Source: an uncultured Mycoplasma sp. (GTDB lineage Bacteria > Bacillota_I > Bacilli_A > RF39 > UBA660). Taken from it: a stretch of 59,202 nt of DNA. A model generated the notes under the pieces. It did no database searches. It was not told where the DNA came from and saw only the letters and a list, made by a program, of their open reading frames with translations. Positions 1 to 59,202 of this stretch are shown here, in pieces. Numbering within the stretch: position 1 is the first letter of the stretch; each line of letters opens with the position of its first letter. Where the stretch lies: the NCBI GenBank assembly GCA_946500895.1, contig CAMMXG010000004.1, positions 1 through 59,202 on the forward strand, in the 5' to 3' direction. A program made the position numbers and the translations under genes.

Positions 1-1
1 T

Positions 2-1009
2 GGAGAAATTCCAAGAATGAATTATGTAGAAGCAGAATCAAGAATTATTAATGAATTAAAAGAAATTGGCAAACCTTTTATTGTTATTTTAAATAGTGTT
101 CATCCTACCAATACCGAAACTGTTAGAATTGCAAGAGAAATGGAAGATGCCTATGATGTTCCAGTCTTACCTATTAGTGCTGAGAAAATGAATGAAATGG
201 AAATTATGGAGATTCTCAAAAAAGCACTATATGAGTTTCCAGTTCTAGACATCAAAGTAAATGTACCAGAATGGATTGATGCCTTACCTAAGACACATGA
301 AATAAAAATGCATTTCTTAGAAAAAATTAGAGAAAGTGTTATTAGTGTAGAAAAGATTAAAGATATCGATTTTATTTTAGGTCATTTTGAAGATAGTGAA
401 TATATATCAAAATCTTATATTAGTGAACTAGATGCTGCAACTGGTACAGTTACGATTAACTTGGAAGTCCGGGAAGAACTTTATAATGAAGTACTTTCTA
501 GTATCATGGGAGATGCAGCAACAACTAAGGCTGGTTTAATCAGAATATTTGCTAATTATAAAGAATCAAAAGAAGAAATGGATTCGATTAAAGATGCTCT
601 AAAAGTAGCTCGAAATGCTGGATATGGAATTGTTTACCCAACCATTCGTGATATGAAATTAGAAACACCAGAAATTGTAAAACAAGGTTCTCGATATGGA
701 GTAAAATTAAAAGCAACTGCTTCATCAATTCACTTAATGAAAGTTGAAGTTCAATCTACATTTGAACCAATTATCGGAAGTGAAGCTCAAAGTAAAGAAC
801 TTATTAATTACTTAATGAAAGATTATGAAAAAGATCCTAATTCGATTTGGCAAAGTGAAATCTTTGGTAGAAGCTTAGAAGCAATTGTTCAAGAAGGTAT
901 TCAAGCTAAACTATCCATGATGCCCGATGCAACTCGTTATAAGCTAAGCCAAACAGTTACAAAGATTGTAAATAAAGGTGCTAATAACTTAATCGCTATT
1001 GTGCTTTAA
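2..1009 (+). CDS. spoIVA: stage IV sporulation protein A, C-terminal part (5' end outside window)
   Basis: Frame open from base 2. KEIGKPFIVILNS, QGSRYGVKLKA, FGRSLEAIVQEGIQAKL and C-terminal NLIAIVL are colinear with Bacillus SpoIVA as I recall it. Confidence 0.9.
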   Translation, partial: GEIPRMNYVEAESRIINELKEIGKPFIVILNSVHPTNTETVRIAREMEDAYDVPVLPISAEKMNEMEIMEILKKALYEFPVLDIKVNVPEWIDALPKTHEIKMHFLEKIRESVISVEKIKDIDFILGHFEDSEYISKSYISELDAATGTVTINLEVREELYNEVLSSIMGDAATTKAGLIRIFANYKESKEEMDSIKDALKVARNAGYGIVYPTIRDMKLETPEIVKQGSRYGVKLKATASSIHLMKVEVQSTFEPIIGSEAQSKELINYLMKDYEKDPNSIWQSEIFGRSLEAIVQEGIQAKLSMMPDATRYKLSQTVTKIVNKGANNLIAIVL

Positions 1010-1012
1010 AAA

Positions 1013-1041
1013 AACTTCAGAAATTAAAATCTGAAGTTTTT
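1013..1041. terminator. bidirectional intrinsic terminator between convergent genes
   Basis: AACTTCAGA / TCTGAAGTT 9-bp stem with an A-run before and a T-run after. Confidence 0.7.
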
Positions 1042-2734
1042 ATATTTTAAATATTTTATTTTTCTTTTTGAAGTAAACGATTGTTCCTATTAAGAGTAGA
1101 ACTAATATAATGGAAATACCACTAATCATTCCCGTTTGGGGATTTTCAATGTCTACTCCAGTATCTCTTGAAGTTACTGTATCACCTAGTACTACCCCTT
1201 CTATATCATCGTTAGGGTTTGTTAATTCAACGGTAGCATCATTATTTACTTTTCCTGTATCATCTACCTCTGGGGTTGTTTCCTTGCTTTCTACGCTTGT
1301 ATAGACACGAATGGAAGCTTGAACTTTTAATTTATCTCCTAAATCAATCCAAGATTCGCCATCCGTTGACATGAAAGATACACCATTGGTTACTTCAAAG
1401 TTACGATATGGACTGGATGAAGATGCACCTTTCATCGCTACGGGAATTACAATTTCACTCTCTTCATTTGTTTCAAATTTCACAATAACAGAGTATTTAT
1501 CAGTTACATAAATATCTTTATTTGGAACAACACTCATGAAACCAGCATGGGATGTTGTGCCTCTTGCTATTTCTTCATAATTTTTTAAAGATGCATTGCT
1601 AGCATAATAAACTATATAGCTTATTCCTTCTTTGCCTGTTGCAAAAGTTATTTTATCAATTTTTTCGGCAGATGTATTTTTCTTTGTAAAAATATTAGCC
1701 ATATAACTTGCATCTGATTTGCTGGTTAAAGTGACATTGGTTCCTAAATCATCATAGTAATATACTTCATCAGATACATCTAAATCCGTATTGTAAAAAC
1801 CAACTATATTCGTACAAATATTAATATCATCATAAGATACATAAAAATAGCCATTATCGCCAACACTTGTACCATAGGAGTTTTTAACAATCCAAGCACC
1901 TTTTCTAGTAGCGTTCGTGGCAAAGCTTGTTACTTCAACTGTATCATCCCACCCAACAATTGCAACGGCATGATTAGGAATATTAGAACCATTATAGTAA
2001 TAATAAGCGCCTTTTAAATAATTGGTATTGTTCATATCAAAATAAATGCTTGCGGCAAGAGCACCATGATTTACTAAATATTGTTTGATTGTTTCGATAC
2101 TGTTTTCATTGCAGGCACCAGTAGAATTATTCAAGTAAAAAATATCGTCAACATCTACACTTGCTTTTTTATTTATGACGTCCACTTGATTCACTGTTGT
2201 AGTATTATTAATTAAATTCGTAATGGTTGCAAATGGTAATTCACTTTCTTTAATTGGTCCCCAATAGTTTAAGACATAAGCTCCAGTATACTCTAGTTTT
2301 CCACCACTATTAAAGTTTCGGTTAAAAGTAATATAGCTTGGTGTATATAAAGACTTTTGTGTCATTAATTCCAAATGGGCAACACTTAAATAATCCGTAC
2401 TAATATTATTTTTAAGTAAATTCGATTCTATCGCTGCTAATGTAGAAAAAGCCCAACAATCATCACTCGCTCCTTGGTTTCTTACTCCTAAAATATAGCT
2501 ATCTTGTAAAGTGAATTTGTCCATGGAATAACTATTCGAACTTCCAACTAAGCCACTTTCACTTTCTTGTTTGCACATACTTGGCATTACGGTATTTGCT
2601 TTTTCTTCACTACTTAAATTTAACCAAGCAATATATTCATCCGAATATTCACAAAGTTCTAAGTTAACATCAGCTGCTTTTACAGTAGATGCTCCGAATA
2701 AAAGCACGCATACAAACACTACAAACTTTTTCAT
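1040..2734 (-). CDS. secreted papain-like (C1 family) cysteine peptidase with C-terminal cell-wall sorting signal
   Basis: N-terminal signal peptide. Catalytic motifs QGASDDCWAFS (Cys), NHAVAIVGWDD (His) and WIVKNSYG. C-terminus NPQTG + hydrophobic stretch + KKKNK. Confidence 0.8.
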   Translation of the reverse strand: MKKFVVFVCVLLFGASTVKAADVNLELCEYSDEYIAWLNLSSEEKANTVMPSMCKQESESGLVGSSNSYSMDKFTLQDSYILGVRNQGASDDCWAFSTLAAIESNLLKNNISTDYLSVAHLELMTQKSLYTPSYITFNRNFNSGGKLEYTGAYVLNYWGPIKESELPFATITNLINNTTTVNQVDVINKKASVDVDDIFYLNNSTGACNENSIETIKQYLVNHGALAASIYFDMNNTNYLKGAYYYYNGSNIPNHAVAIVGWDDTVEVTSFATNATRKGAWIVKNSYGTSVGDNGYFYVSYDDINICTNIVGFYNTDLDVSDEVYYYDDLGTNVTLTSKSDASYMANIFTKKNTSAEKIDKITFATGKEGISYIVYYASNASLKNYEEIARGTTSHAGFMSVVPNKDIYVTDKYSVIVKFETNEESEIVIPVAMKGASSSSPYRNFEVTNGVSFMSTDGESWIDLGDKLKVQASIRVYTSVESKETTPEVDDTGKVNNDATVELTNPNDDIEGVVLGDTVTSRDTGVDIENPQTGMISGISIILVLLLIGTIVYFKKKNKIFKI

Positions 2735-2825
2735 AATCTATACACTCCTTATTCTTTGATTAAATTATAACATGTTTCATTAATGTTTGACACGCATTTT
2801 ACTATTGTTTACATTTTATTTGCAA

Positions 2826-2850
2826 TTAAAAAGATACCTAAGATGGTATC
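2826..2850 (-). terminator. intrinsic terminator after the 174-aa gene
   Basis: Minus strand GATACC-atctta-GGTATC followed by TTTTTAAT. Confidence 0.55.
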
Positions 2851-2866
2851 CTTCGTTTTATTTGAA

Positions 2867-3391
2867 TTAAATTAAAACATTTTCACCATTTTCACAATGT
2901 TTATAAAAATCTTTCAGTCCAATGTGAAATTTTGGCTTCTTATACTTATAAATACATAAATAATCTGTATCCATAAATTTTAACTTATTGAATTTCTGAA
3001 ATTTTTCTTTTACATCTTTTAATAAATCATATAAACTTAAATATTCGTGAACTCCTCTATTTGGTTCCCAAGCATGTTCAAACCAATAAAATTTTTCTTT
3101 TTCTTCATAAACAATAAACGTATGGGTAAATAATTTTTTAGCATCATAATACACCATAAAGTAAGTATTGAATTTTAACCCTAAATTTTTAAAAATACTT
3201 CTTTCTAATTCCACTTGATCATAACAAGTCCCCACTTTGTTTTCTACTACTTCCTCTGGTTTTTGCAAGACATATTTCTTTTTAAATGATTTGTCAACAT
3301 TAACATAGATATTATGATCAATATCCATCCAACCATACTCAATATCATTTAAAAAACTCATAAGATCCATAACATTATTAATTTGCTCCAT
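2867..3391 (-). CDS. hypothetical protein, possibly a transglutaminase-like cysteine-peptidase fold
   Basis: 174-aa ORF. GTCYDQVELERSIF ... THTFIVY ... FEHAW spacing resembles a Cys/His/acid transglutaminase-like core. Family call is tentative. Confidence 0.4.
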   Translation of the reverse strand: MEQINNVMDLMSFLNDIEYGWMDIDHNIYVNVDKSFKKKYVLQKPEEVVENKVGTCYDQVELERSIFKNLGLKFNTYFMVYYDAKKLFTHTFIVYEEKEKFYWFEHAWEPNRGVHEYLSLYDLLKDVKEKFQKFNKLKFMDTDYLCIYKYKKPKFHIGLKDFYKHCENGENVLI

Positions 3392-3446
3392 TTTTACTCC
3401 ACCTAGATGCTATTATATCAAATATAAGGTGAATTTTGCAAATAAA

Positions 3447-3686
3447 TTAAAACATTTTATCGACATTTTTAGGTACATCATCATTTACTACTTTTTTTAT
3501 TATTTTTTCTCTTAATTCAGGATTTACTTTCTTACCCGTCATTTTACTTAATGTATCAATCACTTCACTTAATGTTTTTTCATCTTTCATATTTCCCTTT
3601 TGTAATTTTTCTGCTAAAGATACAATGGTATTTTTATCCACCTTCGTTTTCTTTTCAATTTTTTTGAAAAGTGAATCATCTAACAT
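3447..3686 (-). CDS. spoVIF: stage VI sporulation protein F-like
   Basis: LFKKIEKKTKVDKNTIVSLAEKLQKGNMKDEKTL ... matches Bacillus SpoVIF (YjcC) as I recall it. Start moved to the ATG at 3686, which lies 7 nt after GGAGG (3694-3698). Confidence 0.65.
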   Translation of the reverse strand: MLDDSLFKKIEKKTKVDKNTIVSLAEKLQKGNMKDEKTLSEVIDTLSKMTGKKVNPELREKIIKKVVNDDVPKNVDKMF

Positions 3687-3731
3687 AAAAACGCCTCCTA
3701 ACATAATATATGCTAGAAGGTATCCCCTTGA

Positions 3732-3950
3732 TTATTTATAATATTCATAAAATAGCTCATCTGGTTTTAATTTAAAAACTTCGGCTATTTTTAATGCTAA
3801 ATCATAATATAATCTTCTATTGCCATTTTCAATTTGCCAATAGTAAGCTTTGCATATTCCTACTTCTTTTGCAACACTTTCATATGACATATTATTGGCT
3901 TTGCGTAAATTTTGTAACTTAAAATTTACATTTGTACTACTTTTCGCCAT
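3732..3950 (-). CDS. XRE-family HTH transcriptional regulator
   Basis: MSYESVAKEVGICKAYYWQIENGNR is an HTH_3-like motif. The ATG at 3950 is preceded by GGAGG. TTGACA-17-TATTAT lies upstream. Confidence 0.75.
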   Translation of the reverse strand: MAKSSTNVNFKLQNLRKANNMSYESVAKEVGICKAYYWQIENGNRRLYYDLALKIAEVFKLKPDELFYEYYK

Positions 3951-4068
3951 AACTCCTCCACTAGTACTATAATATATCAAAATTTTTTTGTTGTCAAATT
4001 TTGTGTAGTTATCGCTGGGTAGACTTTGTGATTAATTCTCAATAATATTAAGTGTGAGGAGTGTTTGG

Positions 4069-4332
4069 ATGAATTTAAAAGAAGTAGTAGGTATCAATTT
4101 AAAATATTATCGATATCAAAGTGGTTTATCTCAAGAAAAATTTTATACTAATTTAGAACTTAATCCTAAATATATGGCTTGTATTGAACGTGGTGAAGAA
4201 AATATTACCATTGATCATATCGATGAAATAGCTGAAAAACTTGGTATATCCACTCATGAACTCATTACTTATAATGAAGAACATGTAATTAATAAAAAAA
4301 GAATTGATGAAAAAGTAAAAGTAAATAATTAA
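4069..4332 (+). CDS. XRE-family HTH transcriptional regulator (divergent from 3732..3950)
   Basis: GLSQEKFYTNLELNPKYMACIERGEENITIDHI is an HTH motif. The ATG at 4069 follows GAGGAG. Confidence 0.75.
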   Translation: MNLKEVVGINLKYYRYQSGLSQEKFYTNLELNPKYMACIERGEENITIDHIDEIAEKLGISTHELITYNEEHVINKKRIDEKVKVNN

Positions 4333-4363
4333 AAAGAATTAGCATATCACACTAATTCTTTTT

Positions 4364-5674
4364 TTATTCTCTTTCATTTTTATTTTTGAATTGTAGCAGG
4401 ATTGGTGTTCCGGTTAAATCAAAGTTTTCTCTTATTTTATTTTCTAAATATCTTTCATAACTAAAGTGTAGTAATCCTTTGTTATTTACTTGGAAAGTAA
4501 ATTTGGGAGGATTTATTCCTGTTTCACTTACAAAATAAATTTTTAGTCTTTTACCTTTATATGATGGTGGGATTTTAAAGCTTACGGCATCCATAATTAC
4601 ATTGTTAAGTAGACTGGTTTTAATTTCTTTGCGGTTATTTTCATAAGCACTGAGTATTTCTGGCATTAAAGTATGAATTCTTTTTTTGGTTAAAGCTGAT
4701 AAGAATACTACTTTAATATATGGAGCAAACTGGAATTCGTTTGCTATTTTTTTCTTCCATGTTTTTATCGCACTATCTGGATCATTTACTTTGTCCCATT
4801 TATTGACTGCTAAAACAATTCCTTTTCCAGCATCAATCGCATAACCTAATATGTGTTTATCGTGCTCGATAATTCCTTCTTCTGCATTAATTACGACAAC
4901 ACAAACGTCTGATTCTTCTATGGCTCTAATACTTCTTAGATAACTATATTTTTCGACATTTTCATAAATACGTCCTTTTTTACGAAGCCCAGCCGTATCA
5001 ACAATAATATATTCTTTTTTATCATAAGTGAACTTTGTATCAATTGCATCACGAGTAGTTCCGGCAATATCACTAACAATTGCTCGCTCTTCATTTAATA
5101 GAGCATTAATTAAACTTGATTTACCAACATTTGGTCTACCAATAATAGAAAATCTAGGAATATGATCATCATTTGTATCATTATTCGTGATATCTTTGGT
5201 AATTTCTTCTAGTACTTCTTTAAATCCTATATTGTGTTCTCCACTTACCGGTATTACTTTGTCAAATCCTAGTTCATAAAATTCATACAAGTTTTCTAAA
5301 CGTTCTTTATTATCCATTTTATTTACTAAAACAATTACTTCTTTGTTCGTTCTTCTAAGTAAGTCTTTAATGTAAAAATCAGTTGCATCTAAACCAAATT
5401 TTCCATCGACAACAAAAAGAATTGTATCTGCTTCATCAATTGCGAGTTCGGCTTGAATTCTAATTTCTTTGTTAAAATCTTCTTTTCCATCAGTAAGTCC
5501 ACCTGTATCAATTAAAGAGAATTTTTTGTCATTAAAATTTACTATGCCATAAATTCTATCTCTTGTTATGCCTGGTTCATCCATAATAATCGACTTTTTT
5601 TCTTTTATTAATTTATTAAAAATAGTTGACTTACCAACATTTGGTTTTCCAATTAGACATACACATTTCTTCAT
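4364..5674 (-). CDS. der: ribosome-associated GTPase Der/EngA
   Basis: Two tandem G domains (GKPNVGKST...DTGG; GRPNVGKSS...DTAG...NKWD) plus a KH-like C-terminus. Confidence 0.95.
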   Translation of the reverse strand: MKKCVCLIGKPNVGKSTIFNKLIKEKKSIIMDEPGITRDRIYGIVNFNDKKFSLIDTGGLTDGKEDFNKEIRIQAELAIDEADTILFVVDGKFGLDATDFYIKDLLRRTNKEVIVLVNKMDNKERLENLYEFYELGFDKVIPVSGEHNIGFKEVLEEITKDITNNDTNDDHIPRFSIIGRPNVGKSSLINALLNEERAIVSDIAGTTRDAIDTKFTYDKKEYIIVDTAGLRKKGRIYENVEKYSYLRSIRAIEESDVCVVVINAEEGIIEHDKHILGYAIDAGKGIVLAVNKWDKVNDPDSAIKTWKKKIANEFQFAPYIKVVFLSALTKKRIHTLMPEILSAYENNRKEIKTSLLNNVIMDAVSFKIPPSYKGKRLKIYFVSETGINPPKFTFQVNNKGLLHFSYERYLENKIRENFDLTGTPILLQFKNKNERE

Positions 5675-5721
5675 ATAAAAACCTCCTTTTTAGGCTCTTA
5701 TTTTAACATAAAAATTCAATT

Positions 5722-6120
5722 TTAACAAACATTATTAGAATCATTTATATGAACGTATACTTGATTGTTCTTTAAATATAGTATTATACTCATATCATTT
5801 ATTGATTCATTATTAATTGGGTTTAATACATTATCATCTTTATCTGGTGATAAAGCACCACTTTCAACTAAATCATTTACTGTAATTATTAGACTTTTAT
5901 AACCATCATAAAAGGTTGTACTATTATTTAGTTCATATTCATATCCTACTGCATAAGTTTTAGCGGCACTTTCAATCATTTCTAATTTTGCACAATATAA
6001 ATTTTCTTTTGATGCATTAGTTAAATTCACAATACTTGCACTAGCAATGGTTGTTACAACAGCAAGTATAGCAATTACACATAAAAGTTCTATTAATGTA
6101 AACCCTTTTTTATTTTTCAT
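5722..6120 (-). CDS. prepilin-type N-terminal cleavage/methylation domain protein (pseudopilin/ComGC-like)
   Basis: MKNKKG|FTLIELLCVIAILAVV is a classic class III signal peptide (G-FTLIE). The start at 6120 is chosen over 6129. Confidence 0.75.
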   Translation of the reverse strand: MKNKKGFTLIELLCVIAILAVVTTIASASIVNLTNASKENLYCAKLEMIESAAKTYAVGYEYELNNSTTFYDGYKSLIITVNDLVESGALSPDKDDNVLNPINNESINDMSIILYLKNNQVYVHINDSNNVC

Positions 6121-6157
6121 ATCTAACACCCTATTTTTATTGTATCAAAATCATAAT

Positions 6158-6193
6158 ATAAAAAGTAGTTATCTTATCAAAAAGATAACTACT
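6158..6193 (-). terminator. strong intrinsic terminator between the 434-aa gene and the pilin-like gene
   Basis: AGTAGTTATCTT / AAGATAACTACT perfect 12-bp stem, followed by TTTTTAT on the minus strand. Confidence 0.8.
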
Positions 6194-6206
6194 ATTGACG
6201 TTTAGT

Positions 6207-7511
6207 TTACGCTTCAACAATTGTATATGGGTCTGAAGTTGTTCCTGAACCAGAAAACAAAGTATCTGCTTTTATATTGATTACAGGTCTTACACCAGAA
6301 GAATTATTAACTTGCCACCCATCAAAATAGCCAGTAGATTTCATTGAAAAAACACTAGTTGGATAAGGCGCAGGATTAAACCAGAATGGTGTCATTGTCC
6401 AATAATCTTGTTGATTATATAAATAAAAGCCTGTATTCATGCTTCCATATACATTACCAGCAAATACTAATTCATCGGCTGTAATTAATCCCAATGTTAC
6501 TTTTATAATATCATTCTCTTCGCACAATAAAGTAGGTCCCGCGGATCCTATATAATTCATTAATCTTCCTAAAGCTGCATAATCTATTCTACTACTTGGC
6601 ATACTATTCCAAGTGTATCCATTCGAAACATTTCGATCACTACAAAATCCTATATCGTTATCAACATACCTATCATATACATTTAAGTTACTAGTACTAT
6701 ACCACGTTTGGAGAGTATTAAGAACTGAACTATTACTTGTTTGTCCATGTTGTTGACCAATAGAATATTTTAATCCAACATATTCGCTTCTATTATAATT
6801 ATTATTAAAAATATATTCAGTTTCATTGTTTATCATAGTCTCAATGCCGGTTGTTTCTGTGCTAGGTCCATTATAAATCATTCTTACACTACCGTTACCA
6901 TTAATTCTTATGATTCGCCAATAAAATTCGCCAAATCGAACCCAATTATTAGTAATTGTTCCTCTAAAATAGTAACTTTTATTGCCTGTCCAATCTTTTG
7001 CTGAATACACACCATTAGTTGATTCATCACATACACCTGCACAACTCGTATTACTAAAGTTAGGTGTTCCGGTATCTATATCATATTTTTTAATAATTTC
7101 TAGCATTGTATTTCCAATTATATTTTTATCAAAATATAAATAACATTTACTTCCTTTTTGCAAATTAGCTATAACGTGCTCTCCATCGGCATTGGTATAC
7201 AATTTAGCATTTGTATCATTATTTACATTATCAATTGTACAATAACTTAATTCTTCATTAATAGTATAACCATTACTAGGCATCACATTTACAGCTTCAT
7301 ATTCTCCGTTATCATTTTCTTGATATATTGCCATTACTTTAAAATCATATGGAGTATAATTAATTGTTCCATTAACTAAAGGGATTGACTGTGTTGTTCT
7401 ATATTTTGCTCTTGTAAAATTTAGTATTACTGCACTAATTACTGCTATTACAACTACTCCTATTAATATATTTCTTTTTACATGACTTCTCTTTAACACT
7501 TCAAATTGCAT
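6207..7511 (-). CDS. N-terminally membrane-anchored extracellular protein of unknown function (paralog of 51542..52858)
   Basis: Single N-terminal TM segment. Blocks shared with the paralog: NFT(R/K)AKYR.TQSIPLVNGTINY, FYWRIIRINGNGS, YWTMTP, GVRPVINIKAD...DPYTI. The tail resembles WxLRSP...GVRPA modules of DUF6273-type proteins (tentative). Confidence 0.6.
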   Translation of the reverse strand: MQFEVLKRSHVKRNILIGVVVIAVISAVILNFTRAKYRTTQSIPLVNGTINYTPYDFKVMAIYQENDNGEYEAVNVMPSNGYTINEELSYCTIDNVNNDTNAKLYTNADGEHVIANLQKGSKCYLYFDKNIIGNTMLEIIKKYDIDTGTPNFSNTSCAGVCDESTNGVYSAKDWTGNKSYYFRGTITNNWVRFGEFYWRIIRINGNGSVRMIYNGPSTETTGIETMINNETEYIFNNNYNRSEYVGLKYSIGQQHGQTSNSSVLNTLQTWYSTSNLNVYDRYVDNDIGFCSDRNVSNGYTWNSMPSSRIDYAALGRLMNYIGSAGPTLLCEENDIIKVTLGLITADELVFAGNVYGSMNTGFYLYNQQDYWTMTPFWFNPAPYPTSVFSMKSTGYFDGWQVNNSSGVRPVINIKADTLFSGSGTTSDPYTIVEA

Positions 7512-7584
7512 ATTTTTTTCTCCTTTATGAAGTATAGCTTCATTTATTTTTTAAAAATATTTGACTATATTAATTCTATATAAT

Positions 7585-7632
7585 ATAGCAATTTGCTATT
7601 TTTATCATTTTAATTATATAGCATTTCGCTAT
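7585..7632. promoter_or_regulatory. two palindromic operator-like sites ATAGCA-N4-GCTAT in the divergent intergenic region
   Basis: ATAGCAATTTGCTAT (7585-7599) and ATAGCATTTCGCTAT (7618-7632), centres 33 bp apart, between gene starts at 7511 and 7689. Confidence 0.5.
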
Positions 7633-7688
7633 ATATGTCAATATAACAATTTGTTTTAAATTAAAATGTAAAATATGGAGGTCGAAAT

Positions 7689-7937
7689 ATGAATGAAGAT
7701 ATAAGATATGAAAGATTAAAAGGTCTTAGAGAAGATAGAGATTTGTTGCAAAAAGATGTTGCTAAAGTCTTGAATGTTACTCAAGTGGCCTACAGTTGCT
7801 ATGAAATTGGAAGAAGACAAATTCCAGTTGAGGCTTTGATTAAATTATCTTTATTTTATAATACTAGTGTTGATTATCTATTGGGTTTAACTGATGAGAG
7901 AAAGCCTTATCCTAAAAGTATTTTAAGTAAAAAATAA
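7689..7937 (+). CDS. XRE-family HTH transcriptional regulator
   Basis: LLQKDVAKVLNVTQVAYSCYEIGRRQIPVEALIKLSLFYNTSVDYLLGLTD. GGAGG lies 7 nt upstream and a hairpin AAATAGCT/AGCTATTT follows the stop. Confidence 0.8.
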   Translation: MNEDIRYERLKGLREDRDLLQKDVAKVLNVTQVAYSCYEIGRRQIPVEALIKLSLFYNTSVDYLLGLTDERKPYPKSILSKK

Positions 7938-7962
7938 ATAGCTGTATTAGCTATTTAACTTC

Positions 7963-7991
7963 TTGATAAAAAATTAAAAATATCATATAAT
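7963..7991 (+). promoter_or_regulatory. consensus sigma-A-type promoter firing antisense into the small-peptide gene
   Basis: TTGATA (7963-7968), 17-nt spacer, TATAAT (7986-7991). Confidence 0.5.
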
Positions 7992-7997
7992 ATACAT

Positions 7998-8240
7998 GTA
8001 AGTGTTATTCACTTGGTGGATAACACCTACTTTATCGGTAAGCGCTATGCCTTAGGCTAGCGTCTTTTCTTTTGCTCTTCTCTAATAATAGAGATAAGCA
8101 AAATTATTATAATAAGCAATAGTTTCGTATCACTCATTTGCATCCCCTCCTACTTTCGTAAAAACCCCCTGAACACTCAGTAGTTTAAACTACTAATAAA
8201 AAAGAAAGCAGGCGCTACCACCAGTTAAATAACGGTTATT
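7998..8240 (+). ncRNA. predicted antisense RNA overlapping the 26-codon peptide gene (3' end undefined)
   Basis: Inferred only from the promoter at 7963-7991. There is no ORF of note on this strand. The 5' hairpin is at 7998-8030. Confidence 0.3.
8057..8137 (-). CDS. 26-aa hydrophobic peptide MSDTKLLLIIIILLISIIREEQKKRR (type I toxin-like small membrane protein)
   Basis: ATG lies 8 nt after GGAGG (8141-8150 region). One TM-length hydrophobic run plus a charged tail. It has its own promoter and a long leader, and is below the ORF-track size cut-off. Confidence 0.5.
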   Translation of the reverse strand: MSDTKLLLIIIILLISIIREEQKKRR

Positions 8241-8241
8241 T

Positions 8242-8285
8242 ATTATGAGTGATAATACCAGAAAAATCAAGAAAAACAGTTCGAC
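8242..8285 (-). promoter_or_regulatory. promoter with upstream GTCGAAC box (locus A)
   Basis: Minus strand: GTCGAAC (8285-8279), 8 nt, TTGATT (8270-8265), 17 nt, CATAAT (8247-8242). Confidence 0.55.
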
Positions 8286-8307
8286 AAAAAACGACAAAAG
8301 CAAGAGT

Positions 8308-9885
8308 TTATTTTCTCTTGCTATTTATATAATCTTCTAATTTTGATTCAGTTATTTCGTTTGTTACTCCCTCACCTGTATTTGGATACTTACTAGAATA
8401 ATAAAAGTCAAAAGCTATTAAACTTACTAGGATAATACACACGATTATCTTCAATTTTTTACTTACTTTATCTAATAGATTTCCTATAATTGGAGCAACG
8501 ATATAAGTTATTAATATTCCACCAGTTGCAAATAGCAACAATCCTTCTAGACATACCCTACCATTTATATTTAAGAAATATCCATGATAATCCCACCATG
8601 ACATACGGTGAACTAACTCTAAATATACACTGGTACCATATTCAATGATGCCACTTACAAGCATGGCTAAAACAAAATAGGCAAATGGATTTTTTCTTAC
8701 CGGTTTCAGTAAAACGAGCATTGCTACGCCACCAGCTCCCCATATTGGTAGCCAAGGCCCTTGAAGTGTTCCTCTTTTTACTATTTCACCATATTGGAAT
8801 AAATGTAGTAAAACTTCAAATATATAGCCAAATATAGCAACGATAAAGAAGATTAAAATTATGTCGGTTATAGAATATTTGCGATTATAATTAAATTTTA
8901 GCCAATGATGTTTAGATTCTTTGAGCATATATTCGTAAAGTGGATATTCCTCAAAAACAATCTCACCTTCTAAATTATTATCTTTTAATAATTCAGCATT
9001 TTGGATCCCTTTTGTTTTAGAAATATCTCTTATAAACATATAACTTTCAGCTTTTGTCGCATTTATATATGGTGTTGCAAAAACGAGATTAGAAATATTT
9101 AATGTTAGTACACCTAATAAATAGTAACCAATAAATGACAAATCCAATTTAAACATTTCCCATTTATAACCATTCATCATATCTCTGGATAATTTTAAAA
9201 CATCTTTTGTTTTCATATTGGGGTTTTCGGCTAAAATATAGGGAACTAAATAATATGAATAATATTTTATAAATCCACCTATTATGGTAAATCCCCAAAG
9301 AATTGTATATAAATTTTTTAAAAACATCGTGTATGCTACGTGAGTTGTTTTACCTAGTCTATATGGTAAAACTAATTTATTAGCTTTTGTTTTCGTAAAT
9401 CGTCTATTTTCTAAGAAAAATCTGGCATTTCCTACTTCTATTACTTTACTTACAAATATCCAATAAAGCAAAGCTATTAGGGCACCTATAATAATGATTA
9501 CACTGGCCCAAATACGGTCTTTAAATAATGCTTGATTAATAGCATTCAAAATACCAAATAAGAAACTTCCTGATTTTGATACATTATTTACTAAAGATCC
9601 TAAAACGCCACGAGTAGCGTTTTGAAAAAACTCTGGTTCTTCTTTTTGTTCTCCATTTAAACCATTTAAAAATTCATTTACAATATCTGAATTGGTATCG
9701 GCATCAATGTTGTTGATATCGATATTTTTTATATTATCACGATAGTCAAAGTCTAATTCTTTATTTAAAGTTATTACTGTTCCTCCGACTAAAATCGTGT
9801 AGATAAAACAAATAATGATACAAGATTTCCAATTTCGATAAAAAGCACTTTTTCCTTGCCTTTTTAAAGATTTCCTGCTAAACAT
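8308..9885 (-). CDS. polytopic membrane protein (DUF975-like N-terminal half; C-terminal multi-TM domain)
   Basis: MFSRKSLKRQGKSAFYRNWKS... is typical of DUF975-type proteins as I recall, with many TM segments. Start uncertain (9885 or 9918). Terminator hairpin AGCAAGAG/CTCTTGCT at 8299-8322. Confidence 0.5.
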   Translation of the reverse strand: MFSRKSLKRQGKSAFYRNWKSCIIICFIYTILVGGTVITLNKELDFDYRDNIKNIDINNIDADTNSDIVNEFLNGLNGEQKEEPEFFQNATRGVLGSLVNNVSKSGSFLFGILNAINQALFKDRIWASVIIIIGALIALLYWIFVSKVIEVGNARFFLENRRFTKTKANKLVLPYRLGKTTHVAYTMFLKNLYTILWGFTIIGGFIKYYSYYLVPYILAENPNMKTKDVLKLSRDMMNGYKWEMFKLDLSFIGYYLLGVLTLNISNLVFATPYINATKAESYMFIRDISKTKGIQNAELLKDNNLEGEIVFEEYPLYEYMLKESKHHWLKFNYNRKYSITDIILIFFIVAIFGYIFEVLLHLFQYGEIVKRGTLQGPWLPIWGAGGVAMLVLLKPVRKNPFAYFVLAMLVSGIIEYGTSVYLELVHRMSWWDYHGYFLNINGRVCLEGLLLFATGGILITYIVAPIIGNLLDKVSKKLKIIVCIILVSLIAFDFYYSSKYPNTGEGVTNEITESKLEDYINSKRK

Positions 9886-9969
9886 ACTACTACCCCAATC
9901 ACAAAATAATTTTATCATATATTTTTATATTCTTCAATTATTCTAATCTATTGATATATTACAATTTTG

Positions 9970-10830
9970 TTATTTTGCAGTAATGTCACCACTTGTGGTA
10001 GTGATTGTTAAAATAGGATTAGTATTTGAATTATTAATATCTATATCACCACTATTTGTTTTGGCATCAATAAATACTTTATTACCTAAATTAATATCAA
10101 TATTTCCACTTCTTGCTTCTAAAGTGGAATCTTCTTTGATTGCTAATTTATTAATTTCAATATCGCCACTTGTTGTACTTCCATTTATTTTATTTGTAAT
10201 TTCATCAATTTCAACATTTCCACTAGTTGCACTTAAAGTGATATTATTTACTTTACCAACTATAATATCACCACTCGTAGAATTTACATTTAATTCTTGG
10301 GCATTGTCTATCTTTATATTACCACTTGTTGAATTTACTTCACCATTTTCTAACCCTTTTAAAGTGATATCTCCACTTGTTGTTTTGATATTTCCACTTG
10401 TTAATACATCCTCTGCTTCTAATGACCCAGATGAAGACGTATGATCATATTCTATGTTGTAATCAGCTGGCACATAAATTGTAATCACCTCATCATATAA
10501 ACATAAACCGATACAAATAATAGATTCTTCTTGGTTTATTTCTAAATTGTTTTCTGTTTGCTCCACTTTTATCTTATCTTTATTTTTACTACTTCCCGTA
10601 ATTTCTACTTCTATACTATCTTCTTTTGTTTCTTTTATCTTTACATCATAACTTTTTACATTTACAGAAATGCTCGTAATATCATTAAATTCTTCATTAT
10701 ATAAAGTAGTTGTTTTTTCTAGAAAAGAAAAATTTCCACCTCTTACTACTCCAAATACAATAACAGCAATTAAAGCAATAATTATGATAATTAATATGAT
10801 GATGCTTATCATTATTTTTTTATTTTTCAT
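9970..10830 (-). CDS. DUF4097-like putative adhesin/beta-helical repeat protein with N-terminal TM anchor
   Basis: Repeated (T/N)SGDI / TSGN(I/V) units about every 20 aa after an N-terminal TM segment. Overlaps the upstream HTH gene by 11 nt. Confidence 0.6.
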   Translation of the reverse strand: MKNKKIMISIIILIIIIIALIAVIVFGVVRGGNFSFLEKTTTLYNEEFNDITSISVNVKSYDVKIKETKEDSIEVEITGSSKNKDKIKVEQTENNLEINQEESIICIGLCLYDEVITIYVPADYNIEYDHTSSSGSLEAEDVLTSGNIKTTSGDITLKGLENGEVNSTSGNIKIDNAQELNVNSTSGDIIVGKVNNITLSATSGNVEIDEITNKINGSTTSGDIEINKLAIKEDSTLEARSGNIDINLGNKVFIDAKTNSGDIDINNSNTNPILTITTTSGDITAK

Positions 10831-11419
10831 TTTTGTTTCCTCCTAACATTTTAATTAATTTAACAATTTGCATTACTAAAATGCCAATAATGAAGATAAT
10901 CCAAGAATACGCCCAAGCATGCCAAATAAAACTTACTAAAAAATAAATAATCGTCGTTCCTAAAAAAATAATTTTATTCATTATCTTTCCTTGTTTGTCT
11001 TCTTTCTTTTCGCTTTCTTTAGACATAAAATAATAAATTAATAATACTCCTATTAATACAAGTCCAAACATGATAATAGAACCAATGATTCCTTCATTTA
11101 CATCTAACTCTTCTAATAACATGGTTAAAATAATCATGATGCCAAAAATAATTAAACATAAAGAGAAAGTTAAAGCTTTATTTTTCTTTTTTTCTTTGCT
11201 TAATTTTCTTTCGTAAACGATGTCGCGCCCTTTTAAAAATTCATCTGTTGATATTTCAAAAAAGTTACATAAAGGAACAATTTTATCAATATCAGGATTT
11301 GATTCTCCTGTTTCCCATTTAGAAATGGTTTGTCTTGAAACATTCAAAATACTTGCTAAATCTTCTTGACTTAAATTTTTCTTTTTTCTTAAATTATAGA
11401 TTTTTTCACCTATATTCAT
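10820..11419 (-). CDS. membrane-bound XRE-family HTH regulator
   Basis: N-terminal LSQEDLASILNVSRQTISKWETGESNP followed by about 4 TM segments. Confidence 0.7.
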   Translation of the reverse strand: MNIGEKIYNLRKKKNLSQEDLASILNVSRQTISKWETGESNPDIDKIVPLCNFFEISTDEFLKGRDIVYERKLSKEKKKNKALTFSLCLIIFGIMIILTMLLEELDVNEGIIGSIIMFGLVLIGVLLIYYFMSKESEKKEDKQGKIMNKIIFLGTTIIYFLVSFIWHAWAYSWIIFIIGILVMQIVKLIKMLGGNKNEK

Positions 11420-11518
11420 TTTCTCACCTCGGTTTCCATCTTATCAAATTTAGTGGTTGCGCTCTACCAATTAGACTTGGAAATGTCGCAACTAAAGTTT
11501 ACACTTTTAAAAAAGAGG

Positions 11519-12637
11519 CTATTTTTCCTCTAGTTTCTGTGCCAAATTTAAGGCTTGCTCAATAATTTTATCCATATCATAATATTTGTATAATCCTAGG
11601 CGTCCACCAAAAAACACATTATCTTCTTTTTCAGCTAGAGCATGATATTTTTCATATAATGAATTATTTTTATCATCATTGATTGGATAATAGGCAATAG
11701 AATCTTCAGTATATGCTTTTGGATATTCTTTTGTTATAATGGTGCCTTTACAATCATTCATCTCAAAATGTTTATGTTCAATAATTCTTGTATATGGAGT
11801 TTTGCTATCAGTATAGTTGATAACAGCATTTCCTTGATAATTATCTACTTCTTCTAATATTTCCGTTTTAAATTCAAGACTACGATATTCTAATTTTCCT
11901 AACTTAAATTCAAAATATTCATCGATTCCGCCAGTATAAATTACTTTATCTGCTAGAGAATTGTAATAATCTTTTTTCTCTAAATAATCAGTATTTAATT
12001 TTACTTCGCTTTTCTTCAACATTTTTTCGATAATACTTGTGTATCCTCCGATTGGTATTCCTTGATAATAATCATTAAAATAATTATTGTTAAAAGTAAA
12101 TCTTACTGGTAATCTTCTAATAATAAAAGCTGGTAAATCAATACATTTTTTTCCCCATTGTTTTTCTGTATATCCTTTTACTAGTTTTTCATAAATAGTT
12201 TTTCCTACTAAACTAATTGCTTGTTCTTCTAAATTAGTTGGTGTTTTATCTTTAAATTCTTCTTTTTCTTCTTCAATTCGTTTTATCGCATCATTTGGTG
12301 TTATCACATCACTCCAAAGTTTCGTAAAAGTATTCATATTAAATGGTAAATTATAAAGTTCACCATTAAAGTTAGCAATTGGCGAATTAATAAAATTGTT
12401 GAATTTAGCAAACTGATTGATAAATTTCCATATATCTTCATTTGAAGTATGGAATATATGAGCGCCATACTTATGAACATTAATACCATTTATGTTTTCC
12501 GTATATATATTACCACCAATGTGATTTCTTTTTTCTAAAACTAACACTCTTTTATTTTTCTTGGTTAGTTCATAAGCAAGTACTGAACCATACAAACCAG
12601 AGCCAACAATTAAATAATCATATTTTTTATTCATCAT
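11519..12637 (-). CDS. glf: UDP-galactopyranose mutase
   Basis: N-terminal FAD fold YDYLIVGSGLYGSV, plus GGNIYT, VHKYGAHIFHT and FFGGRLGLYKYYDMD. Start approximate. Confidence 0.9.
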   Translation of the reverse strand: MMNKKYDYLIVGSGLYGSVLAYELTKKNKRVLVLEKRNHIGGNIYTENINGINVHKYGAHIFHTSNEDIWKFINQFAKFNNFINSPIANFNGELYNLPFNMNTFTKLWSDVITPNDAIKRIEEEKEEFKDKTPTNLEEQAISLVGKTIYEKLVKGYTEKQWGKKCIDLPAFIIRRLPVRFTFNNNYFNDYYQGIPIGGYTSIIEKMLKKSEVKLNTDYLEKKDYYNSLADKVIYTGGIDEYFEFKLGKLEYRSLEFKTEILEEVDNYQGNAVINYTDSKTPYTRIIEHKHFEMNDCKGTIITKEYPKAYTEDSIAYYPINDDKNNSLYEKYHALAEKEDNVFFGGRLGLYKYYDMDKIIEQALNLAQKLEEK

Positions 12638-12712
12638 AACCACCTTAACATTATTTTAACATATTTTAATAAAAGAAAAAACAACTTTAAAGAGTTGCTT
12701 CAAATCACTATT

Positions 12713-12799
12713 TGGTGCAGGAAAAGAGATTTGAACTCTCACGAATGAAAATTCACTACCCCCTCAAAGTAGCGCGTCTACCTATTCCGCCATTCCTGC
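12713..12799 (-). tRNA. tRNA-Leu (anticodon GAG), type II with long variable arm, CCA encoded
   Basis: Acceptor GCAGGAA/TTCCTGC, anticodon loop TTGAGGG, T-loop GTTCAAATC. Confidence 0.85.
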
Positions 12800-12847
12800 A
12801 TATCCCTATTATAAAGCAAAATTAGAAAAAAGGAAAGCCTTTTTTAT

Positions 12848-12996
12848 CGGCACTTTTAGGCATTTTTTAGGGCACTCGTCTAATTTTTAACTATTTAACA
12901 TTACCTTTTCTCAATTCAAAAAGGTGTTACAAAGTATCACAATTTAACATCGTATGGCACCTAATTCGGCACTTTTTTCGGCACCAATTTCGGCAC
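12848..12996. repeat. two clusters of (C)GGCAC iterons flanking an AT-rich spacer (candidate replication origin)
   Basis: CGGCAC at 12848, GGCA at 12859, GGGCAC at 12870 (about 11-bp phase). GGCAC at 12956 and CGGCAC at 12967, 12979, 12991 (12-bp phase). Confidence 0.6.
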
Positions 12997-13104
12997 TCGG
13001 TAAAACACTTCAAATTGTCTATAAAAATCAAGTAAAATATGAGCAAATACAGAGCGAGGAATTTCGTGTTGGAACAAACCAAAATTAAAGATAAGGAGTA
13101 AAAA

Positions 13105-13335
13105 ATGAGAGAAGAATTTAAAAACATGAGGTTTAATATCACAGAGGATATGTATAATACTATGCTTGAAATGTTAGTCATACATCAAATGCTAGAAGAT
13201 TTTAACCCAACTAAAAAAGAAAAGAGAATGCTTAATAAAAAGTTGAAAAACTTGCAATATCATTTTACGTATGAGCTACAACTTCATAACCCCATGCAAA
13301 TACACATTTATAATAAATTTATGAAAGACGAATAG
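13105..13335 (+). CDS. hypothetical small protein
   Basis: AAGGAG lies 6 nt before the ATG. Terminator GATAGG/CCTATC+T5 at 13335-13359. Confidence 0.5.
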   Translation: MREEFKNMRFNITEDMYNTMLEMLVIHQMLEDFNPTKKEKRMLNKKLKNLQYHFTYELQLHNPMQIHIYNKFMKDE

Positions 13336-13389
13336 ATAGGCATGACAACCTATCTTTTTATCTGCTCTAGTACTATATATATGGGGCGA

Positions 13390-13923
13390 TTATTCTTCCC
13401 AAACATTAAATATCGAATCTTCAAATCTTTCATATAATGTTCGGGTTATTTCTGTACCTTTTGCAAATATAAAAGGGTTTATTAAAATACGATAATTGTA
13501 TCCCTCTTTTTCTAATTGTATAATTTCTTTTTCAACTAAGCCATCTATGGCTCTATCAAACGTTTTATCGTTCATTGAGACTATTTCTCGTAAGTCTTTT
13601 TTATATAAATAACCTGCAAACATATTGCATTGGATTTTAATTAAATAACCACTATATTCGCCAAAGCCAATATGGCTTAGCATAGCGAATATAATTTGGG
13701 TTTCGCTACCTGTAAAATGTAACATTGATAATATATCAGTCATTTTACAAAATAACTTAGTAAATGTTATTCTGGGGTTTAGCTTTATATATTGTTTGTT
13801 ATGTTCTATTTGTGCGGCACGTCTAATACGCACCTCGTCGCCTGCATTAATTTCTTTGCATACGTTGAAATCTTTATCAACAATATAACCCTCGTGAGGC
13901 ATTTGTCTTGGTAGTGGTAACAT
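13390..13923 (-). CDS. RepL-like (Firmicute plasmid replication protein family) winged-helix protein
   Basis: 177 aa. The pattern FTKLF..M.DILSML...GSETQIIFAML ... KTFDRAIDGLVEKEIIQ ... ILINPFIFAKG parallels pSN2/pE194-type RepL as I recall it. Confidence 0.45.
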   Translation of the reverse strand: MLPLPRQMPHEGYIVDKDFNVCKEINAGDEVRIRRAAQIEHNKQYIKLNPRITFTKLFCKMTDILSMLHFTGSETQIIFAMLSHIGFGEYSGYLIKIQCNMFAGYLYKKDLREIVSMNDKTFDRAIDGLVEKEIIQLEKEGYNYRILINPFIFAKGTEITRTLYERFEDSIFNVWEE

Positions 13924-14074
13924 ACATCATCAACTCCTTTCTAAAAAAATGTCACACACCTGTAAATAATTCGGACAAAAATGGCTGTTAAAAATAAGCC
14001 ATTTTTTCTTTTAAATAAAGGGGAAACTTACAAAAAAAAGATTTTATCTATCTAATATCTTATTTCAACACTCG

Positions 14075-14422
14075 CTAACACCTCCCGCTAGAGCAGTAAT
14101 CTCTACTAGCATTATACATACAAGTAGGACAATTTCTCTCAAAGCCTTGGTATTCAAGAGCCTTTGTAAATTGACTACCAAACACACCTGAACCAAAACG
14201 TATCTTTGCTATCTCTTCTCTTATGACTTCTCTAACTATCTTTTCTACAAGTTGTTCGAGTTCACTTTTCTCGAACGGCTTGTTTCTTTTGGTATCTTTT
14301 TCTTTCATAGCCTTAACATTGACTTCGTTTATCATTTCAGCAATGTCGTATTCAAGCACTTCGCCAAAGCCTTTCCTAATACTCTCTAAGTCAAACAAGT
14401 CTTTAAACTCGTATTGTCTCAT
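14075..14422 (-). CDS. hypothetical protein with Cys-rich C-terminus
   Basis: Start moved to the ATG at 14422 (GGAGG 8 nt upstream). C-terminal CPTCMYNASRDYCSSGRC. Confidence 0.5.
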   Translation of the reverse strand: MRQYEFKDLFDLESIRKGFGEVLEYDIAEMINEVNVKAMKEKDTKRNKPFEKSELEQLVEKIVREVIREEIAKIRFGSGVFGSQFTKALEYQGFERNCPTCMYNASRDYCSSGRC

Positions 14423-14489
14423 GAATATCGCCTCCATTGATTTTTTTTTACAATTACATTTTAAACGTTTTTGGTACGTTCTGTTATCT

Positions 14490-14654
14490 CTAAACAATTC
14501 TTTTTTTCAAAAATTCTTTGAAATCTTCGTCTTTAACTAAGTACCTACCGCTCAAACGTATAGCAGGAAGATGTCTATCACGAATTAGCTTTTGGATAGT
14601 CTTAACGTTAATTCCCGTCATGCAACTTATTTCCTTAGTGGAATAAAATTTCAT
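14490..14654 (-). CDS. excisionase/MerR-like HTH_17 family DNA-binding protein (54 aa, absent from ORF track)
   Basis: MKFYSTKEISCMTGINVKTIQKLIRDRHLPAIRLSGRYLVKDEDFKEFLKKRIV. GGAGG lies 9 nt upstream. Confidence 0.65.
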   Translation of the reverse strand: MKFYSTKEISCMTGINVKTIQKLIRDRHLPAIRLSGRYLVKDEDFKEFLKKRIV

Positions 14655-14925
14655 GTACTCACACCTCCTAGGACTTATATTCCTTTGCCCTTACTTGTTA
14701 GGAGTGAAAAGGCGGCTGCACTCCACTAAAAGAACCGCAAAAAAACAAGCCTGTTAAATAAGCCTGTTTTAGCCTTTTAGAGAGACAAATATCCGAGAGC
14801 ATATAATCAATGTTATGGAAAGAAAAATGCACCCACGTATGACTACTCAAAGAATAATCAGTACAATGGGGGCATAGTTTTGTGGTTTTTCTCTTGACTT
14901 TCTTGAAAAAGGTGCGGTTGTTCCT

Positions 14926-15678
14926 TTACTCACTTTGTGTTTTCAATTTGCACATAGTAAATAGATACAATAATATTGGAATAATAATTCCACACGATAC
15001 TCCAATATCCATACTCCTTGATAGCCCATAATTTCCAAGTGCTAATATAGTTATCATCGAGCAAATAATTAGTACATATGCAAATTTGCTTTTATAACCA
15101 AGTTTGTTTAATATGTTAATGCCTATATAAGGAAGTATATATAGTATAATTGATATTACACAATCCCTAAGAAAATCATTAAAATTCTCATTGTTTCTAA
15201 AATCGAAACAAAGATAAATGGTAAACATTACAATAGCGGCAGATAATATAATAATAGCTATATCATATTTATTTATTGCTTTGGTTGGTGGATTATATAA
15301 AATCATTTCTGAAAGAATAAAGAATAAACATATCATAACTTCTAAGTCCCCATAGCCAAATAATATATCATAAACACCATATAATGCTATGCCTATTATA
15401 AGAATTAAAAATATAAAAAAGGAATATTCTCTTTTTAATTTTAATTGCAAATATAATAAAATAGCAGTAACACAAGTAATAATTTTCATCAATATTGATA
15501 ATGAACTTAACAACGTAGCTACACAAACTAAAATGATTAGCCCTATTAAAATATAATCGAATATTCCCATATTTATTGTACTCTCATTTGTTGTTTGAAG
15601 TTCGATACCGCAATGAGGACATTCTGTTGCAGTATCACTTACTTTTTTACCACATTCTTTACATTTAATTAATGCCAT
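14926..15678 (-). CDS. zinc-ribbon domain protein with polytopic membrane domain
   Basis: MALIKCKECGKKVSDTATECPHCG followed by about 7 TM segments. Start ATG 15678 (or GTG 15687, overlapping the upstream stop). Confidence 0.6.
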   Translation of the reverse strand: MALIKCKECGKKVSDTATECPHCGIELQTTNESTINMGIFDYILIGLIILVCVATLLSSLSILMKIITCVTAILLYLQLKLKREYSFFIFLILIIGIALYGVYDILFGYGDLEVMICLFFILSEMILYNPPTKAINKYDIAIIILSAAIVMFTIYLCFDFRNNENFNDFLRDCVISIILYILPYIGINILNKLGYKSKFAYVLIICSMITILALGNYGLSRSMDIGVSCGIIIPILLYLFTMCKLKTQSE

Positions 15679-15683
15679 ATCTA

Positions 15684-16208
15684 TCACTCTTTCTCATACA
15701 TATCTCCATCACTTTCTCTTAGGCTATTTCCAACTATTGTAAATCTTTTCAAAACTTCGCCATCCGAGTAAACCCTTAAAGTATTTCCGCTTCTTTCATA
15801 AGTACAATCAAAAGTTATCGCACCTGTATAATAAGAACAAGTCTTATCTTTATACAATGTTATACTACTTCTGAAAGTATATCCATATCTCGTACTTTCA
15901 TGAACGTAAGTTCCCTCAAGTGAAGATGTGCTAAATATAAAGATAATCGCTACCACAAGTATTATTGCAACAATACCAATAATTATCTTTTTCTTTTTAT
16001 CAAGATGGTTAATAATATTTTTTCCCTTTATTTTTTCTTTCAAAAGATTATAACCACATTCAGGACAAACTTTGCTATCAGCTTTGACTTTTTCTCCACA
16101 TTCAGGGCATTCTGTTTTTAATTCTTCGTTTGGTGCTTTACATTTGGGACAGGCCTTTGCTTTATCGCTTATATCTGCGCCACATTCACTGCATTTAATT
16201 AATGCCAT
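15684..16208 (-). CDS. double zinc-ribbon, single-pass membrane protein
   Basis: MALIKCSECG...CPKC then CPECG...CPECG, one TM segment, and an approximately 80-aa extracytoplasmic domain. Confidence 0.6.
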   Translation of the reverse strand: MALIKCSECGADISDKAKACPKCKAPNEELKTECPECGEKVKADSKVCPECGYNLLKEKIKGKNIINHLDKKKKIIIGIVAIILVVAIIFIFSTSSLEGTYVHESTRYGYTFRSSITLYKDKTCSYYTGAITFDCTYERSGNTLRVYSDGEVLKRFTIVGNSLRESDGDMYEKE

Positions 16209-16268
16209 TTTTACCAACTCGCTTTCTTTGTATTATATAAACTTTTATAATTTCTTTCTCTGTTTTGT

Positions 16269-16688
16269 TTATATCTTTTTACATACCACAGTATCAGAAT
16301 ATAGTGTTGAGCCAAATTTTCTTAGAACTATCGTAGAAAGACTATCGCTAAAATAAATCTTGTTGTTGACGAAAGAATAATCTCCGCTTTCGGAACTCCA
16401 ATCAAATAAATCTCCTAATGAATAGCTATCGCCATAATATAATCGTAAAGGAAATGTTTCTCCTACATATTCAGAGCTAACAAATTTACATTCATATTCG
16501 CCATCAACATCTCCAAAGAAGATAATGTTTATAAAAATGGCAAAAATCACTATAATCACACAAGCGATTAAACACCAAAACCACCATTTCTGATAAACTT
16601 TAGGTTTTGGTATATCAATACTTGCGCCACAATTAGGACAAATAGTAGCATTGTTTTTTACTTCTTTTCCACATTCACTACATATCAT
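16269..16688 (-). CDS. zinc-ribbon, single-pass membrane protein
   Basis: MICSECGKEVKNNATICPNCG, one TM segment, and a C-terminal domain of similar size to the neighbour's. Confidence 0.6.
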   Translation of the reverse strand: MICSECGKEVKNNATICPNCGASIDIPKPKVYQKWWFWCLIACVIIVIFAIFINIIFFGDVDGEYECKFVSSEYVGETFPLRLYYGDSYSLGDLFDWSSESGDYSFVNNKIYFSDSLSTIVLRKFGSTLYSDTVVCKKI

Positions 16689-16890
16689 TTATATCTTCCT
16701 TTCTTTTTACTTAATGTTTTCCCACCAACTAATATCATATGAATAATTAAATGTTACGAAGTTTGTATGTATTGTTCTTTTTAATAAATTTGTTGAGCCA
16801 TATTTATTAAGAGATAACATTTAAAATTCTTGATAATTATTTTACCCAATCCCTATCTATCATTTATAAAGTTTAGAGTGTACTATGGTT

Positions 16891-17316
16891 TTATACAATA
16901 CTATTACCATGAGCATCTTTATTGATAGAGCCTGCAAGAATTAAAATAAATTCTACAAAAGCCCAAATTCCAGAAACAAGCGGTCCCAAGAAAAGCAATA
17001 TGCAACCAATTGTTCCTAATAATAATTGTGCGACAGCTTTACCTGTGTAACCTAAGTAAAAATTGTGTGCTCCAAATACTCCTAAGAAGAACGCAAGTAA
17101 TGCCGCACATACTTTGCTTTTAGCACCATTAGCAATTGCTTGATTATGATTAGTTCCAAAACTACATCCACAATTAGGACACATTATAGCCTTTGAACTT
17201 AATTCTTTTCCACAGTCAGGACATAACATTGTTTTGTTTTCTGTACCACATTTAGGGCAAAATTTTGCTTTATCACTCATCTCTGCTCCACATTCCTTAC
17301 ATTTAATTAACGCCAT
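16891..17316 (-). CDS. double zinc-ribbon + TM2-domain membrane protein
   Basis: MALIKCKECG...CPKCG, CPDCG...CPNCG, then AFFLGVFGAHNFYLGYTGKA... typical of a TM2 domain. Confidence 0.65.
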   Translation of the reverse strand: MALIKCKECGAEMSDKAKFCPKCGTENKTMLCPDCGKELSSKAIMCPNCGCSFGTNHNQAIANGAKSKVCAALLAFFLGVFGAHNFYLGYTGKAVAQLLLGTIGCILLFLGPLVSGIWAFVEFILILAGSINKDAHGNSIV

Positions 17317-17423
17317 TTTCTCAAACTCCTTTCTTGATTTATATTATAACACAAAACCCCACCTATTGGTAGGGGTATTTGTTCGTGAAAATATAAGATA
17401 ATAATTAAAAAGGCAGGTGGAAT

Positions 17424-17687
17424 ATGGAACGTTCAAAAGATGATAATAATTACGTTTATTATTGGGTAGGTAAAAATATTAGAAAGCAAAGAAAATTAAA
17501 AGGTTGGACACAAAGAGAACTTGCCGAGAAGTGTAGCTTTAGTGAAAATTTTATAGGAGATTTAGAGAATGAAACATTTAAAACTTGTTCTTTAAATACT
17601 TTATATCATATTTCTAAAGTACTTGGTGTTCCTTTAAAAGTATTCTTTGAGGAATTAGATGAAAGTGATTTTAAGAAAAAGAAATAG
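17424..17687 (+). CDS. XRE-family HTH transcriptional regulator (divergent from the zinc-ribbon cluster)
   Basis: GWTQRELAEKCSFSENFIGDLEN. Terminator GATATG/CATATC+T6 at 17687-17711. Confidence 0.75.
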   Translation: MERSKDDNNYVYYWVGKNIRKQRKLKGWTQRELAEKCSFSENFIGDLENETFKTCSLNTLYHISKVLGVPLKVFFEELDESDFKKKK

Positions 17688-17883
17688 ATATGCAAAACAC
17701 ATATCTTTTTTATATGCCCTAGTTATATCAACTTTTAGTATTTACTAAATAAAAATTCATTTTATTCTTAGTAATTCAATTGTTGTTTCATATTCCTTTA
17801 ATTTCGATTCAAAATATTATATTATGTCTTTTTTGCATATGATTCTCCTCTCTTTAAATATTAAAAAGTCAAGTTATCCTTGA

Positions 17884-19038
17884 CTATATTCCACTTGTTA
17901 TAAATTTTAAACTTTGTTTTAAATAATCTAAAAATCCAGCTTTTTCAATATCTTCTTTTATAATTATTTCGGCTTCATCTATTATATTTCCATTACTATC
18001 GATAATTTCAGCAGTTCCAACAATGGTTCCTGCTTTTATTGGAGCAGTTATTTTGTCTACTTTAATGTTAAATGAATAATTTGTTGGTTTTTCTGTTACA
18101 CTTAATATTTCCGTTGCATCTTCTTTTAGATACACTTCTACTTCTTTTATTTTTCCTTTTTCTACCGGTATTGTTCCTAAAGCTTTATCTTTGCTGTAAA
18201 TGATATTGCTTTTAAAAGAATTAAAGCCATAAGACAGAAGTGTTGATGTATCACTGCTTCTTGCTTCTGCACTTGGAGATTTCATAACAACGCTAATTAA
18301 ACGTAAATCATTTTTCTTGGCTGTTGCAGTTAAGCAATACCCTGCTTCGGTTGTATATCCGGTTTTTAGCCCATCTACTCCATCATAAAATCTTACTAAT
18401 CTATTTGTGTTTACTAACCAAATCTGGGAACCATCTGGTTTGGTTAAATAATCTTCATAAATTGATGTATACTTTAATATATCTTCATGTTTCAATAATT
18501 CTTTTGCCATCAGAGCCATATCATAAGCAGTAGAATAGTGATTTTCATTATCTAAACCATGAGGATTAGCAAAATTCGTATTCTTAAGACCTAACTCACT
18601 TGCTCTTTTGTTCATTAATTCAACAAAAGCATCTACACTTCCACTTATCTTTTCGGCCATAGCTACCACTGCATCATTGGCACTAGCAATAGCAATACAT
18701 TTTAGCAAACTATCAACTGTATACTCTTCTCCAGCTTGTAAAAATACTTGAGACCCACCCATACCACTTGCATTTTCACTAATTAATACTTTATCATCAT
18801 ATTTTAATGAGCCATTTTCAATATTTTCCATAATTAGTAGCATACTCATAATTTTGGTCATACTTGCCATTGGTAGTTTCTCATCAATGTTTTTTTCATA
18901 TAATATTTTACCGCTTTCTGCATCCATTAATATGGCACTTTCACTATTCAAGTTAAGAGAATCTCCTTCCGCATGGACAGTTGGAAGAAAAAAGCAACTG
19001 ACAAGTATGATGATGAATATTTTTTTCAAATTAAACAC
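17884..19038 (-). CDS. D-alanyl-D-alanine carboxypeptidase (PBP5 class)
   Basis: Signal peptide, SMTKIMS (SxxK), SAND (SxN) and KTGYT (KTG), plus a C-terminal PBP5_C-like domain. Confidence 0.9.
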   Translation of the reverse strand: MFNLKKIFIIILVSCFFLPTVHAEGDSLNLNSESAILMDAESGKILYEKNIDEKLPMASMTKIMSMLLIMENIENGSLKYDDKVLISENASGMGGSQVFLQAGEEYTVDSLLKCIAIASANDAVVAMAEKISGSVDAFVELMNKRASELGLKNTNFANPHGLDNENHYSTAYDMALMAKELLKHEDILKYTSIYEDYLTKPDGSQIWLVNTNRLVRFYDGVDGLKTGYTTEAGYCLTATAKKNDLRLISVVMKSPSAEARSSDTSTLLSYGFNSFKSNIIYSKDKALGTIPVEKGKIKEVEVYLKEDATEILSVTEKPTNYSFNIKVDKITAPIKAGTIVGTAEIIDSNGNIIDEAEIIIKEDIEKAGFLDYLKQSLKFITSGI

Positions 19039-19090
19039 CTCTAGTAAAGAGTACGTGAAAATGTTATTTTTATGCTTAATTCTTTTATCC

Positions 19091-19885
19091 TTATTCTTCT
19101 TTTGTGATAATAAATTTACTAGCTAATTTATATTTATTTCTATTTTTAATATAAAAATATCCCAAAAAAGAATATACTGAAGCACCTATAAAATTAACGA
19201 ATAGATCTTCCATAGTATCATTTAAGCCAATATCTAAGTATCCACCTTCAATTGTAATAATTTCTTCATTATCCTGATTATAAAGAACTGTTTTATCTAT
19301 ATCTTTGATTTTGACTGCCTTATTACTTTTATTAGGGTCAAATTCTACAGAAGTGATACTGGTAATAATTGCATCTTTTTGCATATCTACTAATGTTGTT
19401 TTATCACAAGCGTATTCAATAAATTCCCAGCATACACCAATCGTCATGCTAAAACAAAAAGATGCAAGGGCTACATATAAAGGTGATAAATTTATCTTTT
19501 TACTATTGTTATTTAATAAATCAATTAGCGATAAACCTATTGCAGCACATAAAAAGCCATTTAGAGTATGAAGCATTAGATCCCAGTTGGCAATATGCCC
19601 ATAGAAATTATAAATTTCACCAAGAATTTCAGCAGCAAAAATAAAAATATAAATAATTACTTCTAAGGCGTTTGGTAATGTGATTTTGAATCTTCTTTGA
19701 ATAATGATAGGTAGCAAAAGTAAAAAAAGTGATAAAACACATAATAACGCACTATCTAAATGTCCTAGAAATATTTGTCTGATTAAACATAATATTACTA
19801 AAAATCGCAAGATAAAATAAACTAACAAACTACTCTTCTTTGTTTCCTTATATTCTTTTTTTAATTCATCAACTATTTTTGACAT
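19091..19885 (-). CDS. polytopic membrane protein, unknown function
   Basis: 264-aa ORF with about 6 TM segments. Family not recognised with confidence. Confidence 0.5.
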   Translation of the reverse strand: MSKIVDELKKEYKETKKSSLLVYFILRFLVILCLIRQIFLGHLDSALLCVLSLFLLLLPIIIQRRFKITLPNALEVIIYIFIFAAEILGEIYNFYGHIANWDLMLHTLNGFLCAAIGLSLIDLLNNNSKKINLSPLYVALASFCFSMTIGVCWEFIEYACDKTTLVDMQKDAIITSITSVEFDPNKSNKAVKIKDIDKTVLYNQDNEEIITIEGGYLDIGLNDTMEDLFVNFIGASVYSFLGYFYIKNRNKYKLASKFIITKEE

Positions 19886-19894
19886 ATTACCCTC

Positions 19895-20227
19895 CTATTT
19901 TATTAATTTGGTAATATCTTCACAGTATAGTTTTAATTCATTGTTATTATTTTTAAATGTGATGATATTCATACCAGTTTTATATTTAATTTCTTTTATT
20001 ACAGCAAAATTCACTTCAAAAACCACTTCTAAATTTTCGGGAATAGCTACCATTCTAGCTGCTAGAAAATCATTATATTCTAATTCTTTATTTACATCTT
20101 TTAATAAAACTAATCTTTTAGTAGTAAGAAATAATGTTAATTCATATCTGTTTTTGTTCGCTTCTACTTCAATGTCTTTTAATACTTTTATTAAATCTTC
20201 ATTATTATCTAATTTAAAATTTTTCAT
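19895..20227 (-). CDS. hypothetical protein
   Basis: 110-aa ORF immediately upstream of 19091..19885 on the same strand. Confidence 0.5.
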   Translation of the reverse strand: MKNFKLDNNEDLIKVLKDIEVEANKNRYELTLFLTTKRLVLLKDVNKELEYNDFLAARMVAIPENLEVVFEVNFAVIKEIKYKTGMNIITFKNNNNELKLYCEDITKLIK

Positions 20228-20306
20228 AAGTTTTACTCCTTATAATCATTTTAACATATTAAAATAACGAAAAAAAGAGTAATTTATACTCTTTTTGAAA
20301 CTTAAA

Positions 20307-20382
<76 letters not shown>

Positions 20383-20389
20383 AAAAAAA

Positions 20390-20466
20390 TGGCGGTTCGT
20401 ACGGGATTCGAACCCGTGATCTTCTGCGTGACAGGCAGACGTCATAGGCCTCTAGACTAACGAACC
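20390..20466 (-). tRNA. tRNA-Asp (GTC)
   Basis: Acceptor GGTTCGT/ACGAACC, anticodon loop CTGTCAC. Confidence 0.9.
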
Positions 20467-20469
20467 ACA

Positions 20470-20546
<77 letters not shown>

Positions 20547-20559
20547 ATGTAAAATTAAG

Positions 20560-20652
20560 TGGCGGAGGAAAAGGGATTCGAACCCCTGCGCCGATTGCTC
20601 GACCTCCCGGTTTTCAAGACCGGTCCCTTCAACCAGACTTGGGTATTCCTCC
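20560..20652 (-). tRNA. tRNA-Ser (TGA), long variable arm
   Basis: GGAGGAATACCCAAGTCTGG..., anticodon loop CTTGAAA. Confidence 0.9.
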
Positions 20653-20676
20653 ATATTTTTTCCGGTTAACAATGAA

Positions 20677-20705
20677 ATTATAGCAAAGATATTTTTACAT
20701 GTCAA
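20677..20705 (-). promoter_or_regulatory. consensus promoter of the four-tRNA operon
   Basis: Minus strand TTGACA (20705-20700), 17 nt, TATAAT (20682-20677), about 25 nt before tRNA-Ser. Confidence 0.7.
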
Positions 20706-20856
20706 CTAATTTCTTTACTTTTTTAAACTTCTATTATTAATTATAATCATATTTTTAAAATATTTCCTAAAAATTAACTATTTTTTGCAAAAAGTACTTG
20801 AAAAAGAAACAAAAACATATTATACTTAAGAAGTCTTATTCATTAAGACAGTGCCT

Positions 20857-20945
20857 GCCCAAGTGGCGGAATAGGTAGACGCACAGGACTTAAAATCCTG
20901 CGGGTGTTAAAGCTCGTGCCGGTTCAAGTCCGGCCTTGGGCACCA
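20857..20945 (+). tRNA. tRNA-Leu (TAA), long variable arm
   Basis: Acceptor GCCCAAG/CTTGGGC, anticodon loop CTTAAAA. TTGAAA-17-TATACT promoter upstream. Confidence 0.9.
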
Positions 20946-20999
20946 ACTTAGAATTTGAAAGCTCTGTTTAGAGAGCTTTTTTTATTATAGAAAATTAAG

Positions 21000-21347
21000 T
21001 TACTCATTTTTATTTATTTCTCTTAATTTTTCATTAATCCATATTCCTAAATGCTCTTTTAAAGGTTGAAAACCATCTTTGTTACTTTCTTCTTTTTCTT
21101 TACCATCTAATTTATAATTGATATTTTTGATAGATAATTTTAAGTGCTTTGTTTCATTATCTGCTTCAATTACTTTAGCATATATTTCTTCACCAACTTC
21201 AGCATAGTCAGTTACATTATGGACAAAACTATTAGATATTTCTGATATATGAATTAAACCATTATATTCATCATTTATTTTTACAAAAATACCATATTCT
21301 TTAAATCCTGTTACAATACATTTTACTGTATCCCCTATTTTATACAT
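21000..21347 (-). CDS. S1 RNA-binding domain protein (YabR/general stress protein 13-like)
   Basis: IGDTVKCIVTGFKEYGIFVKINDEYNGLIHISEIS...GEEIYAKVI is an S1 fold signature. Confidence 0.8.
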   Translation of the reverse strand: MYKIGDTVKCIVTGFKEYGIFVKINDEYNGLIHISEISNSFVHNVTDYAEVGEEIYAKVIEADNETKHLKLSIKNINYKLDGKEKEESNKDGFQPLKEHLGIWINEKLREINKNE

Positions 21348-21428
21348 GAATTACCACCTAAAAATATTATAACATGTTTTTCTTTACATAGAAAATATTT
21401 TCTTTTATAATAAATTTGGTGATTAATT

Positions 21429-21653
21429 ATGGAAGAACAAGTAAAAGCTTTGATTGATGAATTACGTCCTTATCTAAGTCAAGATGGAGGCGATATTGAG
21501 TTTATTCGTTTAGAAGATAACTATGTCTATATCAAACTTACTGGAGCATGTCGTGATTGTATGTTTCAAGATAATACGATTGCTTATGGAATTGAAGCCT
21601 TACTTAAAGATAGAATACCAGAAATTGAAGGAGTTATAAATGTTGATTTATAA
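21429..21653 (+). CDS. NifU-like (Nfu/YutI-type) Fe-S cluster protein
   Basis: LRPYLSQDGGDIEFIRLEDNYVYIKLTGACRDC contains the CxxC motif. Confidence 0.85.
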   Translation: MEEQVKALIDELRPYLSQDGGDIEFIRLEDNYVYIKLTGACRDCMFQDNTIAYGIEALLKDRIPEIEGVINVDL

Positions 21654-21654
21654 C

Positions 21655-22590
21655 TCATTTTTTATTTAAAATCCAGTCAATTCCTTCTATGGGTGCGTAT
21701 TTATTTATTTCTATATATGCATCACGTAAAAAATCTTCATATTCATCTGCTCTTTCAATGATTGGAATTAATTTTTCTTCATTTTCTAAATTATTCATGA
21801 TAACTTCATAAATATCAAAATAATAAGATGGATACAAAAGTCTAGCATATAAAAGTTCTAAGCTATATATTGAAAATCTAGTTATTTTTAATGTTTCTTT
21901 TAAATAACTGAATGCATCTTCCCCTGCAAAGAAAGCACTTTTTATATATTCAGCAATATCCCTAATCTCTAAATCAAAAATAAAACTTAAGGGATTTAGG
22001 TAATTTAATTTGTAATTAGGATATTTAATGCGGCGATGTGATAAGCAAATACGATCTATTGATGTTTTCTGATACTTTGTGCTGGCATTATTTACATAAC
22101 TTATCGCATTTTCGCCCAACCCAATATAATAGCTAAAACTATCGAGTATAATTTCATGATTTTTTCCAAGTTCATGGATTTGATATTCAAAATAATCAAT
22201 TTTATCACTCCATAATTTGGACCATGAGTTACGATACAAATTACTTTTATTCGGAGTTAAAATTAAATTGTTATTTATTTTCAGCATGTCTTTTATATCG
22301 TATTCTTTATAAATATCCCCTATTGGTTTTAATAATATATAATTTGTTTCATATACATTTGTAATTAATTTACCAAACTTATTTAAAATTAAATCATGAC
22401 ATTCTAATCCTCTTGTTTTTAATTCTTTGGTTATTTGGGTTAAATCTAATAACTCTCTTTCTGTTCTTTTAAATGGCACAAAATAAAATTTTTCTTTATT
22501 GTAAGTGAAGCAAAATATCTCATCCCAATCTTCTACACTATCAATATTAAAATTATAGTAATAATTAATAATATCTTTCATATTCATCAC
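21655..22590 (-). CDS. CotS/YutH-like spore coat kinase-fold protein
   Basis: Size, sequence style and position next to yutI-like and yutD-like genes (Bacillus yut synteny). No strong catalytic motif read. Confidence 0.45.
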   Translation of the reverse strand: MMNMKDIINYYYNFNIDSVEDWDEIFCFTYNKEKFYFVPFKRTERELLDLTQITKELKTRGLECHDLILNKFGKLITNVYETNYILLKPIGDIYKEYDIKDMLKINNNLILTPNKSNLYRNSWSKLWSDKIDYFEYQIHELGKNHEIILDSFSYYIGLGENAISYVNNASTKYQKTSIDRICLSHRRIKYPNYKLNYLNPLSFIFDLEIRDIAEYIKSAFFAGEDAFSYLKETLKITRFSIYSLELLYARLLYPSYYFDIYEVIMNNLENEEKLIPIIERADEYEDFLRDAYIEINKYAPIEGIDWILNKK

Positions 22591-22627
22591 TTATTTAAAT
22601 GTATGAAAAAACTGATGTTTTAATACA

Positions 22628-23668
22628 TCAGCTTTGATTACTATTAGGATTTACAGGCATAAAATTATTTAAATCCATTACCTTTTTTGCATTATCATGT
22701 GCAATATTAGCAACTTGTTCTCTTGCCTCAGCATTGGCTAAATGTTCATTTGCATCTTTTAATTTGGCATTTATCTCTGCTTCTTTTCTCTCTAATTCTT
22801 TTTCTTTCGCATCTAGAGCACTTAATTCTTTTTGATATTTAGAAATTAAGGCATCAAACATATTTTCACAAGCTTTTAAGAAAGTTTCTTTATCATTATC
22901 AAAATTCATTTTATTAGAATTTATTTCTGTAACATTATCTACCACTTCACTAGGAGTCATTTTAGGTTCTACTACAGGACTCTCAGGAATACTTGGACTA
23001 ACAGGTGTTTGTTCTACTGTTTGTGGTGCTATATTAGCCTCTGGATAACTAGGAATATTATTTACGACAGTAGCAGGATTAACACTTGTTGGAGAAGCAA
23101 CTTGAGTTGGTATTGGTGCAGGTGAACTAGGTGTCTCTTTTACTTTATAAGCATCATCAATTAGATTCATTACAGATTCTTGTTGTGGCTCTGCTTGTTG
23201 TGGAGTAACTGGAGTTACATTTACAGTAGTATTACTTACTGTACTTGCACTTGGCATTACAGGTGAAACTTCTGATGAGGATGGTGTTAAAGTTGGAGTT
23301 GCACCACCTTGATTGGAAGCATCAACTACTATATAACGTGCTTTTATGGCATCGAATGAACTTTGAGGTAAAGTAAGTGGTGTATAGTAAGCTTCATCTG
23401 CTGTTAAATTATCTCCTATTTTTACATATTCAAAATTTGTACCACTAATTATTCCTTTTAAATAATTTTTGACACTTTGCCATTCATTCGCATCATTTAT
23501 TTTTTCTAATTTATTACTATATTTGCAAACGTAAATGATAGGAAGCCCCATAGATCCCATTTTTTCGCCATCTAATACTACATATATATTATTTTCCACT
23601 TTAAAAGCACTTAAAATATTTAAACTTTCTACACTGCCTGTAGGTTTTGTAATATTTACTTTTGCCAT
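22628..23668 (-). CDS. hypothetical protein: globular N-domain, Pro/Ser/Thr/Val-rich linker, C-terminal coiled coil
   Basis: 346-aa ORF with low-complexity PVTPQQAEPQQ.../SPAPIPTQVASPTSVNP and KELERKEAEINAKLKDANEHLANAE. Confidence 0.5.
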   Translation of the reverse strand: MAKVNITKPTGSVESLNILSAFKVENNIYVVLDGEKMGSMGLPIIYVCKYSNKLEKINDANEWQSVKNYLKGIISGTNFEYVKIGDNLTADEAYYTPLTLPQSSFDAIKARYIVVDASNQGGATPTLTPSSSEVSPVMPSASTVSNTTVNVTPVTPQQAEPQQESVMNLIDDAYKVKETPSSPAPIPTQVASPTSVNPATVVNNIPSYPEANIAPQTVEQTPVSPSIPESPVVEPKMTPSEVVDNVTEINSNKMNFDNDKETFLKACENMFDALISKYQKELSALDAKEKELERKEAEINAKLKDANEHLANAEAREQVANIAHDNAKKVMDLNNFMPVNPNSNQS

Positions 23669-23717
23669 TTATATCCCTCTCTATTCTAATTTATTATATC
23701 AAAATATTTTTCATTCT

Positions 23718-23999
23718 TCAATTCTTTATTTCACTGATCATAAACCAGCGACATCCATAAGCACAATTTTGTTTGATATAATCACTCACTTTATCGACAT
23801 CATTTAAATCTTTGAAATTTTTATTGGTTTTACTATTAAACCCTTTTAATCTTAATTTACCATAAGCGATATCACCAACTATATAATCAAAATCATCGAA
23901 ATAATCAGTTATTTTTTCTTCTAATTCACTAATATTAATTGCGTCTTTGTAATTATTTAATACTTGATATTTACGATTATTAATTGTAATTACTTCCAT
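23718..23999 (-). CDS. YutD-like protein (DUF1027)
   Basis: FDYIVGDIAYGKLRLKGF is the motif I associate with the YutD family. Confidence 0.65.
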   Translation of the reverse strand: MEVITINNRKYQVLNNYKDAINISELEEKITDYFDDFDYIVGDIAYGKLRLKGFNSKTNKNFKDLNDVDKVSDYIKQNCAYGCRWFMISEIKN

Positions 24000-24008
24000 A
24001 AACCCTCC

Positions 24009-24860
24009 TTAAATAATACTAAAAATGATAATTGATATGACACTTAGAGAAGTTACGATAACGCTCATTAGTAATAATATATCAACATATCCATTTCCCG
24101 TAGTTATTTTCTTCCCGTATAATTTGTAATAATCCATAGCTTTATTTAATTCATGATCTCTATTTACACTTTCAGCATCTACTTCAAAATATTCATAAGC
24201 TTTATTTTGAGCTTTATTTATTTCTTCGTTGCTCATATTCTTCAAATTAGATAAATTTAGTCCTAATAAGTTTAGCGCTTCTAAATTTAGGTTTCCACTA
24301 ATGGTCTTGTCTAAAGCGATTTCTTTGGTAACATCCATTTCATTTAATTTTGAATAATAATATTTTTCAATGAAATTTAAGTCATCACTATTTAGATATC
24401 CATAGGAATAACGATATGGGTTCGTTGTATGAGATGAATAAATTAAATCCAAAAACGTTTCTTCTTCGGTAAGTGAAACACTACTACTTTTTTTCTTAGC
24501 AACAAACATATCTACTAAATATTTTTGAATACTTATAAAGTATGGATTTTTCTTTTTTATTTTACGTTTTTTATTTTCTACTTCAAATTCATAGAACCTT
24601 AGGAAATCATCCTTAAATAAAGCAATTTCTGATTTGCTAATTCCATATTTTCCTAAATTATTCATAAAAACGATGCTGTTTTTTAAATAATAAGGATTTA
24701 AAATATCTAATTTTCCATAAATTAAAGCAAGTATGCGAATAACAACAATAAGAGAAGTATTGTAGACAACGCTATCTTTATTACTGCTATTTTCAATATA
24801 TAATTTGATTGAATTTTCAAAAGCAATATTCACAAAGTACTCTTCCCTCATATTATTCAC
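24009..24860 (-). CDS. hypothetical protein with C-terminal TM anchor
   Basis: 283-aa ORF with C-terminal VDILLLMSVIVTSLSVISIIIFSII. Confidence 0.5.
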   Translation of the reverse strand: MNNMREEYFVNIAFENSIKLYIENSSNKDSVVYNTSLIVVIRILALIYGKLDILNPYYLKNSIVFMNNLGKYGISKSEIALFKDDFLRFYEFEVENKKRKIKKKNPYFISIQKYLVDMFVAKKKSSSVSLTEEETFLDLIYSSHTTNPYRYSYGYLNSDDLNFIEKYYYSKLNEMDVTKEIALDKTISGNLNLEALNLLGLNLSNLKNMSNEEINKAQNKAYEYFEVDAESVNRDHELNKAMDYYKLYGKKITTGNGYVDILLLMSVIVTSLSVISIIIFSII

Positions 24861-24929
24861 CTAATCTATTATACCAAGTTAAATTGTAAAAAACAATTAT
24901 CAAATTTTGTAAAGATGTTTACAATTCAT

Positions 24930-25169
24930 TTACTTTCTTTTGATAAAAAATTTATAAACTGGTATATCTAGGGTATTGGCAATATTATTGATTATATTAA
25001 TATTTAAGACTAATTCTTTTCTTTTTTCTTCAATACTTCTTATTAAATTGATATGGATACCACTTAGTTTTGCTAGTCTTTCTTCTGTTAAATATCCATA
25101 TTTCAAGTTATTAGTTCTATAAAAATAAACATTTTCACTAATTGTATTATATAATTCTTTTAAATTCAT
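24930..25169 (-). CDS. small XRE-like HTH protein
   Basis: LTEERLAKLSGIHINLIRSIEEKRK. Start moved to the ATG at 25169, because the upstream part of the track ORF is the terminator-containing leader. Confidence 0.6.
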   Translation of the reverse strand: MNLKELYNTISENVYFYRTNNLKYGYLTEERLAKLSGIHINLIRSIEEKRKELVLNINIINNIANTLDIPVYKFFIKRK

Positions 25170-25178
25170 TTTTCCACC

Positions 25179-25245
25179 AAAAAAAGCACTTGACCCCGAG
25201 GGCATATAAGCCAAAAGAGAGTTTGGAAATTTGGCCAAGTGCTTT
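25179..25245 (-). terminator. intrinsic terminator inside the 5' leader of the HTH gene (leader/sRNA of about 90 nt)
   Basis: Minus strand AAAGCACTTG ... CAAGTGCTTT 10-bp closing stem with an inner GCCAAA/TTTGGC helix, then a U7 run ending 3 nt before the GGTGG RBS. Confidence 0.55.
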
Positions 25246-25273
25246 ATCGCACAGAAAATTTCTGTACAACTAT

Positions 25274-25317
25274 ATTATATATTTACTCTCAGTAATAATC
25301 AAGCAAAAGCGTTCGAC
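25274..25317 (-). promoter_or_regulatory. promoter with upstream GTCGAAC box (locus C)
   Basis: Minus strand GTCGAAC (25317-25311), 8 nt, TTGATT (25302-25297), 17 nt, TATAAT (25279-25274). Confidence 0.6.
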
Positions 25318-25382
25318 AATTTTTGCCAATTTTAATTTTAACTCTTTTTTATATTGCTCATAAAATAAAATAGGTGATATTT

Positions 25383-25568
25383 ATGTATCCTAGAGGACCT
25401 GGTGGAGGATTTTTTACAATACTTGCAATTTTCTGTTTATGTATTTTAATTTTATATCAAATTATTATTACCCTTATTTTGCCTTTTCGTTTTAATATTT
25501 TTATTTTACTTGTTGAAGTTTTTATTTTGTTTTGGCTTTTATTTCGAATTATCTATCCTCGTTGTTAG
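25383..25568 (+). CDS. small hydrophobic membrane protein (61 aa)
   Basis: MYPRGPGGGFFTILAIFCLCILIL... AGGTGA lies 6 nt before the ATG. Its 3' end overlaps the convergent ysxE-like gene by 20 nt. Confidence 0.4.
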   Translation: MYPRGPGGGFFTILAIFCLCILILYQIIITLILPFRFNIFILLVEVFILFWLLFRIIYPRC

Positions 25569-26448
25569 GGGGAAGTAGTTTTTTTACTAGATTTTCTGTT
25601 TTAAACATATAATCTAGTTTTTTTCTTATTTCTTTGGTAACATTTATTTCTCTACCTTCTAAATTCATAATAGGTGGAATACTAATTACAATAAAAAATA
25701 AATGTTTTTCACTTGGATTTAGGGGGTAGCTCCTGAAATATCTTTCTAATATTGGCTCAAAATTTAAGTTCATGTATTCATGCTCATAAAAGCCTATTAA
25801 ATCTAAGACTGGTGAATCTATTTTTGACTTTTCCCAACTTATTAAATATTCCCGATTATTTTTTATAAAATGATCTGTTTCTAAATTATTGTGAATAAAA
25901 GCCACCCTTGTTTTTTGATCTTCTTTTGTATGATCAAACCATTCATCTAATTCTTTATTGCAAAATTCTATCGCTTCAAATATCTTGTAAATGTTACGCA
26001 TTAAAAGATAATGACTAGGCGATGGATATATTTCTTCAAGTAACTTCTCATACCAAAAATTATAATAATTTTCAGTGTAAAGGATATTCTCTTTTAAGTT
26101 TTCATATATTTCCTTGTATTTGTCTTCTGTTACTTCTTTATAATAAGTTGTTTTATTGTGAAGTAGCGCTACTAAATCAATCATATCCATCGCTTTTTGC
26201 TCTTTAGGCATTGGTATATCTTCTATATATTCAAATACATTTACATCATCACGTTCGTCTAAGGCTAATTTAGGGAAGTAGTCAAAGTTACGACTCATTA
26301 GATATGAGTAAGCTTCGGCAACTTTATTATCTCTTTTTTCTTTTACTACAAAAGTACCACTGGTGGAATCAATAATGGTAACATTTTTCTTTTTGGTTAA
26401 ACGGTAAGGTTTAAATTCTCTTTTTAATACTTCAAGAGCATTATTCAT
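25549..26448 (-). CDS. ysxE: spore coat protein YsxE-like (CotS-family kinase fold)
   Basis: Overlaps and follows spoVID as in Bacillus. The HNNLETDHF motif resembles the CotS-family catalytic loop. Confidence 0.55.
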   Translation of the reverse strand: MNNALEVLKREFKPYRLTKKKNVTIIDSTSGTFVVKEKRDNKVAEAYSYLMSRNFDYFPKLALDERDDVNVFEYIEDIPMPKEQKAMDMIDLVALLHNKTTYYKEVTEDKYKEIYENLKENILYTENYYNFWYEKLLEEIYPSPSHYLLMRNIYKIFEAIEFCNKELDEWFDHTKEDQKTRVAFIHNNLETDHFIKNNREYLISWEKSKIDSPVLDLIGFYEHEYMNLNFEPILERYFRSYPLNPSEKHLFFIVISIPPIMNLEGREINVTKEIRKKLDYMFKTENLVKKLLPPNNEDR

Positions 26449-27133
26449 TTGATTCCGGTATGATTAGTTTATCGCCTGCTGTAATATTTGATAAATCATT
26501 ATAGTCTTGTAATATATTTAAATTAGAATTATACATTGTGCAAATTGTTTCAACACTTTCGCCATCACTTACCATATGGATATGATATGTAGCATATTCA
26601 TTTCCATCACTTTTTATATTTTTTATAATTGTATCTTCACTCTCTCTTTCTTCTTCCTCTTTTTTTGTTTCTTCTGACTCTTCTTTTATGCTTTTTTCTT
26701 CTCTTTCCTCTTTATCTTCACGAACATTTGGTTCTAAGTCCTCTTCATCTAAAAAAGCAGTACTGGCATCTTGAAATAATGGTTCTTCCTCTTCCTCCAC
26801 TTCTTCCTTTTCTTTTAGACTAGCAATTACATTAAAATCAATGTTTACTCTCAAGATGCTGTTATCTACTATTTCATAAGTGAAGTCTTCAATCATAAAT
26901 TCGATTGTATCTGGATCAACATCCTCTGCTAAATCAATTTCAAAAGGTAATATATAAGAAAATGGTTCTTTGTTGATACTTACTTCATGGCTTTTAAAAT
27001 CACCTGATACAATAAAATTTCCTTTTAAAATTCCCTCTTCTATTTTGGTTTCGTGTTCTAGACTAATTGATGTTATTTCACTTACTTTTTTTTCAAAATC
27101 AATATCTTTTGTAAATGGTATTTTACAATTCAT
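26441..27133 (-). CDS. spoVID: stage VI sporulation protein D
   Basis: N-terminal SpoVID-like domain (VSEITSISLEHE...GNFIVSGDF), a highly acidic Glu-rich middle, and a C-terminal LysM (YHIHMVSDGESVETICTMYN...AGDKLIIP). Confidence 0.75.
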   Translation of the reverse strand: MNCKIPFTKDIDFEKKVSEITSISLEHETKIEEGILKGNFIVSGDFKSHEVSINKEPFSYILPFEIDLAEDVDPDTIEFMIEDFTYEIVDNSILRVNIDFNVIASLKEKEEVEEEEEPLFQDASTAFLDEEDLEPNVREDKEEREEKSIKEESEETKKEEEERESEDTIIKNIKSDGNEYATYHIHMVSDGESVETICTMYNSNLNILQDYNDLSNITAGDKLIIPESNE

Positions 27134-27151
27134 TCAATCATCTCCTAAAAA

Positions 27152-27159
27152 ATTGTATG
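27152..27159 (-). promoter_or_regulatory. possible sigma-E-type -10 element upstream of spoVID
   Basis: Minus strand CATACAAT, 13 nt before the AGGAG RBS, with an ATA-containing -35 candidate about 15 nt upstream. Confidence 0.35.
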
Positions 27160-27218
27160 AATTTTATTTGGTATTATGCTTTTTTTCGTATAAAAAATAG
27201 AAATTACCAAAATAATTT

Positions 27219-28367
27219 CTATAACCAATACTCTGTATAATTGCCATCACTTTTATAATAATCATCCATATCAATGTGCCAATAAAAATTGTTTTGCAAG
27301 CTTTCAGATGAATACGTTCTAGCAATCACTCCATAAGCATAATTTCCCCATAAACTTTCTGCTACATAATACTTGCCATTATTCATACCAATAATCATGG
27401 CAATATGTCCACCATTGCTTCCTATCCCACTAAGTAAATCGCCTGCTTTTAACTCATCATTTTCTATGGAAGTTTTCAGTCTTTTTTTCTCGCTTAAATC
27501 TGTCATGTCTGGGACATTCGAAATTCCGGCACCAATATCTCCAGGATCAAAACCACCATTCAGAAGTATCCAAGCTATAAAGCCACTACAATCAAAGCCA
27601 TTTTTTCTACTTCCTTCACTAGGAACTGAATAAATATAGCATCCCCAAGGATTTGGTCCATACATGCTTGTGGTAATATTATTAGTTCGAGATTCATGAA
27701 GGTATAATCCTTTATGATAATATCTTCCCTCTCCATCTACATATGTTGTATTCCCATAAGTGGTTACCCTTCCATTTTCAGAAAAATAACTTAGTCGGTA
27801 AGGAAACTCTAAAGTAATAAAGCGGGCGGCAGCTAGCACTCCAGCTCTAGTACCTACTCCAGCAGTATTTACTCTACTTTCTAATATTTTATCTAATAAA
27901 TTGTTTTCTTCTTTCGTATAAAGTCCACATGTCAAAATAGTTTTATTCGCATTAGGAGTTAATGGTTCTTTTATAATTAAATCAGTTACGGTTACTTCGA
28001 CAATCTTTGTTTCATCTTTAATGTTTACTTCAATATTCGTTGTACCAGGCGACAAACTTGTAATATTTCCATAATTATCTACGTTTGCTACATTTGGATT
28101 TGTGCTTTTAAAAGTTAATTGCTCTTCATAATTGCTATCTACTTTTAGGATATAATGAACTCTTTCGGTATCATTTATCGCTAAATAAATTTCAGGATTT
28201 AAAATGGTGAATTCTTCAATATTATAATATTTATCCGGCTCAATATTAGTGTGGTTTGTAGGTATTTCTATCATACTTTCACTCGTATTTTGAAATATAA
28301 AAACAGTTTCAAAAACAAGTAATGATATTAATAGAAAAAGTACAAGAAAAAAGATGATTCTTTTCAT
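27219..28367 (-). CDS. NlpC/P60 cell-wall hydrolase with Big_2-like Ig domain
   Basis: Signal/TM segment, TFKSTNPNVANVDNYGNITSLSPGTTNIEV (Big_2), then FDCSGFIAWIL (Cys) and GHIAMIIG (His). Confidence 0.8.
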   Translation of the reverse strand: MKRIIFFLVLFLLISLLVFETVFIFQNTSESMIEIPTNHTNIEPDKYYNIEEFTILNPEIYLAINDTERVHYILKVDSNYEEQLTFKSTNPNVANVDNYGNITSLSPGTTNIEVNIKDETKIVEVTVTDLIIKEPLTPNANKTILTCGLYTKEENNLLDKILESRVNTAGVGTRAGVLAAARFITLEFPYRLSYFSENGRVTTYGNTTYVDGEGRYYHKGLYLHESRTNNITTSMYGPNPWGCYIYSVPSEGSRKNGFDCSGFIAWILLNGGFDPGDIGAGISNVPDMTDLSEKKRLKTSIENDELKAGDLLSGIGSNGGHIAMIIGMNNGKYYVAESLWGNYAYGVIARTYSSESLQNNFYWHIDMDDYYKSDGNYTEYWL

Positions 28368-28519
28368 ATGAACACCTACTATTGTTTAAAGTATAGCATA
28401 TATAAATATTAGTGTAAATACGAAAATAGTGGATTTTTGCCCTTAAATTCATTCTTACATTGACTTTTCGCATATAATATGTTAAAGTTTTTAAGTAAGA
28501 AATTTATGGAGGTGGCAAA

Positions 28520-28681
28520 ATGGCTAAGAAAGTTACAACAAAGAAACCTTTAACAGGGAATAAAAGAAGTCATGCACTTAATGCAACTAAAATGAAACAA
28601 AAACCTAATATTCAAAAAAAGACTATTGATGGAACTAAGGTAAGAATCAGTGCTAGAGAAGCTAGAACTATGGAAAAATAA
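28520..28681 (+). CDS. rpmB: 50S ribosomal protein L28 (absent from ORF track)
   Basis: MAKKVTTKKPLTGNKRSHALNATKMKQKPNIQKKTIDGTKVRISAREARTMEK. GGAGGTGG RBS. Hairpin with GCAA tetraloop plus T5 at 28682-28705. Confidence 0.9.
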   Translation: MAKKVTTKKPLTGNKRSHALNATKMKQKPNIQKKTIDGTKVRISAREARTMEK

Positions 28682-28707
28682 CACACCCGCAAGGATGTGT
28701 TTTTATA

Positions 28708-30084
28708 TTAGAAATTAAAATATGATTTACTTTTATCTAAAGTGATACCTTTTAATTCAATCATTTCTTCTAGACTTACAAAAGCATATTCATCTTGTAG
28801 TTCTTCCATAGCAAGTAAAGCTCCTTCTACCGAAGTGTTATAAATGTCATGAAGTAAAATAATTGCTCCATCATGCGCGTGATTTACAATGTTATCCTTA
28901 ATCTTTTCGGCATCTTTATATTTCCAATCTTCCGTATCAACATTCCATAAAATTGTGTACATATTGCTTAATTCTTTAATATGAGTATTAGTATTTCCAT
29001 AAGGTGCTCGCAAATATTTGGGACGAAATCCTAAAACTTTTTCTATCGCATCATTGGTGTTATTAATTTCTTTCATTACATCATAATCTTCTAATTGAAA
29101 TAAATTTAAATGGCTATAAGTGTGACTGCCAATCGTGTTGCCCATTTCATAAGCTCGTTTAAGAGAACTGCTATAGGTATTTACCCTGCTTCCTAGGACA
29201 AAGAACGTTACGCGAGCATTGTATTTTTCTAGATTATCTAATAGTTTATTGGTTGGACCATCACTTGGTCCGTCATCAAAAGTGAACGCTAATAATTTTT
29301 TATCTTTAAATTCACTTAAATCTCTTTTTATTGGCTCACTTACATCAACCACTTGTTCTTCTATTGTTAAATATTCTTCTTTTACTATTCCTTCTAAATC
29401 TTTTTCTGGTATTAAAATTTTTATTTCTCCATCCGAATATGGTCCTACTTGATAAGGAACAAATAGTAATGATAAACCATCTTGTGTAATATTAAAGTAT
29501 GAAAAATTTTCGATATTAGCACTGGTTCCTTCTTTAATCCATTCTTCATCATATTCTAGATCTTTGTCCTTATAATATTTGATTGTGTAATAATAAGCAA
29601 GATTTGACAAATCTGCTAGTTTATCACTTTCTAAAAAATTTTCTAAAGTTATTTTTTTTCCTGTTTTGGGATTATAATAATAAGCTTTGTCTTCTCTATT
29701 ATAGTGTGCTCCTCCTGTATAAGAATATACACTTACATGGAGAGCTTGATAATCAAATAAATCTTCTAAAGTATAAGTTATAGATAAATCACATTTGGTA
29801 GATGTTACTTCTTTGAGTTCTTCGGCAGTTGTTAAAAATGTTTCTTTTTTGCCTTGTATATAATCTACTACTTCTTTTTCTATTTCTTTATTGGTTAATT
29901 CTGGATAATCTATTTTTAAAGTGTAATTTGCTTTTTCTTCGATTTCGTGAACTTCAAATTCTAAAGATTTATCTTTATGAAAAAATGTTAAGGAACATAA
30001 TACAATGCCAATTATGATTATGCCAAACATTATTTTAGCAGTATTTGTTAATTTTAATTTTTTACTTCTTCTACTTCTCTTCAT
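28708..30084 (-). CDS. PdaC-like polysaccharide/peptidoglycan deacetylase (TM + DUF4163/DUF3298-like + NodB domain)
   Basis: N-terminal TM segment, FTFDDGP, HTYSH and LLHD NodB motifs in the C-terminal half. Confidence 0.8.
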   Translation of the reverse strand: MKRSRRSKKLKLTNTAKIMFGIIIIGIVLCSLTFFHKDKSLEFEVHEIEEKANYTLKIDYPELTNKEIEKEVVDYIQGKKETFLTTAEELKEVTSTKCDLSITYTLEDLFDYQALHVSVYSYTGGAHYNREDKAYYYNPKTGKKITLENFLESDKLADLSNLAYYYTIKYYKDKDLEYDEEWIKEGTSANIENFSYFNITQDGLSLLFVPYQVGPYSDGEIKILIPEKDLEGIVKEEYLTIEEQVVDVSEPIKRDLSEFKDKKLLAFTFDDGPSDGPTNKLLDNLEKYNARVTFFVLGSRVNTYSSSLKRAYEMGNTIGSHTYSHLNLFQLEDYDVMKEINNTNDAIEKVLGFRPKYLRAPYGNTNTHIKELSNMYTILWNVDTEDWKYKDAEKIKDNIVNHAHDGAIILLHDIYNTSVEGALLAMEELQDEYAFVSLEEMIELKGITLDKSKSYFNF

Positions 30085-30161
30085 ATTGTTACCTCGAAAA
30101 CATTATACTATAAAAAGATAAGAAAAAAGCAAGTGTTAGAGTACACTTGACATTTATTATA

Positions 30162-30815
30162 CTAGAATTCTTTGTTTTTAAATATTTTGCAAGAGAATAA
30201 ATAGGAAATATATAATATTAATAAAATTATAAGGATGGCTCCCGCTATTAGAATAACATAATTTGTATTTTCTAAAGCACTAAAGAATTCGGCAATTTTT
30301 AAAGTAGAGTTTTCAAATAAAGAAAGAATAACACCAATTAATAAGGAAACTGCCATAATGGCAATAAATAGAATTACTCTACCTTTTTGGACACCAAATT
30401 TATAAAAACATGGCATCAGTAATGATATTACTAATATTACTCCTATAATAGTAGCAACACTTGATGCAAAAGTACTCATAAAATCCATATCAGGATTAAG
30501 TAGAGGTGTTACTAAGGATAAAATTGCTCCTATTAGAAGAGAGGTTATAATACTCATTAAACTTAAGTAGTATCTTGCTTTTACAATCGTCTTTCTATTG
30601 TATGGTAGGGCTACAATATAAGTATTTGCATTATTTAATTCATCATAACTAAATGTTGATATGACAAGCATAACGATATAAAATGGAATAATAAAGGCAA
30701 TATAAAAGTAGTTTTCCATCATGATAGAAAGAATGATAAACCCTATTATAATTATCATGATATTGCGCATTTGATTTTTTAAAGTTAATAAATCTTTTAA
30801 TATTAATCCTTTCAT
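30162..30815 (-). CDS. ABC-2 type transporter permease
   Basis: Six-TM protein translationally coupled (4-nt overlap) to the ATPase. Terminator AAGTGT/ACACTT+T6 downstream. Confidence 0.7.
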   Translation of the reverse strand: MKGLILKDLLTLKNQMRNIMIIIIGFIILSIMMENYFYIAFIIPFYIVMLVISTFSYDELNNANTYIVALPYNRKTIVKARYYLSLMSIITSLLIGAILSLVTPLLNPDMDFMSTFASSVATIIGVILVISLLMPCFYKFGVQKGRVILFIAIMAVSLLIGVILSLFENSTLKIAEFFSALENTNYVILIAGAILIILLILYISYLFSCKIFKNKEF

Positions 30816-31639
30816 TCTTTTTCACCTCTTAATAATAAATACATCATTTCATCAATATTTGCTTTATCAATATTTAAATCTTTATACTCTTTTTTTATTT
30901 CTTTTTTATTGTCAATTAATACTTCATAATCATATTTGTTTTTACGATAATTAATTGCCTTATTTTTTAGCTTATCAAACATTTCCTTGGTACAGTGAAT
31001 AATTCCATAGTTATCCGTTATATCCATAATAGATTTATTTAAAATGATTTTGCCATTATCAATTAAGACAATGTAATCAGCAATATTTTCTAGGTCACTT
31101 GTAATATGAGAAGATATTAAAATACTGTTTTCATCATTCTCCATAAACTCTCTAAATATGTCTAATACTTCACCTCTTACAATTGGATCTAGCCCGCTTG
31201 TTGGCTCATCTAATATTAGAAGTTTGGGATTATGAGATAAAGATGTTGCTATTTCAAGTTTCTTCTTCATTCCTTTGGATAATGATTTAATCGGTACATT
31301 GTTGGTTAAATTAAATTTTCGTAAATATTCTTTAAATAATTCTTCATTCCAATTTTTATAAATATTTTTCATTATCTTATTAATATCATCAATCTTTAAT
31401 AAATCTGGTAGAAAAGCATCATCTAGAACTATTCCTATTTCTTCTTTGTCTATCATATTTATTGTTCCACTATCCTTTTTAATGATTCCTAGTAATAATT
31501 TTATTAAAGTGGTTTTTCCTGCTCCATTGGCACCAACTAAACCGATTACAGAACCAGCAGGAACATTTAAATTTAAATTATCTAATTTAAAATGTTTATA
31601 TTCTTTTGATAAATTTTTTACACTTATACTATTCATCAA
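30812..31639 (-). CDS. ABC transporter ATP-binding protein
   Basis: Walker A GANGAGKTT, signature LSKGMKKK, Walker B LLILDEPTSGLD. Confidence 0.9.
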   Translation of the reverse strand: MMNSISVKNLSKEYKHFKLDNLNLNVPAGSVIGLVGANGAGKTTLIKLLLGIIKKDSGTINMIDKEEIGIVLDDAFLPDLLKIDDINKIMKNIYKNWNEELFKEYLRKFNLTNNVPIKSLSKGMKKKLEIATSLSHNPKLLILDEPTSGLDPIVRGEVLDIFREFMENDENSILISSHITSDLENIADYIVLIDNGKIILNKSIMDITDNYGIIHCTKEMFDKLKNKAINYRKNKYDYEVLIDNKKEIKKEYKDLNIDKANIDEMMYLLLRGEKE

Positions 31640-32014
31640 TTATTCCTCCTTTAAAAGTGTATCTAACATTTCTTTTATTTCGTGTTCTTCGATATTATAG
31701 GTATGAGCTAAGTTAATCGCTTCACTTAGCTTTTCTTCTATTTTGGTATATATTTCTTCTTTTAGAAATTCTTCACTTTTCTTTTTAACAAAATAACCTT
31801 TTCCAGGAATAGAAGTAATAAAACCATCATGTTCTAATTCTTCATAAGCTCTTTTGGTTGTAATATTACTAATACGAAGATCTTTAGCAAGAGAGCGAAT
31901 TGATGGAAGCATCTCCCCTCCCATTAATTCTCCTTTTAAAATACTTTCTTTGATACTAATCTCAATCTGTTCATAAATTGGGGTATCCACAGAATTACTT
32001 ATGATTATTTGCAA
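31640..32014 (-). CDS. GntR-family (YtrA-like) transcriptional regulator
   Basis: PIYEQIE...LPSIRSLAKDLRISNITTKRAYEELEHDGFI. TTG start at 32014 after GAGGTGA. Confidence 0.8.
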   Translation of the reverse strand: MQIIISNSVDTPIYEQIEISIKESILKGELMGGEMLPSIRSLAKDLRISNITTKRAYEELEHDGFITSIPGKGYFVKKKSEEFLKEEIYTKIEEKLSEAINLAHTYNIEEHEIKEMLDTLLKEE

Positions 32015-32027
32015 ACTATCACCTCTT

Positions 32028-32050
32028 CTGTATATATACACTATATACAG
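32028..32050. promoter_or_regulatory. palindromic operator candidate for the GntR regulator
   Basis: CTGTATATA-N5-TATATACAG, a perfect 9-bp inverted repeat just upstream of the GntR start. Confidence 0.6.
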
Positions 32051-32130
32051 TTTATATGTGTTTGTCAAGTAAAAAATGACTGTTTTGCATATTTTTTTCG
32101 TTTTTACACTATATAATAGCGGGTGATATT

Positions 32131-32652
32131 ATGACTTTAAAAAAATGGAAAGTAATAAATGTAATATCAATTTTTCTTTTTAGCTCCCTATTTCACTTTA
32201 TCTATGATTGGTTTCCAACATTTTTTACAAGTCTATTTTTTCCTGTCAATGAAAGTATTTGGGAACATAATAAAATAATTGTTGCATCTTTTTTGATACT
32301 CGCTATTATAGAGAAAATATATTATAAAAAAAGGAAGAATGTAATCTTTGCAGAATGTATTTCTTCCCTTGTTTGTATGGCTCTTGTTATGCTTATTTTT
32401 ACGCCTGTTTATTTATATATACTAAAGACAAATGATAATATGATTGTAACTTTTGCTATCTTTTTACTTTCTATCAGTATTAGTCAAATTGTTTCTTATA
32501 AATTACTACAAAAAGAATATAATCCTAAGTTAGAAGAATTAGGAGTAATACTCTTTGTTATTTTCTTCTTAATTAATATCATGTTTACTTATTATCCACC
32601 TAAACTAGCTTTATTTTATGATTATACTAATCAAATCTATGGTTTAAAATGA
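32131..32652 (+). CDS. 5-6 TM membrane protein, paralog of 37092..37598
   Basis: Shared motifs WFP(T/S)F(F/I)TSL(F/L)FP(V/I)N(E/D)SIW(E/Q)(H/F)NK. Divergent from the GntR-ABC operon. Confidence 0.6.
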   Translation: MTLKKWKVINVISIFLFSSLFHFIYDWFPTFFTSLFFPVNESIWEHNKIIVASFLILAIIEKIYYKKRKNVIFAECISSLVCMALVMLIFTPVYLYILKTNDNMIVTFAIFLLSISISQIVSYKLLQKEYNPKLEELGVILFVIFFLINIMFTYYPPKLALFYDYTNQIYGLK

Positions 32653-33255
32653 TTTTTTATTTAAAGAATTTTCAATAAATGCAATTACTTCATCATCTTT
32701 ATCTTGCTTTTTATTTTTTATTCTATCTTCTTCTGTCATATCAACAAAATATTTGTTTAATTTTTCATTAATAGAAATAGAATCTAGAGGATAGCCTGGA
32801 TTTCTTTTTTCATTTACATTACTTACTAAATAAAAATCATCATAACTCCATGAATATTCATAAGTACTACCATCATTTATTAAAACCATACCATACACCC
32901 ATCTTGCTTTTAACTTACCACCATATTCTTTCACTAATTTGGTATAATGTTCAATCATTTCGTCATCATTTAATTCTTTGCCATTTATTCTTCTTACAAA
33001 TACACCAGGTTGCAATTCATCGGGAATTCCTTCAATAAATAGATTGTTATCCATACCAATGGTTGGAATTCTTAATTCATCATAATATACTTTGGCTTTA
33101 ATATAAGCATTTTCTATCGCATTTTTACCATTTTCTTCGACATGAATATGAATATCAATATCTTTTAATGTTAGTAATTCAATTCCATATTTCAATAATT
33201 CTTCTTTATAGTTTCTAACTTTAGCTGGGTTAGATGTTGCAAATAATACTTTCAT
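32644..33255 (-). CDS. Ham1/RdgB-like non-canonical NTP pyrophosphatase
   Basis: MKVLFATSNPAKVRNYKEEL at the N-terminus resembles the ATxNxGKxxE motif. Size fits. Confidence 0.55.
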   Translation of the reverse strand: MKVLFATSNPAKVRNYKEELLKYGIELLTLKDIDIHIHVEENGKNAIENAYIKAKVYYDELRIPTIGMDNNLFIEGIPDELQPGVFVRRINGKELNDDEMIEHYTKLVKEYGGKLKARWVYGMVLINDGSTYEYSWSYDDFYLVSNVNEKRNPGYPLDSISINEKLNKYFVDMTEEDRIKNKKQDKDDEVIAFIENSLNKKSF

Positions 33256-33318
33256 TTTTTACTCCTTTTCTAACACAATTAACAAATTTTTGCTTGCAAA
33301 TGCTTTTGATTTTAAATC

Positions 33319-34926
33319 TTATTTTTTACTATCAATGCTAGCTTTAATAAATGAATCAAATAAGGGATGAGGTCTTGTTGGTCTACTCTTAAACTCTGGA
33401 TGAAATTGGCAAGCGATGAAGTGAGGATGATCTTTTAATTCGATTATTTCTACTAAATTACTTTCGGGATTTATTCCAGAGAAAATCATGCCTTTACTTG
33501 CGAGTAGTTCTTTATAGCTATTATTAAATTCATAACGATGGCGATGACGCTCTAATATTTCTTCACTCTTGTAGTCTTCATAGGCTAGAGTTCCCTTATT
33601 AATTTTACATTTATAGTTACCAAGTCTTAATGTTCCTCCTTTGTTAATAATTGCTTTTTGATCTGCCATTAAATCGATAACCGGATTAACACACAATTCA
33701 TCAAATTCCCTAGATGAAGCATTAGTCAGCTTACAAACATGACGTGCAAATTCTATGACAGCAATCTGCATTCCTAGGCAAATACCTAAATAAGGGATTT
33801 TGTTTGTTCTAGCATATTCACAAGCATTAATCATGCCTTCAATACCACGTGATCCGAATCCTCCAGGAACGATAATTCCTTTCGAATTTTTAAATACTTC
33901 CTTTAAATTACAATTTTTACTTTCTAACTCCTCACTATTTACCCATTTAATTTTTATTTTGGTATGATATTTATATCCTGCTGCTTTTAGGGCTTCTTTA
34001 ACAGATAGATAAGCATCTTCTAATTCGACATATTTTCCTACTAAAGCTATTTCTATTTCATCTTTTAAAGATTCTGTTATTTTAATCAAATTCTCCCAAT
34101 GTTCAAGATTGCTTTTACCTGATGGTAAACCAAATTGACTCAATATAATATCTTCAATATGTTGTTTATGGAAATTGATTGGTATTTGATAAATGTTATT
34201 TACATCTTTTGCTTCAATAATGTTTTCAACTGGAATACTTCCAAATAAGGATATTTTCTTTTTAACTGCCTCACCTAAATCGATTGGAGCACGAGTAACA
34301 ATAATATCCGGCTGTATTCCTAGTCTACGAAGTTCAATAATACTATTTTGAGTTGGTTTCGTTTTTAGTTCATTGGAACCAAATAAATATGGCACTAAAG
34401 TAGTATGAACAAATAGTGAGTTTTCACGTCCTGTTTCTAGTCTGAATTGACGAAGTGACTCCATCATCACCGAAGACTCAATATCGCCAACTGTTCCACC
34501 GATCTCGGTAATTACTATATCAGCACCACTGCTTGTTGCTGCTTCATATATTTTATTTTTTATTTCATTTGAAATATGAGGAACAATCTGAATGGTAGAT
34601 CCTAAAAAATCACCTAATCGTTCTTTTTCAATGACACTTGAATAAATTTTACCATTCGTAATATTTGATGAATAATTTAATTCTTCATCTATAAATCTTT
34701 CATAATGACCTAGATCTAAGTCAGTTTCACAACCATCATATGTTACAAATACTTCACCATGTTGAATTGGTGACATCGTTCCTGGATCCACATTCATATA
34801 GGGATCAAATTTTTGCATAAATACTTTATAGCCTTTTGCTTTCAACAAAAGAGCAATACTTGATGCTGTAATTCCCTTTCCTAGTCCTGAACAAACTCCT
34901 CCTGTTACAAATACATATTTTGCCAT
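33319..34926 (-). CDS. pyrG: CTP synthase
   Basis: [24 protein letters not shown] (glutaminase Cys), HRHRYEFN. The ATG at 34926 follows GAGGTG. Confidence 0.95.
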
Positions 34927-34950
34927 AAAAAACACCTCTTTCTAAAAAAC

Positions 34951-35016
34951 AAAAAAAGCCCTTGGGAGAAACCTTAGGCTCTTTTAAATTATAACATAAT
35001 ATTTTTTTGTACTCAA
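34951..35016 (-). promoter_or_regulatory. pyrG promoter plus leader hairpin/U-tract (possible attenuator)
   Basis: Minus strand TTGAGT (35016-35011), 17 nt, TATAAT (34993-34988). A hairpin GAGCCUAAGG-UUUCUC-CCAAGGGCU starts about at +1, followed by U7 (34957-34951). Confidence 0.45.
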
Positions 35017-35069
35017 TTTGTTTTGTTTCATTTGACTTTTCTTTACTATAATTTTGATTTTAACATTTT

Positions 35070-35858
35070 TTAATCAACGTTTACACCTTTATTTAATAAA
35101 ACATTACCTATAAAATAAATCATTAAATTATAGATAGCGTATACAAAAATACCAATTATCATAATGCTTTTTATGGCATTTGAACTCACTTTTATATTAT
35201 TGAAAACGGACATGATATCTGGGCTCAATATTCCTGCCATATATATAATAGCTAAAGAAAATAATGATAATCCCATATATATTCCCATACCAATTAAAAT
35301 TGATTTTACTATTTTCATATTATTACTTCTATGTCCTATTACAATTCCTAATATTCCTGATAGAATCATGAATAAAAATTCAAAAAATATTGTAATTATT
35401 AGAACTATAATTAGACTTAAGGGACTACTATTTAAAAATATGGCAGATTGCTCTAGTGATAATTTTAATGAGTACCATGTAATATCATTTAAGCAAACAA
35501 TAGCAAGACAAATAACAATAATAATAAATGATACGAAGAGAGTAATTATAGCTGTTAAGATTTTGGATAAATAAATTTTATTTTTACTTACAGGGAGAGT
35601 ATGAGTTAAATAAGACTCATCTTTATATATATTTCTTTCAAATCTTACCCAATTTCGCATCAAACAGTTAATTAATATATTAATTAACATAGCAATAACT
35701 ACTCCACTGCATATTTTATCCATGATTAATAAAATCAAAGTTTGATCCACACTTTCAATCATTCTTGTGATGTTCGAGAAAATAATAGCTAAAATATAGA
35801 AAACGACTAAGGGTTTAAAACACCATTTTAAATCATATTTTAAAAGTTTACCTAACAT
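35070..35858 (-). CDS. ABC-2 type transporter permease
   Basis: Polytopic membrane protein overlapping the upstream ATPase gene by 7 nt. Confidence 0.65.
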   Translation of the reverse strand: MLGKLLKYDLKWCFKPLVVFYILAIIFSNITRMIESVDQTLILLIMDKICSGVVIAMLINILINCLMRNWVRFERNIYKDESYLTHTLPVSKNKIYLSKILTAIITLFVSFIIIVICLAIVCLNDITWYSLKLSLEQSAIFLNSSPLSLIIVLIITIFFEFLFMILSGILGIVIGHRSNNMKIVKSILIGMGIYMGLSLFSLAIIYMAGILSPDIMSVFNNIKVSSNAIKSIMIIGIFVYAIYNLMIYFIGNVLLNKGVNVD

Positions 35859-36547
35859 TTAAATCTCCTCCTAAATATTTCATCAATACTTGCTTGTTCT
35901 TTTTTTCTTAATTCATCAGCAGAAGATGTTAAAACGATACTTCCTTTGTCAATAAAAATTACTTCATCTAATATTCTTTCAATATCGCTAATTAAATGAG
36001 TTGAAATAATGATACTGGCACCTTCATTAAAATTAGAAAGTATTGTGTCTAATATATAATCTCTTGTTGCTGGATCTACTCCTCCTAACGGTTCATCTAA
36101 AATATAAATTTCAGCATCTCTACTCATTACTAATATTAATTGTAATTTTTCCCTCATTCCTTTAGACATTTTGCTTACTTTCAAATTAATATCTAAATCT
36201 AGATCTTTTAATAATTTTATAGCTTTTTCTTTATTAAAGTTATCATAAAATTCTTCAAAAAAAGTTAATATTTGTTCAACTTTCATATTTTTATCTAAGT
36301 AGGTTCTTTCAGGTAGATAAGATATTATTCTTTTCGATTCAACACCTGGCTTTTTTCCATTTATTAATATTTCACCACTTGTTGGAGTTAGTAAATCATT
36401 TATTAATTTTATTAGTGTTGTTTTTCCGGTACCATTCTTTCCTAGTAAACCAATGATCTTTCCTTTCGGAATACTTAAATTAATATCTCTTAGTATTTCT
36501 TTATTATCAAAAGTTTTACACAAATGATTACATTTAATTATTTCCAT
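35852..36547 (-). CDS. ABC transporter ATP-binding protein
   Basis: Walker A GKNGTGKTT, signature MSKGMREK, Walker B IYILDEPLGGVD. Confidence 0.9.
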   Translation of the reverse strand: MEIIKCNHLCKTFDNKEILRDINLSIPKGKIIGLLGKNGTGKTTLIKLINDLLTPTSGEILINGKKPGVESKRIISYLPERTYLDKNMKVEQILTFFEEFYDNFNKEKAIKLLKDLDLDINLKVSKMSKGMREKLQLILVMSRDAEIYILDEPLGGVDPATRDYILDTILSNFNEGASIIISTHLISDIERILDEVIFIDKGSIVLTSSADELRKKEQASIDEIFRRRFKC

Positions 36548-36908
36548 CTTTTCCTCCTAATTCTTGCAAGTAACGTATAGCATCTTCATAATTTATTCCA
36601 ATACTTTTCATACTGTTAAGATAATTATTCACTTTTTCTTGGGCAAGTTGTTTTTTTGTTTTTTCTAGTTTTTTTTCATCTTCCGTTACATATTTACCAT
36701 TTGTTCTTTCTGTATAAATTAGTTTTTCGTTTTCTAATTCTACTAAAGCTTTTTGCATTGTATTAGGATTTACCTTCATTGTAAGTGCTAGCTCTCTTAC
36801 AGAAGGAAGTTTACTCCCTTTTTCATATTTTCCCGAAACAATGTCAGTTCTGATCAACTCTACTAATTGAATATAAATTGGTCTTTCATTATCAAAAATG
36901 TAATTCAT
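36534..36908 (-). CDS. GntR-family (YtrA-like) transcriptional regulator
   Basis: PIYIQLVELI...LPSVRELALTMKVNPNTMQKALVELENEKLI. Confidence 0.8.
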   Translation of the reverse strand: MNYIFDNERPIYIQLVELIRTDIVSGKYEKGSKLPSVRELALTMKVNPNTMQKALVELENEKLIYTERTNGKYVTEDEKKLEKTKKQLAQEKVNNYLNSMKSIGINYEDAIRYLQELGGKDGNN

Positions 36909-36924
36909 AATTATCTCCCTTCGC

Positions 36925-36944
36925 TGTATTACTTGCTTAATACA
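36925..36944. promoter_or_regulatory. palindromic operator candidate for the GntR regulator
   Basis: TGTATTA-N6-TAATACA, a perfect inverted repeat 17 nt upstream of the GntR start. Confidence 0.6.
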
Positions 36945-37091
36945 ATAATATTATTAAATATAATTTTTGTCAACCTAAAAATAGTAAAATTTCACTTTTT
37001 TTAAACATTTATTACCTTTTTATGTTTTCAAGTATTTGCTTTTTGTTATAAATACTTAAAAATTTATTAAACTAATAAAAGGTGATACTTT

Positions 37092-37598
37092 ATGGATAAT
37101 CATTTAAAACTTAAGATATGGAAAGCCTCAAGTATTGTAGTGATCTTTTTACTTTCTTTTTTGGTACGGAATATGTATTACTGGTTTCCATCATTTATTA
37201 CTTCTTTACTATTTCCAATAAATGATAGCATATGGCAGTTTAATAAAGTAATTATACTTTCTTTTTTAATTTGGTCTGTGTTTGAAAAAGTTACCATACG
37301 AAAAAAGCATGACATTAATACATGTACAAGTGGGCTTATAGCAGCCCTTACTTGTGCAGGTTTATTCATGCTTATTTATTCTCCTATTTATTTTTTCCTT
37401 TTAAATCGTGAACATAATATGTTACTAATGCTAATCATTTATTTTGTTTGTATTGTTCTTAGTGTTCTACTCAACTTGCAATTACTTAAAAGAAAATATA
37501 ATTCCGAATTAGAAAAGAAAATTATTTTAGCTTGGTTACTTGTGGTGGTTGTTAATGCTATACTTACTTATTACCATCCAAATTTAGCTTTGTTCTAA
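37092..37598 (+). CDS. 5-6 TM membrane protein, paralog of 32131..32652
   Basis: See 32131..32652. Same divergent arrangement. Confidence 0.6.
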   Translation: MDNHLKLKIWKASSIVVIFLLSFLVRNMYYWFPSFITSLLFPINDSIWQFNKVIILSFLIWSVFEKVTIRKKHDINTCTSGLIAALTCAGLFMLIYSPIYFFLLNREHNMLLMLIIYFVCIVLSVLLNLQLLKRKYNSELEKKIILAWLLVVVVNAILTYYHPNLALF

Positions 37599-38081
37599 TT
37601 TCAGCAAATACTCTTTTTTATCTAATCCGCCTGCATATCCAGTTAAATTACCACTTTTTCCTATTACTCTATGGCAAGGAATGATAATGGATATTGGATT
37701 ATGACCTACTGCTCCTCCAACTGCCTGAGCTGACATACTTTTTAGTCCTCTTTTTTTGGAGATTTTATCTGCTATTTCTTTGTAAGTTATAGTTTTTCCA
37801 TATGGAATGTCACAAAGGATTTTCCAAACCTCTTTTTGGAAATCTGTTCCATTAGGATTTATCTTTATTTCTTTTATACTTGTTTTTTCACCTTTAAAAT
37901 ATCTATCTAACCAGTTCTTTGTTTTCTTTAAAATTTCTTCTTCATCTTTTACTTGTATCTCTTCATTTATAGAATTTAAATAATACTTTTGTCCTTTAAA
38001 CCATAAACCAATTAGTTCATTATTTTTGCTTGCAAGTAAGATAGCTCCTAGTGGTGATGAATAAGTACTTGTATAAATCAT
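37584..38081 (-). CDS. ogt: methylated-DNA--protein-cysteine methyltransferase
   Basis: IIIPCHRVIG active site. The ATG at 38081 lies 1 nt after the upstream stop. The longer track ORF is an out-of-frame read of the neighbour's Gly-rich tail. Confidence 0.85.
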   Translation of the reverse strand: MIYTSTYSSPLGAILLASKNNELIGLWFKGQKYYLNSINEEIQVKDEEEILKKTKNWLDRYFKGEKTSIKEIKINPNGTDFQKEVWKILCDIPYGKTITYKEIADKISKKRGLKSMSAQAVGGAVGHNPISIIIPCHRVIGKSGNLTGYAGGLDKKEYLLKLEQS

Positions 38082-38082
38082 G

Positions 38083-40476
38083 TTAGAAACGACCTCCGCC
38101 GCCGCCTCCACCACCGAAACCACCACCAGAAGAGAATCCTCCTCCCCCTCCAGAACCACTAGACCAATTCGATCCACCTGAAGAACTGCTATAGGTTGAA
38201 GTTCTAGCGCTATGAATGGATGAAGAAACAGTATGAGAAATTATTCTTAGATTTGTGAAAGTAATCGGATCGAAACTAAAGGTATAATCTACATTCATGT
38301 TTTCTAATTTTATTTTCATTGTTTTTGACAGTTTATCGGCACAACCTAAAACAACTGCATAAACTAAATATTTTTCCCATAAAATAATTTCTGGTAATGA
38401 TTTTTCATCCATAGAGCCAAAATCTTTTAAAAATTGTTTGAAAGCTTTCCATTTTTTATATTCTAATGCTCCTTTTTCGGTTCTTTTTTTAGCAATAGCG
38501 GTATAAATAATCAGAATTAGAGCGATCAATATAACAACTAAATAAAAATTTAGAACATTGTGTATAAAGTGATTTTGAACATATAAATGAATTATTCCTA
38601 TTACCGAATAAATCATACATAATATAGCAAATATTCTACTATATTTTTTAACACGATAAAACTCACTTTTAACTTCTTTTAATTTGTAAGAAATTGTCTT
38701 TCGATTCCAGATAAGAAGGATTATAAGAGCAAGCATAAAAGCAAAAAACCCTAAACTAGCCGCTAAGAAAAGAATAATTAATATAATAAATCCTTTCCAT
38801 GTTTCTTTTTTCTCATTAGAACTTTCTACTTTTGTCTTATCTTCTTCGTATAATCTTTCACTTAAAGCAATATTCAACATGATTTTATGTACTTTCTTCC
38901 AGTCTTTGTAAAAACTAGTTGTTGTTTTGGCAGTCTTTTTTAAATCTTTTAGCCAAATCTTTTCTTTACTTCTAAAAATCAAATTTATTAATGCTTTTTC
39001 TAATTCATTTGTGTGATCTAGTTCTAGTCCATTTTTTTCTAAAAGAATATCTTTCTTTTCTTTGTCTTCTGTAGCTTTTATTTTTTTCTCATAAATTAAA
39101 TATAATATTTCTGCGGATACCGATTCTTCTGTTATTTTCTTTTTCATTAAATATTCTACTGTAGAAGGATTAAAATTATCTGGGAAATCACGCATATATT
39201 TATGTGGAAAATCTACTTCATATTCTTTATCACATTTAAAGTAAATGTAAATTCCTGTTCCTACTAGACAAATAATTACAATACCAGCGATGATTGTTGC
39301 TGTTTTATTATAGTTTTCTTCCGTTTCGATAATATCTTGTTTAACAGGAACAAGCTTTGCTAATAATTCACTTTTTAACTCTTCATTTTCTAATAGTGCT
39401 ACTGACTCCATTGCCGCATTATACCAATAATAATCACGTGTTTCTAAAGCTAATTCAACATCTTCTTTCGCAGTAGTTTCTTCGTTTTCTACAACAAGAA
39501 CATGTAATTCTTCTAATTTGGTTTGTAAATCCCCTAGTACCATTTCATCTGTAACTAATGATACATAATAGGAAGCATTATTGTAACAAGATCTAGTTGG
39601 ATAACGATTACAATAATCTAATTCCGCGTATGCTTGCTCTTGATTTTGATATTCTGTTTGCTCTCGCTCATAATTAGCTTGATTCGCTAAATCTTCTTCG
39701 TAGTTTAGTATTTTAGTTAAAGCATCGACTCCTGTTGTTTTAGTAGAATTTGGAATAACAGATTTGTCAAAGACTGCTCTAATATCTACTGGTTCATAAC
39801 TATAAACATTCGTTACTTCAGCCGTTAATACTTGATTTGAAGCTTTGTTTATTACACCATTTAAGGGACCATGTGCCCATACACGAAATTCTGTTTCATT
39901 TCCTGGAAAAGTTACGGTTATTCTTAAAGTCCCGATTGATTCGCTCAGTGAATCACCAATGGCATTCCAATAAATTTCGGCAACATCATTATGAACAATT
40001 GCCATATTTTTTAATGTATATTTGATATAAAAAGCTTCCTTTTTATTATCTGGTAAATAAATTTGGTAAGACTCTCCATTGCTAGATGTATCAACTGTAT
40101 AAACACCATAATCTCCTTTATCTGCATTACTTACCTCTTCAAACAATGTGCCAGAAATATTATCAAAATTAAAGTTTTCATCGATGGGTAAAGCTCTAAT
40201 TTCTATTAGTTCTATCCCACTTCCATTATGAAGTTTACTTCCACCATAATAATCTAATTCAGGGTGAAAATCATATAAATCATCATTACTATATAGTATT
40301 TCTCGCTCCATGCCATTAAATTCACCATTTAAATAGAAATATTCTTCAACTGTTAAATCGCCATTTTCTTCTACAGTTGCATTAATATAAAACTTTTCGA
40401 TTCCTGCCTCAGCATAAACTGTCATAGGAATAAATAATAATAAACTAAAAATTATACTTTTTATTATTTTTTTCAT
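38083..40476 (-). CDS. DUF2207-family membrane protein with Gly-rich C-terminal tail
   Basis: Signal peptide, large ectodomain, several TM segments, C-terminal SGSGGGGGFSSGGGFGGGGGGGGRF as in DUF2207 proteins. Confidence 0.7.
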   Translation of the reverse strand: MKKIIKSIIFSLLLFIPMTVYAEAGIEKFYINATVEENGDLTVEEYFYLNGEFNGMEREILYSNDDLYDFHPELDYYGGSKLHNGSGIELIEIRALPIDENFNFDNISGTLFEEVSNADKGDYGVYTVDTSSNGESYQIYLPDNKKEAFYIKYTLKNMAIVHNDVAEIYWNAIGDSLSESIGTLRITVTFPGNETEFRVWAHGPLNGVINKASNQVLTAEVTNVYSYEPVDIRAVFDKSVIPNSTKTTGVDALTKILNYEEDLANQANYEREQTEYQNQEQAYAELDYCNRYPTRSCYNNASYYVSLVTDEMVLGDLQTKLEELHVLVVENEETTAKEDVELALETRDYYWYNAAMESVALLENEELKSELLAKLVPVKQDIIETEENYNKTATIIAGIVIICLVGTGIYIYFKCDKEYEVDFPHKYMRDFPDNFNPSTVEYLMKKKITEESVSAEILYLIYEKKIKATEDKEKKDILLEKNGLELDHTNELEKALINLIFRSKEKIWLKDLKKTAKTTTSFYKDWKKVHKIMLNIALSERLYEEDKTKVESSNEKKETWKGFIILIILFLAASLGFFAFMLALIILLIWNRKTISYKLKEVKSEFYRVKKYSRIFAILCMIYSVIGIIHLYVQNHFIHNVLNFYLVVILIALILIIYTAIAKKRTEKGALEYKKWKAFKQFLKDFGSMDEKSLPEIILWEKYLVYAVVLGCADKLSKTMKIKLENMNVDYTFSFDPITFTNLRIISHTVSSSIHSARTSTYSSSSGGSNWSSGSGGGGGFSSGGGFGGGGGGGGRF

Positions 40477-40532
40477 TTTTCTCACCTTTTACTTTTTAAC
40501 ATATTTGTCATTAATCAAATTTTGGAAGTAGT

Positions 40533-42260
40533 TTATATTTTAAATTTAATCCAAATTTGAGCCATACATTCATAACACTCTTTCTCTTTATTTATACACT
40601 TATTACAATAATTTTGTTTTCTATAATAGTCTTTTCCTAAATCTTTTATCATTTTGTATCCACACTTTTCTAAAATAAATTTAGAATTCACATATTCTCC
40701 GTTATCTCCCCATGCTTCATATATAATATCTTCTTTATTATAATTACTACATAATTTCAGTAATTGAGTGCCTATTCCTTTTCCTTGGTACTTTTTATCA
40801 ACAACTAAATATAAAATTTCTTTGATATTTTTTAAACCTAAATTAAATCTATCTTGCTTTAAAATATCACTTATACCGCATGCTCCTACTATTTTATTAT
40901 TTATCGTGCATACATAGTAATGATTAATATCTTTAGTAATTTCTTCAATATTGCTTTCTAAAATTGAACTTTCTGACTTAATATTACAAGTCCCTAATAA
41001 ATCTGTTACTAGATTGGCAATATCATTAATATCGTTAAAGGTTGCTTTTCTATATTTCTTCTTCAAAACACAAAAACTTTCGACATGATATGTGTAGCTA
41101 AACATATCCATGATTTTAAAATCACAAACTTCATAAATACTTTCAAATTCTTTTAAATCTCTCATTAATGTATTGGGATCACATGATACATAAATTATTT
41201 TGGCTGGTAATTTTTTTAAAATAAATTCTTTCGATTTTTTGTCTAATCCTTTTCTTGGAGGATCAACAATTAATGTATCAAAGTTAAAGTTTATTTTATC
41301 AACAGTTTTAGATACATCACCAAGCATAAATTTAATATTATTTACTTGATTTAATGTAGCATTTTTAATTCCATTTAACACAGCATTTTTAATTATTTCA
41401 ATACTATAGACCTCTTTTGATGCAGAAGCAGCAATGATACCTAATGTTCCAACTCCACTATATAAATCTAGAACTATACTATCATTATCTATATTATTCT
41501 TTATTAAATCAAATAATTTAGAAGTTATATACTCATTTACTTGAAAGAATGAATCAAATGATACTTTAAATAATTTACCACCCACTCTTTCATAAAAGAA
41601 ATTTTCGCCATATATCGTTTTATTGTTGTAAACAATTCCTACTAGTTTTATTTTTTCTTTTAATTTTGCTAATTCAATGTTATATTCTTTTTCTTTTGTT
41701 TCAATTATAATTAATATTTCATTATTATAATTAGATCTAATTGTTAGTTTGGCATTTTCTAAATTTAATAATTTGTAATTCTTAATTACTTCATTAATAG
41801 AATGTTTGGCTGTTATACATTCTTTTATTTCAATCAATTTATGACTACTTTCTTCATAATAGCCTAATGTTCCATTTTCTATTTTCAAACTTACTTTGTT
41901 GCGGTAATAATAAGGATTGTCATTTTTTATAATTTCTATTTCTTTGTTATAATTTATCTTATTTTTCTTTAATAATTCTTTTATTTTGCTTTGTTTAAAT
42001 GTTAAAGTATTTTCATAACTTAAATGTAGTAGATTGCAACCTCCACAGACTTCAAAGTATGGACATTTACTTTCTACTCTATCCTTACTTAATTTTAAAT
42101 ATTTAGTTACTTTAGCTTCACTAAAACTTTTCTTATCATTTATTATTTCTATTTCTACTACTTCTTCTGGTAAAGCATTTTCTATAAAAACAACTTTATT
42201 GTTAATGTGAGCTATTCCTCTTCCAAAGTCATCTAGTTTTTCAATTAATACTTTAGGCAT
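40533..42260 (-). CDS. RumA/TrmA-family RNA (uracil-5)-methyltransferase fused to a C-terminal GNAT acetyltransferase domain
   Basis: TRAM-like N-terminus, Fe-S Cys cluster CPYFEVCGGC, SAM motif LDLYSGVGTLG, YVSCDP nucleophile. After about residue 400, GNAT motif VVDKKYQGKGIGTQLL, and a Cys-rich end CNKCINKEKECYEC. Confidence 0.7.
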   Translation of the reverse strand: MPKVLIEKLDDFGRGIAHINNKVVFIENALPEEVVEIEIINDKKSFSEAKVTKYLKLSKDRVESKCPYFEVCGGCNLLHLSYENTLTFKQSKIKELLKKNKINYNKEIEIIKNDNPYYYRNKVSLKIENGTLGYYEESSHKLIEIKECITAKHSINEVIKNYKLLNLENAKLTIRSNYNNEILIIIETKEKEYNIELAKLKEKIKLVGIVYNNKTIYGENFFYERVGGKLFKVSFDSFFQVNEYITSKLFDLIKNNIDNDSIVLDLYSGVGTLGIIAASASKEVYSIEIIKNAVLNGIKNATLNQVNNIKFMLGDVSKTVDKINFNFDTLIVDPPRKGLDKKSKEFILKKLPAKIIYVSCDPNTLMRDLKEFESIYEVCDFKIMDMFSYTYHVESFCVLKKKYRKATFNDINDIANLVTDLLGTCNIKSESSILESNIEEITKDINHYYVCTINNKIVGACGISDILKQDRFNLGLKNIKEILYLVVDKKYQGKGIGTQLLKLCSNYNKEDIIYEAWGDNGEYVNSKFILEKCGYKMIKDLGKDYYRKQNYCNKCINKEKECYECMAQIWIKFKI

Positions 42261-42331
42261 ATTTACCACTCCATCTTTATTTTATCATGAATACATTTAT
42301 TTTTAAATAAAGAAAAAGCTTGATTTTTTCC

Positions 42332-43966
42332 TCAAGCTTCATTTTCAGTAGTATTGGTTGTGTTCGACTCTTTTACTGTTCCATATACTCCAAAAGTTAC
42401 AGAGTAACTGCTAGTGACTTTTATTTTGATATCATAATATGTTGTGCCTACTTCATCAAAGGTTAAAGTGACTGTTTTACTACTACCATCATATGATTCA
42501 CTAGAAATCACTTGATCATTTTTTAATATTTCTAATGTGTAGTTTTGAGATCTTGATGTATTAAAGGTTACATTTACTGTTTCTCCTAATTTGTAGCTAC
42601 CTGATGAGTAAGAGCTGTATGTACCATTGCTTGCTAATTTTTTTTCTGTTGTTAGAGCACCACTTGTTGTAAAATTTGCTTCAAATTCATGAGGTTGGTT
42701 AGGATTTTCTTTAAAGTAGTGGAATTTACTAATGTTTGAAGATAAAGTGTAGTGATAAATTGGTAACTCTGTATCGGTTTTGCCAAAATAATCATAGCTA
42801 GTTCCTTTACTATCTTCAATTTGCGGATCAAAAATATAATAAGTTCCCCCAGCTTTAATCATAACCCAAGCATGTCCGGTGGTTCCGCCTCCTACTTTGT
42901 TAACACTACCACCTACCACATATGCATCAAAACCAATCCGTCTTGCTAAAATCATAAATAATGCTGCATAGTTATCACATACGCCTTTTCCAGTTGATAA
43001 GGAATATTTGGCACGCATTACATCCATACCGTCATAATCATAATAACTGTATGTATCTTGCATTTTCCATAGTTCATTTAAGTCAAGTACCATCATTTCA
43101 TAGCTAAGTTTGTTTTTAACATAATTATAAATAGCTTGTAATTTTTCATAGTTTGACATACTACTTTTAGTTACACTTGAGATGATACTTGCTATTTGAC
43201 TGTCTAATTCAGAATATCTAGTTGTAAGTGGTGATAAGGAAACACTATTAATCGCTGATTTAAAATTAGAACTTGTGTTATTTGAATTATTCGTATTATT
43301 ATTTGTATTATTTGATGTTGTGTTATTGTTTTTATTATTTGTTGTATTATCGGAACTATTTGTTTCTTTTTTGTCATCATCATTATTTTTTTCATCAACA
43401 ATATGAACAACTAAACTTGCTGTTCCTTTGTTTTGTGCTTTATCTGTAAGAGTATAATTAACTAAGTAATCTCCTACTTTTTTAGCATCGACATTACTTT
43501 CGATATCAACAGCTTCTATCGATACCTCATCATAATTATCACTTACTTCGGCAATAAAACTTTCAGCATCAAATTCACTATTTTTTAAAATGTCTACTTC
43601 AGTTTCGGATAAAGTAATTGTTGGGGCAAGTTCATCTACTATTTCTATTTCATAGGTATGTTCATAAGTTTTTCCTTGATAAGTGATGCTTACTAGGACC
43701 TCACTTTTCCCTAAATCTTCAATATTAGAAATAGAATATTCTAGGCTTTTGCCCTGATATGTACATTCTTCATCACATGTAATATCTTTAACAAAATCAC
43801 TTAGATTGATTGAACCATAATTTAATTTATTCACTTCTTTAAATTCAAAGCCACTAAATTCCTCGGGTTCTTTATTTAAGATAAAATGAGAACATAATAT
43901 AAAAATAATAGCAATCAAAATTATTAAACCTATTAAAATATAAATTATTTTTTTCTTTTTTGACAT
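42332..43966 (-). CDS. membrane-anchored transglutaminase-core domain protein with Ig-like domain and Asn/Thr-rich linker
   Basis: N-terminal TM segment, Ig-like DUF5011-type segment (VGDYLVNYTLTDKAQNKGTASL), N/T low-complexity region, GKGVCDNYAALF...GHAWVMIK...FDPQ. Confidence 0.75.
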   Translation of the reverse strand: MSKKKKIIYILIGLIILIAIIFILCSHFILNKEPEEFSGFEFKEVNKLNYGSINLSDFVKDITCDEECTYQGKSLEYSISNIEDLGKSEVLVSITYQGKTYEHTYEIEIVDELAPTITLSETEVDILKNSEFDAESFIAEVSDNYDEVSIEAVDIESNVDAKKVGDYLVNYTLTDKAQNKGTASLVVHIVDEKNNDDDKKETNSSDNTTNNKNNNTTSNNTNNNTNNSNNTSSNFKSAINSVSLSPLTTRYSELDSQIASIISSVTKSSMSNYEKLQAIYNYVKNKLSYEMMVLDLNELWKMQDTYSYYDYDGMDVMRAKYSLSTGKGVCDNYAALFMILARRIGFDAYVVGGSVNKVGGGTTGHAWVMIKAGGTYYIFDPQIEDSKGTSYDYFGKTDTELPIYHYTLSSNISKFHYFKENPNQPHEFEANFTTSGALTTEKKLASNGTYSSYSSGSYKLGETVNVTFNTSRSQNYTLEILKNDQVISSESYDGSSKTVTLTFDEVGTTYYDIKIKVTSSYSVTFGVYGTVKESNTTNTTENEA

Positions 43967-44035
43967 AAACTTAAACTTCCTTTTCTATATTATAGCATAC
44001 TCTAATTTGTTTGGTACCTCTTTTTCAATAATTAT

Positions 44036-44064
44036 TTGACAAAACTTATTTCTCATATTATAAT
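44036..44064 (+). promoter_or_regulatory. consensus promoter of the hisS leader
   Basis: TTGACA (44036-44041), 17 nt, TATAAT (44059-44064). Confidence 0.75.
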
Positions 44065-44087
44065 CTATTTATCGAGGAGATAGTTTT

Positions 44088-44141
44088 ATGAAGAAGACTT
44101 ATTTATTATTACATCATCATCATATTACTACCACTTGCTAA
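44088..44141 (+). CDS. 17-codon leader peptide MKKTYLLLHHHHITTTC with four consecutive His codons
   Basis: GAGGAG lies 8 nt before the ATG. CATCATCATCAT at 44112-44123. Stop codon lies inside the first pairing segment. Confidence 0.6.
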   Translation: MKKTYLLLHHHHITTTC

Positions 44142-44194
44142 ATACAATTGTTGTAGGCGCAAGTGTTATTTTTCGTGCTTGTAGCCTGTTTATA

Positions 44195-44226
44195 AAGCTA
44201 TACAGGCTAACTGTATAGCTTTTTTC
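44195..44226 (+). terminator. intrinsic terminator (attenuator) immediately upstream of the hisS RBS
   Basis: AAGCTATACAG / CTGTATAGCTT perfect 11-bp stem with 5-nt loop and a T-run. The competing helix TAGCCTGT (44182-89) / ACAGGCTA (44202-09) overlaps its 5' arm. Confidence 0.8.
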
Positions 44227-44248
44227 AGTTTTAGAGGAGGATTAAATT

Positions 44249-45541
44249 ATGAAAATTGAAAATGTAAAAGGTACTTTTGATTATTCAGGAAAAGAACAAC
44301 AAATTAGAGAGTATATTAAAGATACTTTAAAAGATGTGTTTAAATTATATGGTTATGAACCACTAGAAACACCTATTATTTGTAACTTTGATTTGCTTGC
44401 TTTAAAATATAATCCAGAGGATGAAATTTTAAAGGAAATTTATAAAGTTACAGACCAAGGGAAAAGGAATTTAGGACTTAGATATGATCTTACCATTCCT
44501 TTTGCTAAGTTTATTACCATAGAAAAAGGGCTTACCCTACCTTATAAGAGATATGAAATTGGAGATGTTTTTAGAGATGGTCCAGTTAAAGCTGGTAGAA
44601 ATAGACAATTTGTACAATGTGATGTTGATGTGGTAGGACTTGATGGAGCTAATATTGAAGAAGAAATCATTTCTATTTTTATTCGTGGTATGAGAGAATT
44701 TGATATTCCCTTTGAAATTAAAATTAATAACCGAAAATTAATGCAAGGCATTATTGAATCTTTAGGTATTACCGGAGAAGAAGAAATTTCAAATGTTATT
44801 AAAACAATTGATAAAATGGATAAGATTCCACGTGAAGACTTGATGAGTGAACTACTTCTTCTAGGAATAACCGAAGATAATCAAGACTTACTGATGAAAT
44901 ACTTTAACATGTCTTTAGATGAATTAAAAGAAGAATTTAAAAATGTTGATAACCAAAATATTGTAGATGGATTACAAGAATTAACTGATTTGATGGAATT
45001 ATTAGATTACTCTTCTTATAGCGAATATATTAAATTTGCACCAACGCTTGCTCGTGGTCAAGAATATTATACCGGAAACGTATTTGAAGTTTATGCGGTT
45101 AACTCTGGTATTAAATCTAGTATTGGTGGTGGCGGTAGATATGATAAACTTATCACGAATTGGATTGATGATGGGAATAGCTATCCAGCTGTAGGTATTT
45201 CTTTTGGACTTAATGTTATTTATGAAATTCTTAAAACCAGAGAAGACTTTGCAAGTAAAAGTATGGTGGATTTATATATTATACCAATGGATACTTTTAA
45301 AGAAAGTTTAAGACTTGCTGATACAATAAGAAATTTTGATATCAAAGTTGAAGTGGAAATGAAAAATAAAAAGGTTAAAAAAGCTTTGGATTATGCAAAT
45401 AGAGTAAATATCCCTTATGTTATTGTTTTAGGTGAAAATGAAATAAATGAAGGAAAAATTAAACTTAAGGAAATGAGTACTGGTAAAGAGTATGAAATAT
45501 CTTTAGATAATATTTCAGAAATCAATAAAGTTATATTATAA
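44249..45541 (+). CDS. hisS: histidine--tRNA ligase
   Basis: LRYDLTIPFAKF, RYEIGDVFRDGP, QFVQCDVDVVG, GGGGRYD. AGAGGAGG RBS. Bidirectional terminator at 45543-45570. Confidence 0.95.
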   Translation: MKIENVKGTFDYSGKEQQIREYIKDTLKDVFKLYGYEPLETPIICNFDLLALKYNPEDEILKEIYKVTDQGKRNLGLRYDLTIPFAKFITIEKGLTLPYKRYEIGDVFRDGPVKAGRNRQFVQCDVDVVGLDGANIEEEIISIFIRGMREFDIPFEIKINNRKLMQGIIESLGITGEEEISNVIKTIDKMDKIPREDLMSELLLLGITEDNQDLLMKYFNMSLDELKEEFKNVDNQNIVDGLQELTDLMELLDYSSYSEYIKFAPTLARGQEYYTGNVFEVYAVNSGIKSSIGGGGRYDKLITNWIDDGNSYPAVGISFGLNVIYEILKTREDFASKSMVDLYIIPMDTFKESLRLADTIRNFDIKVEVEMKNKKVKKALDYANRVNIPYVIVLGENEINEGKIKLKEMSTGKEYEISLDNISEINKVIL

Positions 45542-45554
45542 AACAGAGATTTAA

Positions 45555-46301
45555 TTACCTCTGTTTTTTTAGTATTCTCGATAAAGATTCGCCTTTTTTT
45601 ATTTGCTCTCCAATTAAATATTCTTCGATGTGGATTTGATGATACTCATAATCAAGAGCACATAACCCTTGATAAAGTTTCATGAAAATGATATTAAATG
45701 GATCATACCTTGAGCCACTATTACGAAATCTAACAGTAATTCTTCTTGGATCCATAAGCATTAAATCAGCATCATTTTTATATTTATTAGAAATCAAAGG
45801 TTTGCCAAATTCTAAGATGTAAGTATTTTTTTGTTTTTTTATCTTGATGAATGGTGCTATTTCATCAAAGTACTCATCACTTTTCCAAGTTATCATATCA
45901 TCTTGAACTAAATTTTTATACGGCCCTCTTTCCTTTAAATTCTTTTTGGATTTTTCTCTTCTTTCTAATTCTTCTTTGATTGCTTCATGATAATCTTTTT
46001 TCTCCTCTTCACTCATAAAAATAATATGGTCTATTTCTTCTTTCGTTATTTTACCATATATGTCAGCATTTATTACATCTTGATATAATTTATCAAATAG
46101 AGCATATATCTCATAATTATCTTTTCCAATTATAAAAGTAGGATCACTATCAAAATTTTCTAAAGAAAAGTATAAGTCTAAATTACCTCCGAAAAAGATC
46201 GATAATGTTTTATCGCCATCTCTTTTCAGTTCTATATCATAATAGTTTCCATCATTTCGTTCTTTATATAACGCACATTTTTGGGCTTGCAATGCTCTCA
46301 T
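45555..46301 (-). CDS. hypothetical protein
   Basis: 248-aa ORF with a GGAGG-like RBS (AGGAGGG) upstream. No recognisable motif. Confidence 0.55.
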   Translation of the reverse strand: MRALQAQKCALYKERNDGNYYDIELKRDGDKTLSIFFGGNLDLYFSLENFDSDPTFIIGKDNYEIYALFDKLYQDVINADIYGKITKEEIDHIIFMSEEEKKDYHEAIKEELERREKSKKNLKERGPYKNLVQDDMITWKSDEYFDEIAPFIKIKKQKNTYILEFGKPLISNKYKNDADLMLMDPRRITVRFRNSGSRYDPFNIIFMKLYQGLCALDYEYHQIHIEEYLIGEQIKKGESLSRILKKQR

Positions 46302-46353
46302 TTAAAACCCTCCTAACTTTAATTATCATAACATATTAATCTTTTTTGCTCAA

Positions 46354-46376
46354 GTGGAAAACAACTTGTTATCCAC
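46354..46376. promoter_or_regulatory. inverted repeat overlapping the -35 of the ATPase gene promoter
   Basis: GTGGAAAACAA-C-TTGTTATCCAC (one mismatch). -35 TTGTTA (46366-71), 17 nt, TATAAT (46389-94). Confidence 0.55.
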
Positions 46377-46410
46377 TCTCTTTTAGTGTATAATTATTTT
46401 AGAATAGGTG

Positions 46411-47622
46411 ATGTATTTGAGAACTTTTGATTTTGAACGTGTTAGTATTGTCGAAATTGTAAATGATATTATTTTAGATGCGATAAAAAGGAAAGCTAGT
46501 GATATTCATTTTGATCCAATTGAAGAATGTTTAATGGTGCGTATTCGTATTGATGGAGAATTACAAGATTATGCGAAAATTCCAAATATACTCAAGAAAA
46601 ATGTTGTTACCAGAATTAAAATTATCAGTGGGATGAATATTACCGAAACAAGAATGCCTCAAGATGGAGCAATAAAAAATGTTATTAATCAGGTAGCTTT
46701 AGATCTTCGTGTTTCATCTCTCCCTTGTGTTAATGGCGAAAAAATGGTTATCAGAATTCTTGATTATAGTATGAGTTTAAATGGCCTTGAAAATTTAGGA
46801 TTCTCAGAAATAAATTTAAATAGACTAATAGACATGATAAAAAAACCAAATGGACTTATTTTAGTTACTGGTGCTACCGGTACTGGTAAATCAACTACTG
46901 TTTACTCTATCTTGCAGAAACTAAATACCAAAGAGCGAAATATTATTACAGTTGAAGATCCTGTCGAAATGAAAATTGATAATATTAATCAAGTACAAGT
47001 TTTAAGTGATATTGGACTTACCTTCTCTCATACTTTACGTAGTATCTTAAGACAAGATCCAGATATTATCATGGTTGGGGAAATTCGTGATAATGAAACT
47101 GCTAGAATTGCAGTTCGGGCTAGTATTACTGGTCACCTTGTTTTATCAACAGTTCATACCAATAACTCTTTAACAACCATTGAAAGATTACTCGATATGG
47201 AAGTAGAACGTTATTTACTCGGTAGTGCTCTAACTGGTATTGTTTCTCAAAAATTAGTTAAAAAACTTTGTCCAAAATGTCGGGGAACTAGACCTACTAC
47301 ACCATATGAAAAGAAACTTATCAAAAAACATTTAGGAATTATGGTTAATGAAGTATATACACCTGTAGGTTGCAAGTATTGTAATCATGGATATATGGGT
47401 AGAATTGCTATTCATGAAGTACTTTCTATTAATGAAGAAATTAGAGAAGCAATTACGACAAATGTAGATCGCAAAACTTTAAAAGAACTTGTTTATCACT
47501 CTAAAAAAGATGTTACAACCATGTTTGAGGATGGTCTGTCTAAAGTTATTGAGGGGTTAACTAGTATGGAAGAAATTATGAAAACAATTGATGTAGAAGA
47601 AGAACAAGAATTAGAAGTATAA
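46411..47622 (+). CDS. GspE/PilB/ComGA-family type IV filament assembly ATPase
   Basis: ASDIHFDP, Walker A GATGTGKSTT, IIMVGEIRD, GHLVLSTVHTN, tetracysteine CPKC...CKYC. Start uncertain (ATG 46411 or TTG 46417 after AGGTGA). Confidence 0.85.
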   Translation: MYLRTFDFERVSIVEIVNDIILDAIKRKASDIHFDPIEECLMVRIRIDGELQDYAKIPNILKKNVVTRIKIISGMNITETRMPQDGAIKNVINQVALDLRVSSLPCVNGEKMVIRILDYSMSLNGLENLGFSEINLNRLIDMIKKPNGLILVTGATGTGKSTTVYSILQKLNTKERNIITVEDPVEMKIDNINQVQVLSDIGLTFSHTLRSILRQDPDIIMVGEIRDNETARIAVRASITGHLVLSTVHTNNSLTTIERLLDMEVERYLLGSALTGIVSQKLVKKLCPKCRGTRPTTPYEKKLIKKHLGIMVNEVYTPVGCKYCNHGYMGRIAIHEVLSINEEIREAITTNVDRKTLKELVYHSKKDVTTMFEDGLSKVIEGLTSMEEIMKTIDVEEEQELEV

Positions 47623-47633
47623 AAAAAAGATTC

Positions 47634-48128
47634 CTACTTGGAATCCTTTTTTTGAAAGATCATTTTTATTAATGTAGCTATATAACTTACAATTAAAATG
47701 ATTATATATTCAAAGAATAAGTATAGAAGCATTATCTTATATGTGACAATTAAATTATCAGTTTGATAGTAATAAATAAACGGAATGATATTTATTATGA
47801 TTAAGAGAATAATTTGAATTATATTATCTTTCCAGAAATTCTTTTTGAAAGGATTTCTTTTTTCATAAAAGAAACTGACAAATAAATATAAGCACATAAT
47901 AGCAAATAAATATTTATCGACAAATTCTCGGTCAAAAGAAGCAAAATACCAAAAACAGATGATTAATAAAAGTGTATCTAAACGAAAAATTCTAAAGATG
48001 TTTTTTCCTAGATATTTTAAAGAAAATTTTTGATAGTTTTCATTATTTAAGTTATTAAGCATACTAACAATTATAATTAATATCCATGGTATAAAAGTTA
48101 TAAATGTTACATATTTTTCTAATTCCAT
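47634..48128 (-). CDS. polytopic membrane protein, unknown function
   Basis: 164-aa hydrophobic ORF overlapping the queH stop by 10 nt. Confidence 0.5.
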   Translation of the reverse strand: MELEKYVTFITFIPWILIIIVSMLNNLNNENYQKFSLKYLGKNIFRIFRLDTLLLIICFWYFASFDREFVDKYLFAIMCLYLFVSFFYEKRNPFKKNFWKDNIIQIILLIIINIIPFIYYYQTDNLIVTYKIMLLYLFFEYIIILIVSYIATLIKMIFQKKDSK

Positions 48129-48730
48129 ATATGCTCACTCCCGTATAAACATCCACAATAATCTTGACGATATAAATTGTAAGCTTTACTCATTTCAATA
48201 CTCTTCTTATAACCATCATTCTTTTTAAAATCGCCATAAATATATTTGATGTTTTCTTCTTTGCTAATTTTTTCTCCTATTTCGTTTATCATGGTACTAT
48301 TTTTATAGGGACTTACCGTAAGGGTTGTCCCAAAATACTCAAAATTATTTTCTTTGGCAACTATTGCCGTTTTTTTCATTCTTAAATAGAAGCATTTATT
48401 ACATCTAGCTCCCCCTTCAGGAATATTTTCTAGACCTTTGGCCATCTCTTTAAATGAATTATTGTCATATTCGCAATCTAAAAAATGAATCTTTGCTTCT
48501 TTATACTCGTTTAGAAATCTTTTTTGTTCGCTTTTACGATGAAGATATTCTTCTAAAGGTTCAATATTGGGATTATAATAAAAAACAGTTATTTCAAAAT
48601 AATCCTTTAAAAAATCAATTACTTCTGTTGAACAGGGCCCACAACAACTGTGTAATAATAAGCTAGGCTTACCATTTAAGCCTTTAATTAGCTCTTCTAA
48701 TTTTTTTTGATAATTAATCTTCGGCTCCAT
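48119..48730 (-). CDS. queH: epoxyqueuosine reductase QueH (DUF208)
   Basis: LLLHSCCGPCST motif and C-terminal CGCLYG. Confidence 0.8.
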   Translation of the reverse strand: MEPKINYQKKLEELIKGLNGKPSLLLHSCCGPCSTEVIDFLKDYFEITVFYYNPNIEPLEEYLHRKSEQKRFLNEYKEAKIHFLDCEYDNNSFKEMAKGLENIPEGGARCNKCFYLRMKKTAIVAKENNFEYFGTTLTVSPYKNSTMINEIGEKISKEENIKYIYGDFKKNDGYKKSIEMSKAYNLYRQDYCGCLYGSEHIWN

Positions 48731-49484
48731 CTACTTCTTCACCCCCACTATCGGTTTCTTCTTCAGTATCACTACCAAATGCCTCAAAAATAATATTATC
48801 AGCATTATAGCTATCTAAATAAACAGTACCATGTAGTTCTCCTACTGTTGCAAATATCTCTTCATAATCGTTTAGTCTTTCCATATTGATTATATTTACA
48901 TAAACATGATTAGTATCATTCATTCTTAGTAAAAAGCGATATTCATCAATTACAATATCATTGCTGATATCTGGATCATATTCAATTTCATTAATCATTT
49001 TAATAATATCAGGATCAATTTCACTAAAAGCATCAATGAAATCATTTAATATGTCAGTTGGTACATAATTAATAAGGGTTGGTATTCCTAGATATTTAGA
49101 ACTGGTTTCCACTTCTTTTTTACTACTTAGTACCACTTTATTGGTGTTGCGATTGTAAAATAAAGGAGTTGCTTCTTTAATTTTAATTGTTAATTTTCCA
49201 GTTAATGTTTTATCTATTTCAACGCTTTCTACTAATTCTAGACTACTTATTTTTTCCTCTAATTTCTTTTTACTAGTTTTAAATATAGCTGGATAATCTT
49301 TAATTTCAGCTGCTTCAATAATTTCATTATCTGTTAAAAGGGTTGTACCAGTAATATAAATATTTTTGATTGGCATCGTAAAAATGGTATACAAAATCAT
49401 TACTATTAAATAAATGATTAATAGTAATATAATAACAGCTTTTAAATTTAATCTTCTTCTTTTTACCCTTTTTAATTCTGCCAT
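48714..49484 (-). CDS. divIB: cell division protein DivIB/FtsQ
   Basis: Basic N-terminus, single TM segment, POTRA-like segment (IKNIYITGTTLLTDNEII), position after murB, acidic C-terminal tail. Confidence 0.75.
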   Translation of the reverse strand: MAELKRVKRRRLNLKAVIILLLIIYLIVMILYTIFTMPIKNIYITGTTLLTDNEIIEAAEIKDYPAIFKTSKKKLEEKISSLELVESVEIDKTLTGKLTIKIKEATPLFYNRNTNKVVLSSKKEVETSSKYLGIPTLINYVPTDILNDFIDAFSEIDPDIIKMINEIEYDPDISNDIVIDEYRFLLRMNDTNHVYVNIINMERLNDYEEIFATVGELHGTVYLDSYNADNIIFEAFGSDTEEETDSGGEEVDGAED

Positions 49485-49487
49485 TTC

Positions 49488-50366
49488 CTACTTCCAATCA
49501 ATAATTTCTTGTTCTAACACTAAGTCCACATCAAAATTCTGCTTCACTTGTGTATGCACTAATTTTATCAAATTTTTGACATCATTACTAGTAGCATTAC
49601 CAGTATTGACAATAAAATTGGCATGTTTAGGAGATATCATAGCTCCTCCAATACTTTTTCCCTTTAGACCACACGATTCAATTAAACGTCCTGCATGATC
49701 TCCTTCGGGATTTCTAAAGACACTTCCTGCAGATGGCATATCTAATGGTTGAGTCGCCATTCTTCTTTCTTTACGTTCTTCTATTAATTCTAAAGATTTT
49801 TCTTTATCTCCTTTTTCTAGTACAAAGGTTGCTTCCAATACAATCCATGTTTTTCCTTTTAAATCAGTATGTCTATAAGAATGTTTAATTTCTTCTTTTT
49901 TTATCTCTTTTATCTCTAAATTTTCATCTAATACTTTAATACTTACTAAATCATCAAACATCTCTTTATTGTAAGCTCCCGCATTGCCAACAATACTTCC
50001 ACCAATGGTTCCAGGAATATTAATAGCCCATTCAAGTCCAGTTAAATTATGATTGATTGATGCACATGATAATGTTCCCATCATGGCTCCAGCCTCAGCA
50101 GTAATAATTTTATCATTTACTGTAACTTTATTTAACCCATCTAATTTAATAATTGCTCCATCAAAATAATCATCAATTACGATGTTGGAACCAGCTCCTA
50201 AAATAAAATATTTTATGTTGTGTTCTTTTAAATATTTTAATATGTTAATTAAACCTTCTAAGTTTTCTACTCTAATTAAATATTTAGCACTACTTTCAAT
50301 TTTATAGGTATTTAAATTTTTTAATGATGCATTTTCAGTTATAGTTATTCCTTTTAATTCATTCAT
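49488..50366 (-). CDS. murB: UDP-N-acetylenolpyruvoylglucosamine reductase
   Basis: FILGAGSNIV, GIEWAINIPGTIGG-like segment, SAGSVFRNP, GGAMISPKHANFIVN. Confidence 0.92.
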   Translation of the reverse strand: MNELKGITITENASLKNLNTYKIESSAKYLIRVENLEGLINILKYLKEHNIKYFILGAGSNIVIDDYFDGAIIKLDGLNKVTVNDKIITAEAGAMMGTLSCASINHNLTGLEWAINIPGTIGGSIVGNAGAYNKEMFDDLVSIKVLDENLEIKEIKKEEIKHSYRHTDLKGKTWIVLEATFVLEKGDKEKSLELIEERKERRMATQPLDMPSAGSVFRNPEGDHAGRLIESCGLKGKSIGGAMISPKHANFIVNTGNATSNDVKNLIKLVHTQVKQNFDVDLVLEQEIIDWK

Positions 50367-51441
50367 TTGTCAAGCTCCTAATCTCACGAACAATAATTTC
50401 ACTGCTGTCGTTTTTTCCTAGATTTTTCAAGTTCATTTTCATAATTTCATACTTTTTCTTATCACTTAAAAGATCAGTTACCATATTAAATAAAGTAGTA
50501 CCATCTAACGCATCTTCTTCAATCATTAAACCAGCATTATTTTTTACTATTTCTAAAGCATTATAATATTGATGGTTATTTGCTACATAAGGACTAGGAA
50601 TGAATATTGCTGGTAGATTTAAAGCTAAAATCTCACTCATAGTTGATGCTCCAGCACGTGTTACAATTAAATCACAATTACGCATTAATCCAGCTAAATT
50701 ATCTAGATATGGTAATACTTTTATATTACTTCCAAAACGTGTTCCTTTGATAAATTCTTCATAGTGACTTTTACCTGTAATATATAATACTTGATAATCA
50801 CTTTTTTTACTTAATCTCAAAAATTCTTTTAATTTTTCATTTACAGAACTACTACCAAGAGAACCTGCTACGACAATCACTAACTTCTTTTTATTATCTA
50901 AACCAACATCACTTTTTTTGATTTCTTTCGTTGTTAAAGCATTTTCACCACATGGGTTTCCGGAATAAATCACTTTTTTAGCTTTAGGAAATTTATTTAG
51001 AGTACTTAAAAATGATACTGCGACTAAATCAACACCTTTAGATAAAAATTTGTTGGTTTTCCCAACGATGCTATTTTGCTCATGTAAAAAAGTTTTGATA
51101 TTTAACTTTTTGGCAGCTTTTAAGACAGGATAAGTAACATAGCCACCAAAGCCTAAAACAATATCAGGTTTAAATTCCCTTAATAATTTTAAACACTTAC
51201 GATAACTTTTAGAAACTAAAAAGATATTTTTGACATCTCTTAAAATATTTTTACTAAAACCATATATCTCTATGCCAACATAATTAATTCCTCTTGCTGG
51301 GATAATTTCACTTTCCATACGGTTTTTGGTACCAATATATAATACCTCTAAATTTTTGTCTTCTTTCTTAAGTTTTTCTAGTACCGCTAAAGCTGGATAG
51401 ATATGCCCGCCGGTTCCACCAGCACTAACAACTACTTTCAT
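50359..51441 (-). CDS. murG: undecaprenyldiphospho-muramoylpentapeptide beta-N-acetylglucosaminyltransferase
   Basis: SAGGTGGHIYPALA N-terminus and TRAGASTMSEI C-terminal motif. Confidence 0.92.
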   Translation of the reverse strand: MKVVVSAGGTGGHIYPALAVLEKLKKEDKNLEVLYIGTKNRMESEIIPARGINYVGIEIYGFSKNILRDVKNIFLVSKSYRKCLKLLREFKPDIVLGFGGYVTYPVLKAAKKLNIKTFLHEQNSIVGKTNKFLSKGVDLVAVSFLSTLNKFPKAKKVIYSGNPCGENALTTKEIKKSDVGLDNKKKLVIVVAGSLGSSSVNEKLKEFLRLSKKSDYQVLYITGKSHYEEFIKGTRFGSNIKVLPYLDNLAGLMRNCDLIVTRAGASTMSEILALNLPAIFIPSPYVANNHQYYNALEIVKNNAGLMIEEDALDGTTLFNMVTDLLSDKKKYEIMKMNLKNLGKNDSSEIIVREIRSLTNE

Positions 51442-51518
51442 AAACTCACCTCTTATTTAATTATACTATAAATTTCAGAAAAAACTATCTTTTTTTCATT
51501 TTTTCCCTATTTAAAGGC

Positions 51519-51542
51519 AAAAAAAAGAAGCATTTCAGCTTC
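51519..51542 (-). terminator. intrinsic terminator after the 438-aa gene
   Basis: Minus strand GAAGC-tgaaat-GCTTC followed by T8. The stem includes the stop codon. Confidence 0.6.
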
Positions 51543-52858
51543 TAGGCGGTTGCTATGACATAAGGATTTGAACTAGTACCATCACCACTAGAAATGGTAA
51601 CATCTGCTTTTAGGTTGATGACTGGTCGGACGCCATATCCGTTGCTTAATTCCACATTTGTACTATCAAGGTCGCCATTCGCATCTACAATGAATACAAG
51701 AGCATTATTATAATAATTAGATGGAGACATAGTCCAATAGTATTGTCCTGTATATAGATAATAACTTGTATTATTTATATCCCATACTCCTCCAGCATAG
51801 GCTACTTCATCTGCCGTAATTAATCCGATTGGATATTGCAAGGCTTTATTCCCTTTACTTGCATTACTTATTGTGAACAAGTCTCTATTATTGGTACATT
51901 CAAAGGTTGGCTGTTTATTTTTGTATAGTCTGATATATCCTGCGTAGTATGTTGTTGTTGAGCCTGTTCCTCCTTGGTTATTAGTACTGCTACTACTTGT
52001 ACTTGGTTGTCTATCATTGCAGAATCCTGCATTTGTATCGATATCGTCGGCATAATTTGCTAGATTACTTGAGTACCAGTTATTTAGTACCCCAAGTATC
52101 GTACTGTTGGTTCCTGTTCCATGTACATTATTGTTTGTATATTTAAATCCTACATAAGCATTATCATTATATGAACTATTGAACGCACTTGTTCTTATTT
52201 GCATTTCTGTTCCGGTTGCAGTTGCACTGTTTCCCTGATAAATTAATCTTATTGTGCCATCACCATTAATACGTATTATTCGCCAATAGAAATTAGCAAA
52301 ATATACCCAGTTATCGGTCGGATTTCCTGCAAAGTAATATACTTCGCCATCATTATCATACTGTCTTTCGTCTAATGATTTATATATTGTTCCGGTTGTT
52401 GTATTTGTTATAGTGGTACTAAAATCACTTCTTGTTAAAACTGTTGGATAATTTGATAATAAGATATCTTTCATTAAAGGTATATATTCCACAAAATCTA
52501 AATAACATTTTGTTCCTTTTGTAGTAAATGGTGTTACATTTAATGTTTTTGTATTACTATCATAGTTTATAGTTATATTTCTATCTTTTTCACCATTTAC
52601 AGTACAATAACTATTTTCAGTTAATTTATAATTACCATCTGGGATACTATCTACATTTTCTCCATCTACAGTGATAGCAACAATATTTAAGTCTGCCAAA
52701 CTATAATTTATTGTTCCATTAACAAGTGGTATTGATTGTGTAACTCTATATTTTGCTTTTGTAAAGTTTAGTATTACTGCACTAATAATTAGTATTGTTA
52801 CTACTCCTATAATAATATTTCTTTTTAAATGACTTTTCTTTAATGTTTCAATCTTCAT
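51542..52858 (-). CDS. N-terminally membrane-anchored extracellular protein, paralog of 6207..7511
   Basis: Same N-terminal 50 aa and the same FYWRIIRINGDG, YWTMSP, GVRPVINLKAD...NPYVI blocks. The central region differs and carries an STSSSSTNNQGGTGSTTT low-complexity run. Confidence 0.6.
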   Translation of the reverse strand: MKIETLKKSHLKRNIIIGVVTILIISAVILNFTKAKYRVTQSIPLVNGTINYSLADLNIVAITVDGENVDSIPDGNYKLTENSYCTVNGEKDRNITINYDSNTKTLNVTPFTTKGTKCYLDFVEYIPLMKDILLSNYPTVLTRSDFSTTITNTTTGTIYKSLDERQYDNDGEVYYFAGNPTDNWVYFANFYWRIIRINGDGTIRLIYQGNSATATGTEMQIRTSAFNSSYNDNAYVGFKYTNNNVHGTGTNSTILGVLNNWYSSNLANYADDIDTNAGFCNDRQPSTSSSSTNNQGGTGSTTTYYAGYIRLYKNKQPTFECTNNRDLFTISNASKGNKALQYPIGLITADEVAYAGGVWDINNTSYYLYTGQYYWTMSPSNYYNNALVFIVDANGDLDSTNVELSNGYGVRPVINLKADVTISSGDGTSSNPYVIATA

Positions 52859-53015
52859 AATCTAACACCTTTCATGATGCTAGGCTTCATTTTAAATACC
52901 ATTAAAATTATCTATCATAGATATATGATAAGTTTCCTAGCTTATAGTTAAATTATAAATATAGCTAGATAAAAAGTCAAGAAAAATGTGTTATTCCCCT
53001 GTGTAAAACTTTTTT

Positions 53016-53032
53016 TAACAATATTATTGTTA
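53016..53032. promoter_or_regulatory. palindrome TAACAAT-N3-ATTGTTA just upstream of the dual-HTH gene
   Basis: Perfect 7-bp arms, 20 nt before the ATG at 53053. Confidence 0.45.
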
Positions 53033-53052
53033 GAATTATTTTGGTGATAAAA

Positions 53053-53505
53053 ATGAAATTTGATAGAATGTTAGAATTAAGAGAAGAAAATAATTTGTTA
53101 CAAAAAGATATAGCTAGCATTTTAAATATATCTGTTGGTACGTATGCTATGAATGAAGAAGGACACGATACTATTACTTTAAAAAATTTAATTAAGTTTT
53201 GTGATTATTTTAATATTTCAATTGATTTTATATTTGGCTTTGCTAATGATAGAAAATATGAAAATTATCAATTAAATTTTAATCCAGAAGTGTTACGTTT
53301 AAGAATTAAAGAAGTCAGAAAAGAAAATAAATATACTCAAGTAATGATTGGAAATTTTTTAAATATCGACCATTCGGTATGGTGTCGATATGAACAAGGA
53401 AAAACAATTATTCCCACTACTTTCCTTTATGAGTTTTGTAATAAATTTTCTGTTAGCGCCGACTACCTCTTAGGTAAAATTGATAGTCCTAAATACCTTA
53501 AATAA
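53053..53505 (+). CDS. XRE-family regulator with two tandem HTH domains
   Basis: LLQKDIASILNISVGTYAMNEEG... and a second unit YTQVMIGNFLNIDHSVWCRYEQG... ATG after GGTGA. Terminator CCTTA/TAAGG+T8 at 53496-53519. Confidence 0.8.
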   Translation: MKFDRMLELREENNLLQKDIASILNISVGTYAMNEEGHDTITLKNLIKFCDYFNISIDFIFGFANDRKYENYQLNFNPEVLRLRIKEVRKENKYTQVMIGNFLNIDHSVWCRYEQGKTIIPTTFLYEFCNKFSVSADYLLGKIDSPKYLK

Positions 53506-53546
53506 CTAAGGTTTTTTTTATTATTTTCGACAAATCGTCGAATTTT

Positions 53547-53590
53547 GTCGAACGCTTTTTCTTGCTTTTTAAAGTACCATCATTCATAAT
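53547..53590 (+). promoter_or_regulatory. promoter with upstream GTCGAAC box (locus B)
   Basis: GTCGAAC (53547-53), 8 nt, TTGCTT (53562-67), 17 nt, CATAAT (53585-90). The box is part of the inverted repeat TTCGACAAA...TTTGTCGAA. Confidence 0.55.
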
Positions 53591-53596
53591 AAAGTC

Positions 53597-53831
53597 TTGA
53601 GCATTAGGCCTGGTGTCTACCAGATAATTCCTGCTATTTGTCTACCTCCTTACCTCTTGAGGTTTTGGTTGATAAACAATAGAAAGGGTTGTGTGGTTAG
53701 TATGAGGAAGTTGTTCCAAATACTTATATCGTGGTTTAGACCAAAAAAGACATCAACCACTATTATTGTGCAAAACAATATAGAGGTTAATGTCTACTCC
53801 AATAACAAGTAGGCATTTAGTCCTAATGCTC
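53597..53831 (+). ncRNA. structured leader/small RNA between the locus B promoter and the helicase gene
   Basis: 10-bp 5'-3' closure GAGCATTAGG (53599-608) / CCTAATGCTC (53822-31), hairpin CTGGTgtctACCAG, and ACCTC/GAGGT helix over a possible SD. Confidence 0.35.
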
Positions 53832-53882
53832 TACTAAATTAAGTTTAACATATTTATAATAAAATAACAAGATGGAGTTTAA

Positions 53883-55325
53883 ATGAAGTTAGAGGTTTTA
53901 GGATATGAACTAGATAAAGAACAAACAAATGCTGCTTTAGTAAATGATTGCAATACAATTATTATTGCAGGTGCTGGGGCTGGTAAAAGTACTACGATGG
54001 TTGGTAAAATTAAATATTTGGTATTATATGAACATGTCCTTTTAGAAAATATTTTATGTATTACTTTTACGAATAATGCAGCGAATAGTTTAGAAGAAAA
54101 AATAAATAAAGAATTGGGATTAAAGGGAAAAGTATATACTTTTCATAAACTTTCTTTAGAAATATTAAAAGAATATCATATTAATTATCGTATTGCTGAT
54201 GCTGATTTATTAGAGTATTTAATTGATGAAATATTTGCTTGTATACACAGCTCTTATTTGGAAAAGTTATTTTTGAATAAAAATTACTTAGAAAGCCAAG
54301 AATTTTTAGATTATAAAAAAGTTATCGCGCGTTTTATTAAACTTTTTATTGCTAACTTTTATGATGCTAAGTATTTTCAAGACATTTTAAGGAAGGCTAA
54401 AAGAAAAGATATGCCTATGTTAAAAATTATTAATAAAATATATGAAATGTATATTTTAGAAAAAGCGTCTTCAGGAATTATAGATTTTGATGATATGATT
54501 TATATGGCAACTAAATTAGTAAAGATAAAAGGCATTAATAGGTCTTATCAATATATTATTGTTGATGAATATCAAGATACCTCTCTTGTACGAGAAAATT
54601 TGGTGCAAGCTATAAAAGAGAAAACGGGTGCTTTTGTTACCGTTGTGGGTGATGATTTTCAATCTATTTATCGTTTTTCGGGTTGTGATATTAATAATTT
54701 TTTGGAATTTAAAAAACATTTTAAGCCAGTGAAAGAACTTTATATTACAAATACTTATCGTAATAGTAAAGAACTAATTTATGTAGCTGGAACTTTCATT
54801 ATGAAAAATCCCAGACAAAGGAAGAAAAATTTGAAATCTGATAAAAGTATTGCTAAACCTATTGTCATATGTTATTACAAAAATATAAAAAATGATTTTT
54901 ATAAACTTTTAAATATAATCCATTCTCCTAATTTAATGATACTGGGTAGAAATAATGCTGATATTTATAAAGTATTAAATGATAAATTAAAATTTTTTAA
55001 TAACAAAATCATTTTAGATGATTATAATATCTATTATAAAACCATTCATAAAGCGAAAGGATTAGAAGAAGATAATGTGTTAATTATTAATTTATCTAAT
55101 GATACAAATTCTCTTCCCTCTAAAATAAAAGATGAAAAAATATTAAGGTATGTAATTAAACATTTTGATATCTATCCTTTTGAGGAAGAACGAAGACTAT
55201 TTTATGTAGGAATTACTCGTACTAAAAATTACTGCTATTTATTTGTTCCTAAAGATAACCCTTCGATATTCGTTAAAGAATTACAAAAAAATTATAGAGA
55301 ATATATCTCTATAATAAATCTTTAA
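53883..55325 (+). CDS. UvrD/Rep/helicase IV-like superfamily 1 DNA helicase (compact, 480 aa)
   Basis: Walker A AGAGAGKST, DEYQDTS (motif II), VVGDDFQSIY, TIHKAKGLEED, FYVGITRTK. Confidence 0.85.
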   Translation: MKLEVLGYELDKEQTNAALVNDCNTIIIAGAGAGKSTTMVGKIKYLVLYEHVLLENILCITFTNNAANSLEEKINKELGLKGKVYTFHKLSLEILKEYHINYRIADADLLEYLIDEIFACIHSSYLEKLFLNKNYLESQEFLDYKKVIARFIKLFIANFYDAKYFQDILRKAKRKDMPMLKIINKIYEMYILEKASSGIIDFDDMIYMATKLVKIKGINRSYQYIIVDEYQDTSLVRENLVQAIKEKTGAFVTVVGDDFQSIYRFSGCDINNFLEFKKHFKPVKELYITNTYRNSKELIYVAGTFIMKNPRQRKKNLKSDKSIAKPIVICYYKNIKNDFYKLLNIIHSPNLMILGRNNADIYKVLNDKLKFFNNKIILDDYNIYYKTIHKAKGLEEDNVLIINLSNDTNSLPSKIKDEKILRYVIKHFDIYPFEEERRLFYVGITRTKNYCYLFVPKDNPSIFVKELQKNYREYISIINL

Positions 55326-56499
55326 ATTCACTTTCTTCCTCATGAGCTTTGATTGTTATTATTTCGTGATTTTTCACTGCTTCATAGATTAAATCTTTAT
55401 ACGGTATTAATTCTTCATATTCATGGCATTTTTCTTTACTAGGATTAATTACTGGGTGTTTTGGCACAAAGATGGTACAGCAATCTTCAAATGGTAAAAT
55501 GCTTGTTTCATAGGTATCAATTCTTTTGGCTACATCAATAATATCAAGTTTATCAAAACAAGCGAGAGGTCTTATTACCGGAATATTTACTACTTCATTT
55601 ATGGCACTCATGCTTGTTAGAGTTTGACTGGCTACTTGACCAATTGATTCTCCGTTAATTAAAATTTTAGCATTTCTCTTGCTAGCTAGTATTGCACTAA
55701 TTCGGTACATCATTCGCCTCATGATGGTAATTAAATATTCATGGGGAATATTTTTGTAAATCGTTTCTTGAATTTCCGTAAAATTAATGACATGTAAAAC
55801 GATATCATTGTTGTAAACTGCTAATTTTTTAGCTAAACTTTTTACTTTATTTTTGGCTTCGATACTTGTATGAGGGGGACTTTCAAAGTAAATTGCTTCT
55901 ATTTTTACCCCTCTTTTCATGGCTAGGTAACCTGCAACTGGGGAATCTATACCACCACTAAGCATTAATAAGCCTTTTCCTAAAGTACCAACTGGATATC
56001 CTCCTAAACCTTTCATCTTTTCAAAATAAACTAATGTATTATTTATTCGGTATTCAACATTTACAACTATTTCAGGATTTTTAACATCTACTTTTAACCC
56101 TTTTATGTTTTTTAGAATGTGGGCTCCTAAATTTTTACTTAATTCAACACTGGTCGTATTTAATTTTTTATTGCTTCTTTTACTTTCTACTTTAAATGTA
56201 GTAAATTCATGTTCTTTTAATAAATTTAAAGTTTCATCTTTTACTACATCAAAATCCGTAGAATTAATTACATAGCCAATACTCATTTCATGAATACCAA
56301 AAATATTTTTTACTCTTTTAATTACTTTATCAAAATTTTCATTTGTGTGAATAAACATACGCCCTAAATCGTACGATACTTCTATTTCTAAATCATTTAA
56401 GGCATATAAAATATTTTCTTTTAGCTTTTTTAAAAAGAAATTGATATTGTCTTTTTTGGTGGATAATTCACCATATTTAATTAGTATTACTTTCTCCAT
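55309..56499 (-). CDS. thiI: tRNA 4-thiouridine synthase ThiI
   Basis: ILIKYGELSTK N-terminus, THUMP region, PP-loop LSGGIDSPVA. 3' end overlaps the helicase gene by 17 nt. Confidence 0.9.
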   Translation of the reverse strand: MEKVILIKYGELSTKKDNINFFLKKLKENILYALNDLEIEVSYDLGRMFIHTNENFDKVIKRVKNIFGIHEMSIGYVINSTDFDVVKDETLNLLKEHEFTTFKVESKRSNKKLNTTSVELSKNLGAHILKNIKGLKVDVKNPEIVVNVEYRINNTLVYFEKMKGLGGYPVGTLGKGLLMLSGGIDSPVAGYLAMKRGVKIEAIYFESPPHTSIEAKNKVKSLAKKLAVYNNDIVLHVINFTEIQETIYKNIPHEYLITIMRRMMYRISAILASKRNAKILINGESIGQVASQTLTSMSAINEVVNIPVIRPLACFDKLDIIDVAKRIDTYETSILPFEDCCTIFVPKHPVINPSKEKCHEYEELIPYKDLIYEAVKNHEIITIKAHEEESEFKDLL

Positions 56500-56558
56500 A
56501 AACATCACATGAGTATTATACTTAAAATTTGTTCTTTTGTAAATAAAAGGACTACAAA

Positions 56559-57689
56559 TTAATCATGTAGTCCACTTAGTTTGCGATAAATTTGGTCAAA
56601 ATAACTAATAAATTTGTTTACTTCATCTGTTGTTGTTAAATAAGATAAACTAATTCTTATGGTTGATGAAGCTCGTACTTTGTCATTGTAAACGGCCATT
56701 ACACTACTTGATAACGTAGCACTTGAACAAGCAGTATTTGAGCTTACATATACTTCAAATTCTTCTAGCGCATGTAAGAATGTTTCTGCTTTAATATTTC
56801 TTAGACTGATATTTAAAATATGAGGAATACTGTATTTGGTTTTGTTTATCATGACGCCATTATATTTTTTTAGAGCATCCACAATTTTACTATTTAATCT
56901 CTCGACAAATCTTTCCCTTTTTTCAATATCAGTTGTGGCTAGTCTTACTGCTTTTGATAAAGCAACAATTAGAGGTACAGCGGGAGTTCCCGGATTTAAC
57001 ATATTTGATTTTCCAGAGCCATAAAGAATTGGTGATATTCCAACATTATTGCTCTTATATAATACCCCTATTCCCTTTGGTCCATATATTTTATGAGCTG
57101 TAAAGGTTGCTAAATCAACATCATGCATACTAATACTTACTTTACCTATTGCTTGCGTCATATCAGAGTGAAAAATAGTATTGGGATTTTCTTTTTTAAT
57201 AATTTGTCTAATCATTTTTAAAGGTTGTCTAATCCCTAGTTCACTATTCACTGCACAAATACTTACGAGGATTGTATCTTCTCTAATTAATTTTTTTAAA
57301 TCTTCAAAATCAATTAATCCTTCTTCATCATTATTTACATAACTAATTTCAAAGCCTATACTTTCTAAGTAATTACATATGGCATATATGGATGGATGCT
57401 CTAATTTGGAAGTAATAATATGTTTTCCTCTTTTATGATTATGCATCGCAATACCAATTAGAGCCATATTATTAGCCATGGTTGCTCCACCTGTATAAGT
57501 TATTTCTGTTTCATTAATATTTAATATTTCAGCAATTTGTTTCGTTGCACTATTCATTAAGTTTTTGGTTTTTACGCCAAGTTCATGTAGAGAATTGGGA
57601 TTTCCAAAAAAATCTTTGCTTGTTTTATTATAAGTATCTAACACTTCAAATCCTATCGGTGTTGTTGCACTGTAATCTAAATATATCAT
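56559..57689 (-). CDS. cysteine desulfurase (NifS/NifZ-like, ThiI partner)
   Basis: IYLDYSATTP, PLP-lysine FTAHKIYGPKGIG, SSNTACSS active-site Cys. Confidence 0.88.
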   Translation of the reverse strand: MIYLDYSATTPIGFEVLDTYNKTSKDFFGNPNSLHELGVKTKNLMNSATKQIAEILNINETEITYTGGATMANNMALIGIAMHNHKRGKHIITSKLEHPSIYAICNYLESIGFEISYVNNDEEGLIDFEDLKKLIREDTILVSICAVNSELGIRQPLKMIRQIIKKENPNTIFHSDMTQAIGKVSISMHDVDLATFTAHKIYGPKGIGVLYKSNNVGISPILYGSGKSNMLNPGTPAVPLIVALSKAVRLATTDIEKRERFVERLNSKIVDALKKYNGVMINKTKYSIPHILNISLRNIKAETFLHALEEFEVYVSSNTACSSATLSSSVMAVYNDKVRASSTIRISLSYLTTTDEVNKFISYFDQIYRKLSGLHD

Positions 57690-57763
57690 CTATGTCACCT
57701 TATGTATATTATACAAAAAAATTAATCGTTATTCCATACAAAACTAATCAAAAAGAGTATATT

Positions 57764-58903
57764 TTACTTTAAAAGTTTTTTATATATGTTTAAAGCTTGA
57801 TTTATTACGTTTTTTCTTGAATAACGTTCGGCCACTTTTCGTAAATTTTTAGCGTCATAATTTTCTAAATGATTATAAACAGCCATTATGGCATTTGCGA
57901 GTTCTTTGGTATTGCCAACACTCACTAGCTTGCCACATGCTTCTGTTATATATTCTTCTGGGCCTAAACATTTGGTTGATACTACCGGTATGCCACTAGC
58001 TAGAGCTTCTACTCCGGGAATACAAAAAGTTTCCTTTTCACTTGCTATAACAAAAATGTTATGATTTGGTAAGATTTCTGCTATTTCTTTCTTTGTTTTT
58101 CGACCTACAAAATCTACATAATCGTCCATTCCTAATTCATGACATTTCTCTTTATAATAACTTTCTAAAAAGCCATCTCCTACTACTGTTAGTTTAGGCT
58201 CTAAATTTTTATTTTCTTCAACAATAATTTTTAAGGCTGCAAAAATATCATCAATTCTTTTTCCTTGTCTTAAGGCTGAGACCGTTATTAGTTTTAATCC
58301 TTTTATCTTTTTTCTTTCAGTTTTAAAGATATCGGTATTGACAACATTTGGTAATACTTCACAATCGTCTGTATATTTTTTCATATCTCGAGCCATAAAA
58401 TTACTTACGGTTGTAAACTGGGAATGTTTTAAAACATAAGCACCATATTCTTTATTTTTTCCTTCAAAAAAACGTTTAAAATAAGAGGAATGTTCTGTTA
58501 CAACAACTGGTATCTTGTATTTTTCACCAAGAATGCATGATGCATATCCAGCTGGAAGTGTTACCATGGCATGAATGATATCTGGTTTCGGATTTTCTTT
58601 TAAGTACCTTCTAAAAGCTTTATCTAAAACTTTTACATATCTTTTTAATTGCCAATCAAAACTAATAGGTTCTACATTTAGCATTCTTTTTATATAAGTT
58701 TTATACCCATTTTCTTTTATTACATCCCTTTTAGGCATAAATATATATTTAAGAGGATTATTTAATCTTTCTCTTTCAATAAATAACATGTTTACATGAG
58801 CCTCTTTCTTCGCACTTAAAGCTTCACAAAATTCTTTATGATAATTGCCCATTAATTTATCTTTTCCACTTGGATACCATGTTGGTATTACTAAAACGTT
58901 CAT
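57764..58903 (-). CDS. GT4-family (GT-B) glycosyltransferase
   Basis: C-terminal ETFCIPGVEALASGIPVVST (E-x7-E type) motif, size 379 aa. Confidence 0.8.
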   Translation of the reverse strand: MNVLVIPTWYPSGKDKLMGNYHKEFCEALSAKKEAHVNMLFIERERLNNPLKYIFMPKRDVIKENGYKTYIKRMLNVEPISFDWQLKRYVKVLDKAFRRYLKENPKPDIIHAMVTLPAGYASCILGEKYKIPVVVTEHSSYFKRFFEGKNKEYGAYVLKHSQFTTVSNFMARDMKKYTDDCEVLPNVVNTDIFKTERKKIKGLKLITVSALRQGKRIDDIFAALKIIVEENKNLEPKLTVVGDGFLESYYKEKCHELGMDDYVDFVGRKTKKEIAEILPNHNIFVIASEKETFCIPGVEALASGIPVVSTKCLGPEEYITEACGKLVSVGNTKELANAIMAVYNHLENYDAKNLRKVAERYSRKNVINQALNIYKKLLK

Positions 58904-58975
58904 ACTATCACCATCTAAAGTATAGCAAAATTATAGATTTATGACAATTAAAAAAAGAATGAAATTTATCATTCT

Positions 58976-59202
58976 TTAAAATCTATTATCTTTATTTCTT
59001 AGGAATGGTGGAATGTCATATTCATCATCTAGTGTTTCTTCTACTGGACGACGTCTTGGCATCTTGTTATCATCGCTAAATAACATTTCATCTGTTTCCC
59101 CTTGATTTTCAAAGCCAGTTGCAATAACAGTAACAATTACTTCATCTGTTAAATTATCATTTTGAATAGCACCAAAGATAATGTTAACATCGTTATTCGC
59201 AG
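58976..59202 (-). CDS. ftsZ: cell division protein FtsZ, C-terminal end only (5' part outside window)
   Basis: ...NDVNIIFGAIQNDNLTDEVIVTVIATGFEN ... DDEYDIPPFLRNKDNRF is a typical FtsZ C-terminal peptide. Confidence 0.85.
   Translation of the reverse strand, partial: ANNDVNIIFGAIQNDNLTDEVIVTVIATGFENQGETDEMLFSDDNKMPRRRPVEETLDDEYDIPPFLRNKDNRF

What the first reader, a model, noticed from the sequence alone, without database searches (positions are those of the whole stretch)
7963..8285. Unannotated 26-codon hydrophobic peptide gene between convergent consensus promoters (type I toxin-antitoxin-like)
Seen: minus strand 8137-8057 encodes MSDTKLLLIIIILLISIIREEQKKRR, one TM-length hydrophobic run with a charged tail, 8 nt after GGAGG. 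It is driven by TTGATT-17-CATAAT (8270-8242) through a roughly 95-nt leader that starts with the hairpin AAATAAccgTTATTT. On the plus strand, TTGATA-17-TATAAT (7963-7991) fires into the same interval, so its RNA would be antisense to the whole peptide mRNA. The hairpin at 7998-8030 would be the 5' end of one RNA and the 3' end of the other. 5' GGTAGCGCC and 3' AGCGCTTACC could also pair over long range. Established: a small membrane peptide with a strong SD, a structured UTR and an overlapping convergent RNA is the hallmark of type I TA loci (txpA/RatA, bsrG/SR4, fst/RNAII). Toxicity and antisense control are inference. The locus sits in an otherwise empty 370-bp gap after an XRE gene.
Basis: partly seen in the sequence, partly recalled or inferred. 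Interest (0 to 1): 0.7.

Follow-up and report, generated by a model that had tools for sequence, protein, structure and literature searches.

The report
New type I toxin-antitoxin-like cassette
A 361-bp cassette between two genes of an uncultured gut bacterium encodes a conserved 26-residue membrane-type peptide and a short convergent antisense RNA, and it looks like a previously undescribed family of RNA-controlled toxin-antitoxin modules.

Summary
Comparison with relatives adds most of the evidence.

- The whole gap (about 7938-8298) is an insert. It is absent from the same site in five related genomes.
- It recurs at other sites and in tandem arrays: 22 distinct copies in at least 12 uncultured gut Bacilli genomes.
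- Every copy keeps a 21-32 aa hydrophobic ORF under purifying selection.
- Every copy but one decayed one keeps a sigma-A promoter, a convergent near-consensus promoter and a plus-strand terminator inside the ORF end. That predicts an antisense RNA of about 75 nt.
- The mRNA's first 26 nt pair with its last 27 nt. The helix shows covariation and G-U pairs specific to the toxin-sense strand.

Three details need correcting. The antisense RNA covers only the ORF end and 3' UTR. The proposed long-range pair is not the conserved one. The leader "hairpin" straddles the transcription start.

Nothing matches Rfam, Pfam or NCBIfam. My best reading is a new type I toxin-antitoxin family. Toxicity and transcription are untested. 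The promoter carries tandem Spo0A-box-like repeats, and at least two other peptide cassette families share that promoter.

The parts
7938..8298 (.). The whole inserted cassette (about 361 bp, ends uncertain by 1-3 nt). It fills the gap between the XRE gene and the DUF975/CmpB membrane-protein gene.
   Evidence: In L001, L003, L005, L009 and L013 the membrane gene's terminator abuts the XRE stop with nothing in between. L002, L007, L008 and L015 carry the cassette. L004 carries a different cassette in the opposite orientation.
8280..8296 (-). Tandem repeats TGTCGTTTTTTGTCGAA with a 10-bp period, ending 9 nt upstream of the -35. They match the Spo0A 0A-box core TGTCGAA.
   Evidence: Conserved as (T/C)GTCGAAnnnTGTCGAAC in the other copies. 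Tandem matches in the window: 3 against 0.19 expected. The core motif is taken from PMC3485338.
8242..8270 (-). Promoter of the peptide mRNA, TTGATT-17-CATAAT. The predicted start is near 8233.
   Evidence: The -10 CATAAT is nearly invariant (a 3-nt deletion abuts it in L024). The -35 is TTG(A/C)TT in most copies.
7998..8233 (-). Predicted peptide (toxin) mRNA core, about 236 nt. The 3' end is not determined and may run on to the terminator at 7936-7956.
   Evidence: MFE -86 kcal/mol, z = -8.3. Consensus structure.
8208..8233 (-). 5' arm of the terminal closing helix.
   Evidence: 24 pairs, 98% of cells paired, 4 pairs with compensatory changes and 9 with one-sided changes. Duplex energy -31 to -41 kcal/mol in the 21 intact copies against -12 for shuffles.
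8004..8030 (-). 3' arm of the closing helix. It can alternatively form the local hairpin GTGTTATCCACcaaGTGAATAACAC.
8177..8196 (-). Invariant 5' UTR hairpin TTAGTAGTTTAAACTACTGA.
   Evidence: The closing base pairs covary in the more distant copies.
8144..8150 (-). Shine-Dalgarno GGAGGGG. It is predicted to pair with the upstream CU-rich tract at 8211-8197.
   Evidence: Mean unpaired probability of the SD region is 0.19.
8057..8137 (-). ORF of 26 codons plus stop: MSDTKLLLIIIILLISIIREEQKKRR.
   Evidence: Open in 22 of 22 copies (21-32 aa). Indels are in frame and pN/pS is mostly 0-0.3.
8111..8138 (-). Local hairpin that buries the start codon.
   Evidence: Unpaired probability of the AUG is 0.01-0.08 in most copies. 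Covarying pairs, for example GC in 14 copies and AU in 8.
7963..7991 (+). Promoter of the antisense RNA, TTGATA-17-TATAAT. The predicted start is near 7998.
   Evidence: 11 of 12 consensus positions. The position is conserved in all intact copies, although the sequence beyond it differs.
7998..8073 (+). Predicted antisense (antitoxin) RNA of about 75 nt. It has a 5' stem-loop at 7998-8030, a single-stranded linker at 8031-8041, a terminator hairpin at 8042-8063 and a U tract at 8065-8073. It overlaps the stop codon and the last 4-5 codons.
   Evidence: MFE -27.7 kcal/mol, z = -4.3. The consensus of 22 copies has the same three parts. The A run on the sense strand is conserved even where it lies after the stop codon.
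8031..8041 (.). Hypervariable linker, a candidate copy-specific recognition site between mRNA and antisense RNA.
   Evidence: 35% mean pairwise identity against 73-79% in the flanks. It differs among copies of one genome.
7936..7956 (-). Extra hairpin AAATAGCTaatacAGCTATTT followed by ATTTTTT. It is terminator-like for minus-strand read-through and is present only in the syntenic subgroup of copies.

Best explanation
This is a self-contained type I toxin-antitoxin-like module of a family not described before.

**The mRNA.** The minus strand gives an mRNA of about 236 nt (or longer) for a 26-aa peptide rich in Ile and Leu, with a charged tail. The peptide is presumed to damage membranes when made. 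The mRNA is built to be stable and poorly translated:
- its first 26 nt pair with its last 27 nt, which closes the molecule;
- the SD pairs with an upstream CU-rich tract;
- the AUG sits in a local hairpin.

**The antisense RNA.** A convergent promoter closer to consensus gives an RNA of about 75 nt. It ends at its own terminator inside the ORF end. It is perfectly complementary to the last codons and to the 3' UTR, including the 3' arm of the closing helix.

**Proposed mechanism.**
1. Pairing starts at the single-stranded, copy-specific linker and spreads.
2. Spreading displaces the mRNA's 5' arm and forms a long duplex.
3. The duplex is cut (RNase III type) and the freed ends decay.
4. When the antisense RNA runs short, the closed mRNA persists and the peptide is made.

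**Possible regulation.** Tandem TGTCGAA boxes upstream of the toxin promoter suggest control by Spo0A or a similar factor.

**What is shown and what is inferred.** Shown: the sequence anatomy, conservation, covariation, purifying selection, and the mobility and copy-number pattern. Inferred: transcription, toxicity, the order of pairing events, the nuclease and the regulator.
For: - ORF real and selected: 22 of 22 copies are open, indels are in frame, and pN is well below pS. Examples: window vs L031, pS 0.25 and pN 0.02; L073a vs L073b, 4 synonymous and 0 nonsynonymous changes.
- Antisense gene: promoter 11 of 12, fixed in position in all intact copies. A terminator hairpin with covariation and a U tract.
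- Closing helix: 98% of cells paired, 4 compensatory pairs, many G-U pairs. The duplex is always more stable on the sense strand than on the opposite strand.
- SD and AUG are masked.
- Typical type I TA behaviour: empty sites in relatives, at least 3 copies in single genomes, and tandem arrays of 4 and 2.
- One copy (L025) has lost both promoter spacers, the ATG, the frame of its tail and most of the closing helix together.
- The 3'-overlap architecture matches Gram-positive families (PMC8594479). A hydrophobic N-terminal part with a charged C-terminus matches known toxins (PMC6563280).
Against: - There is no expression, toxicity or neutralisation data of any kind.
- There is no homology to any known toxin or antitoxin RNA.
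- The hydrophobic run is only 13-16 residues. The peptides (21-32 aa) are mostly shorter than the 28-60 aa reported for Gram-positive type I toxins.
- The 3' end of the mRNA is not defined by a clear terminator in most copies.
- Blocking the 3' arm in silico does not open the SD, so the role of the closing helix is unclear.
- All copies come from a narrow clade, so covariation counts rest on few independent events.
Confidence: 0.68

Rival explanations
1. A non-toxic small membrane protein with a physiological role, tuned by a cis-antisense RNA. It could be a stationary-phase or sporulation-linked peptide. The module would be regulatory rather than addictive or toxic.
For: The peptide is conserved under purifying selection. 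The promoter carries 0A-box-like repeats, and the organism encodes SpoIVA, so it is from a spore-forming lineage. The same promoter motif heads ordinary genes such as csp. Many small membrane proteins of Gram-positives are not toxins (PMC10730256, listed; I did not read it in detail).
Against: Presence or absence between close relatives, several divergent paralogs and tandem arrays per genome, rapidly diverging peptide subtypes, a decayed copy, and heavy masking of SD and AUG all fit a selfish or toxic module better than a housekeeping peptide.
Confidence: 0.2
2. Primarily a mobile or structural DNA/RNA element, with an incidental ORF. It would be a miniature inverted-repeat cassette or an sRNA pair.
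For: The ends are imperfect inverted repeats (arms 7999-8019 and 8218-8238). The element is multi-copy and shows insertion polymorphism. The non-coding parts are better conserved than the peptide. Related cassettes without an obvious ORF exist (L076, L086, L126, L135).
Against: The ORF is open in 22 of 22 copies, with in-frame indels and pN well below pS. The SD is at optimal spacing. G-U pairs make the helix specific to the sense-strand RNA rather than the DNA. I saw no target-site duplication and no transposase association.
Confidence: 0.07
3. Ordinary intergenic terminator or insulator sequence serving the convergent XRE and membrane-protein genes.
For: It lies between convergent genes and contains hairpins.
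Against: Relatives manage with one bidirectional terminator and no insert. The same cassette occurs in unrelated contexts.
Confidence: 0.02

Closest known systems
txpA/RatA and bsrG/SR4 (also bsrE/SR5, yonT/SR6, SprG/SprF): Gram-positive type I TA with 3'-overlapping antisense RNA
   Same: Convergent genes. The antisense RNA lies on the 3' side and overlaps the ORF end and the 3' UTR (PMC8594479). The toxin is small and hydrophobic with a charged C-terminus. The RNA duplex is a likely RNase III substrate (PMC6563280).
   Different: There is no sequence or profile match for the peptide or the RNA. The peptides are 21-32 aa against 28-60 aa. The location is chromosomal intergenic hot spots rather than prophage or skin elements. 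To my knowledge, a 24-28 bp helix joining the mRNA's two ends is not a described feature of those families.
hok/Sok and aapA/IsoA (Gram-negative type I TA with a 5'-3' long-distance interaction)
   Same: The full-length toxin mRNA is closed by pairing of its 5' and 3' ends and is highly stable and structured. The SD is masked by CU-rich elements. The loci are multi-copy and chromosomal (PMC6733600).
   Different: In those systems the 3' element is itself the anti-SD, and 3' trimming activates translation. Here the 3' arm pairs with the extreme 5' end, and removing it does not open the SD in predictions. There the antisense RNA targets the 5' or translation-initiation region. Here it covers the 3' arm itself. 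There is no homology, and the host is a Firmicute.
par (fst/RNAII) of Enterococcus and the Fst/Ldr superfamily
   Same: Firmicute host, convergent promoters, a tiny toxin with a hydrophobic helix and a charged tail, and repeated sequence at the two transcript starts.
   Different: From my own knowledge, in par the repeats are direct, so the two RNAs' 5' ends are complementary, and the two RNAs share a bidirectional terminator. Here the repeats are inverted, so the two 5' ends resemble each other and the mRNA's 5' end pairs with its own 3' end. The antisense terminator lies inside the mRNA. There is no hit to Pfam toxin models at E up to 10.
Ibs/Sib of E. coli
   Same: Very short toxin rich in Ile, Leu and Val (18-19 aa there, 21-32 aa here). 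Several diverged copies per genome, each with cognate-specific antisense recognition.
   Different: Sib spans the entire ORF (PMC8594479). The host is a proteobacterium. There is no homology.
Clostridioides difficile type I TA modules (for example CD2517.1/RCd8)
   Same: Spore-forming Firmicute. Hydrophobic N-terminal part and Lys-rich C-terminal part. Stable toxin mRNA with a short antisense RNA (PMC6563280).
   Different: Those toxins are 34-59 aa. They are linked to prophages and CRISPR arrays and have sigma-B promoters. There is no sequence similarity.

Membership tests
Type I toxin-antitoxin systems (class) | Small (<60 aa) hydrophobic peptide ORF with its own ribosome-binding site | tested here: met
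   A 26-aa ORF with GGAGG 8 nt upstream. It is open and under purifying selection in 22 copies.
Type I toxin-antitoxin systems (class) | A gene for an antisense RNA complementary to the toxin mRNA | tested here: met
   At sequence level only. There is a conserved convergent promoter (11 of 12) and a conserved intrinsic terminator, which define an RNA of about 75 nt.
Type I toxin-antitoxin systems (class) | Both RNAs are actually made; the toxin mRNA is stable and the antitoxin labile or more abundant | not testable with these tools
   No transcriptome data are available. The only indirect hints are that the antisense promoter is closer to consensus than the toxin promoter and that the mRNA has a closed structure.
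Type I toxin-antitoxin systems (class) | The peptide is toxic on overexpression and the RNA neutralises it | not testable with these tools
   This needs an experiment.
TxpA/RatA - BsrG/SR4 group | Antisense RNA on the 3' side that overlaps the ORF end | tested here: met
   The antisense RNA at 7998-8073 overlaps the ORF from 8057 to about 8073. The architecture is described in PMC8594479.
TxpA/RatA - BsrG/SR4 group | Homology of the toxin or antitoxin RNA to family members | tested here: not met
   The Rfam scan at E up to 10 gave no antitoxin family. Pfam and NCBIfam at E up to 10 gave nothing.
Fst/RNAII (par) | Fst-type toxin; the RNAs interact through 5' repeats outside the overlap and share a bidirectional terminator | tested here: not met
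   No profile hit. The repeats are inverted rather than direct. The antisense terminator is internal to the mRNA.
hok/Sok and aapA/IsoA | 5'-3' long-distance interaction that closes the full-length mRNA | tested here: met
   A helix of 24 pairs with covariation. Its energy is -31 to -41 kcal/mol against -12 for shuffles.
hok/Sok and aapA/IsoA | The 3' element is the anti-SD, so that 3' trimming frees the SD | tested here: not met
   The 3' arm pairs with the extreme 5' end. With the 3' part blocked, the SD stays paired in 13 of 13 copies. This is a thermodynamic prediction only.
hok/Sok and aapA/IsoA | Antisense RNA targets the 5' UTR or start region; toxin homology | tested here: not met
   The antisense RNA is at the 3' end. 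No Pfam hit.
Spo0A-controlled promoters | 0A box (TGTCGAA) at the promoter | tested here: met
   The tandem TGTCGTTTTTTGTCGAA lies at 8296-8280, and the boxes are near-perfect in the other copies. The motif occurs 11 times in the window against 3.5 expected. The core motif is taken from PMC3485338.
Spo0A-controlled promoters | The organism encodes Spo0A and Spo0A binds the site | not tested
   Only SpoIVA was seen, at window 17-1009. Whole genomes could not be queried.

The most novel reading that the evidence does not exclude
The cassette is one payload of a chassis-and-payload superfamily. The chassis is a conserved promoter with tandem Spo0A boxes, a helix joining the two mRNA ends, and a convergent antisense promoter. 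It carries at least three unrelated small peptides. These are swapped, duplicated and lost at chromosomal hot spots of spore-forming gut Bacilli. Under this reading, toxin transcription would be gated by the sporulation master regulator. The terminal helix would be the first hok/aapA-like 5'-3' closure in a Gram-positive type I TA system, and here it would be competed for directly by an antisense RNA whose 5' end mimics the mRNA's 5' end.
Probability: 0.3. Interest if true: 0.8.

Novelty: new variant of a known kind. Interest (0 to 1): 0.6.

Why it matters
- **Where type I TA systems are known.** Type I toxin-antitoxin systems are catalogued almost entirely from cultured model bacteria. The T1TAdb paper lists 24 families, and its text does not mention Mollicutes or Tenericutes. 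This cassette would add a family from uncultured gut Bacilli that annotation pipelines miss, because the ORF is shorter than usual gene-calling limits.
- **An unusual combination of designs.** It joins two designs that have been described separately: the Gram-positive 3'-overlapping antisense RNA and the Gram-negative 5'-3' closure of the toxin mRNA. The 22 natural variants already provide covariation data. That makes it a compact system for asking what a terminal helix does when it is not the anti-SD.
- **A possible link to sporulation.** The shared promoter with Spo0A-box repeats, if functional, would tie small-toxin expression to the decision to sporulate.
- **A search handle.** The promoter's 20-mer is a practical probe for finding more unannotated small-peptide cassettes.

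Tried and rejected
- **Rfam.** The region at E up to 10 gave only chance hits (IsrR 15.6 bits against a gathering score of 52). The whole window at gathering thresholds gave only tRNAs.
- **Pfam and NCBIfam.** Seven peptides at E up to 10 gave nothing.
- **BLAST against phages and plasmids.** Only the XRE gene matched, weakly.
- **Viral contig scan for the 20-mer.** No match.
- **The search for homologous proteins.** Whether any database names this peptide is therefore unknown.
- **Spo0A.** A tblastn search with a Spo0A C-terminal domain, written from memory, against all held loci gave no hits. This says little, because only fragments of genomes are held.
Rejected in favour of 8233-8208 with 8030-8004.
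Rejected as an RNA feature, because it straddles the predicted start.
- **"3' trimming or antisense binding opens the SD".** Not supported by constrained folding.
- **The 10-nt perfect complement between 8254-8245 and 8137-8128.** Not conserved and upstream of the start, so I treated it as chance.
- **cre (CcpA) and LexA readings of the promoter motif.** Considered by eye and dropped because the spacing does not fit.
- **L028 and L034.** Chance matches to the 19- and 20-mer.

Full report
**1. What is in the sequence**

The 370-bp gap lies between an 82-aa XRE/HTH gene (7689-7937, plus strand) and a 536-aa DUF975 + CmpB membrane-protein gene (9918-8308, minus strand). It holds, on the minus strand:
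- the ORF 8143/8137..8057, (MQ)MSDTKLLLIIIILLISIIREEQKKRR;
- GGAGG at 8150-8146, 8 nt before the ATG at 8137;
- TTGATT-17-CATAAT at 8270-8242.

On the plus strand it holds TTGATA-17-TATAAT at 7963-7991, matching 11 of 12 consensus positions, followed by the hairpin 7998-8030. Promoter-like matches are not enriched in this AT-rich stretch: 10 found against 8.9 expected. The case therefore has to rest on comparison with relatives.

**2. The gap is an insert, and the insert is a repeated cassette**

Relatives of the membrane protein were fetched from species-representative genomes. They are uncultured gut "Bacilli", "Tenericutes" or "Mycoplasma sp. CAG:776" assemblies.
- In L001, L003, L005, L009 and L013 the membrane gene's terminator is followed directly by the end of the XRE gene.
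- In L002, L007, L008 and L015 the same roughly 361-bp cassette is present.
- In L004 a different cassette sits at that site in the opposite orientation.

A 19-mer from the 5' UTR found the cassette at other genomic sites in the same and other genomes. A profile search of everything fetched found more, including four copies in tandem (L114) and two in tandem (L073). In all there are 22 distinct copies in at least 12 genomes, with at least 3 copies in single genomes (MAG.262, BRZ_DD bin71, BRZ_NT bin122). Nothing similar is in the phage, plasmid or viral collections.

**3. The ORF is a real gene**

- All 22 copies keep an ORF of 21-32 aa that starts at the position of window 8137. In most copies the upstream ATG is followed at once by TAA, so 8137 is the start.
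- The peptides fall into subtypes that share an IIII(L/M)L core:
  - MSDTKLLLIIIILLISIIR...
  - MSDMTLLLIIIIMLIQKDNHEKRR
  - M.EEK.YL.IIIILL.LVLLK..
  - MKKDNILLVIIILLIVVILRLI
- Length differences inside the ORF are 3 or 9 nt.
- Pairwise pN is far below pS. Examples: pS 0.25 and pN 0.02; pS 0.29 and pN 0.03; pS 0.27 and pN 0.00.
- The hydrophobic run is 13-16 residues. That is Ibs-like and short for a full membrane span.

**4. The antisense gene**

In all intact copies a -35/17/-10 promoter lies at the same distance beyond the 3' hairpin. It reads TTGATA, TTGTAA, TTGTAT, TTGCTA or TTGTTA at -35 and TATAAT or TATATT at -10. The sequence further out is unrelated between sites.

On the plus strand the RNA would start near 7998. 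It folds into three parts (-27.7 kcal/mol, z = -4.3):
- a 5' stem-loop (7998-8030);
- a single-stranded linker (8031-8041);
- a hairpin (8042-8063) followed by UCUUUUCUUUU (8064-8074).

The 22-copy consensus has the same three parts, and the terminator stem covaries. The A run that encodes the U tract is conserved even in copies where it lies after the stop codon. This argues that it serves the plus strand. The antisense RNA is therefore about 75 nt. It covers only the stop codon, the last 4-5 codons and the 3' UTR, not the whole mRNA.

**5. The mRNA structure**

- From the predicted start (about 8233) to 7998, the sense RNA folds at -86 kcal/mol. Shuffles give -50.7 +/- 4.2, so z = -8.3.
- The consensus structure is dominated by a helix between the first 26 nt and the last 27 nt. 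It has 24 pairs with 98% of cells paired. Four pairs show compensatory changes and nine show one-sided changes, mostly between G-C and G-U. It is confirmed on 22 sequences.
- Taken alone, the two arms give -31 to -41 kcal/mol in the 21 intact copies, against about -12 +/- 3 for shuffled arms. The duplex is always weaker if the opposite strand is folded. So the constraint acts on the sense RNA, not on the DNA.
- The SD pairs with the CU-rich tract just 3' of the 5' arm, and the AUG sits in a local hairpin. Unpaired probabilities are about 0.1-0.5 for the SD and 0.01-0.08 for the AUG in most copies.
- Blocking the 3' part, to mimic antisense binding or trimming, does not open the SD in these predictions.
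AGCGC belongs to the antisense terminator hairpin.
- The linker is hypervariable: 35% identity against 73-79% for its flanks. It differs among paralogs of one genome.

**6. A decayed copy**

L025/L008 has 10-nt deletions in both promoter spacers, a TTG start, a frameshifted tail, and a closing helix of only -16.9 kcal/mol. The features degrade together, as expected if they form one functional unit.

**7. Mechanism**

The anatomy fits the Gram-positive type I TA layout, with the antisense RNA on the 3' side overlapping the ORF end (PMC8594479). It also fits the general traits of such toxins (PMC6563280). The 5'-3' closure recalls hok and aapA/IsoA (PMC6733600). It differs in that its 3' arm is not the anti-SD.

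I propose the following. The mRNA is a stable, translationally quiet rod. The antisense RNA's 5' end resembles the mRNA's own 5' arm. It nucleates at the linker, invades the closing helix, and converts the 3' third of the mRNA into a duplex for RNase III-type cleavage. Loss of the antisense RNA lets the peptide be made. Every step after the sequence features is inference.

**8. Promoter motif and wider family**

- Upstream of the -35 lie two TGTCGAA-like boxes with a 10-bp period (8296-8280). TGTCGAA is the Spo0A 0A-box core (PMC3485338).
- The window encodes SpoIVA (17-1009), so the lineage forms spores despite its "Mycoplasma" label.
- The motif is enriched in the window: 11 occurrences against 3.5 expected.
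- The 20-mer TTGTCGAACGNTTTTTCTTG occurs in more than 113 loci of gut Clostridia and Bacilli. It lies before csp genes, conjugation genes and other small cassettes.
- In the Bacilli relatives it also heads at least two other peptide cassette families with the same layout. One is in this window at about 53530-53860.

**9. Comparison and novelty**

There is no hit in Rfam, Pfam or NCBIfam. Literature searches for type I TA in Mollicutes or metagenomes found nothing relevant. I file it as a new family within the type I TA kind, with an unusual combination of features. Interest is 0.6. Confidence that it works as a type I TA module is about 0.68.

Noticed in passing
window 53530-53860 (+): A second small-peptide cassette with the same promoter: CGTCGAATTTTGTCGAACGCTTTTTCTTGCTT-17-CATAAT. 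It has a 10-bp closing helix (GAGCATTAGG with CCTAATGCTC) and a convergent promoter. Its ORF is unrelated: ATG at 53702, MRKLFQILISWFRPKKTSTTIIVQNNIEVNVYSNNK. The RNA folds at -77.7 kcal/mol, z = -5.3. Homologous cassettes are in L004, L049, L052, L060, L064, L065 and others.
   Followed up: partly
L030 2356-2720; L114 2200-3600; L073 4925-5560: Cassettes occur in tandem and in mixed arrays. L030 has a family-1 copy followed by a third family (MKVRLKVILPRIIKIALVLEIVTNAKTKNNRH). L114 has four family-1 copies of three peptide subtypes. The site downstream of a gene ending ...PKYLK* holds different cassettes in different genomes (window 53.5 kb, L022, L024, L030, L033).
   Followed up: partly
window 8280-8296, 25312-25328, 53536-53552; loci L041-L151: The 20-mer TTGTCGAACGNTTTTTCTTG (a Spo0A-box-like repeat plus the -35) is found in more than 113 loci of gut Clostridia, Lachnospiraceae, Blautia, Erysipelotrichales and Bacilli. 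It lies before cold-shock genes, conjugation-type genes and small cassettes. Conservation this exact across classes is unexplained.
   Followed up: partly
window 25180-25330 (-): The same promoter motif with a consensus -10. It is followed by a structured RNA of about 100 nt that ends in a terminator (AAGCACTTGGCC...GGGGTCAAGTGCTTTTTTT), just before a small ORF at 25169. It is conserved in L080 and L109. It could be an attenuator or an sRNA. No Rfam hit.
   Followed up: no
L076, L086, L126, L135: Cassettes of about 100 nt with the same promoter and a closing helix (GCGTAGTTCTGAAA...TTTCAGAACTAC) but no obvious ORF. They may be sRNA members of the superfamily.
   Followed up: no
window 17-1009 (+): A SpoIVA homolog (all three Pfam domains). 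The organism therefore belongs to an endospore-forming lineage, although its nearest named relatives are labelled Mycoplasma, Tenericutes or Mycoplasmatota.
   Followed up: partly
window 5722-7511 (-): A prepilin-type (N_methyl) protein gene lies next to a 434-aa protein with an N-terminal hydrophobic segment and no Pfam match. Together they flank the XRE gene and may be part of a pseudopilus or competence-like cluster.
   Followed up: no
L008/L025 (BRZ_EH bin21), syntenic copy: A decayed copy of the cassette. It has 10-nt deletions in both promoter spacers, a TTG start, a frameshifted C-terminus and a weakened closing helix.
   Followed up: yes

Follow-up and report, generated by a model that had tools for sequence, protein, structure and literature searches.

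A probable stranded relic of a tRNA-inserting integrative element beside tRNA-Leu(GAG) in the genome of an uncultured gut bacterium

The window analyzed here, a stretch of 59,202 nucleotides, carries a tRNA-Leu(GAG) gene on the minus strand (12713-12799; Rfam 50.1 bits), which was the only match in an Rfam scan of positions 12000-18200 and is the sole copy found in the 71%-complete assembly. An insert of about 5.0 kb (window ~12800-17833) separates this gene from a penicillin-binding-protein (PBP) gene. In the left end of the insert, which adjoins the tRNA gene (12800..12920, plus strand), a TATAAT (at about 12808-12813) stands some 8 nt ahead of the tRNA 5' end, and three GGCAC-type repeats on the plus strand, recognized by reading the sequence, lie at 12849, 12859 (GGCAT) and 12871. 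They are followed by four GGCAC repeats on the same strand with a 12-nt period (12956..12996; starts 12956, 12968, 12980 and 12992). A first-pass annotation had described an islet at 12800..14660, and all of the features it described were found where it had placed them; the islet itself is wider, extending to ~17833.

The minus-strand gene at 13390-13923 encodes p177 (177 aa), a divergent winged-helix protein of the RepL superfamily and a putative replication initiator. RepL (PF05732) serves small Firmicute plasmids of the pSN2 type as their replication protein. The name RepL-like given to p177 at first pass stands on profile-profile homology but not on a direct HMM match, as the protein did not match the RepL model at E <= 0.1 or reach the Pfam gathering cut-off of 20.3 bits. 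A p177 profile matched 246 cluster representatives at E <= 1e-3, and RepL was matched by 28 of 100 aligned family members at E <= 0.01 and by 12 of 94 at E <= 1e-4, all 12 above the 20.3-bit cut-off. When eight close relatives of p177 were aligned by hhalign with 11 of these 12 RepL-passing proteins, homology was returned at 99.9% (E 3.7e-31, 152 columns). The AF2 model of p177 (pLDDT 93.2) is a winged helix, residues 56-158 of which aligned to winged-helix domains of solved structures with Z up to 7.7, a likeness to the generic winged helix only. Foldseek returned no solved structure at E <= 0.001, its best matches being MarR-type regulators (E about 1e-2) and one entry with the title 'Structure of initiator' (E 1.6e-2); among predicted viral structures, the best labelled matches to the model were replication proteins. 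A 2026 preprint (10.1101/2024.09.03.610885) lists RepL among winged-helix replication initiators.

Thus, p177 resembles RepL in size (177 aa against a 164-position model), in its winged-helix fold and in its full-length profile-profile homology to cut-off-passing proteins. It differs in that p177 itself falls below detection, sits in a chromosomal integrative element rather than on a plasmid, and has a putative initiator role. In the excised element, p177 would most likely initiate replication. Searches by tblastn found no match to p177 in a plasmid collection (72,556 records) or a phage collection (50,697 records). A scan of viral contigs gave only distant relatives (26-32% identity), on contigs from which the neighboring islet genes were absent, and a scan of metagenome contigs gave one short relative (1.5-kb).

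Upstream of p177 in the xis54-p115-p177 unit, the first gene, xis54 (14490-14654, minus strand, 54 aa), encodes a DNA-binding protein of the HTH_17/excisionase family. This assignment, made at first pass, was borne out by scores above the cut-offs for both HTH_17 (PF12728; 41.9 bits versus 27) and the TIGR01764 'excise' model (41.1 bits versus 28.8). A directionality factor would be expected beside an integrase, and there is no integrase in the window. Full elements of the family, described below, carry a second HTH_17 gene directly beside int, and xis54 stays with the p115-p177 module in a relative that has a serine recombinase (L048); these arrangements suggest that xis54 is probably a regulator of the p115-p177 operon. 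A putative operator for it lies in the upstream control region (14701..14778), which combines an inverted repeat GGAGTG/CACTCC (14701-14724) with three AGCCT-type direct repeats, namely AAGCCTGTT at 14747-14755 and 14760-14768 and a degenerate TAGCCTTTT at 14770. This region is 100% identical in a second copy of the element in the same genome (contig C1), and an AGGCT...AGCCT motif is found at the corresponding place in the relative L036.

The middle gene, p115 (14075-14422, minus strand, 115 aa from an ATG preceded by GGAGG; the longest ORF at this locus is 140 aa from a TTG), encodes a protein that accompanies p177 as a conserved partner and in which the motif RNCxxC is invariant. The 'Cys-tailed' protein of the first-pass annotation is therefore present, but only the CxxC pair of its cysteines is conserved among relatives. 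A homologue search gave only 5 close relatives of p115, a protein atlas held no usable match, and an AF2 model built from 9 sequences (pLDDT 56.6) was too poor to search with. A hairpin, AAAAATGGCT...AGCCATTTTT (13977..14006), lies between p115 and p177 in a segment that differs between the two genome copies. On the other side of p177, a bidirectional terminator-like hairpin (13334..13355) separates it from the convergent gene p76 (13105-13335, plus strand), which encodes a conserved small protein of 76 aa. The p76 protein is 100% identical in the C1 copy, has homologues in L034, L011/L048 and L013 (33-47% identity), and matched no family in Pfam, PHROGs or NCBIfam.

Beyond the control region, four minus-strand genes (14926..17316) encode zinc-ribbon membrane proteins of 253, 177, 139 and 141 aa, the last with a TM2 domain. 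They make up variable cargo of the element; homologous but variable sets are found in C1, L036, L037 and L048. The last retained element gene, hth87 (17424..17687, plus strand), encodes a Cro/CI-type HTH_3 regulator recognized by Pfam, 95% identical to the C1 copy. The first-pass annotation had seen no recombinase, relaxase or capsid gene here, and Pfam likewise found none in 12 ORFs scanned across 10.8-17.7 kb; PHROGs and NCBIfam covered four of these ORFs (p76, p177, p140 and xis54). The scanned proteins of the window and of the sibling likewise matched no relaxase family. PADLOC matched 4 of 11 element proteins, of which xis54 (mad1) and hth87 met generic HTH models and p177 (WH_III-A, E 0.0037) and the TM2 protein (Cas12f, E 0.002) gave weak, sub-threshold domain matches; no defence system was indicated among the 11. 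Every retained ORF is intact; together with the purifying selection on p177 and the long tracts identical to C1 described below, this makes the islet look maintained more than simply decaying and counts against the relic reading.

We compared the locus in 16 genomes of the same genus (G138 and 15 others). The tRNA and PBP genes are less than 90 bp apart in 8 of the 16, including an empty site of 68 bp in G138, and are separated by gaps of 284 and 672 bp in two. Three genomes have other genes at this place, contig ends cut the locus in two, and in one, G210, which stands apart at the species level, the truncated islet recurs, with an hth87 98.9% identical and zinc-ribbon genes beside the PBP gene. 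Empty sites therefore exist, and a core-genome gene order without them was not borne out. A search for the p177 gene in 43 further genomes of the genus gave no match, and among 200 further genomes from the family it turned up in 6.

A full sibling of the islet is present in the same genome, on contig C1, within tRNA-Arg(CCT). C1:52085-56622 matches window 12920-17755 in three stretches (2051 nt at 93%, 709 nt at 94% and 449 nt at 88% identity). Between the two copies, tracts 350 and 600 nt long are 100% identical, and the p177 cassette is 16% divergent between flanks that are up to 100% identical. Beyond the matching region, the C1 copy continues with p257, p387, p114 and p89, whose products matched nothing in Pfam or PHROGs, an HTH_17 gene, and a gene for a 375-aa tyrosine integrase, whose core is the tRNA-Arg(CCT) sequence CCTCCTAAGCAA. 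A search of the rest of the genome for an integrase, as the first-pass annotation had proposed, thus succeeded in finding the one on C1 but gave no second element-type integrase in the 71%-complete assembly; a cognate one may lie in the part that the assembly does not cover. Another full relative lies in tRNA-Leu(GAG) of a complete chromosome (L036), with the gene order of C1 and an integrase 70% identical to that of C1; its displaced tRNA 5' half is at the int end, and the intact tRNA faces the p177 end. A further relative (L037) has no int and retains both att ends and both repeat clusters. Within the family, the same backbone carries either a tyrosine or a serine recombinase, and tRNA targets are repaired in three ways, by a 3' half, by a 5' half or by an entire substitute gene.

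Empty sites in the genus and integrase-bearing full siblings support the decayed integrated element that had been suggested at first pass. We consider it likely that the segment at window ~12800-17833, together with the tRNA 5' half, is the integrase-distal half of an integrative element of ~10 kb, the integrase half of which was later lost. The position of the islet on the 5' side of the tRNA gene rather than the usual 3' side, which the first-pass annotation had pointed out correctly, follows from this, because a Leu-type element provides the tRNA 5' half. Window positions 12796-12960 align to L036 11143-10979 and to L035 (72.6%, 168 nt, E 8e-18), and the left end does not resemble the upstream region native to G138. 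By analogy with L036, the tRNA 5' half (about 12762-12799) and the upstream promoter region would be element-derived. The tRNA-Leu core, GCGCTACTTTGAGG, has one mismatch-free occurrence in the window, at 12762-12775. On insertion, the tyrosine integrase would recombine the element into the anticodon loop of the tRNA gene; in the tRNA-Leu(GAG) lineage, this would give the tRNA a new 5' half and promoter and push the host's own 5' half to the integrase end.

The window copy is without the integrase, the integrase-adjacent Xis, the four unassigned genes and the second att site. A deletion that came later, about 4.5-5 kb long, would have removed p257, p387, p114, p89, the integrase-adjacent Xis and the integrase, along with the integrase-side arm sites and nearly all of the displaced tRNA fragment. 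Homology to C1 stops at 17755, exactly at the would-be start of p257. The 78 nt that follow (17756..17833), which we regard as the deletion scar, matched nothing examined, and 17756-17884 had no match in eight related loci. The scar gives way to a native spacer (17834..17883), running from the tRNA-Leu 5' end to the PBP gene when aligned with the empty sites of five same-genus genomes. This spacer starts with TGC, the last nucleotides of the would-be displaced host tRNA 5' half, of which only 3-4 nt are recognizable; a 7-nt TGCATAT match could be due to chance. Of the integrase-side module, nothing could be found in the window, and local alignment of its two junctions with each other and with the C1 att regions gave nothing beyond the shared left end. 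With one att site and no recombinase, the remnant cannot excise by site-specific recombination.

The GGCAC repeats had been called iterons at first pass. A stretch of 148 bp holds six of the 34 GGCAC copies in the window, all six of them along the same strand (Poisson P about 5e-10), and a promoter-like site for p76 (13009-13038) is just downstream of the four-repeat array. In the siblings, however, the motif is clustered at both element ends, with 4+3 copies in C1, 6+2 in L036 and 4+2 in L037 (p76 side + int side). In the reconstructed attP of all three, the core is thus flanked to the left and to the right by one motif, which makes these repeats likelier arm-type sites than iterons; we suggest that they are probably binding sites of the lost integrase. 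In the sibling integrase, an arm-binding domain would fall in the ~60 residues before the SAM-like domain, a segment with no Pfam match; solved relatives align only from residue 62.

A rather unlikely alternative takes the arrays for p177-bound iterons of an origin, and the islet for what is in essence a RepL-type replicon that has integrated. The constant 12-nt spacing of the four copies, some 400 nt away from the p177 gene, would fit such a reading, as would the place of p177 within the superfamily of RepL and phage O N-terminal winged-helix domains. Iterons would be expected with the initiator gene and nowhere else, whereas the integrase-side cluster of C1 adjoins the integrase stop codon, 9 kb from the p76-side array, and such clusters are found at the int end of L036 and L037 too. 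The serine-recombinase version (L048/L054) has neither a GGCAC cluster nor any other array, although L048 keeps p177 and p76. Furthermore, the arrays are identical in both genome copies although the two p177 proteins are only 80% identical. A DnaA-box search of the islet gave a single site with one mismatch and no cluster, and no origin was located. In annotation, the GGCAC arrays should not be called an origin.

It is unlikely that the retained half is kept for host benefit, either because the chimeric tRNA-Leu(GAG) needs the element promoter or because the membrane proteins or p177 may exclude relatives. The single tRNA-Leu(GAG) found in the assembly, the intact ORFs, purifying selection on p177 (dN/dS of 0.23 against the C1 allele) and the truncated islet kept by G210 are consistent with such a benefit. 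However, p177 was not found in G210 or in any other of the 43 genus genomes searched, the PADLOC matches were generic or sub-threshold, and the tRNA argument covers just about 100 bp. A related and quite unlikely proposal is that the relic is a captured module and not junk: a new 5' half and promoter, given to the only tRNA-Leu(GAG), would make the tRNA-proximal end indispensable, and xis54-p115-p177 would survive on account of an initiator allele unlike the one in the full sibling of the same genome, the flanks recombining to 100% identity around it, and would have an immunity or incompatibility function. If this were true, the p177 allele could interfere with or exclude the replication of incoming relatives.

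The first-pass annotation had also raised a minimal element mobilized in trans. That the islet is such a complete element, moved by the C1 sibling integrase or a helper, is very unlikely. Its intact ORFs, the GGCAC motif that it shares with C1, and int-less L037, which suggests that such derivatives may exist in the family, speak for mobilization; against it, the window has one tRNA-Leu core, its right junction has no GGCAC cluster nearby, and the C1 integrase uses the core of a different tRNA, tRNA-Arg(CCT). Neither an empty-site joint nor a circle joint was present among the five joints listed for the contigs of four sequencing runs, in which rare forms are dropped. Finally, an assembly chimera of the metagenome-assembled genome is extremely unlikely: long identical tracts in two copies within one bin could mislead an assembler, but the two flanks are parts of a single chromosomal locus, which is unbroken in relatives, a 7573-nt contig of another run (X6) covers 12763-18300 with 53 differences, and contigs of two more runs (X1 and X4) cross the right junction without a single difference.

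The islet is thus most likely an ordinary stranded relic, a truncated copy of a known, tRNA-inserting kind of element. Genomic islands as defined for the Islander database are bounded by an integrase gene and a displaced tRNA fragment, and its method allows a 5'-fragment configuration (PMC4383910). The full siblings likewise combine an integrase with an intact tRNA gene and a displaced fragment, with the crossover in the anticodon loop. C1 and L036 would qualify as such islands, whereas the window copy has neither integrase nor fragment and would therefore fail the Islander filters. The Leu-type elements also differ in displacing a 5' rather than the usual 3' fragment, the rarer configuration among tRNA islands. 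Phage satellites such as PICIs are alike in size (~10 kb), in carrying an int-xis module along with a small replication module and a Cro/CI-type regulator, and in integrating at a fixed site; in contrast to them, no packaging, capsid-remodelling or primase-helicase genes were recognized in the sibling, there is no known helper, and the window copy is without half of the backbone. CIMEs, described in streptococci, are integrase-less, cis-mobilizable relics of integrative elements that keep both att sites. The window copy is similarly an int-less derivative at an integration site, but it has one att site, whereas L037 has both. In the tRNA-dependent lysogeny of actinobacteriophages (PMC10865867), there is a likeness to the C1 sibling, which splits the host tRNA-Arg(CCT) gene and brings its own intact copy, but not to the window islet, which repairs its tRNA with a 5' half.

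An islet that was puzzling in having no integrase and lying on the 'wrong' side of a tRNA gene thus became, once its siblings were found, the product of a known process. For annotation, p177 widens the recognizable range of the RepL superfamily. The islet adds a member to a previously undescribed family of small integrative elements, one that occurs in uncultured gut Bacilli with small genomes.

The tRNA, repeats and four ORFs on which the first-pass annotation had based its islet were all present in the region. To the right of tRNA-Leu(GAG) (12713-12799, minus strand) lie two sets of GGCAC repeats, one of three copies (12849, 12859 as GGCAT, and 12871) and one of four copies with an exact 12-nt period (12956-12996), followed in order by ORFs of 76 aa (p76, plus strand), 177 aa (p177), 115 aa (p115, with a C-terminal CxxC) and 54 aa (xis54). 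The direct repeats AAGCCTGTT (14747, 14760) and the inverted repeat GGAGTG/CACTCC were exactly where that annotation had placed them, and, as it had stated, no recombinase, relaxase or capsid family was found by Pfam in 12 ORFs scanned between 10.8 and 17.7 kb.

The host gene on the far side (17884-19038) can be read, from its SxxK, SxN and KTG motifs, as a putative D-Ala-D-Ala carboxypeptidase-type penicillin-binding protein. In G138, a genome of the same genus, 68 bp separate tRNA-Leu(GAG) from the orthologue of this gene. We compared the locus in 16 same-genus genomes and observed a distance of less than 90 bp in eight, gaps of 284 and 672 bp in two, other genes in three, contig ends in two and a truncated islet in one (G210). 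The search for empty sites that had been suggested was thus successful within the genus, and the gene order is clearly not a core arrangement lacking such sites. In the window the distance is 5084 bp, indicating that the insert also takes in four zinc-ribbon membrane proteins (14926-17316) and a Cro/CI-type regulator, hth87 (17424-17687); the islet is indeed inserted at tRNA-Leu(GAG), but is larger than had been claimed. p177 was found in none of 43 other genomes of the genus and in six of 200 from other genera of the family.

An assembly artefact was ruled out by a single 7573-nt contig of run X6, which spans 12763-18300 with 53 letters different, and by contigs of runs X1 and X4, which bridge the right junction with 0 differences. 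Among the runs listed, at least 19 contain the stretch; they come from 11 studies and are for the most part metagenomes of chicken gut. Within 15606-17344, the zinc-ribbon genes resemble one another at their 5' ends (74-79% identity), and in contigs of three runs position 16210 is joined to 17312, suggesting that copies or strains differ in how many of these genes they have and of which kind. A 9-codon ORF on the minus strand (17818-17847), behind a strong GAGGAG ribosome-binding site, lies in the aligned native spacer beside the host gene's terminator.

A second copy was found on another contig of the same genome, C1, where 52085-56622 matches window 12920-17755 in three stretches (93% over 2051 nt, 94% over 709 nt and 88% over 449 nt). 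Beyond the match, this copy continues with four genes of 257, 387, 114 and 89 aa without known function and ends with a 96-aa HTH_17 gene and a 375-aa tyrosine integrase. It is a full sibling element of 9.6 kb (5860-15553 of locus L009) that splits the host tRNA-Arg(CCT) at the anticodon loop, leaving one half at each end with the common core CCTCCTAAGCAA. No intact tRNA-Arg(CCT) was found in the assembly other than the one within this element (L009 5953-6029). An inverted repeat, CACCC/GGGTG, flanks the reconstructed attP core, and a 35-nt inverted repeat pairs the 3' end of the element-borne tRNA (L009 6021-6052) with 15454-15488, immediately internal to the second att site. A 627-aa low-complexity ORF (L009 15627-19833) separates the tRNA-Arg 3' half from valS; it is absent in G138, in which the tRNA is oriented oppositely relative to valS. 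The two copies form a mosaic: 12970-13319 (350 nt) and 14218-14767 (550 nt) are 100% identical to C1, whereas identity to C1:52485-53280 falls to about 84% over 13320-14120, which comprises p177 and the p115-p177 spacer, with a dN/dS of 0.23 between the p177 alleles. Judged from these alignments, the flanks appear to have been homogenised by recombination while two apparently functional p177 alleles persist.

Further relatives use other tRNA genes. L036, on the complete chromosome of an uncultured member of the Bacilli, has the same gene order and an integrase 70% identical to that of C1, and its target is tRNA-Leu(GAG), with the tRNA 5' half at the integrase end (L036 899-945) and an intact tRNA at the p177 end, its 5' end toward the element. 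The window left end (12796-12960) resembles that end of L036 and of a further relative, L035 (72.6% over 168 nt, E 8e-18), but not the native upstream sequence of G138; the window copy is thus a member of the tRNA-Leu(GAG) type. In this lineage, the element supplies the tRNA 5' half, preceded at a distance of about 8 nt by a TATAAT, and the host's own 5' half is displaced, which explains why the islet lies on the unusual 5' side, a position that was correctly described and is shared by L036. A relative at tRNA-Arg(TCT), L037, has the usual 3'-half arrangement. It keeps both att ends without an integrase (4757-11159), and its 257-aa gene fragment is directly abutted by the tRNA 3' half and two GGCAC copies; it could be a candidate for mobilisation in trans. 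The shared target of the family is the anticodon stem-loop, and the family has three ways of keeping the tRNA functional.

Homology between the window and C1 ends at 17755, exactly where the 257-aa gene of the sibling has its stop codon. From 17834 onward, the sequence can be aligned to the native spacer found in five genomes with empty sites, its first 3-4 nt being the last ones of the tRNA 5' end, and the 78 nt in between matched nothing in the related loci compared. Neither a second tRNA-Leu core in the window (one mismatch-free occurrence only) nor a GGCAC cluster near the right junction was found. Apart from the integrase of the C1 sibling, none of its type was found in the 71%-complete assembly. 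The simplest reading is that an in-situ deletion of ~4.5-5 kb took out the integrase half and the second att site. In the closest species-level relative, G210, the truncated islet occupies the same site, with an hth87 98.9% identical and zinc-ribbon genes beside the same host gene, and a further ~140 nt gone at the host-gene junction (L056, G210:C77, 2653-2713, against window 17718-17858); p177 was not found in this assembly (70% complete), in which the contig breaks off within the islet. These results indicate a relic common to two species-level genomes and more eroded in one.

The 59-kb window has 34 GGCAC copies, of which six are packed in 148 nt, on one strand only (Poisson P about 5e-10). 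In C1, four copies adjoin p76 and three more directly follow the integrase stop codon; L036 has six and two at the corresponding ends and L037 four and two, with uniform orientation within each element. In the reconstructed circular form both clusters flank the core, the same placement as the arm-type sites of heterobivalent tyrosine integrases. A more distant element, in G192 (L054 3590-5194 and L048 9033-9836), has the same backbone, but its recombinase is a 534-aa large serine recombinase rather than a tyrosine integrase, and no GGCAC cluster or other tandem array was found near its p76 and p177. Its p76 end adjoins what remains of another serine recombinase (267 aa, without the catalytic N-terminus), and a 727-aa ORF beside the element (L048 9878-12061, minus strand) matches the Pfam family HopA1 below threshold (21.4 bits; cut-off 22.7). 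In this genome, the arrays of the two copies are identical, although their p177 proteins differ by 20%. The two-ended clustering, the absence with a serine recombinase and the identical arrays suggest that the GGCAC arrays are probably integrase arm sites. The first-pass reading of them as iterons is unlikely, because the motif also clusters at the integrase end in three siblings, is absent where the backbone comes with a serine recombinase, and stays the same beside divergent p177 alleles. Sequence and structure searches gave no confirmation of an arm-binding domain in the sibling integrase.

The description of p177 as RepL-like held only at the level of its wider family. p177 itself had no direct match to RepL in Pfam and none in plasmid and phage collections, and a word-indexed search returned only seven close homologues. 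However, a profile of these reached 246 cluster representatives at E <= 1e-3. Among 100 aligned members, 28 matched RepL at E <= 0.01, 13 phage replication protein O, six DnaD_N and three Rep3_N; at E <= 1e-4, 12 of 94 matched RepL, every one over the 20.3-bit cut-off. Alignment of the close p177 family with 11 of those 12 by hhalign gave 99.9% probability (E 3.7e-31, 152 columns). The confident AF2 model (pLDDT 93.2) resembled a generic winged helix and nothing more specific among solved structures, and its matches among predicted viral structures included ones labelled replication protein, plasmid replication initiation protein, replisome organizer and RepL. Profile homology and structure matches together indicate that p177 is a divergent member of the RepL superfamily, and it most likely starts replication of the excised element.

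Finally, xis54 scored above the cut-offs of HTH_17 and the 'excise' model TIGR01764, in agreement with its description as Xis-like. However, xis54, p115 (with an invariant RNCxxC motif in its relatives), p177 and p76 are kept together in relatives down to 30-38% identity, with a tyrosine or serine recombinase alike, and full elements have a separate HTH_17 gene adjoining the integrase gene. Therefore, xis54 is more likely a regulator of its own operon than an excisionase.

Altogether, the empty sites, the full siblings and the absence of the integrase half bear out the proposal of a decayed integrated mobile element: the islet belongs to a family of tRNA-targeting integrative elements and is one such element's stranded half, without the integrase. 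Elements of this kind are already known, but the family itself is undescribed and new.

Follow-up and report, generated by a model that had tools for sequence, protein, structure and literature searches.

In Bacillota, hisS and hisS-aspS are usually controlled by a T-box, and the locus described here raises the question of which kind of element sets the transcription of a hisS gene that is preceded by a structured leader of another type. The gene is located in a DNA stretch of 59,202 nucleotides, hereafter called the window, which belongs to an uncultured organism of 28% GC, either gut-type Bacilli or Mycoplasmatota-like. The original prediction for this leader, made from the nucleotide sequence alone, named a leader peptide with consecutive His codons that drives a terminator/antiterminator switch. 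This reading is supported by the comparison of six leaders, by further occurrences of the layout among other Bacillota and by its absence in control loci, and we assign a probability of roughly 0.8 to the interpretation that the hisS leader acts as a ribosome-mediated transcription attenuator that would sense charged tRNA-His and set transcription into hisS. The element itself was confirmed as real and conserved; as to its function, we infer that the leader ORF is translated, that the ribosome stalls, in which direction the switch works and that transcription is paused.

The features of the hisS leader are compiled in Table 1. The deduced protein of the downstream gene scored 338 bits against TIGR00442 (cutoff 286.75) and 475.5 bits against NF009085, which was the best NCBIfam model with a score under its cutoff of 540, and on this basis the gene is classified as encoding a PRK12420-like histidine-tRNA ligase, i.e. 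as belonging to the hisS-paralog type. The perfect promoter named in the original prediction proved to be in place. It is the sole 12/12 match in the region 43000-46500, both hexamers are unchanged in all six full-length leaders (that of the window and those of five relatives), and transcription is predicted to start at about 44071. The GAGGAG motif and the 17-codon ORF with its four CAT codons were likewise recovered as described. A run of four CAY codons occurs once in the 59 kb, with an expected number of 0.06, and among the leaders in the window only that of hisS combines a terminator with a codon-run short ORF upstream of it. Folding of the leader gave a z-score of -3.4 in relation to shuffled sequences.

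Table 1. Features of the hisS leader region of the window
Feature	Position	Strand	Description
Sigma-70-type promoter	44036-44064	+	TTGACA 44036-44041, 17-nt spacer, TATAAT 44059-44064; 12/12 match
Leader Shine-Dalgarno sequence	44074-44079	+	GAGGAG, 8 nt upstream of the leader ATG (44088)
Leader ORF	44088-44141	+	17 codons plus TAA (44139-44141); encodes MKKTYLLLHHHHITTTC
His-codon run	44112-44123	+	CAT x4; proposed ribosome stall site
Segment 1	44132-44138	+	CACTTGC; overlaps the last leader codons, adjoins the stop codon; partner segment 2
Segment 2	44155-44165	+	AGGCGCAAGTG; pairs with segment 1 (via GCAAGTG) or segment 3 (via AGGC and CAAG)
Helix 1:2	44132-44138 / 44159-44165		CACTTGC with GCAAGTG; 7 perfect bp; -12.0 kcal/mol locally
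TTATTT tract	44166-44171	+	immediately 3' of helix 1:2; candidate NusG-dependent or hairpin pause site
Segment 3	44178-44189	+	CTTGTAGCCTGT; partner segment 2 (anti-antiterminator) or segment 4 (antiterminator)
Helix 2:3	44155-44158 / 44184-44187; 44160-44163 / 44178-44181		AGGC with GCCT; CAAG with CTTG
Antiterminator hairpin 3:4	44182-44209	+	TAGCCTGT 44182-44189 with ACAGGCTA 44202-44209; 8 perfect bp; -11.5 kcal/mol
Intrinsic terminator 4:5	44194-44225	+	12-bp stem 44194-44222, AAAGCTATACAG / CTGTATAGCTTT; loop GCTAA; T6 44220-44225; -16.3 kcal/mol
hisS, 5' part	44249-44541	+	full ORF 44249-45541, 430 aa; SD AGAGGAGGA 44233-44241; ATG 44249

The five segments of the leader would pair in mutually exclusive helices that follow each other as a chain, namely 1:2, 2:3, the antiterminator 3:4 and the terminator 4:5 with its U-run. 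The perfectly paired helices 1:2 and 3:4 were found exactly where they had been predicted. Helix 2:3 is also present at its predicted position, and its description as the weaker helix does not hold for the relatives, in which the hairpin reaches -11.9 to -16.9 kcal/mol compared with -11.2 kcal/mol in the window. The antiterminator 3:4 overlaps the upper part of the 5' arm of the terminator as well as the terminator loop, and it is contained in the MFE structure of a transcript ending at 44210. With respect to the terminator, the prediction of a stem of 11 bp at 44195-44221 followed by a U-run was right as to the structure and one base pair short as to the stem. The distance to the ribosome binding site of hisS was given as 5 nt and had to be corrected, since the T6 run ends 8 nt ahead of GAGGAGG and 7 nt ahead of AGAGGAGGA, with CAGTTTT as the intervening letters.

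The conservation of the element was deduced from six full-length leaders, namely that of the window and those of the loci L081, L089, L083, L090 and L091, with HisRS proteins that are 80-95% identical. All five relatives possess an in-frame leader ORF of 15-17 codons; these ORFs specify the peptides MKYANLLLHHHHITTTC, MKNANLLLHHHHITTTC, MVNVYVLEHHHHNIHTC, MKNYSLLHHHHFIYTC and MKITNLTHHHNNFTC, which diverge in their N-terminal residues. The alignment proposed together with the original prediction bore it out, as the His run, the short ORF and the four helices are conserved in 6/6 leaders. Three or four CAY codons are located in each of them, every time 8 nt ahead of CACTTG. This 8-nt gap to segment 1 is unchanged across the set, as are the His run, the reading frame, the promoter and the Shine-Dalgarno sequence, the latter being kept in the relatives as one of the purine-rich variants GAGGAG, AAGGGAG, AGAGGG and AGAGGAG. 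The leader residues other than HHH(H) and the C-terminal T-C vary even among close relatives, and the T-C codons are dictated by the RNA helix sequence CACTTGC.

Base pairing is maintained to a similar degree. Across the six sequences, 96-98% of the paired cells of the helices are occupied by pairs, versus 18-53% when the partners are slid against each other. Helix 1:2 is paired in 100% of the cells with two one-sided wobble changes, helix 3:4 in 95.5% and the terminator 4:5 in 98.6%, the latter including one compensatory replacement of G-C by A-U in L083 and L090. These two leaders represent a subtype in which segment 3 carries TGCC instead of TAGCC, with matching alterations in segment 2 (AGGC-G to GGCAG) and segment 4 (GGCTA to GGCA); the linked changes were read by hand, as they are hidden by gaps in the MAFFT alignment. 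All four hairpins are predicted in 6/6 leaders, with energies of -12 to -16 kcal/mol for 1:2, -9 to -11.5 kcal/mol for 3:4 and -13 to -18 kcal/mol for 4:5. The formal covariation count in the six sequences yielded one double-sided change only, and with a sample of six close sequences the statistical support from covariation is weak.

According to the proposed mechanism, the first 70 nt of a transcript initiated at the consensus promoter would hold the leader with its four His codons. If His-tRNA is scarce, the ribosome would stall at the His codons with its leading edge short of segment 1 or over its first bases only, so that helix 1:2 could form, segment 3 would be free for segment 4, the terminator would not be nucleated and RNA polymerase would enter hisS. 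If His-tRNA is plentiful, the ribosome would reach the stop codon and mask the adjoining segment 1, whereupon 2:3 would pair, segment 4 would be left to segment 5 and transcription would terminate at about 44225. Since the leader is devoid of a segment A, an untranslated leader would be expected to default to readthrough.

This polarity, as formulated in the original prediction, was reproduced in part by folding with simulated ribosome occlusion. In the leader of L083, a stall at the first His codon led to 1:2 and 3:4, and a ribosome at the stop codon led to 2:3 without an antiterminator. Co-transcriptional snapshots of the window leader at 44193-44201 behaved in the same manner until segment 4 emerged, with 1:2 and a free segment 3 upon stalling and 2:3 with the ribosome at the stop codon. 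The part that failed is the blocking of 3:4 by 2:3 in the window: in the truncated transcript at equilibrium, the antiterminator was present in every occlusion scenario, as it was in the B. cereus leaders, and only the AGGC/GCCU half of the window helix 2:3 competes with 3:4. The terminator, in turn, was part of the full-length window MFE structure under every scenario. Equilibrium folding as a switch test thus discriminates for L083, not for the window or the B. cereus leaders. Since the equilibrium folds contain 3:4 in all scenarios, the discrimination must be kinetic. In silico, the dependence on ribosome position appears clear for L083 and weak for the window, and the assigned polarity derives from ribosome-footprint arithmetic.

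The same arithmetic opens up the reverse polarity, in which masking would follow the trp pattern: a stalled ribosome would cover segment 1, 2:3 and the terminator would form, and hisS expression would go down in His-tRNA shortage; a variant of this view holds that the real helices are different ones. In every clade, only 3-8 nt separate the last His codon from segment 1, which would be reachable by a ribosome stalled on this codon; with the last His codon in its A site, a ribosome is calculated to extend 2-4 nt into segment 1, and the full-length fold masked to 44133-44136 indeed contains 2:3 together with the terminator. Starvation, however, would be expected to stall ribosomes mainly at the first His codon, with segment 1 left uncovered. 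HisRS would, moreover, drop just when charging becomes limiting, in opposition to every characterised aminoacyl-tRNA synthetase attenuator and T-box, and in B. cereus a highly similar leader is reported to precede hisZ and the his operon, genes that need to be induced upon starvation (PMC2965389). We regard the trp-like polarity as unlikely for these reasons and retain the attenuator with readthrough upon stalling.

The search was extended to more distant Bacillota, in which an HHH short ORF followed by alternative hairpins and a terminator was detected in front of a PRK12420-like hisS gene in 9/21 loci, two degenerate versions from Paenibacillus coming on top of this number. The carriers include the B. 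cereus group, Viridibacillus, Halobacillus, Paenibacillus and two Clostridia MAGs. The leader sequences of these lineages are unrelated to each other and have the layout in common. The layout was absent from all 51 Bacteroidota control loci and occurred in about 2% of random windows. A uniform 8-nt gap between the His run and segment 1 was considered as a rule for the whole family and was discarded, as it applies to the window clade and approximately to B. cereus and Paenibacillus, the gap being 3-6 nt in Viridibacillus, Halobacillus and L004. Any leader is missing from the HisRS relatives at 52-63% identity, among them P0008, P0009 and P0010 (61-63%), in which hisS adjoins the upstream gene; the element is therefore dispensable for hisS. 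A search of genome contigs revealed no species nearer than 56% HisRS identity. The His-codon-free pattern TGCTTGNNGCCTGN{4,14}CTATACAGGC was additionally used to look for further relatives in metagenome contigs and gave two matches, both of which were chance hits in GC-rich coding DNA.

This distribution bears on the view that a trans-acting factor, such as HisRS itself, a HisR-type repressor or an uncharged tRNA acting without a T-box, sets the real switch via the leader RNA or DNA and that the short ORF is incidental. Autoregulation of aminoacyl-tRNA synthetase genes via leader RNA is known, for instance from E. coli thrS, the position of the ribosome alone discriminates only weakly in silico for the window, and no regulator of his genes is more common in Firmicutes than HisR (PMC9413887). 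What a ribosome sensor needs, however, is what stays invariant, namely the Shine-Dalgarno sequence, the frame, the CAY run and the placement of the stop codon on segment 1, while the other peptide residues drift. In clades whose leaders are unrelated in sequence, HHH short ORFs turn up again, and they are missing from the controls; neither a tRNA-like or specifier structure nor an Rfam match was found in the window leader, which makes control by a trans-acting factor quite improbable. It is still less conceivable that the short ORF provides a functional His-rich peptide, e.g. for metal binding, behind which the hairpins are merely an ordinary 5' UTR with a leaky terminator and without any sensing. 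The good Shine-Dalgarno sequence and the conserved length of the ORF would suit such a peptide; against it stand the lack of conservation outside HHH(H) and a T-C that is fixed by the RNA helix, the stop codon that lies on or beside segment 1 without exception, and the specific association with hisS across lineages, which favours regulation.

T-boxes are the usual control of aminoacyl-tRNA synthetase genes in Bacillota (PMC2965389, PMC9413887), and the original prediction, which reported no T-box in the leader, had considered one to be expected here. The first statement was confirmed by the Rfam scan: neither the T-box (RF00230) nor the His_leader family (RF00514) matched at the gathering threshold across the window, and at E<=10 the region 43950-44300 yielded just weak snoRNA and miRNA noise. 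An identity as a T-box or as the proteobacterial His_leader was rejected on both of these levels. The expectation turned out to be mistaken for this gene subfamily, as a T-box was detected upstream of 0/20 scanned loci with a PRK12420-like hisS. Although this class is the usual one for such genes, that a cryptic or highly divergent T-box escaped the Rfam model is hardly credible, given the missing RF00230 match, the T-box-free related loci, the absence of the T-box sequence, and a leader without enough room for Stem I, specifier loop and antiterminator bulge, with about 107 nt from the leader stop codon to the hisS ATG and about 158 nt from the predicted transcription start to the end of the terminator. 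The attenuator proposed here and a T-box riboswitch (RF00230) nevertheless share the signal, i.e. the charging of tRNA-His, and the output, i.e. the choice between terminator and antiterminator before a synthetase gene; the difference is that the T-box senses uncharged tRNA directly and has no need of translation.

A His leader before hisS was already predicted in 2010 for a Bacillus paralog, so that the idea as such is not new. Based on clusters defined by 5' UTR similarity at E <= 1e-4, Naville and Gautheret (Genome Biol 11:R97, PMC2965389) predicted a His leader peptide before the hisS paralog 'hisS*' of the B. cereus group and before hisZ. The B. cereus-group loci of our set (L011, L012, L013 and L025) possess PRK12420-like hisS genes with 43-45% identity to the HisRS of the window and HHH leaders. 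They have in common with the window the gene subfamily, the short ORF with a His run, the hairpins, an intrinsic terminator directly before hisS and the absence of a T-box. The B. cereus leaders can also be read as a chain of five segments, with segment 1 beginning 2 nt past the stop codon, and in both systems the stop codon lies on or beside segment 1; both are known from prediction. Nucleotide similarity between the window leader and the Bacillus leaders was not alignable beyond the CAY run. The window leader shares the Bacillus layout and presumably works like that family, and at the sequence level it falls outside the Bacillus cluster. A difference concerns the end of the peptide, which in Bacillus reads ..SFQLHHHT with the stop one codon past the His run and in the window LLLHHHHITTTC with five more codons; the 'stalled' and the 'at stop' ribosomes would therefore be 15-24 nt apart in the window and 4-12 nt in Bacillus. 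The two elements also come from different host lineages.

Candidate His-leader attenuators of his operons were reported by Ashniev et al. (BMC Genomics 23:558, 2022, PMC9413887), with the B. cereus group, Peptostreptococcaceae together with Lutispora, and Erysipelotrichales as carriers. These leaders resemble that of the window in having 3-5 consecutive His codons just ahead of attenuator, terminator and antiterminator hairpins. They occur in Firmicutes without HisR and His T-box, and these authors likewise detected no RF00514 in Firmicutes (PMC9413887). In contrast to the window leader, they control biosynthesis operons, and hisS is mentioned 0 times in the paper (PMC9413887). Experimental validation of His leaders in Firmicutes, or of 'hisS2', was not found in a literature search.

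The enterobacterial his leader (RF00514; hisL of E. coli and Salmonella) resembles the proposed element in that a ribosome stalled at tandem His codons decides which of the alternating helices form. We take the alternatives 1:2 plus 3:4 and 2:3 plus 4:5 of the window to correspond to B:C plus D:E and C:D plus E:F of that leader. The two differ in that no covariance-model or sequence match exists between them, in the number of His codons (seven versus four in the window) and in the target, which is a set of biosynthesis genes in enterobacteria and a synthetase gene in the window. The enterobacterial leader, furthermore, has a segment A that the window leader does not have, from which readthrough rather than super-attenuation would result as the default of an untranslated transcript. 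In E. coli pheST, a synthetase gene is under leader-peptide attenuation by a peptide rich in the cognate amino acid and a terminator. This system differs from the window leader in being proteobacterial, in responding to another amino acid and in sharing no sequence with it.

The present data extend the association of a His leader with hisS beyond the B. cereus group to uncultured gut Bacilli, Clostridia MAGs, Paenibacillus, Halobacillus and Viridibacillus. The unrelated sequences of these lineages with their common five-segment topology provide several independent sequences for testing a known predicted class. Since this class is absent from Rfam, it is missed by current genome annotation. Amino-acid-sensing leader-peptide attenuation is textbook knowledge in Proteobacteria and rare and poorly documented in Bacillota, since control in this group is dominated by T-boxes, riboswitches and RNA-binding proteins. 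A more far-reaching reading, which we put forward as doubtful, is that the leader-controlled hisS might be the sole HisRS gene of a reduced 28% GC lineage, equipped with a five-segment leader that reads through by default and with a TTNTTT pause that lets the ribosome catch the polymerase. If this were true, a translation-coupled leader peptide and not a T-box would govern an essential aminoacyl-tRNA synthetase in a Bacillota-type organism, and the locus would offer a compact natural test case for the local enforcement of transcription-translation coupling in Gram-positive bacteria. The RNA polymerase of Bacillus reportedly outruns the ribosomes, which would oppose any attenuation that depends on coupling. 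The TTATTT tract behind helix 1:2 may pause RNA polymerase, by means of the hairpin or of NusG, and thereby let the ribosome catch up. NusG pausing has been tied to leader-peptide translation in B. subtilis, as cited for tlrB in PMC11602163 and as likewise expressed in the title of PMC6851288. The tract matches the TTNTTT consensus (PMC11602163) and is exactly conserved in 4/6 leaders, with GTATTT in its place in L081 and L089.

The leader of hisS contains a short ORF with consecutive His codons, five RNA segments that can form mutually exclusive helices, and a terminator. The respective elements are compiled in the table. The promoter, the Shine-Dalgarno (SD) sequence, the ORF, the CAT run and the helices were all recovered as described in the original prediction; the terminator is likewise present, but its stem comprises 12 bp instead of the reported 11 bp.

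Elements of the putative hisS attenuator in the window
Feature	Sequence	Position	Strand	Remark
Promoter	TTGACA / 17-nt spacer / TATAAT	44036-41, 44059-64	+	hexamer match 12/12
Leader SD	GAGGAG	44074-79	+	ATG at 44088, 8 nt further on
Leader ORF	MKKTYLLLHHHHITTTC + stop codon	44088-44141	+	
His run	four CAT codons	44112-23	+	within leader ORF
Helix 1:2	CACTTGC / GCAAGTG	44132-38 / 44159-65	+	
Helix 2:3	AGGC-G-CAAG / CTTG-TA-GCCT		+	
Helix 3:4 (antiterminator)	TAGCCTGT / ACAGGCTA	44182-89 / 44202-09	+	
Helix 4:5 (terminator)	12-bp stem, then T6	44194-44222	+	
hisS	start	44249	+	

A promoter with this perfect match occurs only once within positions 43000-46500. The leader features clearly exceed chance, as shown by the rarity of the codon run (one run of four His codons, CAY, in the 59-kb window vs. 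0.06 expected), by a leader fold better than that of 200 out of 200 shuffled sequences (z = -3.4) and by the observation that among the terminator-bearing leaders of the window only that of hisS has a codon-run short ORF. Rfam matches across the window were confined to six tRNAs, and a permissive scan (E<=10) of positions 43950-44300 detected neither a T-box nor a His_leader, in agreement with the predicted lack of a T-box in this leader.

The hisS gene encodes a histidine-tRNA ligase of 430 aa (TIGR00442, 338 bits vs. a cutoff of 286.75), the best model being the PRK12420 subfamily (NF009085) with 475.5 bits, below the cutoff of 540 of this model. The nearest named HisRS relatives (54-57% identity) belong to uncultured 'Bacilli' MAGs and to Candidatus Faecisoma (Mycoplasmatota incertae sedis); the window has a GC content of ~28% and contains murB, murG and a gene for an FtsQ-type protein. 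Since the gene upstream of hisS, specifying a transglutaminase-like surface protein, is located divergently on the minus strand, the leader terminator cannot be that of an upstream gene. Two genes downstream of hisS, a GspE/PilB/ComGA-type ATPase of type IV pili or competence is encoded (46408-47622, +), and this arrangement, in which a 248-aa gene without known function (minus strand) precedes that of the T2SSE ATPase, has been retained at three relative loci (L082, L083 and L089). The upstream neighbour of hisS varies among these loci, which suggests rearrangement on the 5' side of the leader. The window also contains a 578-aa fusion (40533-42269, -) of an RlmD/TrmA-type RNA uracil-C5 methyltransferase (residues ~1-404) with a C-terminal GNAT acetyltransferase domain (residues ~405-567); the counterpart at L083 consists of 403 aa only and is devoid of the GNAT part.

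Complete leaders were available from five contigs of close relatives with HisRS proteins of 80-95% identity; at L082 and L092 the contig ends inside the leader. The deduced leader peptides are MKYANLLLHHHHITTTC (L081), MKNANLLLHHHHITTTC (L089), MVNVYVLEHHHHNIHTC (L083, identical to L084), MKNYSLLHHHHFIYTC (L090) and MKITNLTHHHNNFTC (L091). All complete leaders share the promoter hexamers, a purine-rich SD, the reading frame, a run of three to four CAY codons ending 8 nt before CACTTG, and a stop codon that directly adjoins segment 1. The other residues of the peptide drift around these fixed features, a pattern to be anticipated for a regulatory ORF rather than for a functional peptide.

An alignment of related leaders had been proposed as a check along with the original prediction; with the window and the five relatives (six sequences), it revealed that both the His run and the helices are kept. 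Conformer 1:2 + 3:4 was paired in 97.7% of the alignment cells, compared with 18-44% when the partners were slid, and conformer 2:3 + 4:5 in 95.8%, compared with 25-53%; the terminator contains one compensatory change from G-C to A-U. Visual inspection of the L083/L090 subtype showed linked changes in three segments (TAGCC to TGCC in segment 3, GGCTA to GGCA in segment 4 and AGGC-G to GGCAG in segment 2) that preserve the pairing of both 2:3 and 3:4. Given the few and closely related sequences, this conservation represents consistency and not statistical proof. All four hairpins were predicted in six of six sequences with matched stabilities, ranging from -12 to -16 kcal/mol for helix 1:2, from -11 to -17 for 2:3, from -9 to -11.5 for 3:4 and from -13 to -18 for 4:5. 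Helix 2:3 is the more stable one of 2:3 and 3:4 in all five relatives; the window is exceptional in that its 2:3 is marginally weaker (-11.2 vs. -11.5). At L083 (2859-2870 with ~2917-2925), and likewise at L090, an AUGAUG or GUGAUG located immediately before segment 3 can pair with the His codons (CAUCAU), thereby lengthening helix 1:2 to a long stem in the MFE structure; the window leader is without such pairing. At two more distant loci (L085 and L088, 61-63% identity) hisS overlaps the stop codon of the upstream gene, encoding a PF18306 (LDcluster4) protein, by 4 nt and lacks a leader; hisS is thus operonic in the closest outgroup of the window clade.

A HisRS-alignment scan of genomes yielded 26 loci of the same hisS subfamily, among them 21 bacterial loci with sufficient upstream sequence. 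A short ORF with three consecutive His codons (HHH) is located just 5' of hisS at nine of these 21 loci, compared with none of 51 Bacteroidota hisS loci and 14 of 680 random 480-nt windows. The peptides read ..SFQLHHHT in the B. cereus group (L011, L012, L013 and L025), ..SQFHHHI in Viridibacillus, MSYNRSQFHHHIC in Halobacillus, MRTFAFNQLHHHYKKR in Paenibacillus and M..IFLN(Q/E)LHHHRR(S/G)L in two Clostridia MAGs, and all nine leaders contain alternative hairpins and a strong terminator 3' of the ORF. Two further Paenibacillus loci have degenerate His runs (NQLHYYH and NQLHHF). In these leaders (L020 and L024, ~150-200 nt upstream of hisS) the His run is interrupted (MLNQLHYYHKQR and MYTCSFNQLHHFIKR) and followed by retained hairpins and a terminator; they may be decaying or retuned attenuators. 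Unrelated clades (L004, L005, L011-L013, L015, L018, L019, L020, L024 and L025) share (N)Q(L/F) or E-L right before the His run, as in SFQLHHH, FNQLHHH, LN(Q/E)LHHH and SQFHHH, whereas the window clade has L(L/E/T)HHH(H); common ancestry, stalling context or an RNA constraint may account for this motif.

The B. cereus leaders are unrelated in sequence to that of the window, yet can be resolved into five segments: segment 1 (CCUUGUAUCC) begins 2 nt past the stop codon and pairs with GGGUACAGGG in segment 2, helix 2:3 is formed by CUUCGUGGGUACAGG and CCUGU..ACCCACGAAG, helix 3:4 by ACCCAC and GUGGGU, and helix 4:5 is the terminator. The remaining loci of the subfamily have a short promoter-only spacer or an operonic hisS, so the leader is patchy and dispensable. 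The original prediction had assumed a T-box to be expected in this position; none of the 20 subfamily loci scanned has one, so this subfamily would not be expected to be preceded by a T-box.

Conservation, recurrence in other lineages and predicted folds bear out the substance of the original prediction; ribosome-mediated attenuation sensing His-tRNA(His) is the best-supported interpretation. With the terminator as 4:5, readthrough would need helix 3:4, hence segment 2 occupied by segment 1, and hence segment 1 free. A ribosome stalled with His codon 1 or 2 in its A site would reach ~44125-44130, leaving segment 1 free, and a ribosome at the stop codon would reach ~44152 and cover it. Folding with an occluding ribosome gave the complete predicted switch at L083. 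Snapshots of the window leader at 44193-44201 agree with the model until segment 4 emerges ('stalled', helix 1:2 with segment 3 unpaired; 'at stop', helix 2:3), but with segment 4 available its equilibrium fold contained 3:4 in every scenario, as likewise in the B. cereus leaders. Within helix 2:3 of the window only the AGGC/GCCU half competes with 3:4, and the terminator was part of the full-length MFE structure in all scenarios. Since these equilibrium folds do not discriminate, the decision must, under this model, be kinetic as in classical attenuators, and the window's copy looks like the least discriminating one of its clade. The layout corresponds to the enterobacterial his leader minus its segment A, so an untranslated leader should default to readthrough, a prediction that sets the five-segment model apart from a trp-like one. 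Directly 3' of helix 1:2, four of the six sequences contain TTATTT, which fits the NusG pause consensus TTNTTT (PMC11602163); a pause at this site could keep RNA polymerase in step with the ribosome. For the tlrB leader, a NusG pause has been described that allows time for leader-peptide translation (PMC11602163).

The novelty assumed originally holds for the lineage and the sequence, but not for the kind of element. Naville and Gautheret (2010) described 'highly similar' 5' UTRs whose short ORFs include several His codons in a row and proposed a histidine leader peptide upstream of a Bacillus hisS paralog; outside Proteobacteria and Actinobacteria, they noted, no amino-acid-specific leader had preceded it (PMC2965389). 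Ashniev et al. (2022) predicted His-leader attenuators before his operons in the B. cereus group, in Peptostreptococcaceae and Lutispora and in six Erysipelotrichales, did not find RF00514 in Firmicutes, did not discuss hisS and called for experimental testing (PMC9413887). Our literature search found no experimental validation of Firmicute His leaders. Reported experimental precedents for ribosome-mediated attenuation as such in Firmicutes include the leucine-rich ilv-leu leader of S. aureus (PMC5794164), bmrCD of B. subtilis (PMC4191407) and tlrB (PMC6851288). The present analysis adds how widely such leaders are associated with hisS, the common five-segment topology and the absence of a T-box from the subfamily loci scanned.

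A further candidate leader is located upstream of the CTP synthase gene pyrG (33319-34935, -). The region 34950-35020 (- strand) contains a TG-extended promoter, TTGAGT-17-TATAAT, and, starting a few bases past the -10 hexamer, a hairpin resembling a terminator and followed by a U-run (AAAAGAGCCUAAGGUUUCUCCCAAGGGCUUUUUUU, -12.4 kcal/mol). This region resembles the CTP-sensing reiterative-transcription attenuator of Bacillus pyrG, but the predicted transcription start lacks an evident GGG, and the Rfam scan of the window gave no match here.

Follow-up and report, generated by a model that had tools for sequence, protein, structure and literature searches.

Three promoters with a common upstream GTCGAAC box are dispersed over a 59,202-nucleotide stretch of DNA from an uncultured Mycoplasma sp. 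(the window, by which we mean that whole stretch), and the question they raise is which protein reads the box and to what end. The host organism is a chicken-gut bacterium. The first-pass annotation had placed the three promoters at 8242-8285 and 25274-25317 on the minus strand and at 53547-53590 on the plus strand (loci A, C, and B, respectively), and all three sites are found there. The pattern GTCGAAC-N8-TTGNTT-N17-NATAAT matches the window at these loci only and has no match in 100 dinucleotide-preserving shuffles, and the 8-nt linkers (TGTTTTTC, GCTTTTTC, and GCTTTTGC) agree with the earlier description. A 23-nt core, TTGTCGAACNNTTTTNCTTGNTT, has exactly three matches in the window even at three mismatches, against 0.03 expected; because these are just the same three sites, the motif is all-or-nothing within the window. 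The 9-mer alone, at one mismatch, shows no enrichment there (8 found vs. 6.9 expected). The three loci resemble one another over ~27 nt only, and their flanks are unrelated.

At each locus the box contains a perfect TGTCGAA with TT upstream, and a second box lies at offset -10, reading TGTCGTT at locus A, CGTCGAA at locus B, and TGGCAAA at locus C. The direct duplication reported for locus A and the inverted copy reported for locus B are both present. The elements of the three sites are the following.

8290-8296, minus strand: distal 0A-like box of locus A, TGTCGTT, 10 bp upstream of the proximal box
8280-8286, minus strand: proximal 0A box of locus A, TGTCGAA, a perfect consensus
8242-8270, minus strand: core promoter of locus A (-35 TTGATT at 8265-8270, 17-nt spacer, -10 CATAAT at 8242-8247)
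25322-25328, minus strand: distal degenerate box of locus C, TGGCAAA, 10 bp upstream of the proximal box
25312-25318, minus strand: proximal 0A box of locus C, TGTCGAA, as read in the sequence
25274-25302, minus strand: core promoter of locus C (-35 TTGATT at 25297-25302, 17-nt spacer, -10 TATAAT at 25274-25279)
53526-53532, minus strand: inverted perfect 0A box of locus B (TTCGACA on the plus strand)
53536-53542, plus strand: distal box of locus B, CGTCGAA, 6/7 matches, 10 bp upstream of the proximal box
53546-53552, plus strand: proximal 0A box of locus B, TGTCGAA, as read in the sequence
53562-53590, plus strand: core promoter of locus B (-35 TTGCTT at 53562-53567, 17-nt spacer, -10 CATAAT at 53585-53590)

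The core promoters match the consensus at 9 (locus A), 10 (locus C), and 8 (locus B) of 12 positions, and transcription is predicted to start near 8235, 25267, and 53597, respectively; the consensus promoter scan had a threshold of 9/12 and therefore does not list the promoter of locus B. The distal box of locus C, degenerate as it is, is kept as TTGGCAAAA or TTGGTAAAA in all ten orthologous loci.

Beyond the window, the module was found at 160 sites in related uncultured gut spore-formers and gut Clostridia. The proposal of a fixed-phase factor site beside a sigma-A-type promoter, forming a dispersed set, is borne out by a geometry that recurs at more than 150 sites in other genomes, whereas the description of the regulon as small is not, with at least 8-10 module copies in single metagenome-assembled genomes (MAGs). 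Among 106 genome loci, ~75 belong to one uncultured Bacilli lineage and ~26 to Clostridia, and none to Lactobacillales, Staphylococcales, or true Mycoplasmatales. A phage origin of the module was considered and set aside, since only two viral contigs carry it. The geometry persists where the search leaves it free: ~55 of 63 metagenome sites keep it when the linker is unconstrained, and the unconstrained -10 element, at the fixed 17-nt spacing, has A2 in 71 and T6 in 70 of 81 sites. The linker itself shows a strong preference for G-N-TTTTT-C, which Spo0A alone does not explain.

The first-pass annotation knew of no such motif, yet the core TGTCGAA is the canonical 0A box of Spo0A, whose 7-bp consensus has A/T flanks (PMC3485338, PMC2731898); pairs of boxes with 3 bp between them are documented Spo0A sites (PMC2731898), Bacillus and Clostridioides difficile Spo0A recognize one common box (PMC3485338, PMC2731898), and the reported contact bases are G2, C4, and G5 (PMC3485338). 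In the 81 non-redundant sites in which the distal box was left unconstrained by the search, a second TGTCGAA-like box appears exactly 10 bp upstream, and its most constrained positions are these contact bases, with an information content of 1.42 bits at G2, 1.76 at C4, and 1.11 at G5. At offset -10, at least six of the seven box positions match in 33 of 79 non-redundant sites, compared with 0.09 expected per offset. Against a Spo0A reading, perfect 0A boxes show no excess away from the module, where 67 were observed vs. 50-77 expected.

A block so well conserved might instead need no dedicated factor, being a promoter cassette of ~27 nt that selfish toxin genes carried along as they spread by duplication and horizontal transfer and that resembles 0A boxes by coincidence. 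Three multi-copy small-peptide families are driven by 87 of the 160 module sites (54%), copies within a family are clearly homologous, and by our own estimate the likeness of some 7-mer within a 23-nt block to some known motif is not very improbable. The module nevertheless serves unrelated cargo of many kinds across two bacterial classes, and neither the -35/-10 spacer nor the flanks are conserved from class to class; moreover, the distal box varies yet retains G2, C4, G5, and the exact 10-bp phasing, a pattern that argues for selection for binding rather than for shared descent. We regard the cassette as very unlikely.

Other global regulators have operators of similar appearance. The LexA Cheo box is CGAAC-N4-GTTCG, the CtsR operator consists of heptad direct repeats of 10-bp period, (A/G)GTCAAA-NAN-(A/G)GTCAAA, upstream of clp or chaperone genes, and the PurBox of PurR is AWWWCCGAACWWT. 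CGAAC is a LexA half-site, type I toxins of Escherichia coli are under SOS control, and a UvrD-like helicase is among the cargo; however, the second half-site is missing, its place being taken by TTTCT in the main form, with linkers such as gaaatata or gataatta in the variants. CtsR shares the heptad repeat and its period, but the box has T or C at position 1, where CtsR calls for a purine, every proximal box carries G at position 5, and the module cargo contains no clp or groE genes. The PurBox fails at ~4 flanking positions. That the box belongs to any of the three is exceedingly improbable.

If Spo0A is to be the reader, the lineage should encode it. The window does encode sporulation proteins, namely SpoIVA (E = 5.7e-115) and YutH-like, YsxE-like, and PdaB-like proteins, and its 59 kb contain no spo0A. 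None was found in the first 108 loci either; B. subtilis Spo0A as a protein query returned Bacillus-like matches only, the supplement of PMC10868615 does not tabulate spo0A per family, and a receiver-domain match at one locus (L079) proved to be a hybrid histidine kinase. The lineage protein came from the metagenome scan: a contig of the same lineage that carries genes of peptide families A and B (L152) encodes, at 1341-2114, a protein that passes the curated Spo0A equivalog model TIGR02875 with 243.8 bits (cut-off 200) and contains the recognition segment TTASRVERAIRHAIEV, identical to that of B. subtilis. The effector domain of the lineage Spo0A aligns to 1LQ1 and 1FC3 over 113 residues. A 91%-identical Spo0A is encoded on contig BRZ_DD__NODE_2231, which itself bears the module and belongs to a MAG with at least ten modules that is syntenic with the window at ~88% nucleotide identity. 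A Spo0A with a conserved DNA-binding domain is present, then, in close relatives of the window's genome. As a positive control, the region upstream of the lineage spo0A gene contains a tandem TTCGACA-n3-TTCGACA ~110-120 nt from the ATG that is kept across diverged orthologs.

The genes next to the module offer another candidate reader. XRE-type open reading frames had been noted beside the sites, and they are indeed 9-fold denser near them than elsewhere (0.092 vs. 0.0099 per kb), although orthologs and paralogs of a single cassette swell this figure. The representative of that cassette in the window is the following gene.

53041-53505, plus strand: double-HTH XRE-type gene of ~150 aa, with two Pfam HTH_3 domains, ending ~40 nt upstream of the box

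Its product is RstR-like at 76 bits, just below the cut-off. Double-HTH genes of this size recur at ~25 sites as partners of family A and B peptides, each reading in the direction of the module and stopping 36-48 nt short of the box. Such tight linkage, together with two HTH domains per chain that could fit two boxes 10 bp apart, would suit an operator of an XRE-peptide cassette in which one HTH reads each half of the direct repeat. The paralogs, however, have a median identity of 52% (minimum 36%) and variable predicted recognition helices in both domains, and because these helices diverge while the box stays invariant, the XRE protein is probably not its reader. The box does not co-vary with the helices, the region upstream of the XRE gene itself has no box, and perfect modules occur without a nearby XRE gene, as upstream at loci A and C, at two helicase loci (L014 and L034), and at Clostridia-like family C loci. 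An XRE operator is accordingly improbable.

We consider it probable that the module represents sigma-A promoters under the control of phosphorylated Spo0A (Spo0A~P). On this reading, each site is a sigma-A-type promoter with a weak -35 element, lying downstream of a head-to-tail pair of 0A boxes 10 bp apart. With 9 bp between the proximal box and the -35 hexamer, the boxes fall at about -51 to -45 and -61 to -55. Spo0A, as the master regulator of sporulation onset, would bind both boxes as a phosphorylated dimer and thereby govern RNA polymerase at the adjoining promoter; a rise in Spo0A~P may then switch two type I toxin-like mRNAs (loci A and B), a small RNA (locus C), and probably the helicase gene behind locus B.

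In which direction the switch would operate is a more delicate matter, and our preference leans only modestly toward activation. It is favored because the core promoters are poor (8-10/12), in contrast to a convergent antisense promoter at locus A that matches at 11/12; the weak -35 elements TTGCTT and TTGATT fit activator dependence as at spoIIG, and the proximal box, lying clear of the -35 element, does not overlap the promoter. Under the opposite arrangement, Spo0A would bind the same tandem boxes and repress, so that growing cells would produce the peptides, the small RNA, and the helicase and would cease to do so at the onset of sporulation. This arrangement has precedents, in that B. subtilis spo0A boxes have been modelled as mainly repressive and the A2c promoter of phages phi29 and Nf is repressed through two boxes with a 3-bp gap that lie upstream of the core promoter and reach partly into it (PMC2731898). 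Activation is not assured, since those tandem boxes just upstream of the A2c core promoter repress; repression in the module nonetheless seems rather unlikely to us, though of appreciable probability.

What the promoters drive was examined at each locus in turn. Locus A specifies a very small peptide and, on the other strand, a convergent promoter.

8057-8137, minus strand: family A peptide gene, 26 aa (MSDTKLLLIIIILLISIIREEQKKRR), type I toxin-like
7963-7991, plus strand: convergent promoter TTGATA-17-TATAAT, 11/12, whose predicted antisense transcript would cover the family A mRNA at its 3' end

The mRNA is predicted to run from ~8235 to ~7995 and to pair its 5' end with its 3' end (fold z = -7.95); the predicted antisense RNA would start near 7998, and a hairpin lies at 8002-8026. 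Family A, which has 38 sites in other genomes, comprises small hydrophobic peptides of 24-28 aa, rich in I/L at the core and basic in the tail. Of 22 family A copies, 7 have a promoter of at least 10/12 at the equivalent position, and weaker TTGTAT-type convergent promoters were seen by eye at other copies.

At locus B, the first-pass annotation had described a 285-nt leader ahead of the helicase gene; that region holds a conserved 36-aa open reading frame and is better regarded as a peptide gene.

53702-53812, plus strand: family B peptide gene, 36 aa (MRKLFQILISWFRPKKTSTTIIVQNNIEVNVYSNNK), within the so-called leader
53842-53870, minus strand: predicted antisense promoter TTGTTA-17-TAAACT (family consensus TTGTAT-17-TATACT)
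53883-55325, plus strand: UvrD-like helicase, 480 aa, downstream of the peptide gene with no predicted terminator between them

Family B has 32 sites; its peptides, of 27-45 aa, are amphipathic and beta-rich, and qualify less clearly as small hydrophobic peptides than those of family A. Their motif KK(T/A)STIIIV.NN..VNVY is conserved, and third codon positions vary most. The 5' end of the locus B mRNA (~53599-53610) is predicted to pair with 53820-53831 (fold z = -6.27). A stringent scan of family B for convergent promoters gave nothing, and a weaker conserved one was seen in the 3' flank by inspection: both its position and its sequence on the reverse strand are conserved over family B copies, and it is weaker than that of locus A. 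In the window, where the promoter is a weak match, the antisense RNA is predicted to start near 53834, inside the conserved GTAGAGCATTAGG segment. At L014 and L034, the module drives an ortholog of the UvrD-like helicase directly.

Locus C differs from the other two in that its conserved product is an RNA.

25172-25267, minus strand: small RNA of ~95 nt, with a 5' hairpin and a long terminator helix (fold z = -3.8)

The small HTH gene named earlier as the cargo occurs in only 3 of 10 orthologous loci, whereas the terminated small RNA is conserved, with an invariant 32-nt core (UUUCCAAACUCUCUUUUGGCUUAUAUGCCCUC) within the terminator helix in ten orthologs, one copy per genome. Rfam yields no significant match for it (best Ref64, 20.9 bits vs. 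a gathering score of 44.3) and, at gathering score, returns tRNAs only. As a trans partner of the family A and B mRNAs the small RNA was rejected, the duplex energies of its core being no better than those of shuffled sequences (z ~ +0.5). Separately, public RNA-type contigs, of low depth and in some cases spanning promoters, point to higher coverage of 53690-53900 and 25043-25372 than of the sequence on either side.

In the predicted folds of both the locus A and the locus B mRNA, the 5' and 3' ends pair and the ribosome-binding site is occluded, which is to say that translation would be locked. Loci A and B are likely to be type I toxin-antitoxin-like peptide genes, a classification that draws on sequence and predicted structure and under which their products may be toxic. 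Other module cargo includes Rpn-like nucleases and orphan histidine kinases, the latter speaking for Spo0A control; counting against it, canonical early sporulation genes (spoIIA, spoIIE, and spoIIG) were not found among the cargo. Taken together, these cargoes invite the tentative idea, which we rate as possible but doubtful, that in this lineage of uncultured gut spore-formers, and with other peptide families in gut Clostridia, type I toxin-like genes present in multiple copies are tied firmly to tandem Spo0A sites of consensus sequence and form a developmental toxin and nuclease program, with XRE proteins adding copy-specific repression. If true, the program could enforce commitment, bring about lysis or silencing of the mother cell, or protect the cell from phage while it sporulates; many of the toxin-like genes would travel with a double-HTH repressor-like gene that diverges between copies, and the same sites would serve Rpn-like nucleases and the UvrD-like helicase. 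The literature searched holds no link between entry into sporulation and type I toxin-antitoxin systems.

Several consequences would follow for the study of these organisms. The module may allow the Spo0A regulon of unculturable gut spore-formers to be recognized from sequence, and it is sharp enough for a simple pattern to find. The strongest predicted Spo0A sites in these genomes would belong to toxin-like peptides, small RNAs, Rpn-like nucleases, orphan kinases, and a helicase, not to the sporulation machinery. The purpose of chromosomal type I toxin-antitoxin systems is a long-standing question, to which a wire from Spo0A to toxin promoters would offer a testable answer here; that wire would be opposed by the near-consensus antisense promoter at locus A and by the weaker ones predicted in family B. 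For annotation, three entries change: the leader of locus B becomes a peptide gene, the HTH gene of locus C is no longer its conserved cargo, and the box becomes a probable Spo0A site.

Among known systems, the promoters of B. subtilis spoIIG and spoIIE are the nearest in architecture. In both, 0A boxes lie upstream of a sub-optimal core promoter, which Spo0A~P stimulates by contacting sigma-A, and the module likewise has its boxes upstream of, and adjoining, a poor core promoter. The title of one cited paper credits spoIIG with "weak 0A boxes", whereas the module boxes are consensus or near-consensus and the -35/-10 spacer is 17 nt; its geometry is also rigid over more than 150 sites, and its cargo is not sporulation machinery. 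At abrB, in the tandem boxes of phi29 and Nf, and in crystal structure 1LQ1, two TGTCGAA-type boxes 3 bp apart are bound by a Spo0A dimer, and the module has the same spacing; however, the abrB and phi29/Nf sites repress from within or downstream of the promoter, while the module pair lies wholly upstream of the -35 element.

On the side of the cargo, hok/sok, fst/RNAII, tisB/istR, and CD0956.2/RCd10 combine a tiny hydrophobic peptide, 5'-3' pairing of the mRNA, an occluded ribosome-binding site, and a convergent antisense promoter, all of which are predicted here too. Some such genes answer to a global stress regulator, as tisB, symE, and dinQ are gated by LexA. No sequence relationship between the module peptides and known type I families was found; in further distinction from those systems, family B is amphipathic and beta-rich and many copies are paired with a double-HTH gene. 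A review of clostridial type I systems describes sigma-A and sigma-B promoters and makes no mention of Spo0A control. The closest functional parallel may be the skf and sdp cannibalism toxin operons of B. subtilis, which Fujita et al. 2005 reportedly identify as low-threshold Spo0A targets: there, high-affinity Spo0A sites put toxic peptides under early Spo0A control, and the module sites are predicted to do the same. The skf and sdp products, however, are exported killing factors accompanied by immunity genes, whereas the module peptides are 21-45 aa long, lack an export signal, are multi-copy, and come with predicted antisense partners and locked mRNAs in the manner of type I toxin-antitoxin systems.

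In the window, the pattern GTCGAAC-N8-TTGNTT-N17-NATAAT has exactly three matches, at 8242-8285 on the minus strand (locus A), 53547-53590 on the plus strand (locus B) and 25274-25317 on the minus strand (locus C), and 0 of 100 dinucleotide-preserving shuffles of the window contain a match, which upholds the three look-alike promoters of the first-pass annotation; its duplicated box at locus A and inverted box copy at locus B are likewise present as described. The same three hits are returned by a 23-nt core (TTGTCGAACNNTTTTNCTTGNTT) with up to three mismatches allowed (0.03 expected), and when 300 nt around every site are aligned, the likeness is limited to about 27 nt. In the community assemblies of sequencing runs X24-X27, a promoter core of about 33 nt (window 53533-53569) is several-fold deeper than its surroundings and joined to many different flanks, an independent sign of a dispersed repeat. 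The window itself is ordinary chromosome rather than a mobile element, as indicated by its tRNA genes and by genes for SpoIVA, Der, PyrG, HisS, MurB, MurG, and ThiI. Its relevant features are:

8057-8137, minus strand: family A peptide gene (26 aa; I/L-rich core, basic tail), behind locus A
7963-7991, plus strand: convergent promoter at locus A, near-consensus (11/12)
53702-53812, plus strand: family B peptide ORF (36 aa; motif KK(T/A)STIIIV.NN..VNVY), behind locus B
25172-25267, minus strand: predicted small RNA of locus C, about 95 nt, single copy per genome
20310-20942: cluster of five tRNA genes
12716-12799: one further tRNA gene

Although the motif had initially been taken for one without a known counterpart, its T-flanked core, TGTCGAA, equals the published 0A box, the binding site of Spo0A (PMC3485338, PMC2731898). 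This box is recognised by Spo0A of both C. difficile and B. subtilis, is contacted at G2, C4, and G5, and commonly makes up functional sites as two copies 3 bp apart. The core search fixed only the proximal box (nearer the -35) and parts of the linker and the -35, leaving all other positions free and thus offering a fair test of conservation there. Across 81 non-redundant sites, a second T-G-T-C-G-A-A lies exactly 10 bp upstream of the proximal box, the information content of this distal box peaks at G2, C4, and G5, and a YATAAT hexamer stands at a constant 17 nt from TTGNTT. At offset -10, 33 of 79 sites have a forward box that matches at least six of seven positions (expected per offset: 0.09); the other peaks, at -23 and for an inverted box at -31, are minor. 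A second scan, of metagenomes, fixed both boxes and TTGNTT but not the 8-nt linker; of its 63 sites, about 55 are low-GC with the -10 in an unchanged position. The linker is mostly G-N-TTTTT-C, and variants (gaaatata, gataatta, gattctta) with intact geometry indicate conservation of geometry, not of sequence alone. LexA, CtsR, and PurR sites were rejected as identities of the box: their sequences overlap partially, their defining positions fail, and the cargo does not fit.

Two other arrangements were encountered. Four tandem 0A-type boxes with a 10-bp period (tgtcgctttt tgtcgaattt TGTCGAAata TGTCGAAC; L159:2716-2747, plus strand, and 20 nt upstream) precede a CpaF/TadA-like ATPase gene on a contig of 53% GC. 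In the conserved TTGACA-tgttt-TGTCGAA-TATAAT (minus strand; L012 near 7982, L057 near 7387, L080 near 3879), a perfect 0A box separates a -35 of consensus sequence from a hexamer resembling a -10, a layout that looks like one suited to repression rather than activation.

When scanned against one genome per prokaryotic species, the 23-nt core was found at at least 106 loci, compared with an estimated chance expectation of about 4 hits for 19 fixed bases. Among the matches listed, about 75 belong to one group of uncultured Bacilli MAGs (Mycoplasma sp. CAG:776, UMGS1172, Ca. Caccenecus, and BRZ and Lapin bins), about 26 to Clostridia, and 3 carry non-Firmicute labels; two of these three lack a -10, and the third is identical to Clostridiales loci and is probably a binning artefact. 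Only two viral contigs have a match. Single MAGs of the Bacilli group hold at least 8-10 copies of the module; the window shares synteny with them, at 78-92% nucleotide identity, and the runs containing it are chicken-gut metagenomes.

Peptide genes of family A, family B, or a Clostridia-like family C follow 87 of 160 sites with the same geometry. At locus A, the mRNA is predicted to pair end to end with a buried ribosome-binding site (z = -7.95), and the convergent promoter would yield an antisense RNA overlapping the 3′ end of this mRNA. At locus B, the supposed 285-nt leader of the UvrD-like helicase gene in fact houses the family B ORF. Variability among family B ORFs is greatest at third codon positions, the mRNA is likewise predicted to close its ends (z = -6.27), and a reverse-strand predicted promoter just past its 3′ end is conserved family-wide. 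With tiny peptides, predicted closed mRNAs, and predicted opposing promoters, loci A and B are built like type I toxin-antitoxin systems. Between peptide B and the helicase there is no predicted terminator, and a helicase ortholog lies directly behind the module in two other loci (L014, L034). Family C comprises 21-aa peptides (e.g., MKKIIQLVAMILIYLISKSDN), each with a terminator and a TTGACA-like element downstream on the opposite strand; it often occurs twice per contig, with two copies each in L114, L139, L165, and L047 and further loci in L124, L167, L118, L133, L055, and L074. The window also encodes two separate pairs of a GntR (PmtR-like) regulator and an ABC ATPase (PmtA-like) on the minus strand (30812-32068 and 35852-36908), which resemble phenol-soluble modulin exporters and might have a bearing on the export of small peptides or on immunity.

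The small RNA of locus C is the cargo at 10 of the 160 sites. It has an invariant CU-rich 32-nt core (UUUCCAAACUCUCUUUUGGCUUAUAUGCCCUC) flanked by variable stems, with orthologs in L015, L017, L021, L026, L049, L069, L081, L098, and L104; Rfam holds no family for it, and a comparison with the peptide mRNAs gave no convincing target. The small HTH protein originally assigned as locus C cargo is encoded in only 3 of 10 orthologous loci. Downstream of the RNA in all orthologous loci lies the gene for a conserved 280-aa protein (24009-24860, minus strand; MREEYFVNIAF...) with a hydrophobic C-terminal segment, no Pfam or NCBIfam match, and its own predicted extended -10 promoter. Other cargo, at 45 sites, includes further mini-peptides, orphan histidine kinases, an OppA-like protein, an AbiEi-like protein, a cold-shock protein, and Rpn/YhgA-like PD-(D/E)XK ‘transposase’ genes (Pfam PDDEXK_2, Transposase_31), which recur as direct cargo in both the Bacilli lineage and Clostridia (L010, L032, L071, L087, L101, L031, L140, L157). 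Shared descent of a promoter cassette would account for likeness within a peptide family, but it leaves unexplained why one geometry recurs ahead of unrelated cargo in two classes and why G2, C4, and G5 are selectively conserved in an otherwise varying distal box.

The association with XRE genes holds more strongly than first stated: XRE-type ORF density is about ninefold higher within 1.5 kb of sites than in the rest of the same loci, and about 25 sites share one arrangement, in which a same-strand gene encoding about 150 aa and a pair of HTH_3 domains stops 36-48 nt short of the box on its upstream side, with family A or B genes downstream. This double-HTH protein is nevertheless disfavoured as the box reader, because both predicted recognition helices vary among 23 paralogs (median identity 52%, minimum 36%) while the box is invariant, no box lies upstream of its own gene, and equally perfect modules occur without it. 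Speculatively, its target might instead be copy-specific, for example the variable -35/-10 spacer.

Sporulation genes are present in the window: one for SpoIVA (E = 5.7e-115), which runs off the window edge, two for spore-coat kinases of YutH-like and YsxE-like type, and one for a PdaB-like deacetylase. For RF39-type uncultured Bacilli as a whole, published work predicts spore formation with regulation unlike that of their relatives. Spo0A itself is found by sequence in close relatives of the window genome rather than in that genome: L152, a 17.6-kb contig (29% GC) that has a family B gene and, preceded by the module, a family A gene, encodes a 257-aa protein scoring 243.8 bits against the NCBI curated Spo0A equivalog model (cut-off 200). 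It is 38% identical overall to B. subtilis Spo0A, with the segment TTASRVERAIRHAIEV identical, its effector domain aligns to the solved structures 1LQ1 and 1FC3, and together with its close homologs it belongs to a 257-aa protein family in which some members are named Spo0A [Bacilli bacterium]. A 91%-identical homolog lies on BRZ_DD__NODE_2231, the contig of module-bearing locus L086, whose MAG also has the nearest orthologs of loci B and C. As a positive control, diverged spo0A orthologs within the lineage retain the tandem pair TTCGACA-n3-TTCGACA some 110-120 nt before the ATG, matching the 0A boxes at Bacillus and C. difficile spo0A promoters. The gene (L152:1341-2114; 2501-3274 in L171-L182) sits in a glycolytic row, pgk-tpiA-spo0A-gpmI, adjoined by a divergent SpoIID gene, an arrangement that presumably differs from that in Bacillus.

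The best-supported mechanism is that a Spo0A~P dimer would occupy both boxes, at about -61 to -55 and -51 to -45 from the predicted start, and would control RNA polymerase at the adjacent promoter; we infer Spo0A binding, the start sites, and the direction of control, as well as peptide toxicity. Activation is somewhat favoured, given the weak core promoters of loci A-C (8-10 of 12 consensus positions; -35 TTGCTT or TTGATT) versus the 11/12 antisense promoter of locus A, together with the precedent of spoIIG, where upstream 0A boxes reportedly stimulate transcription via sigma-A contact. Repression is the less likely alternative; its precedent is phi29/Nf A2c, a promoter repressed through adjoining tandem boxes. 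If the boxes activate, toxin mRNA would increase relative to antisense RNA only once Spo0A~P accumulates.

The motif and its factor are textbook knowledge, and the three promoters add to a known type; what looks new is how rigid the module is, how abundant it is in uncultured gut spore-formers, and which cargo it prefers. In reviews covering clostridial type I systems and B. subtilis toxin-antitoxin systems, the promoters described are of the sigma-A and sigma-B types, and the effects of Spo0A are only indirect. No link of 0A boxes to type I toxins was found in the literature searched. Functionally, the nearest analogies are the skf and sdp toxin operons, which are controlled by Spo0A, and E. 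coli type I toxins gated by LexA.
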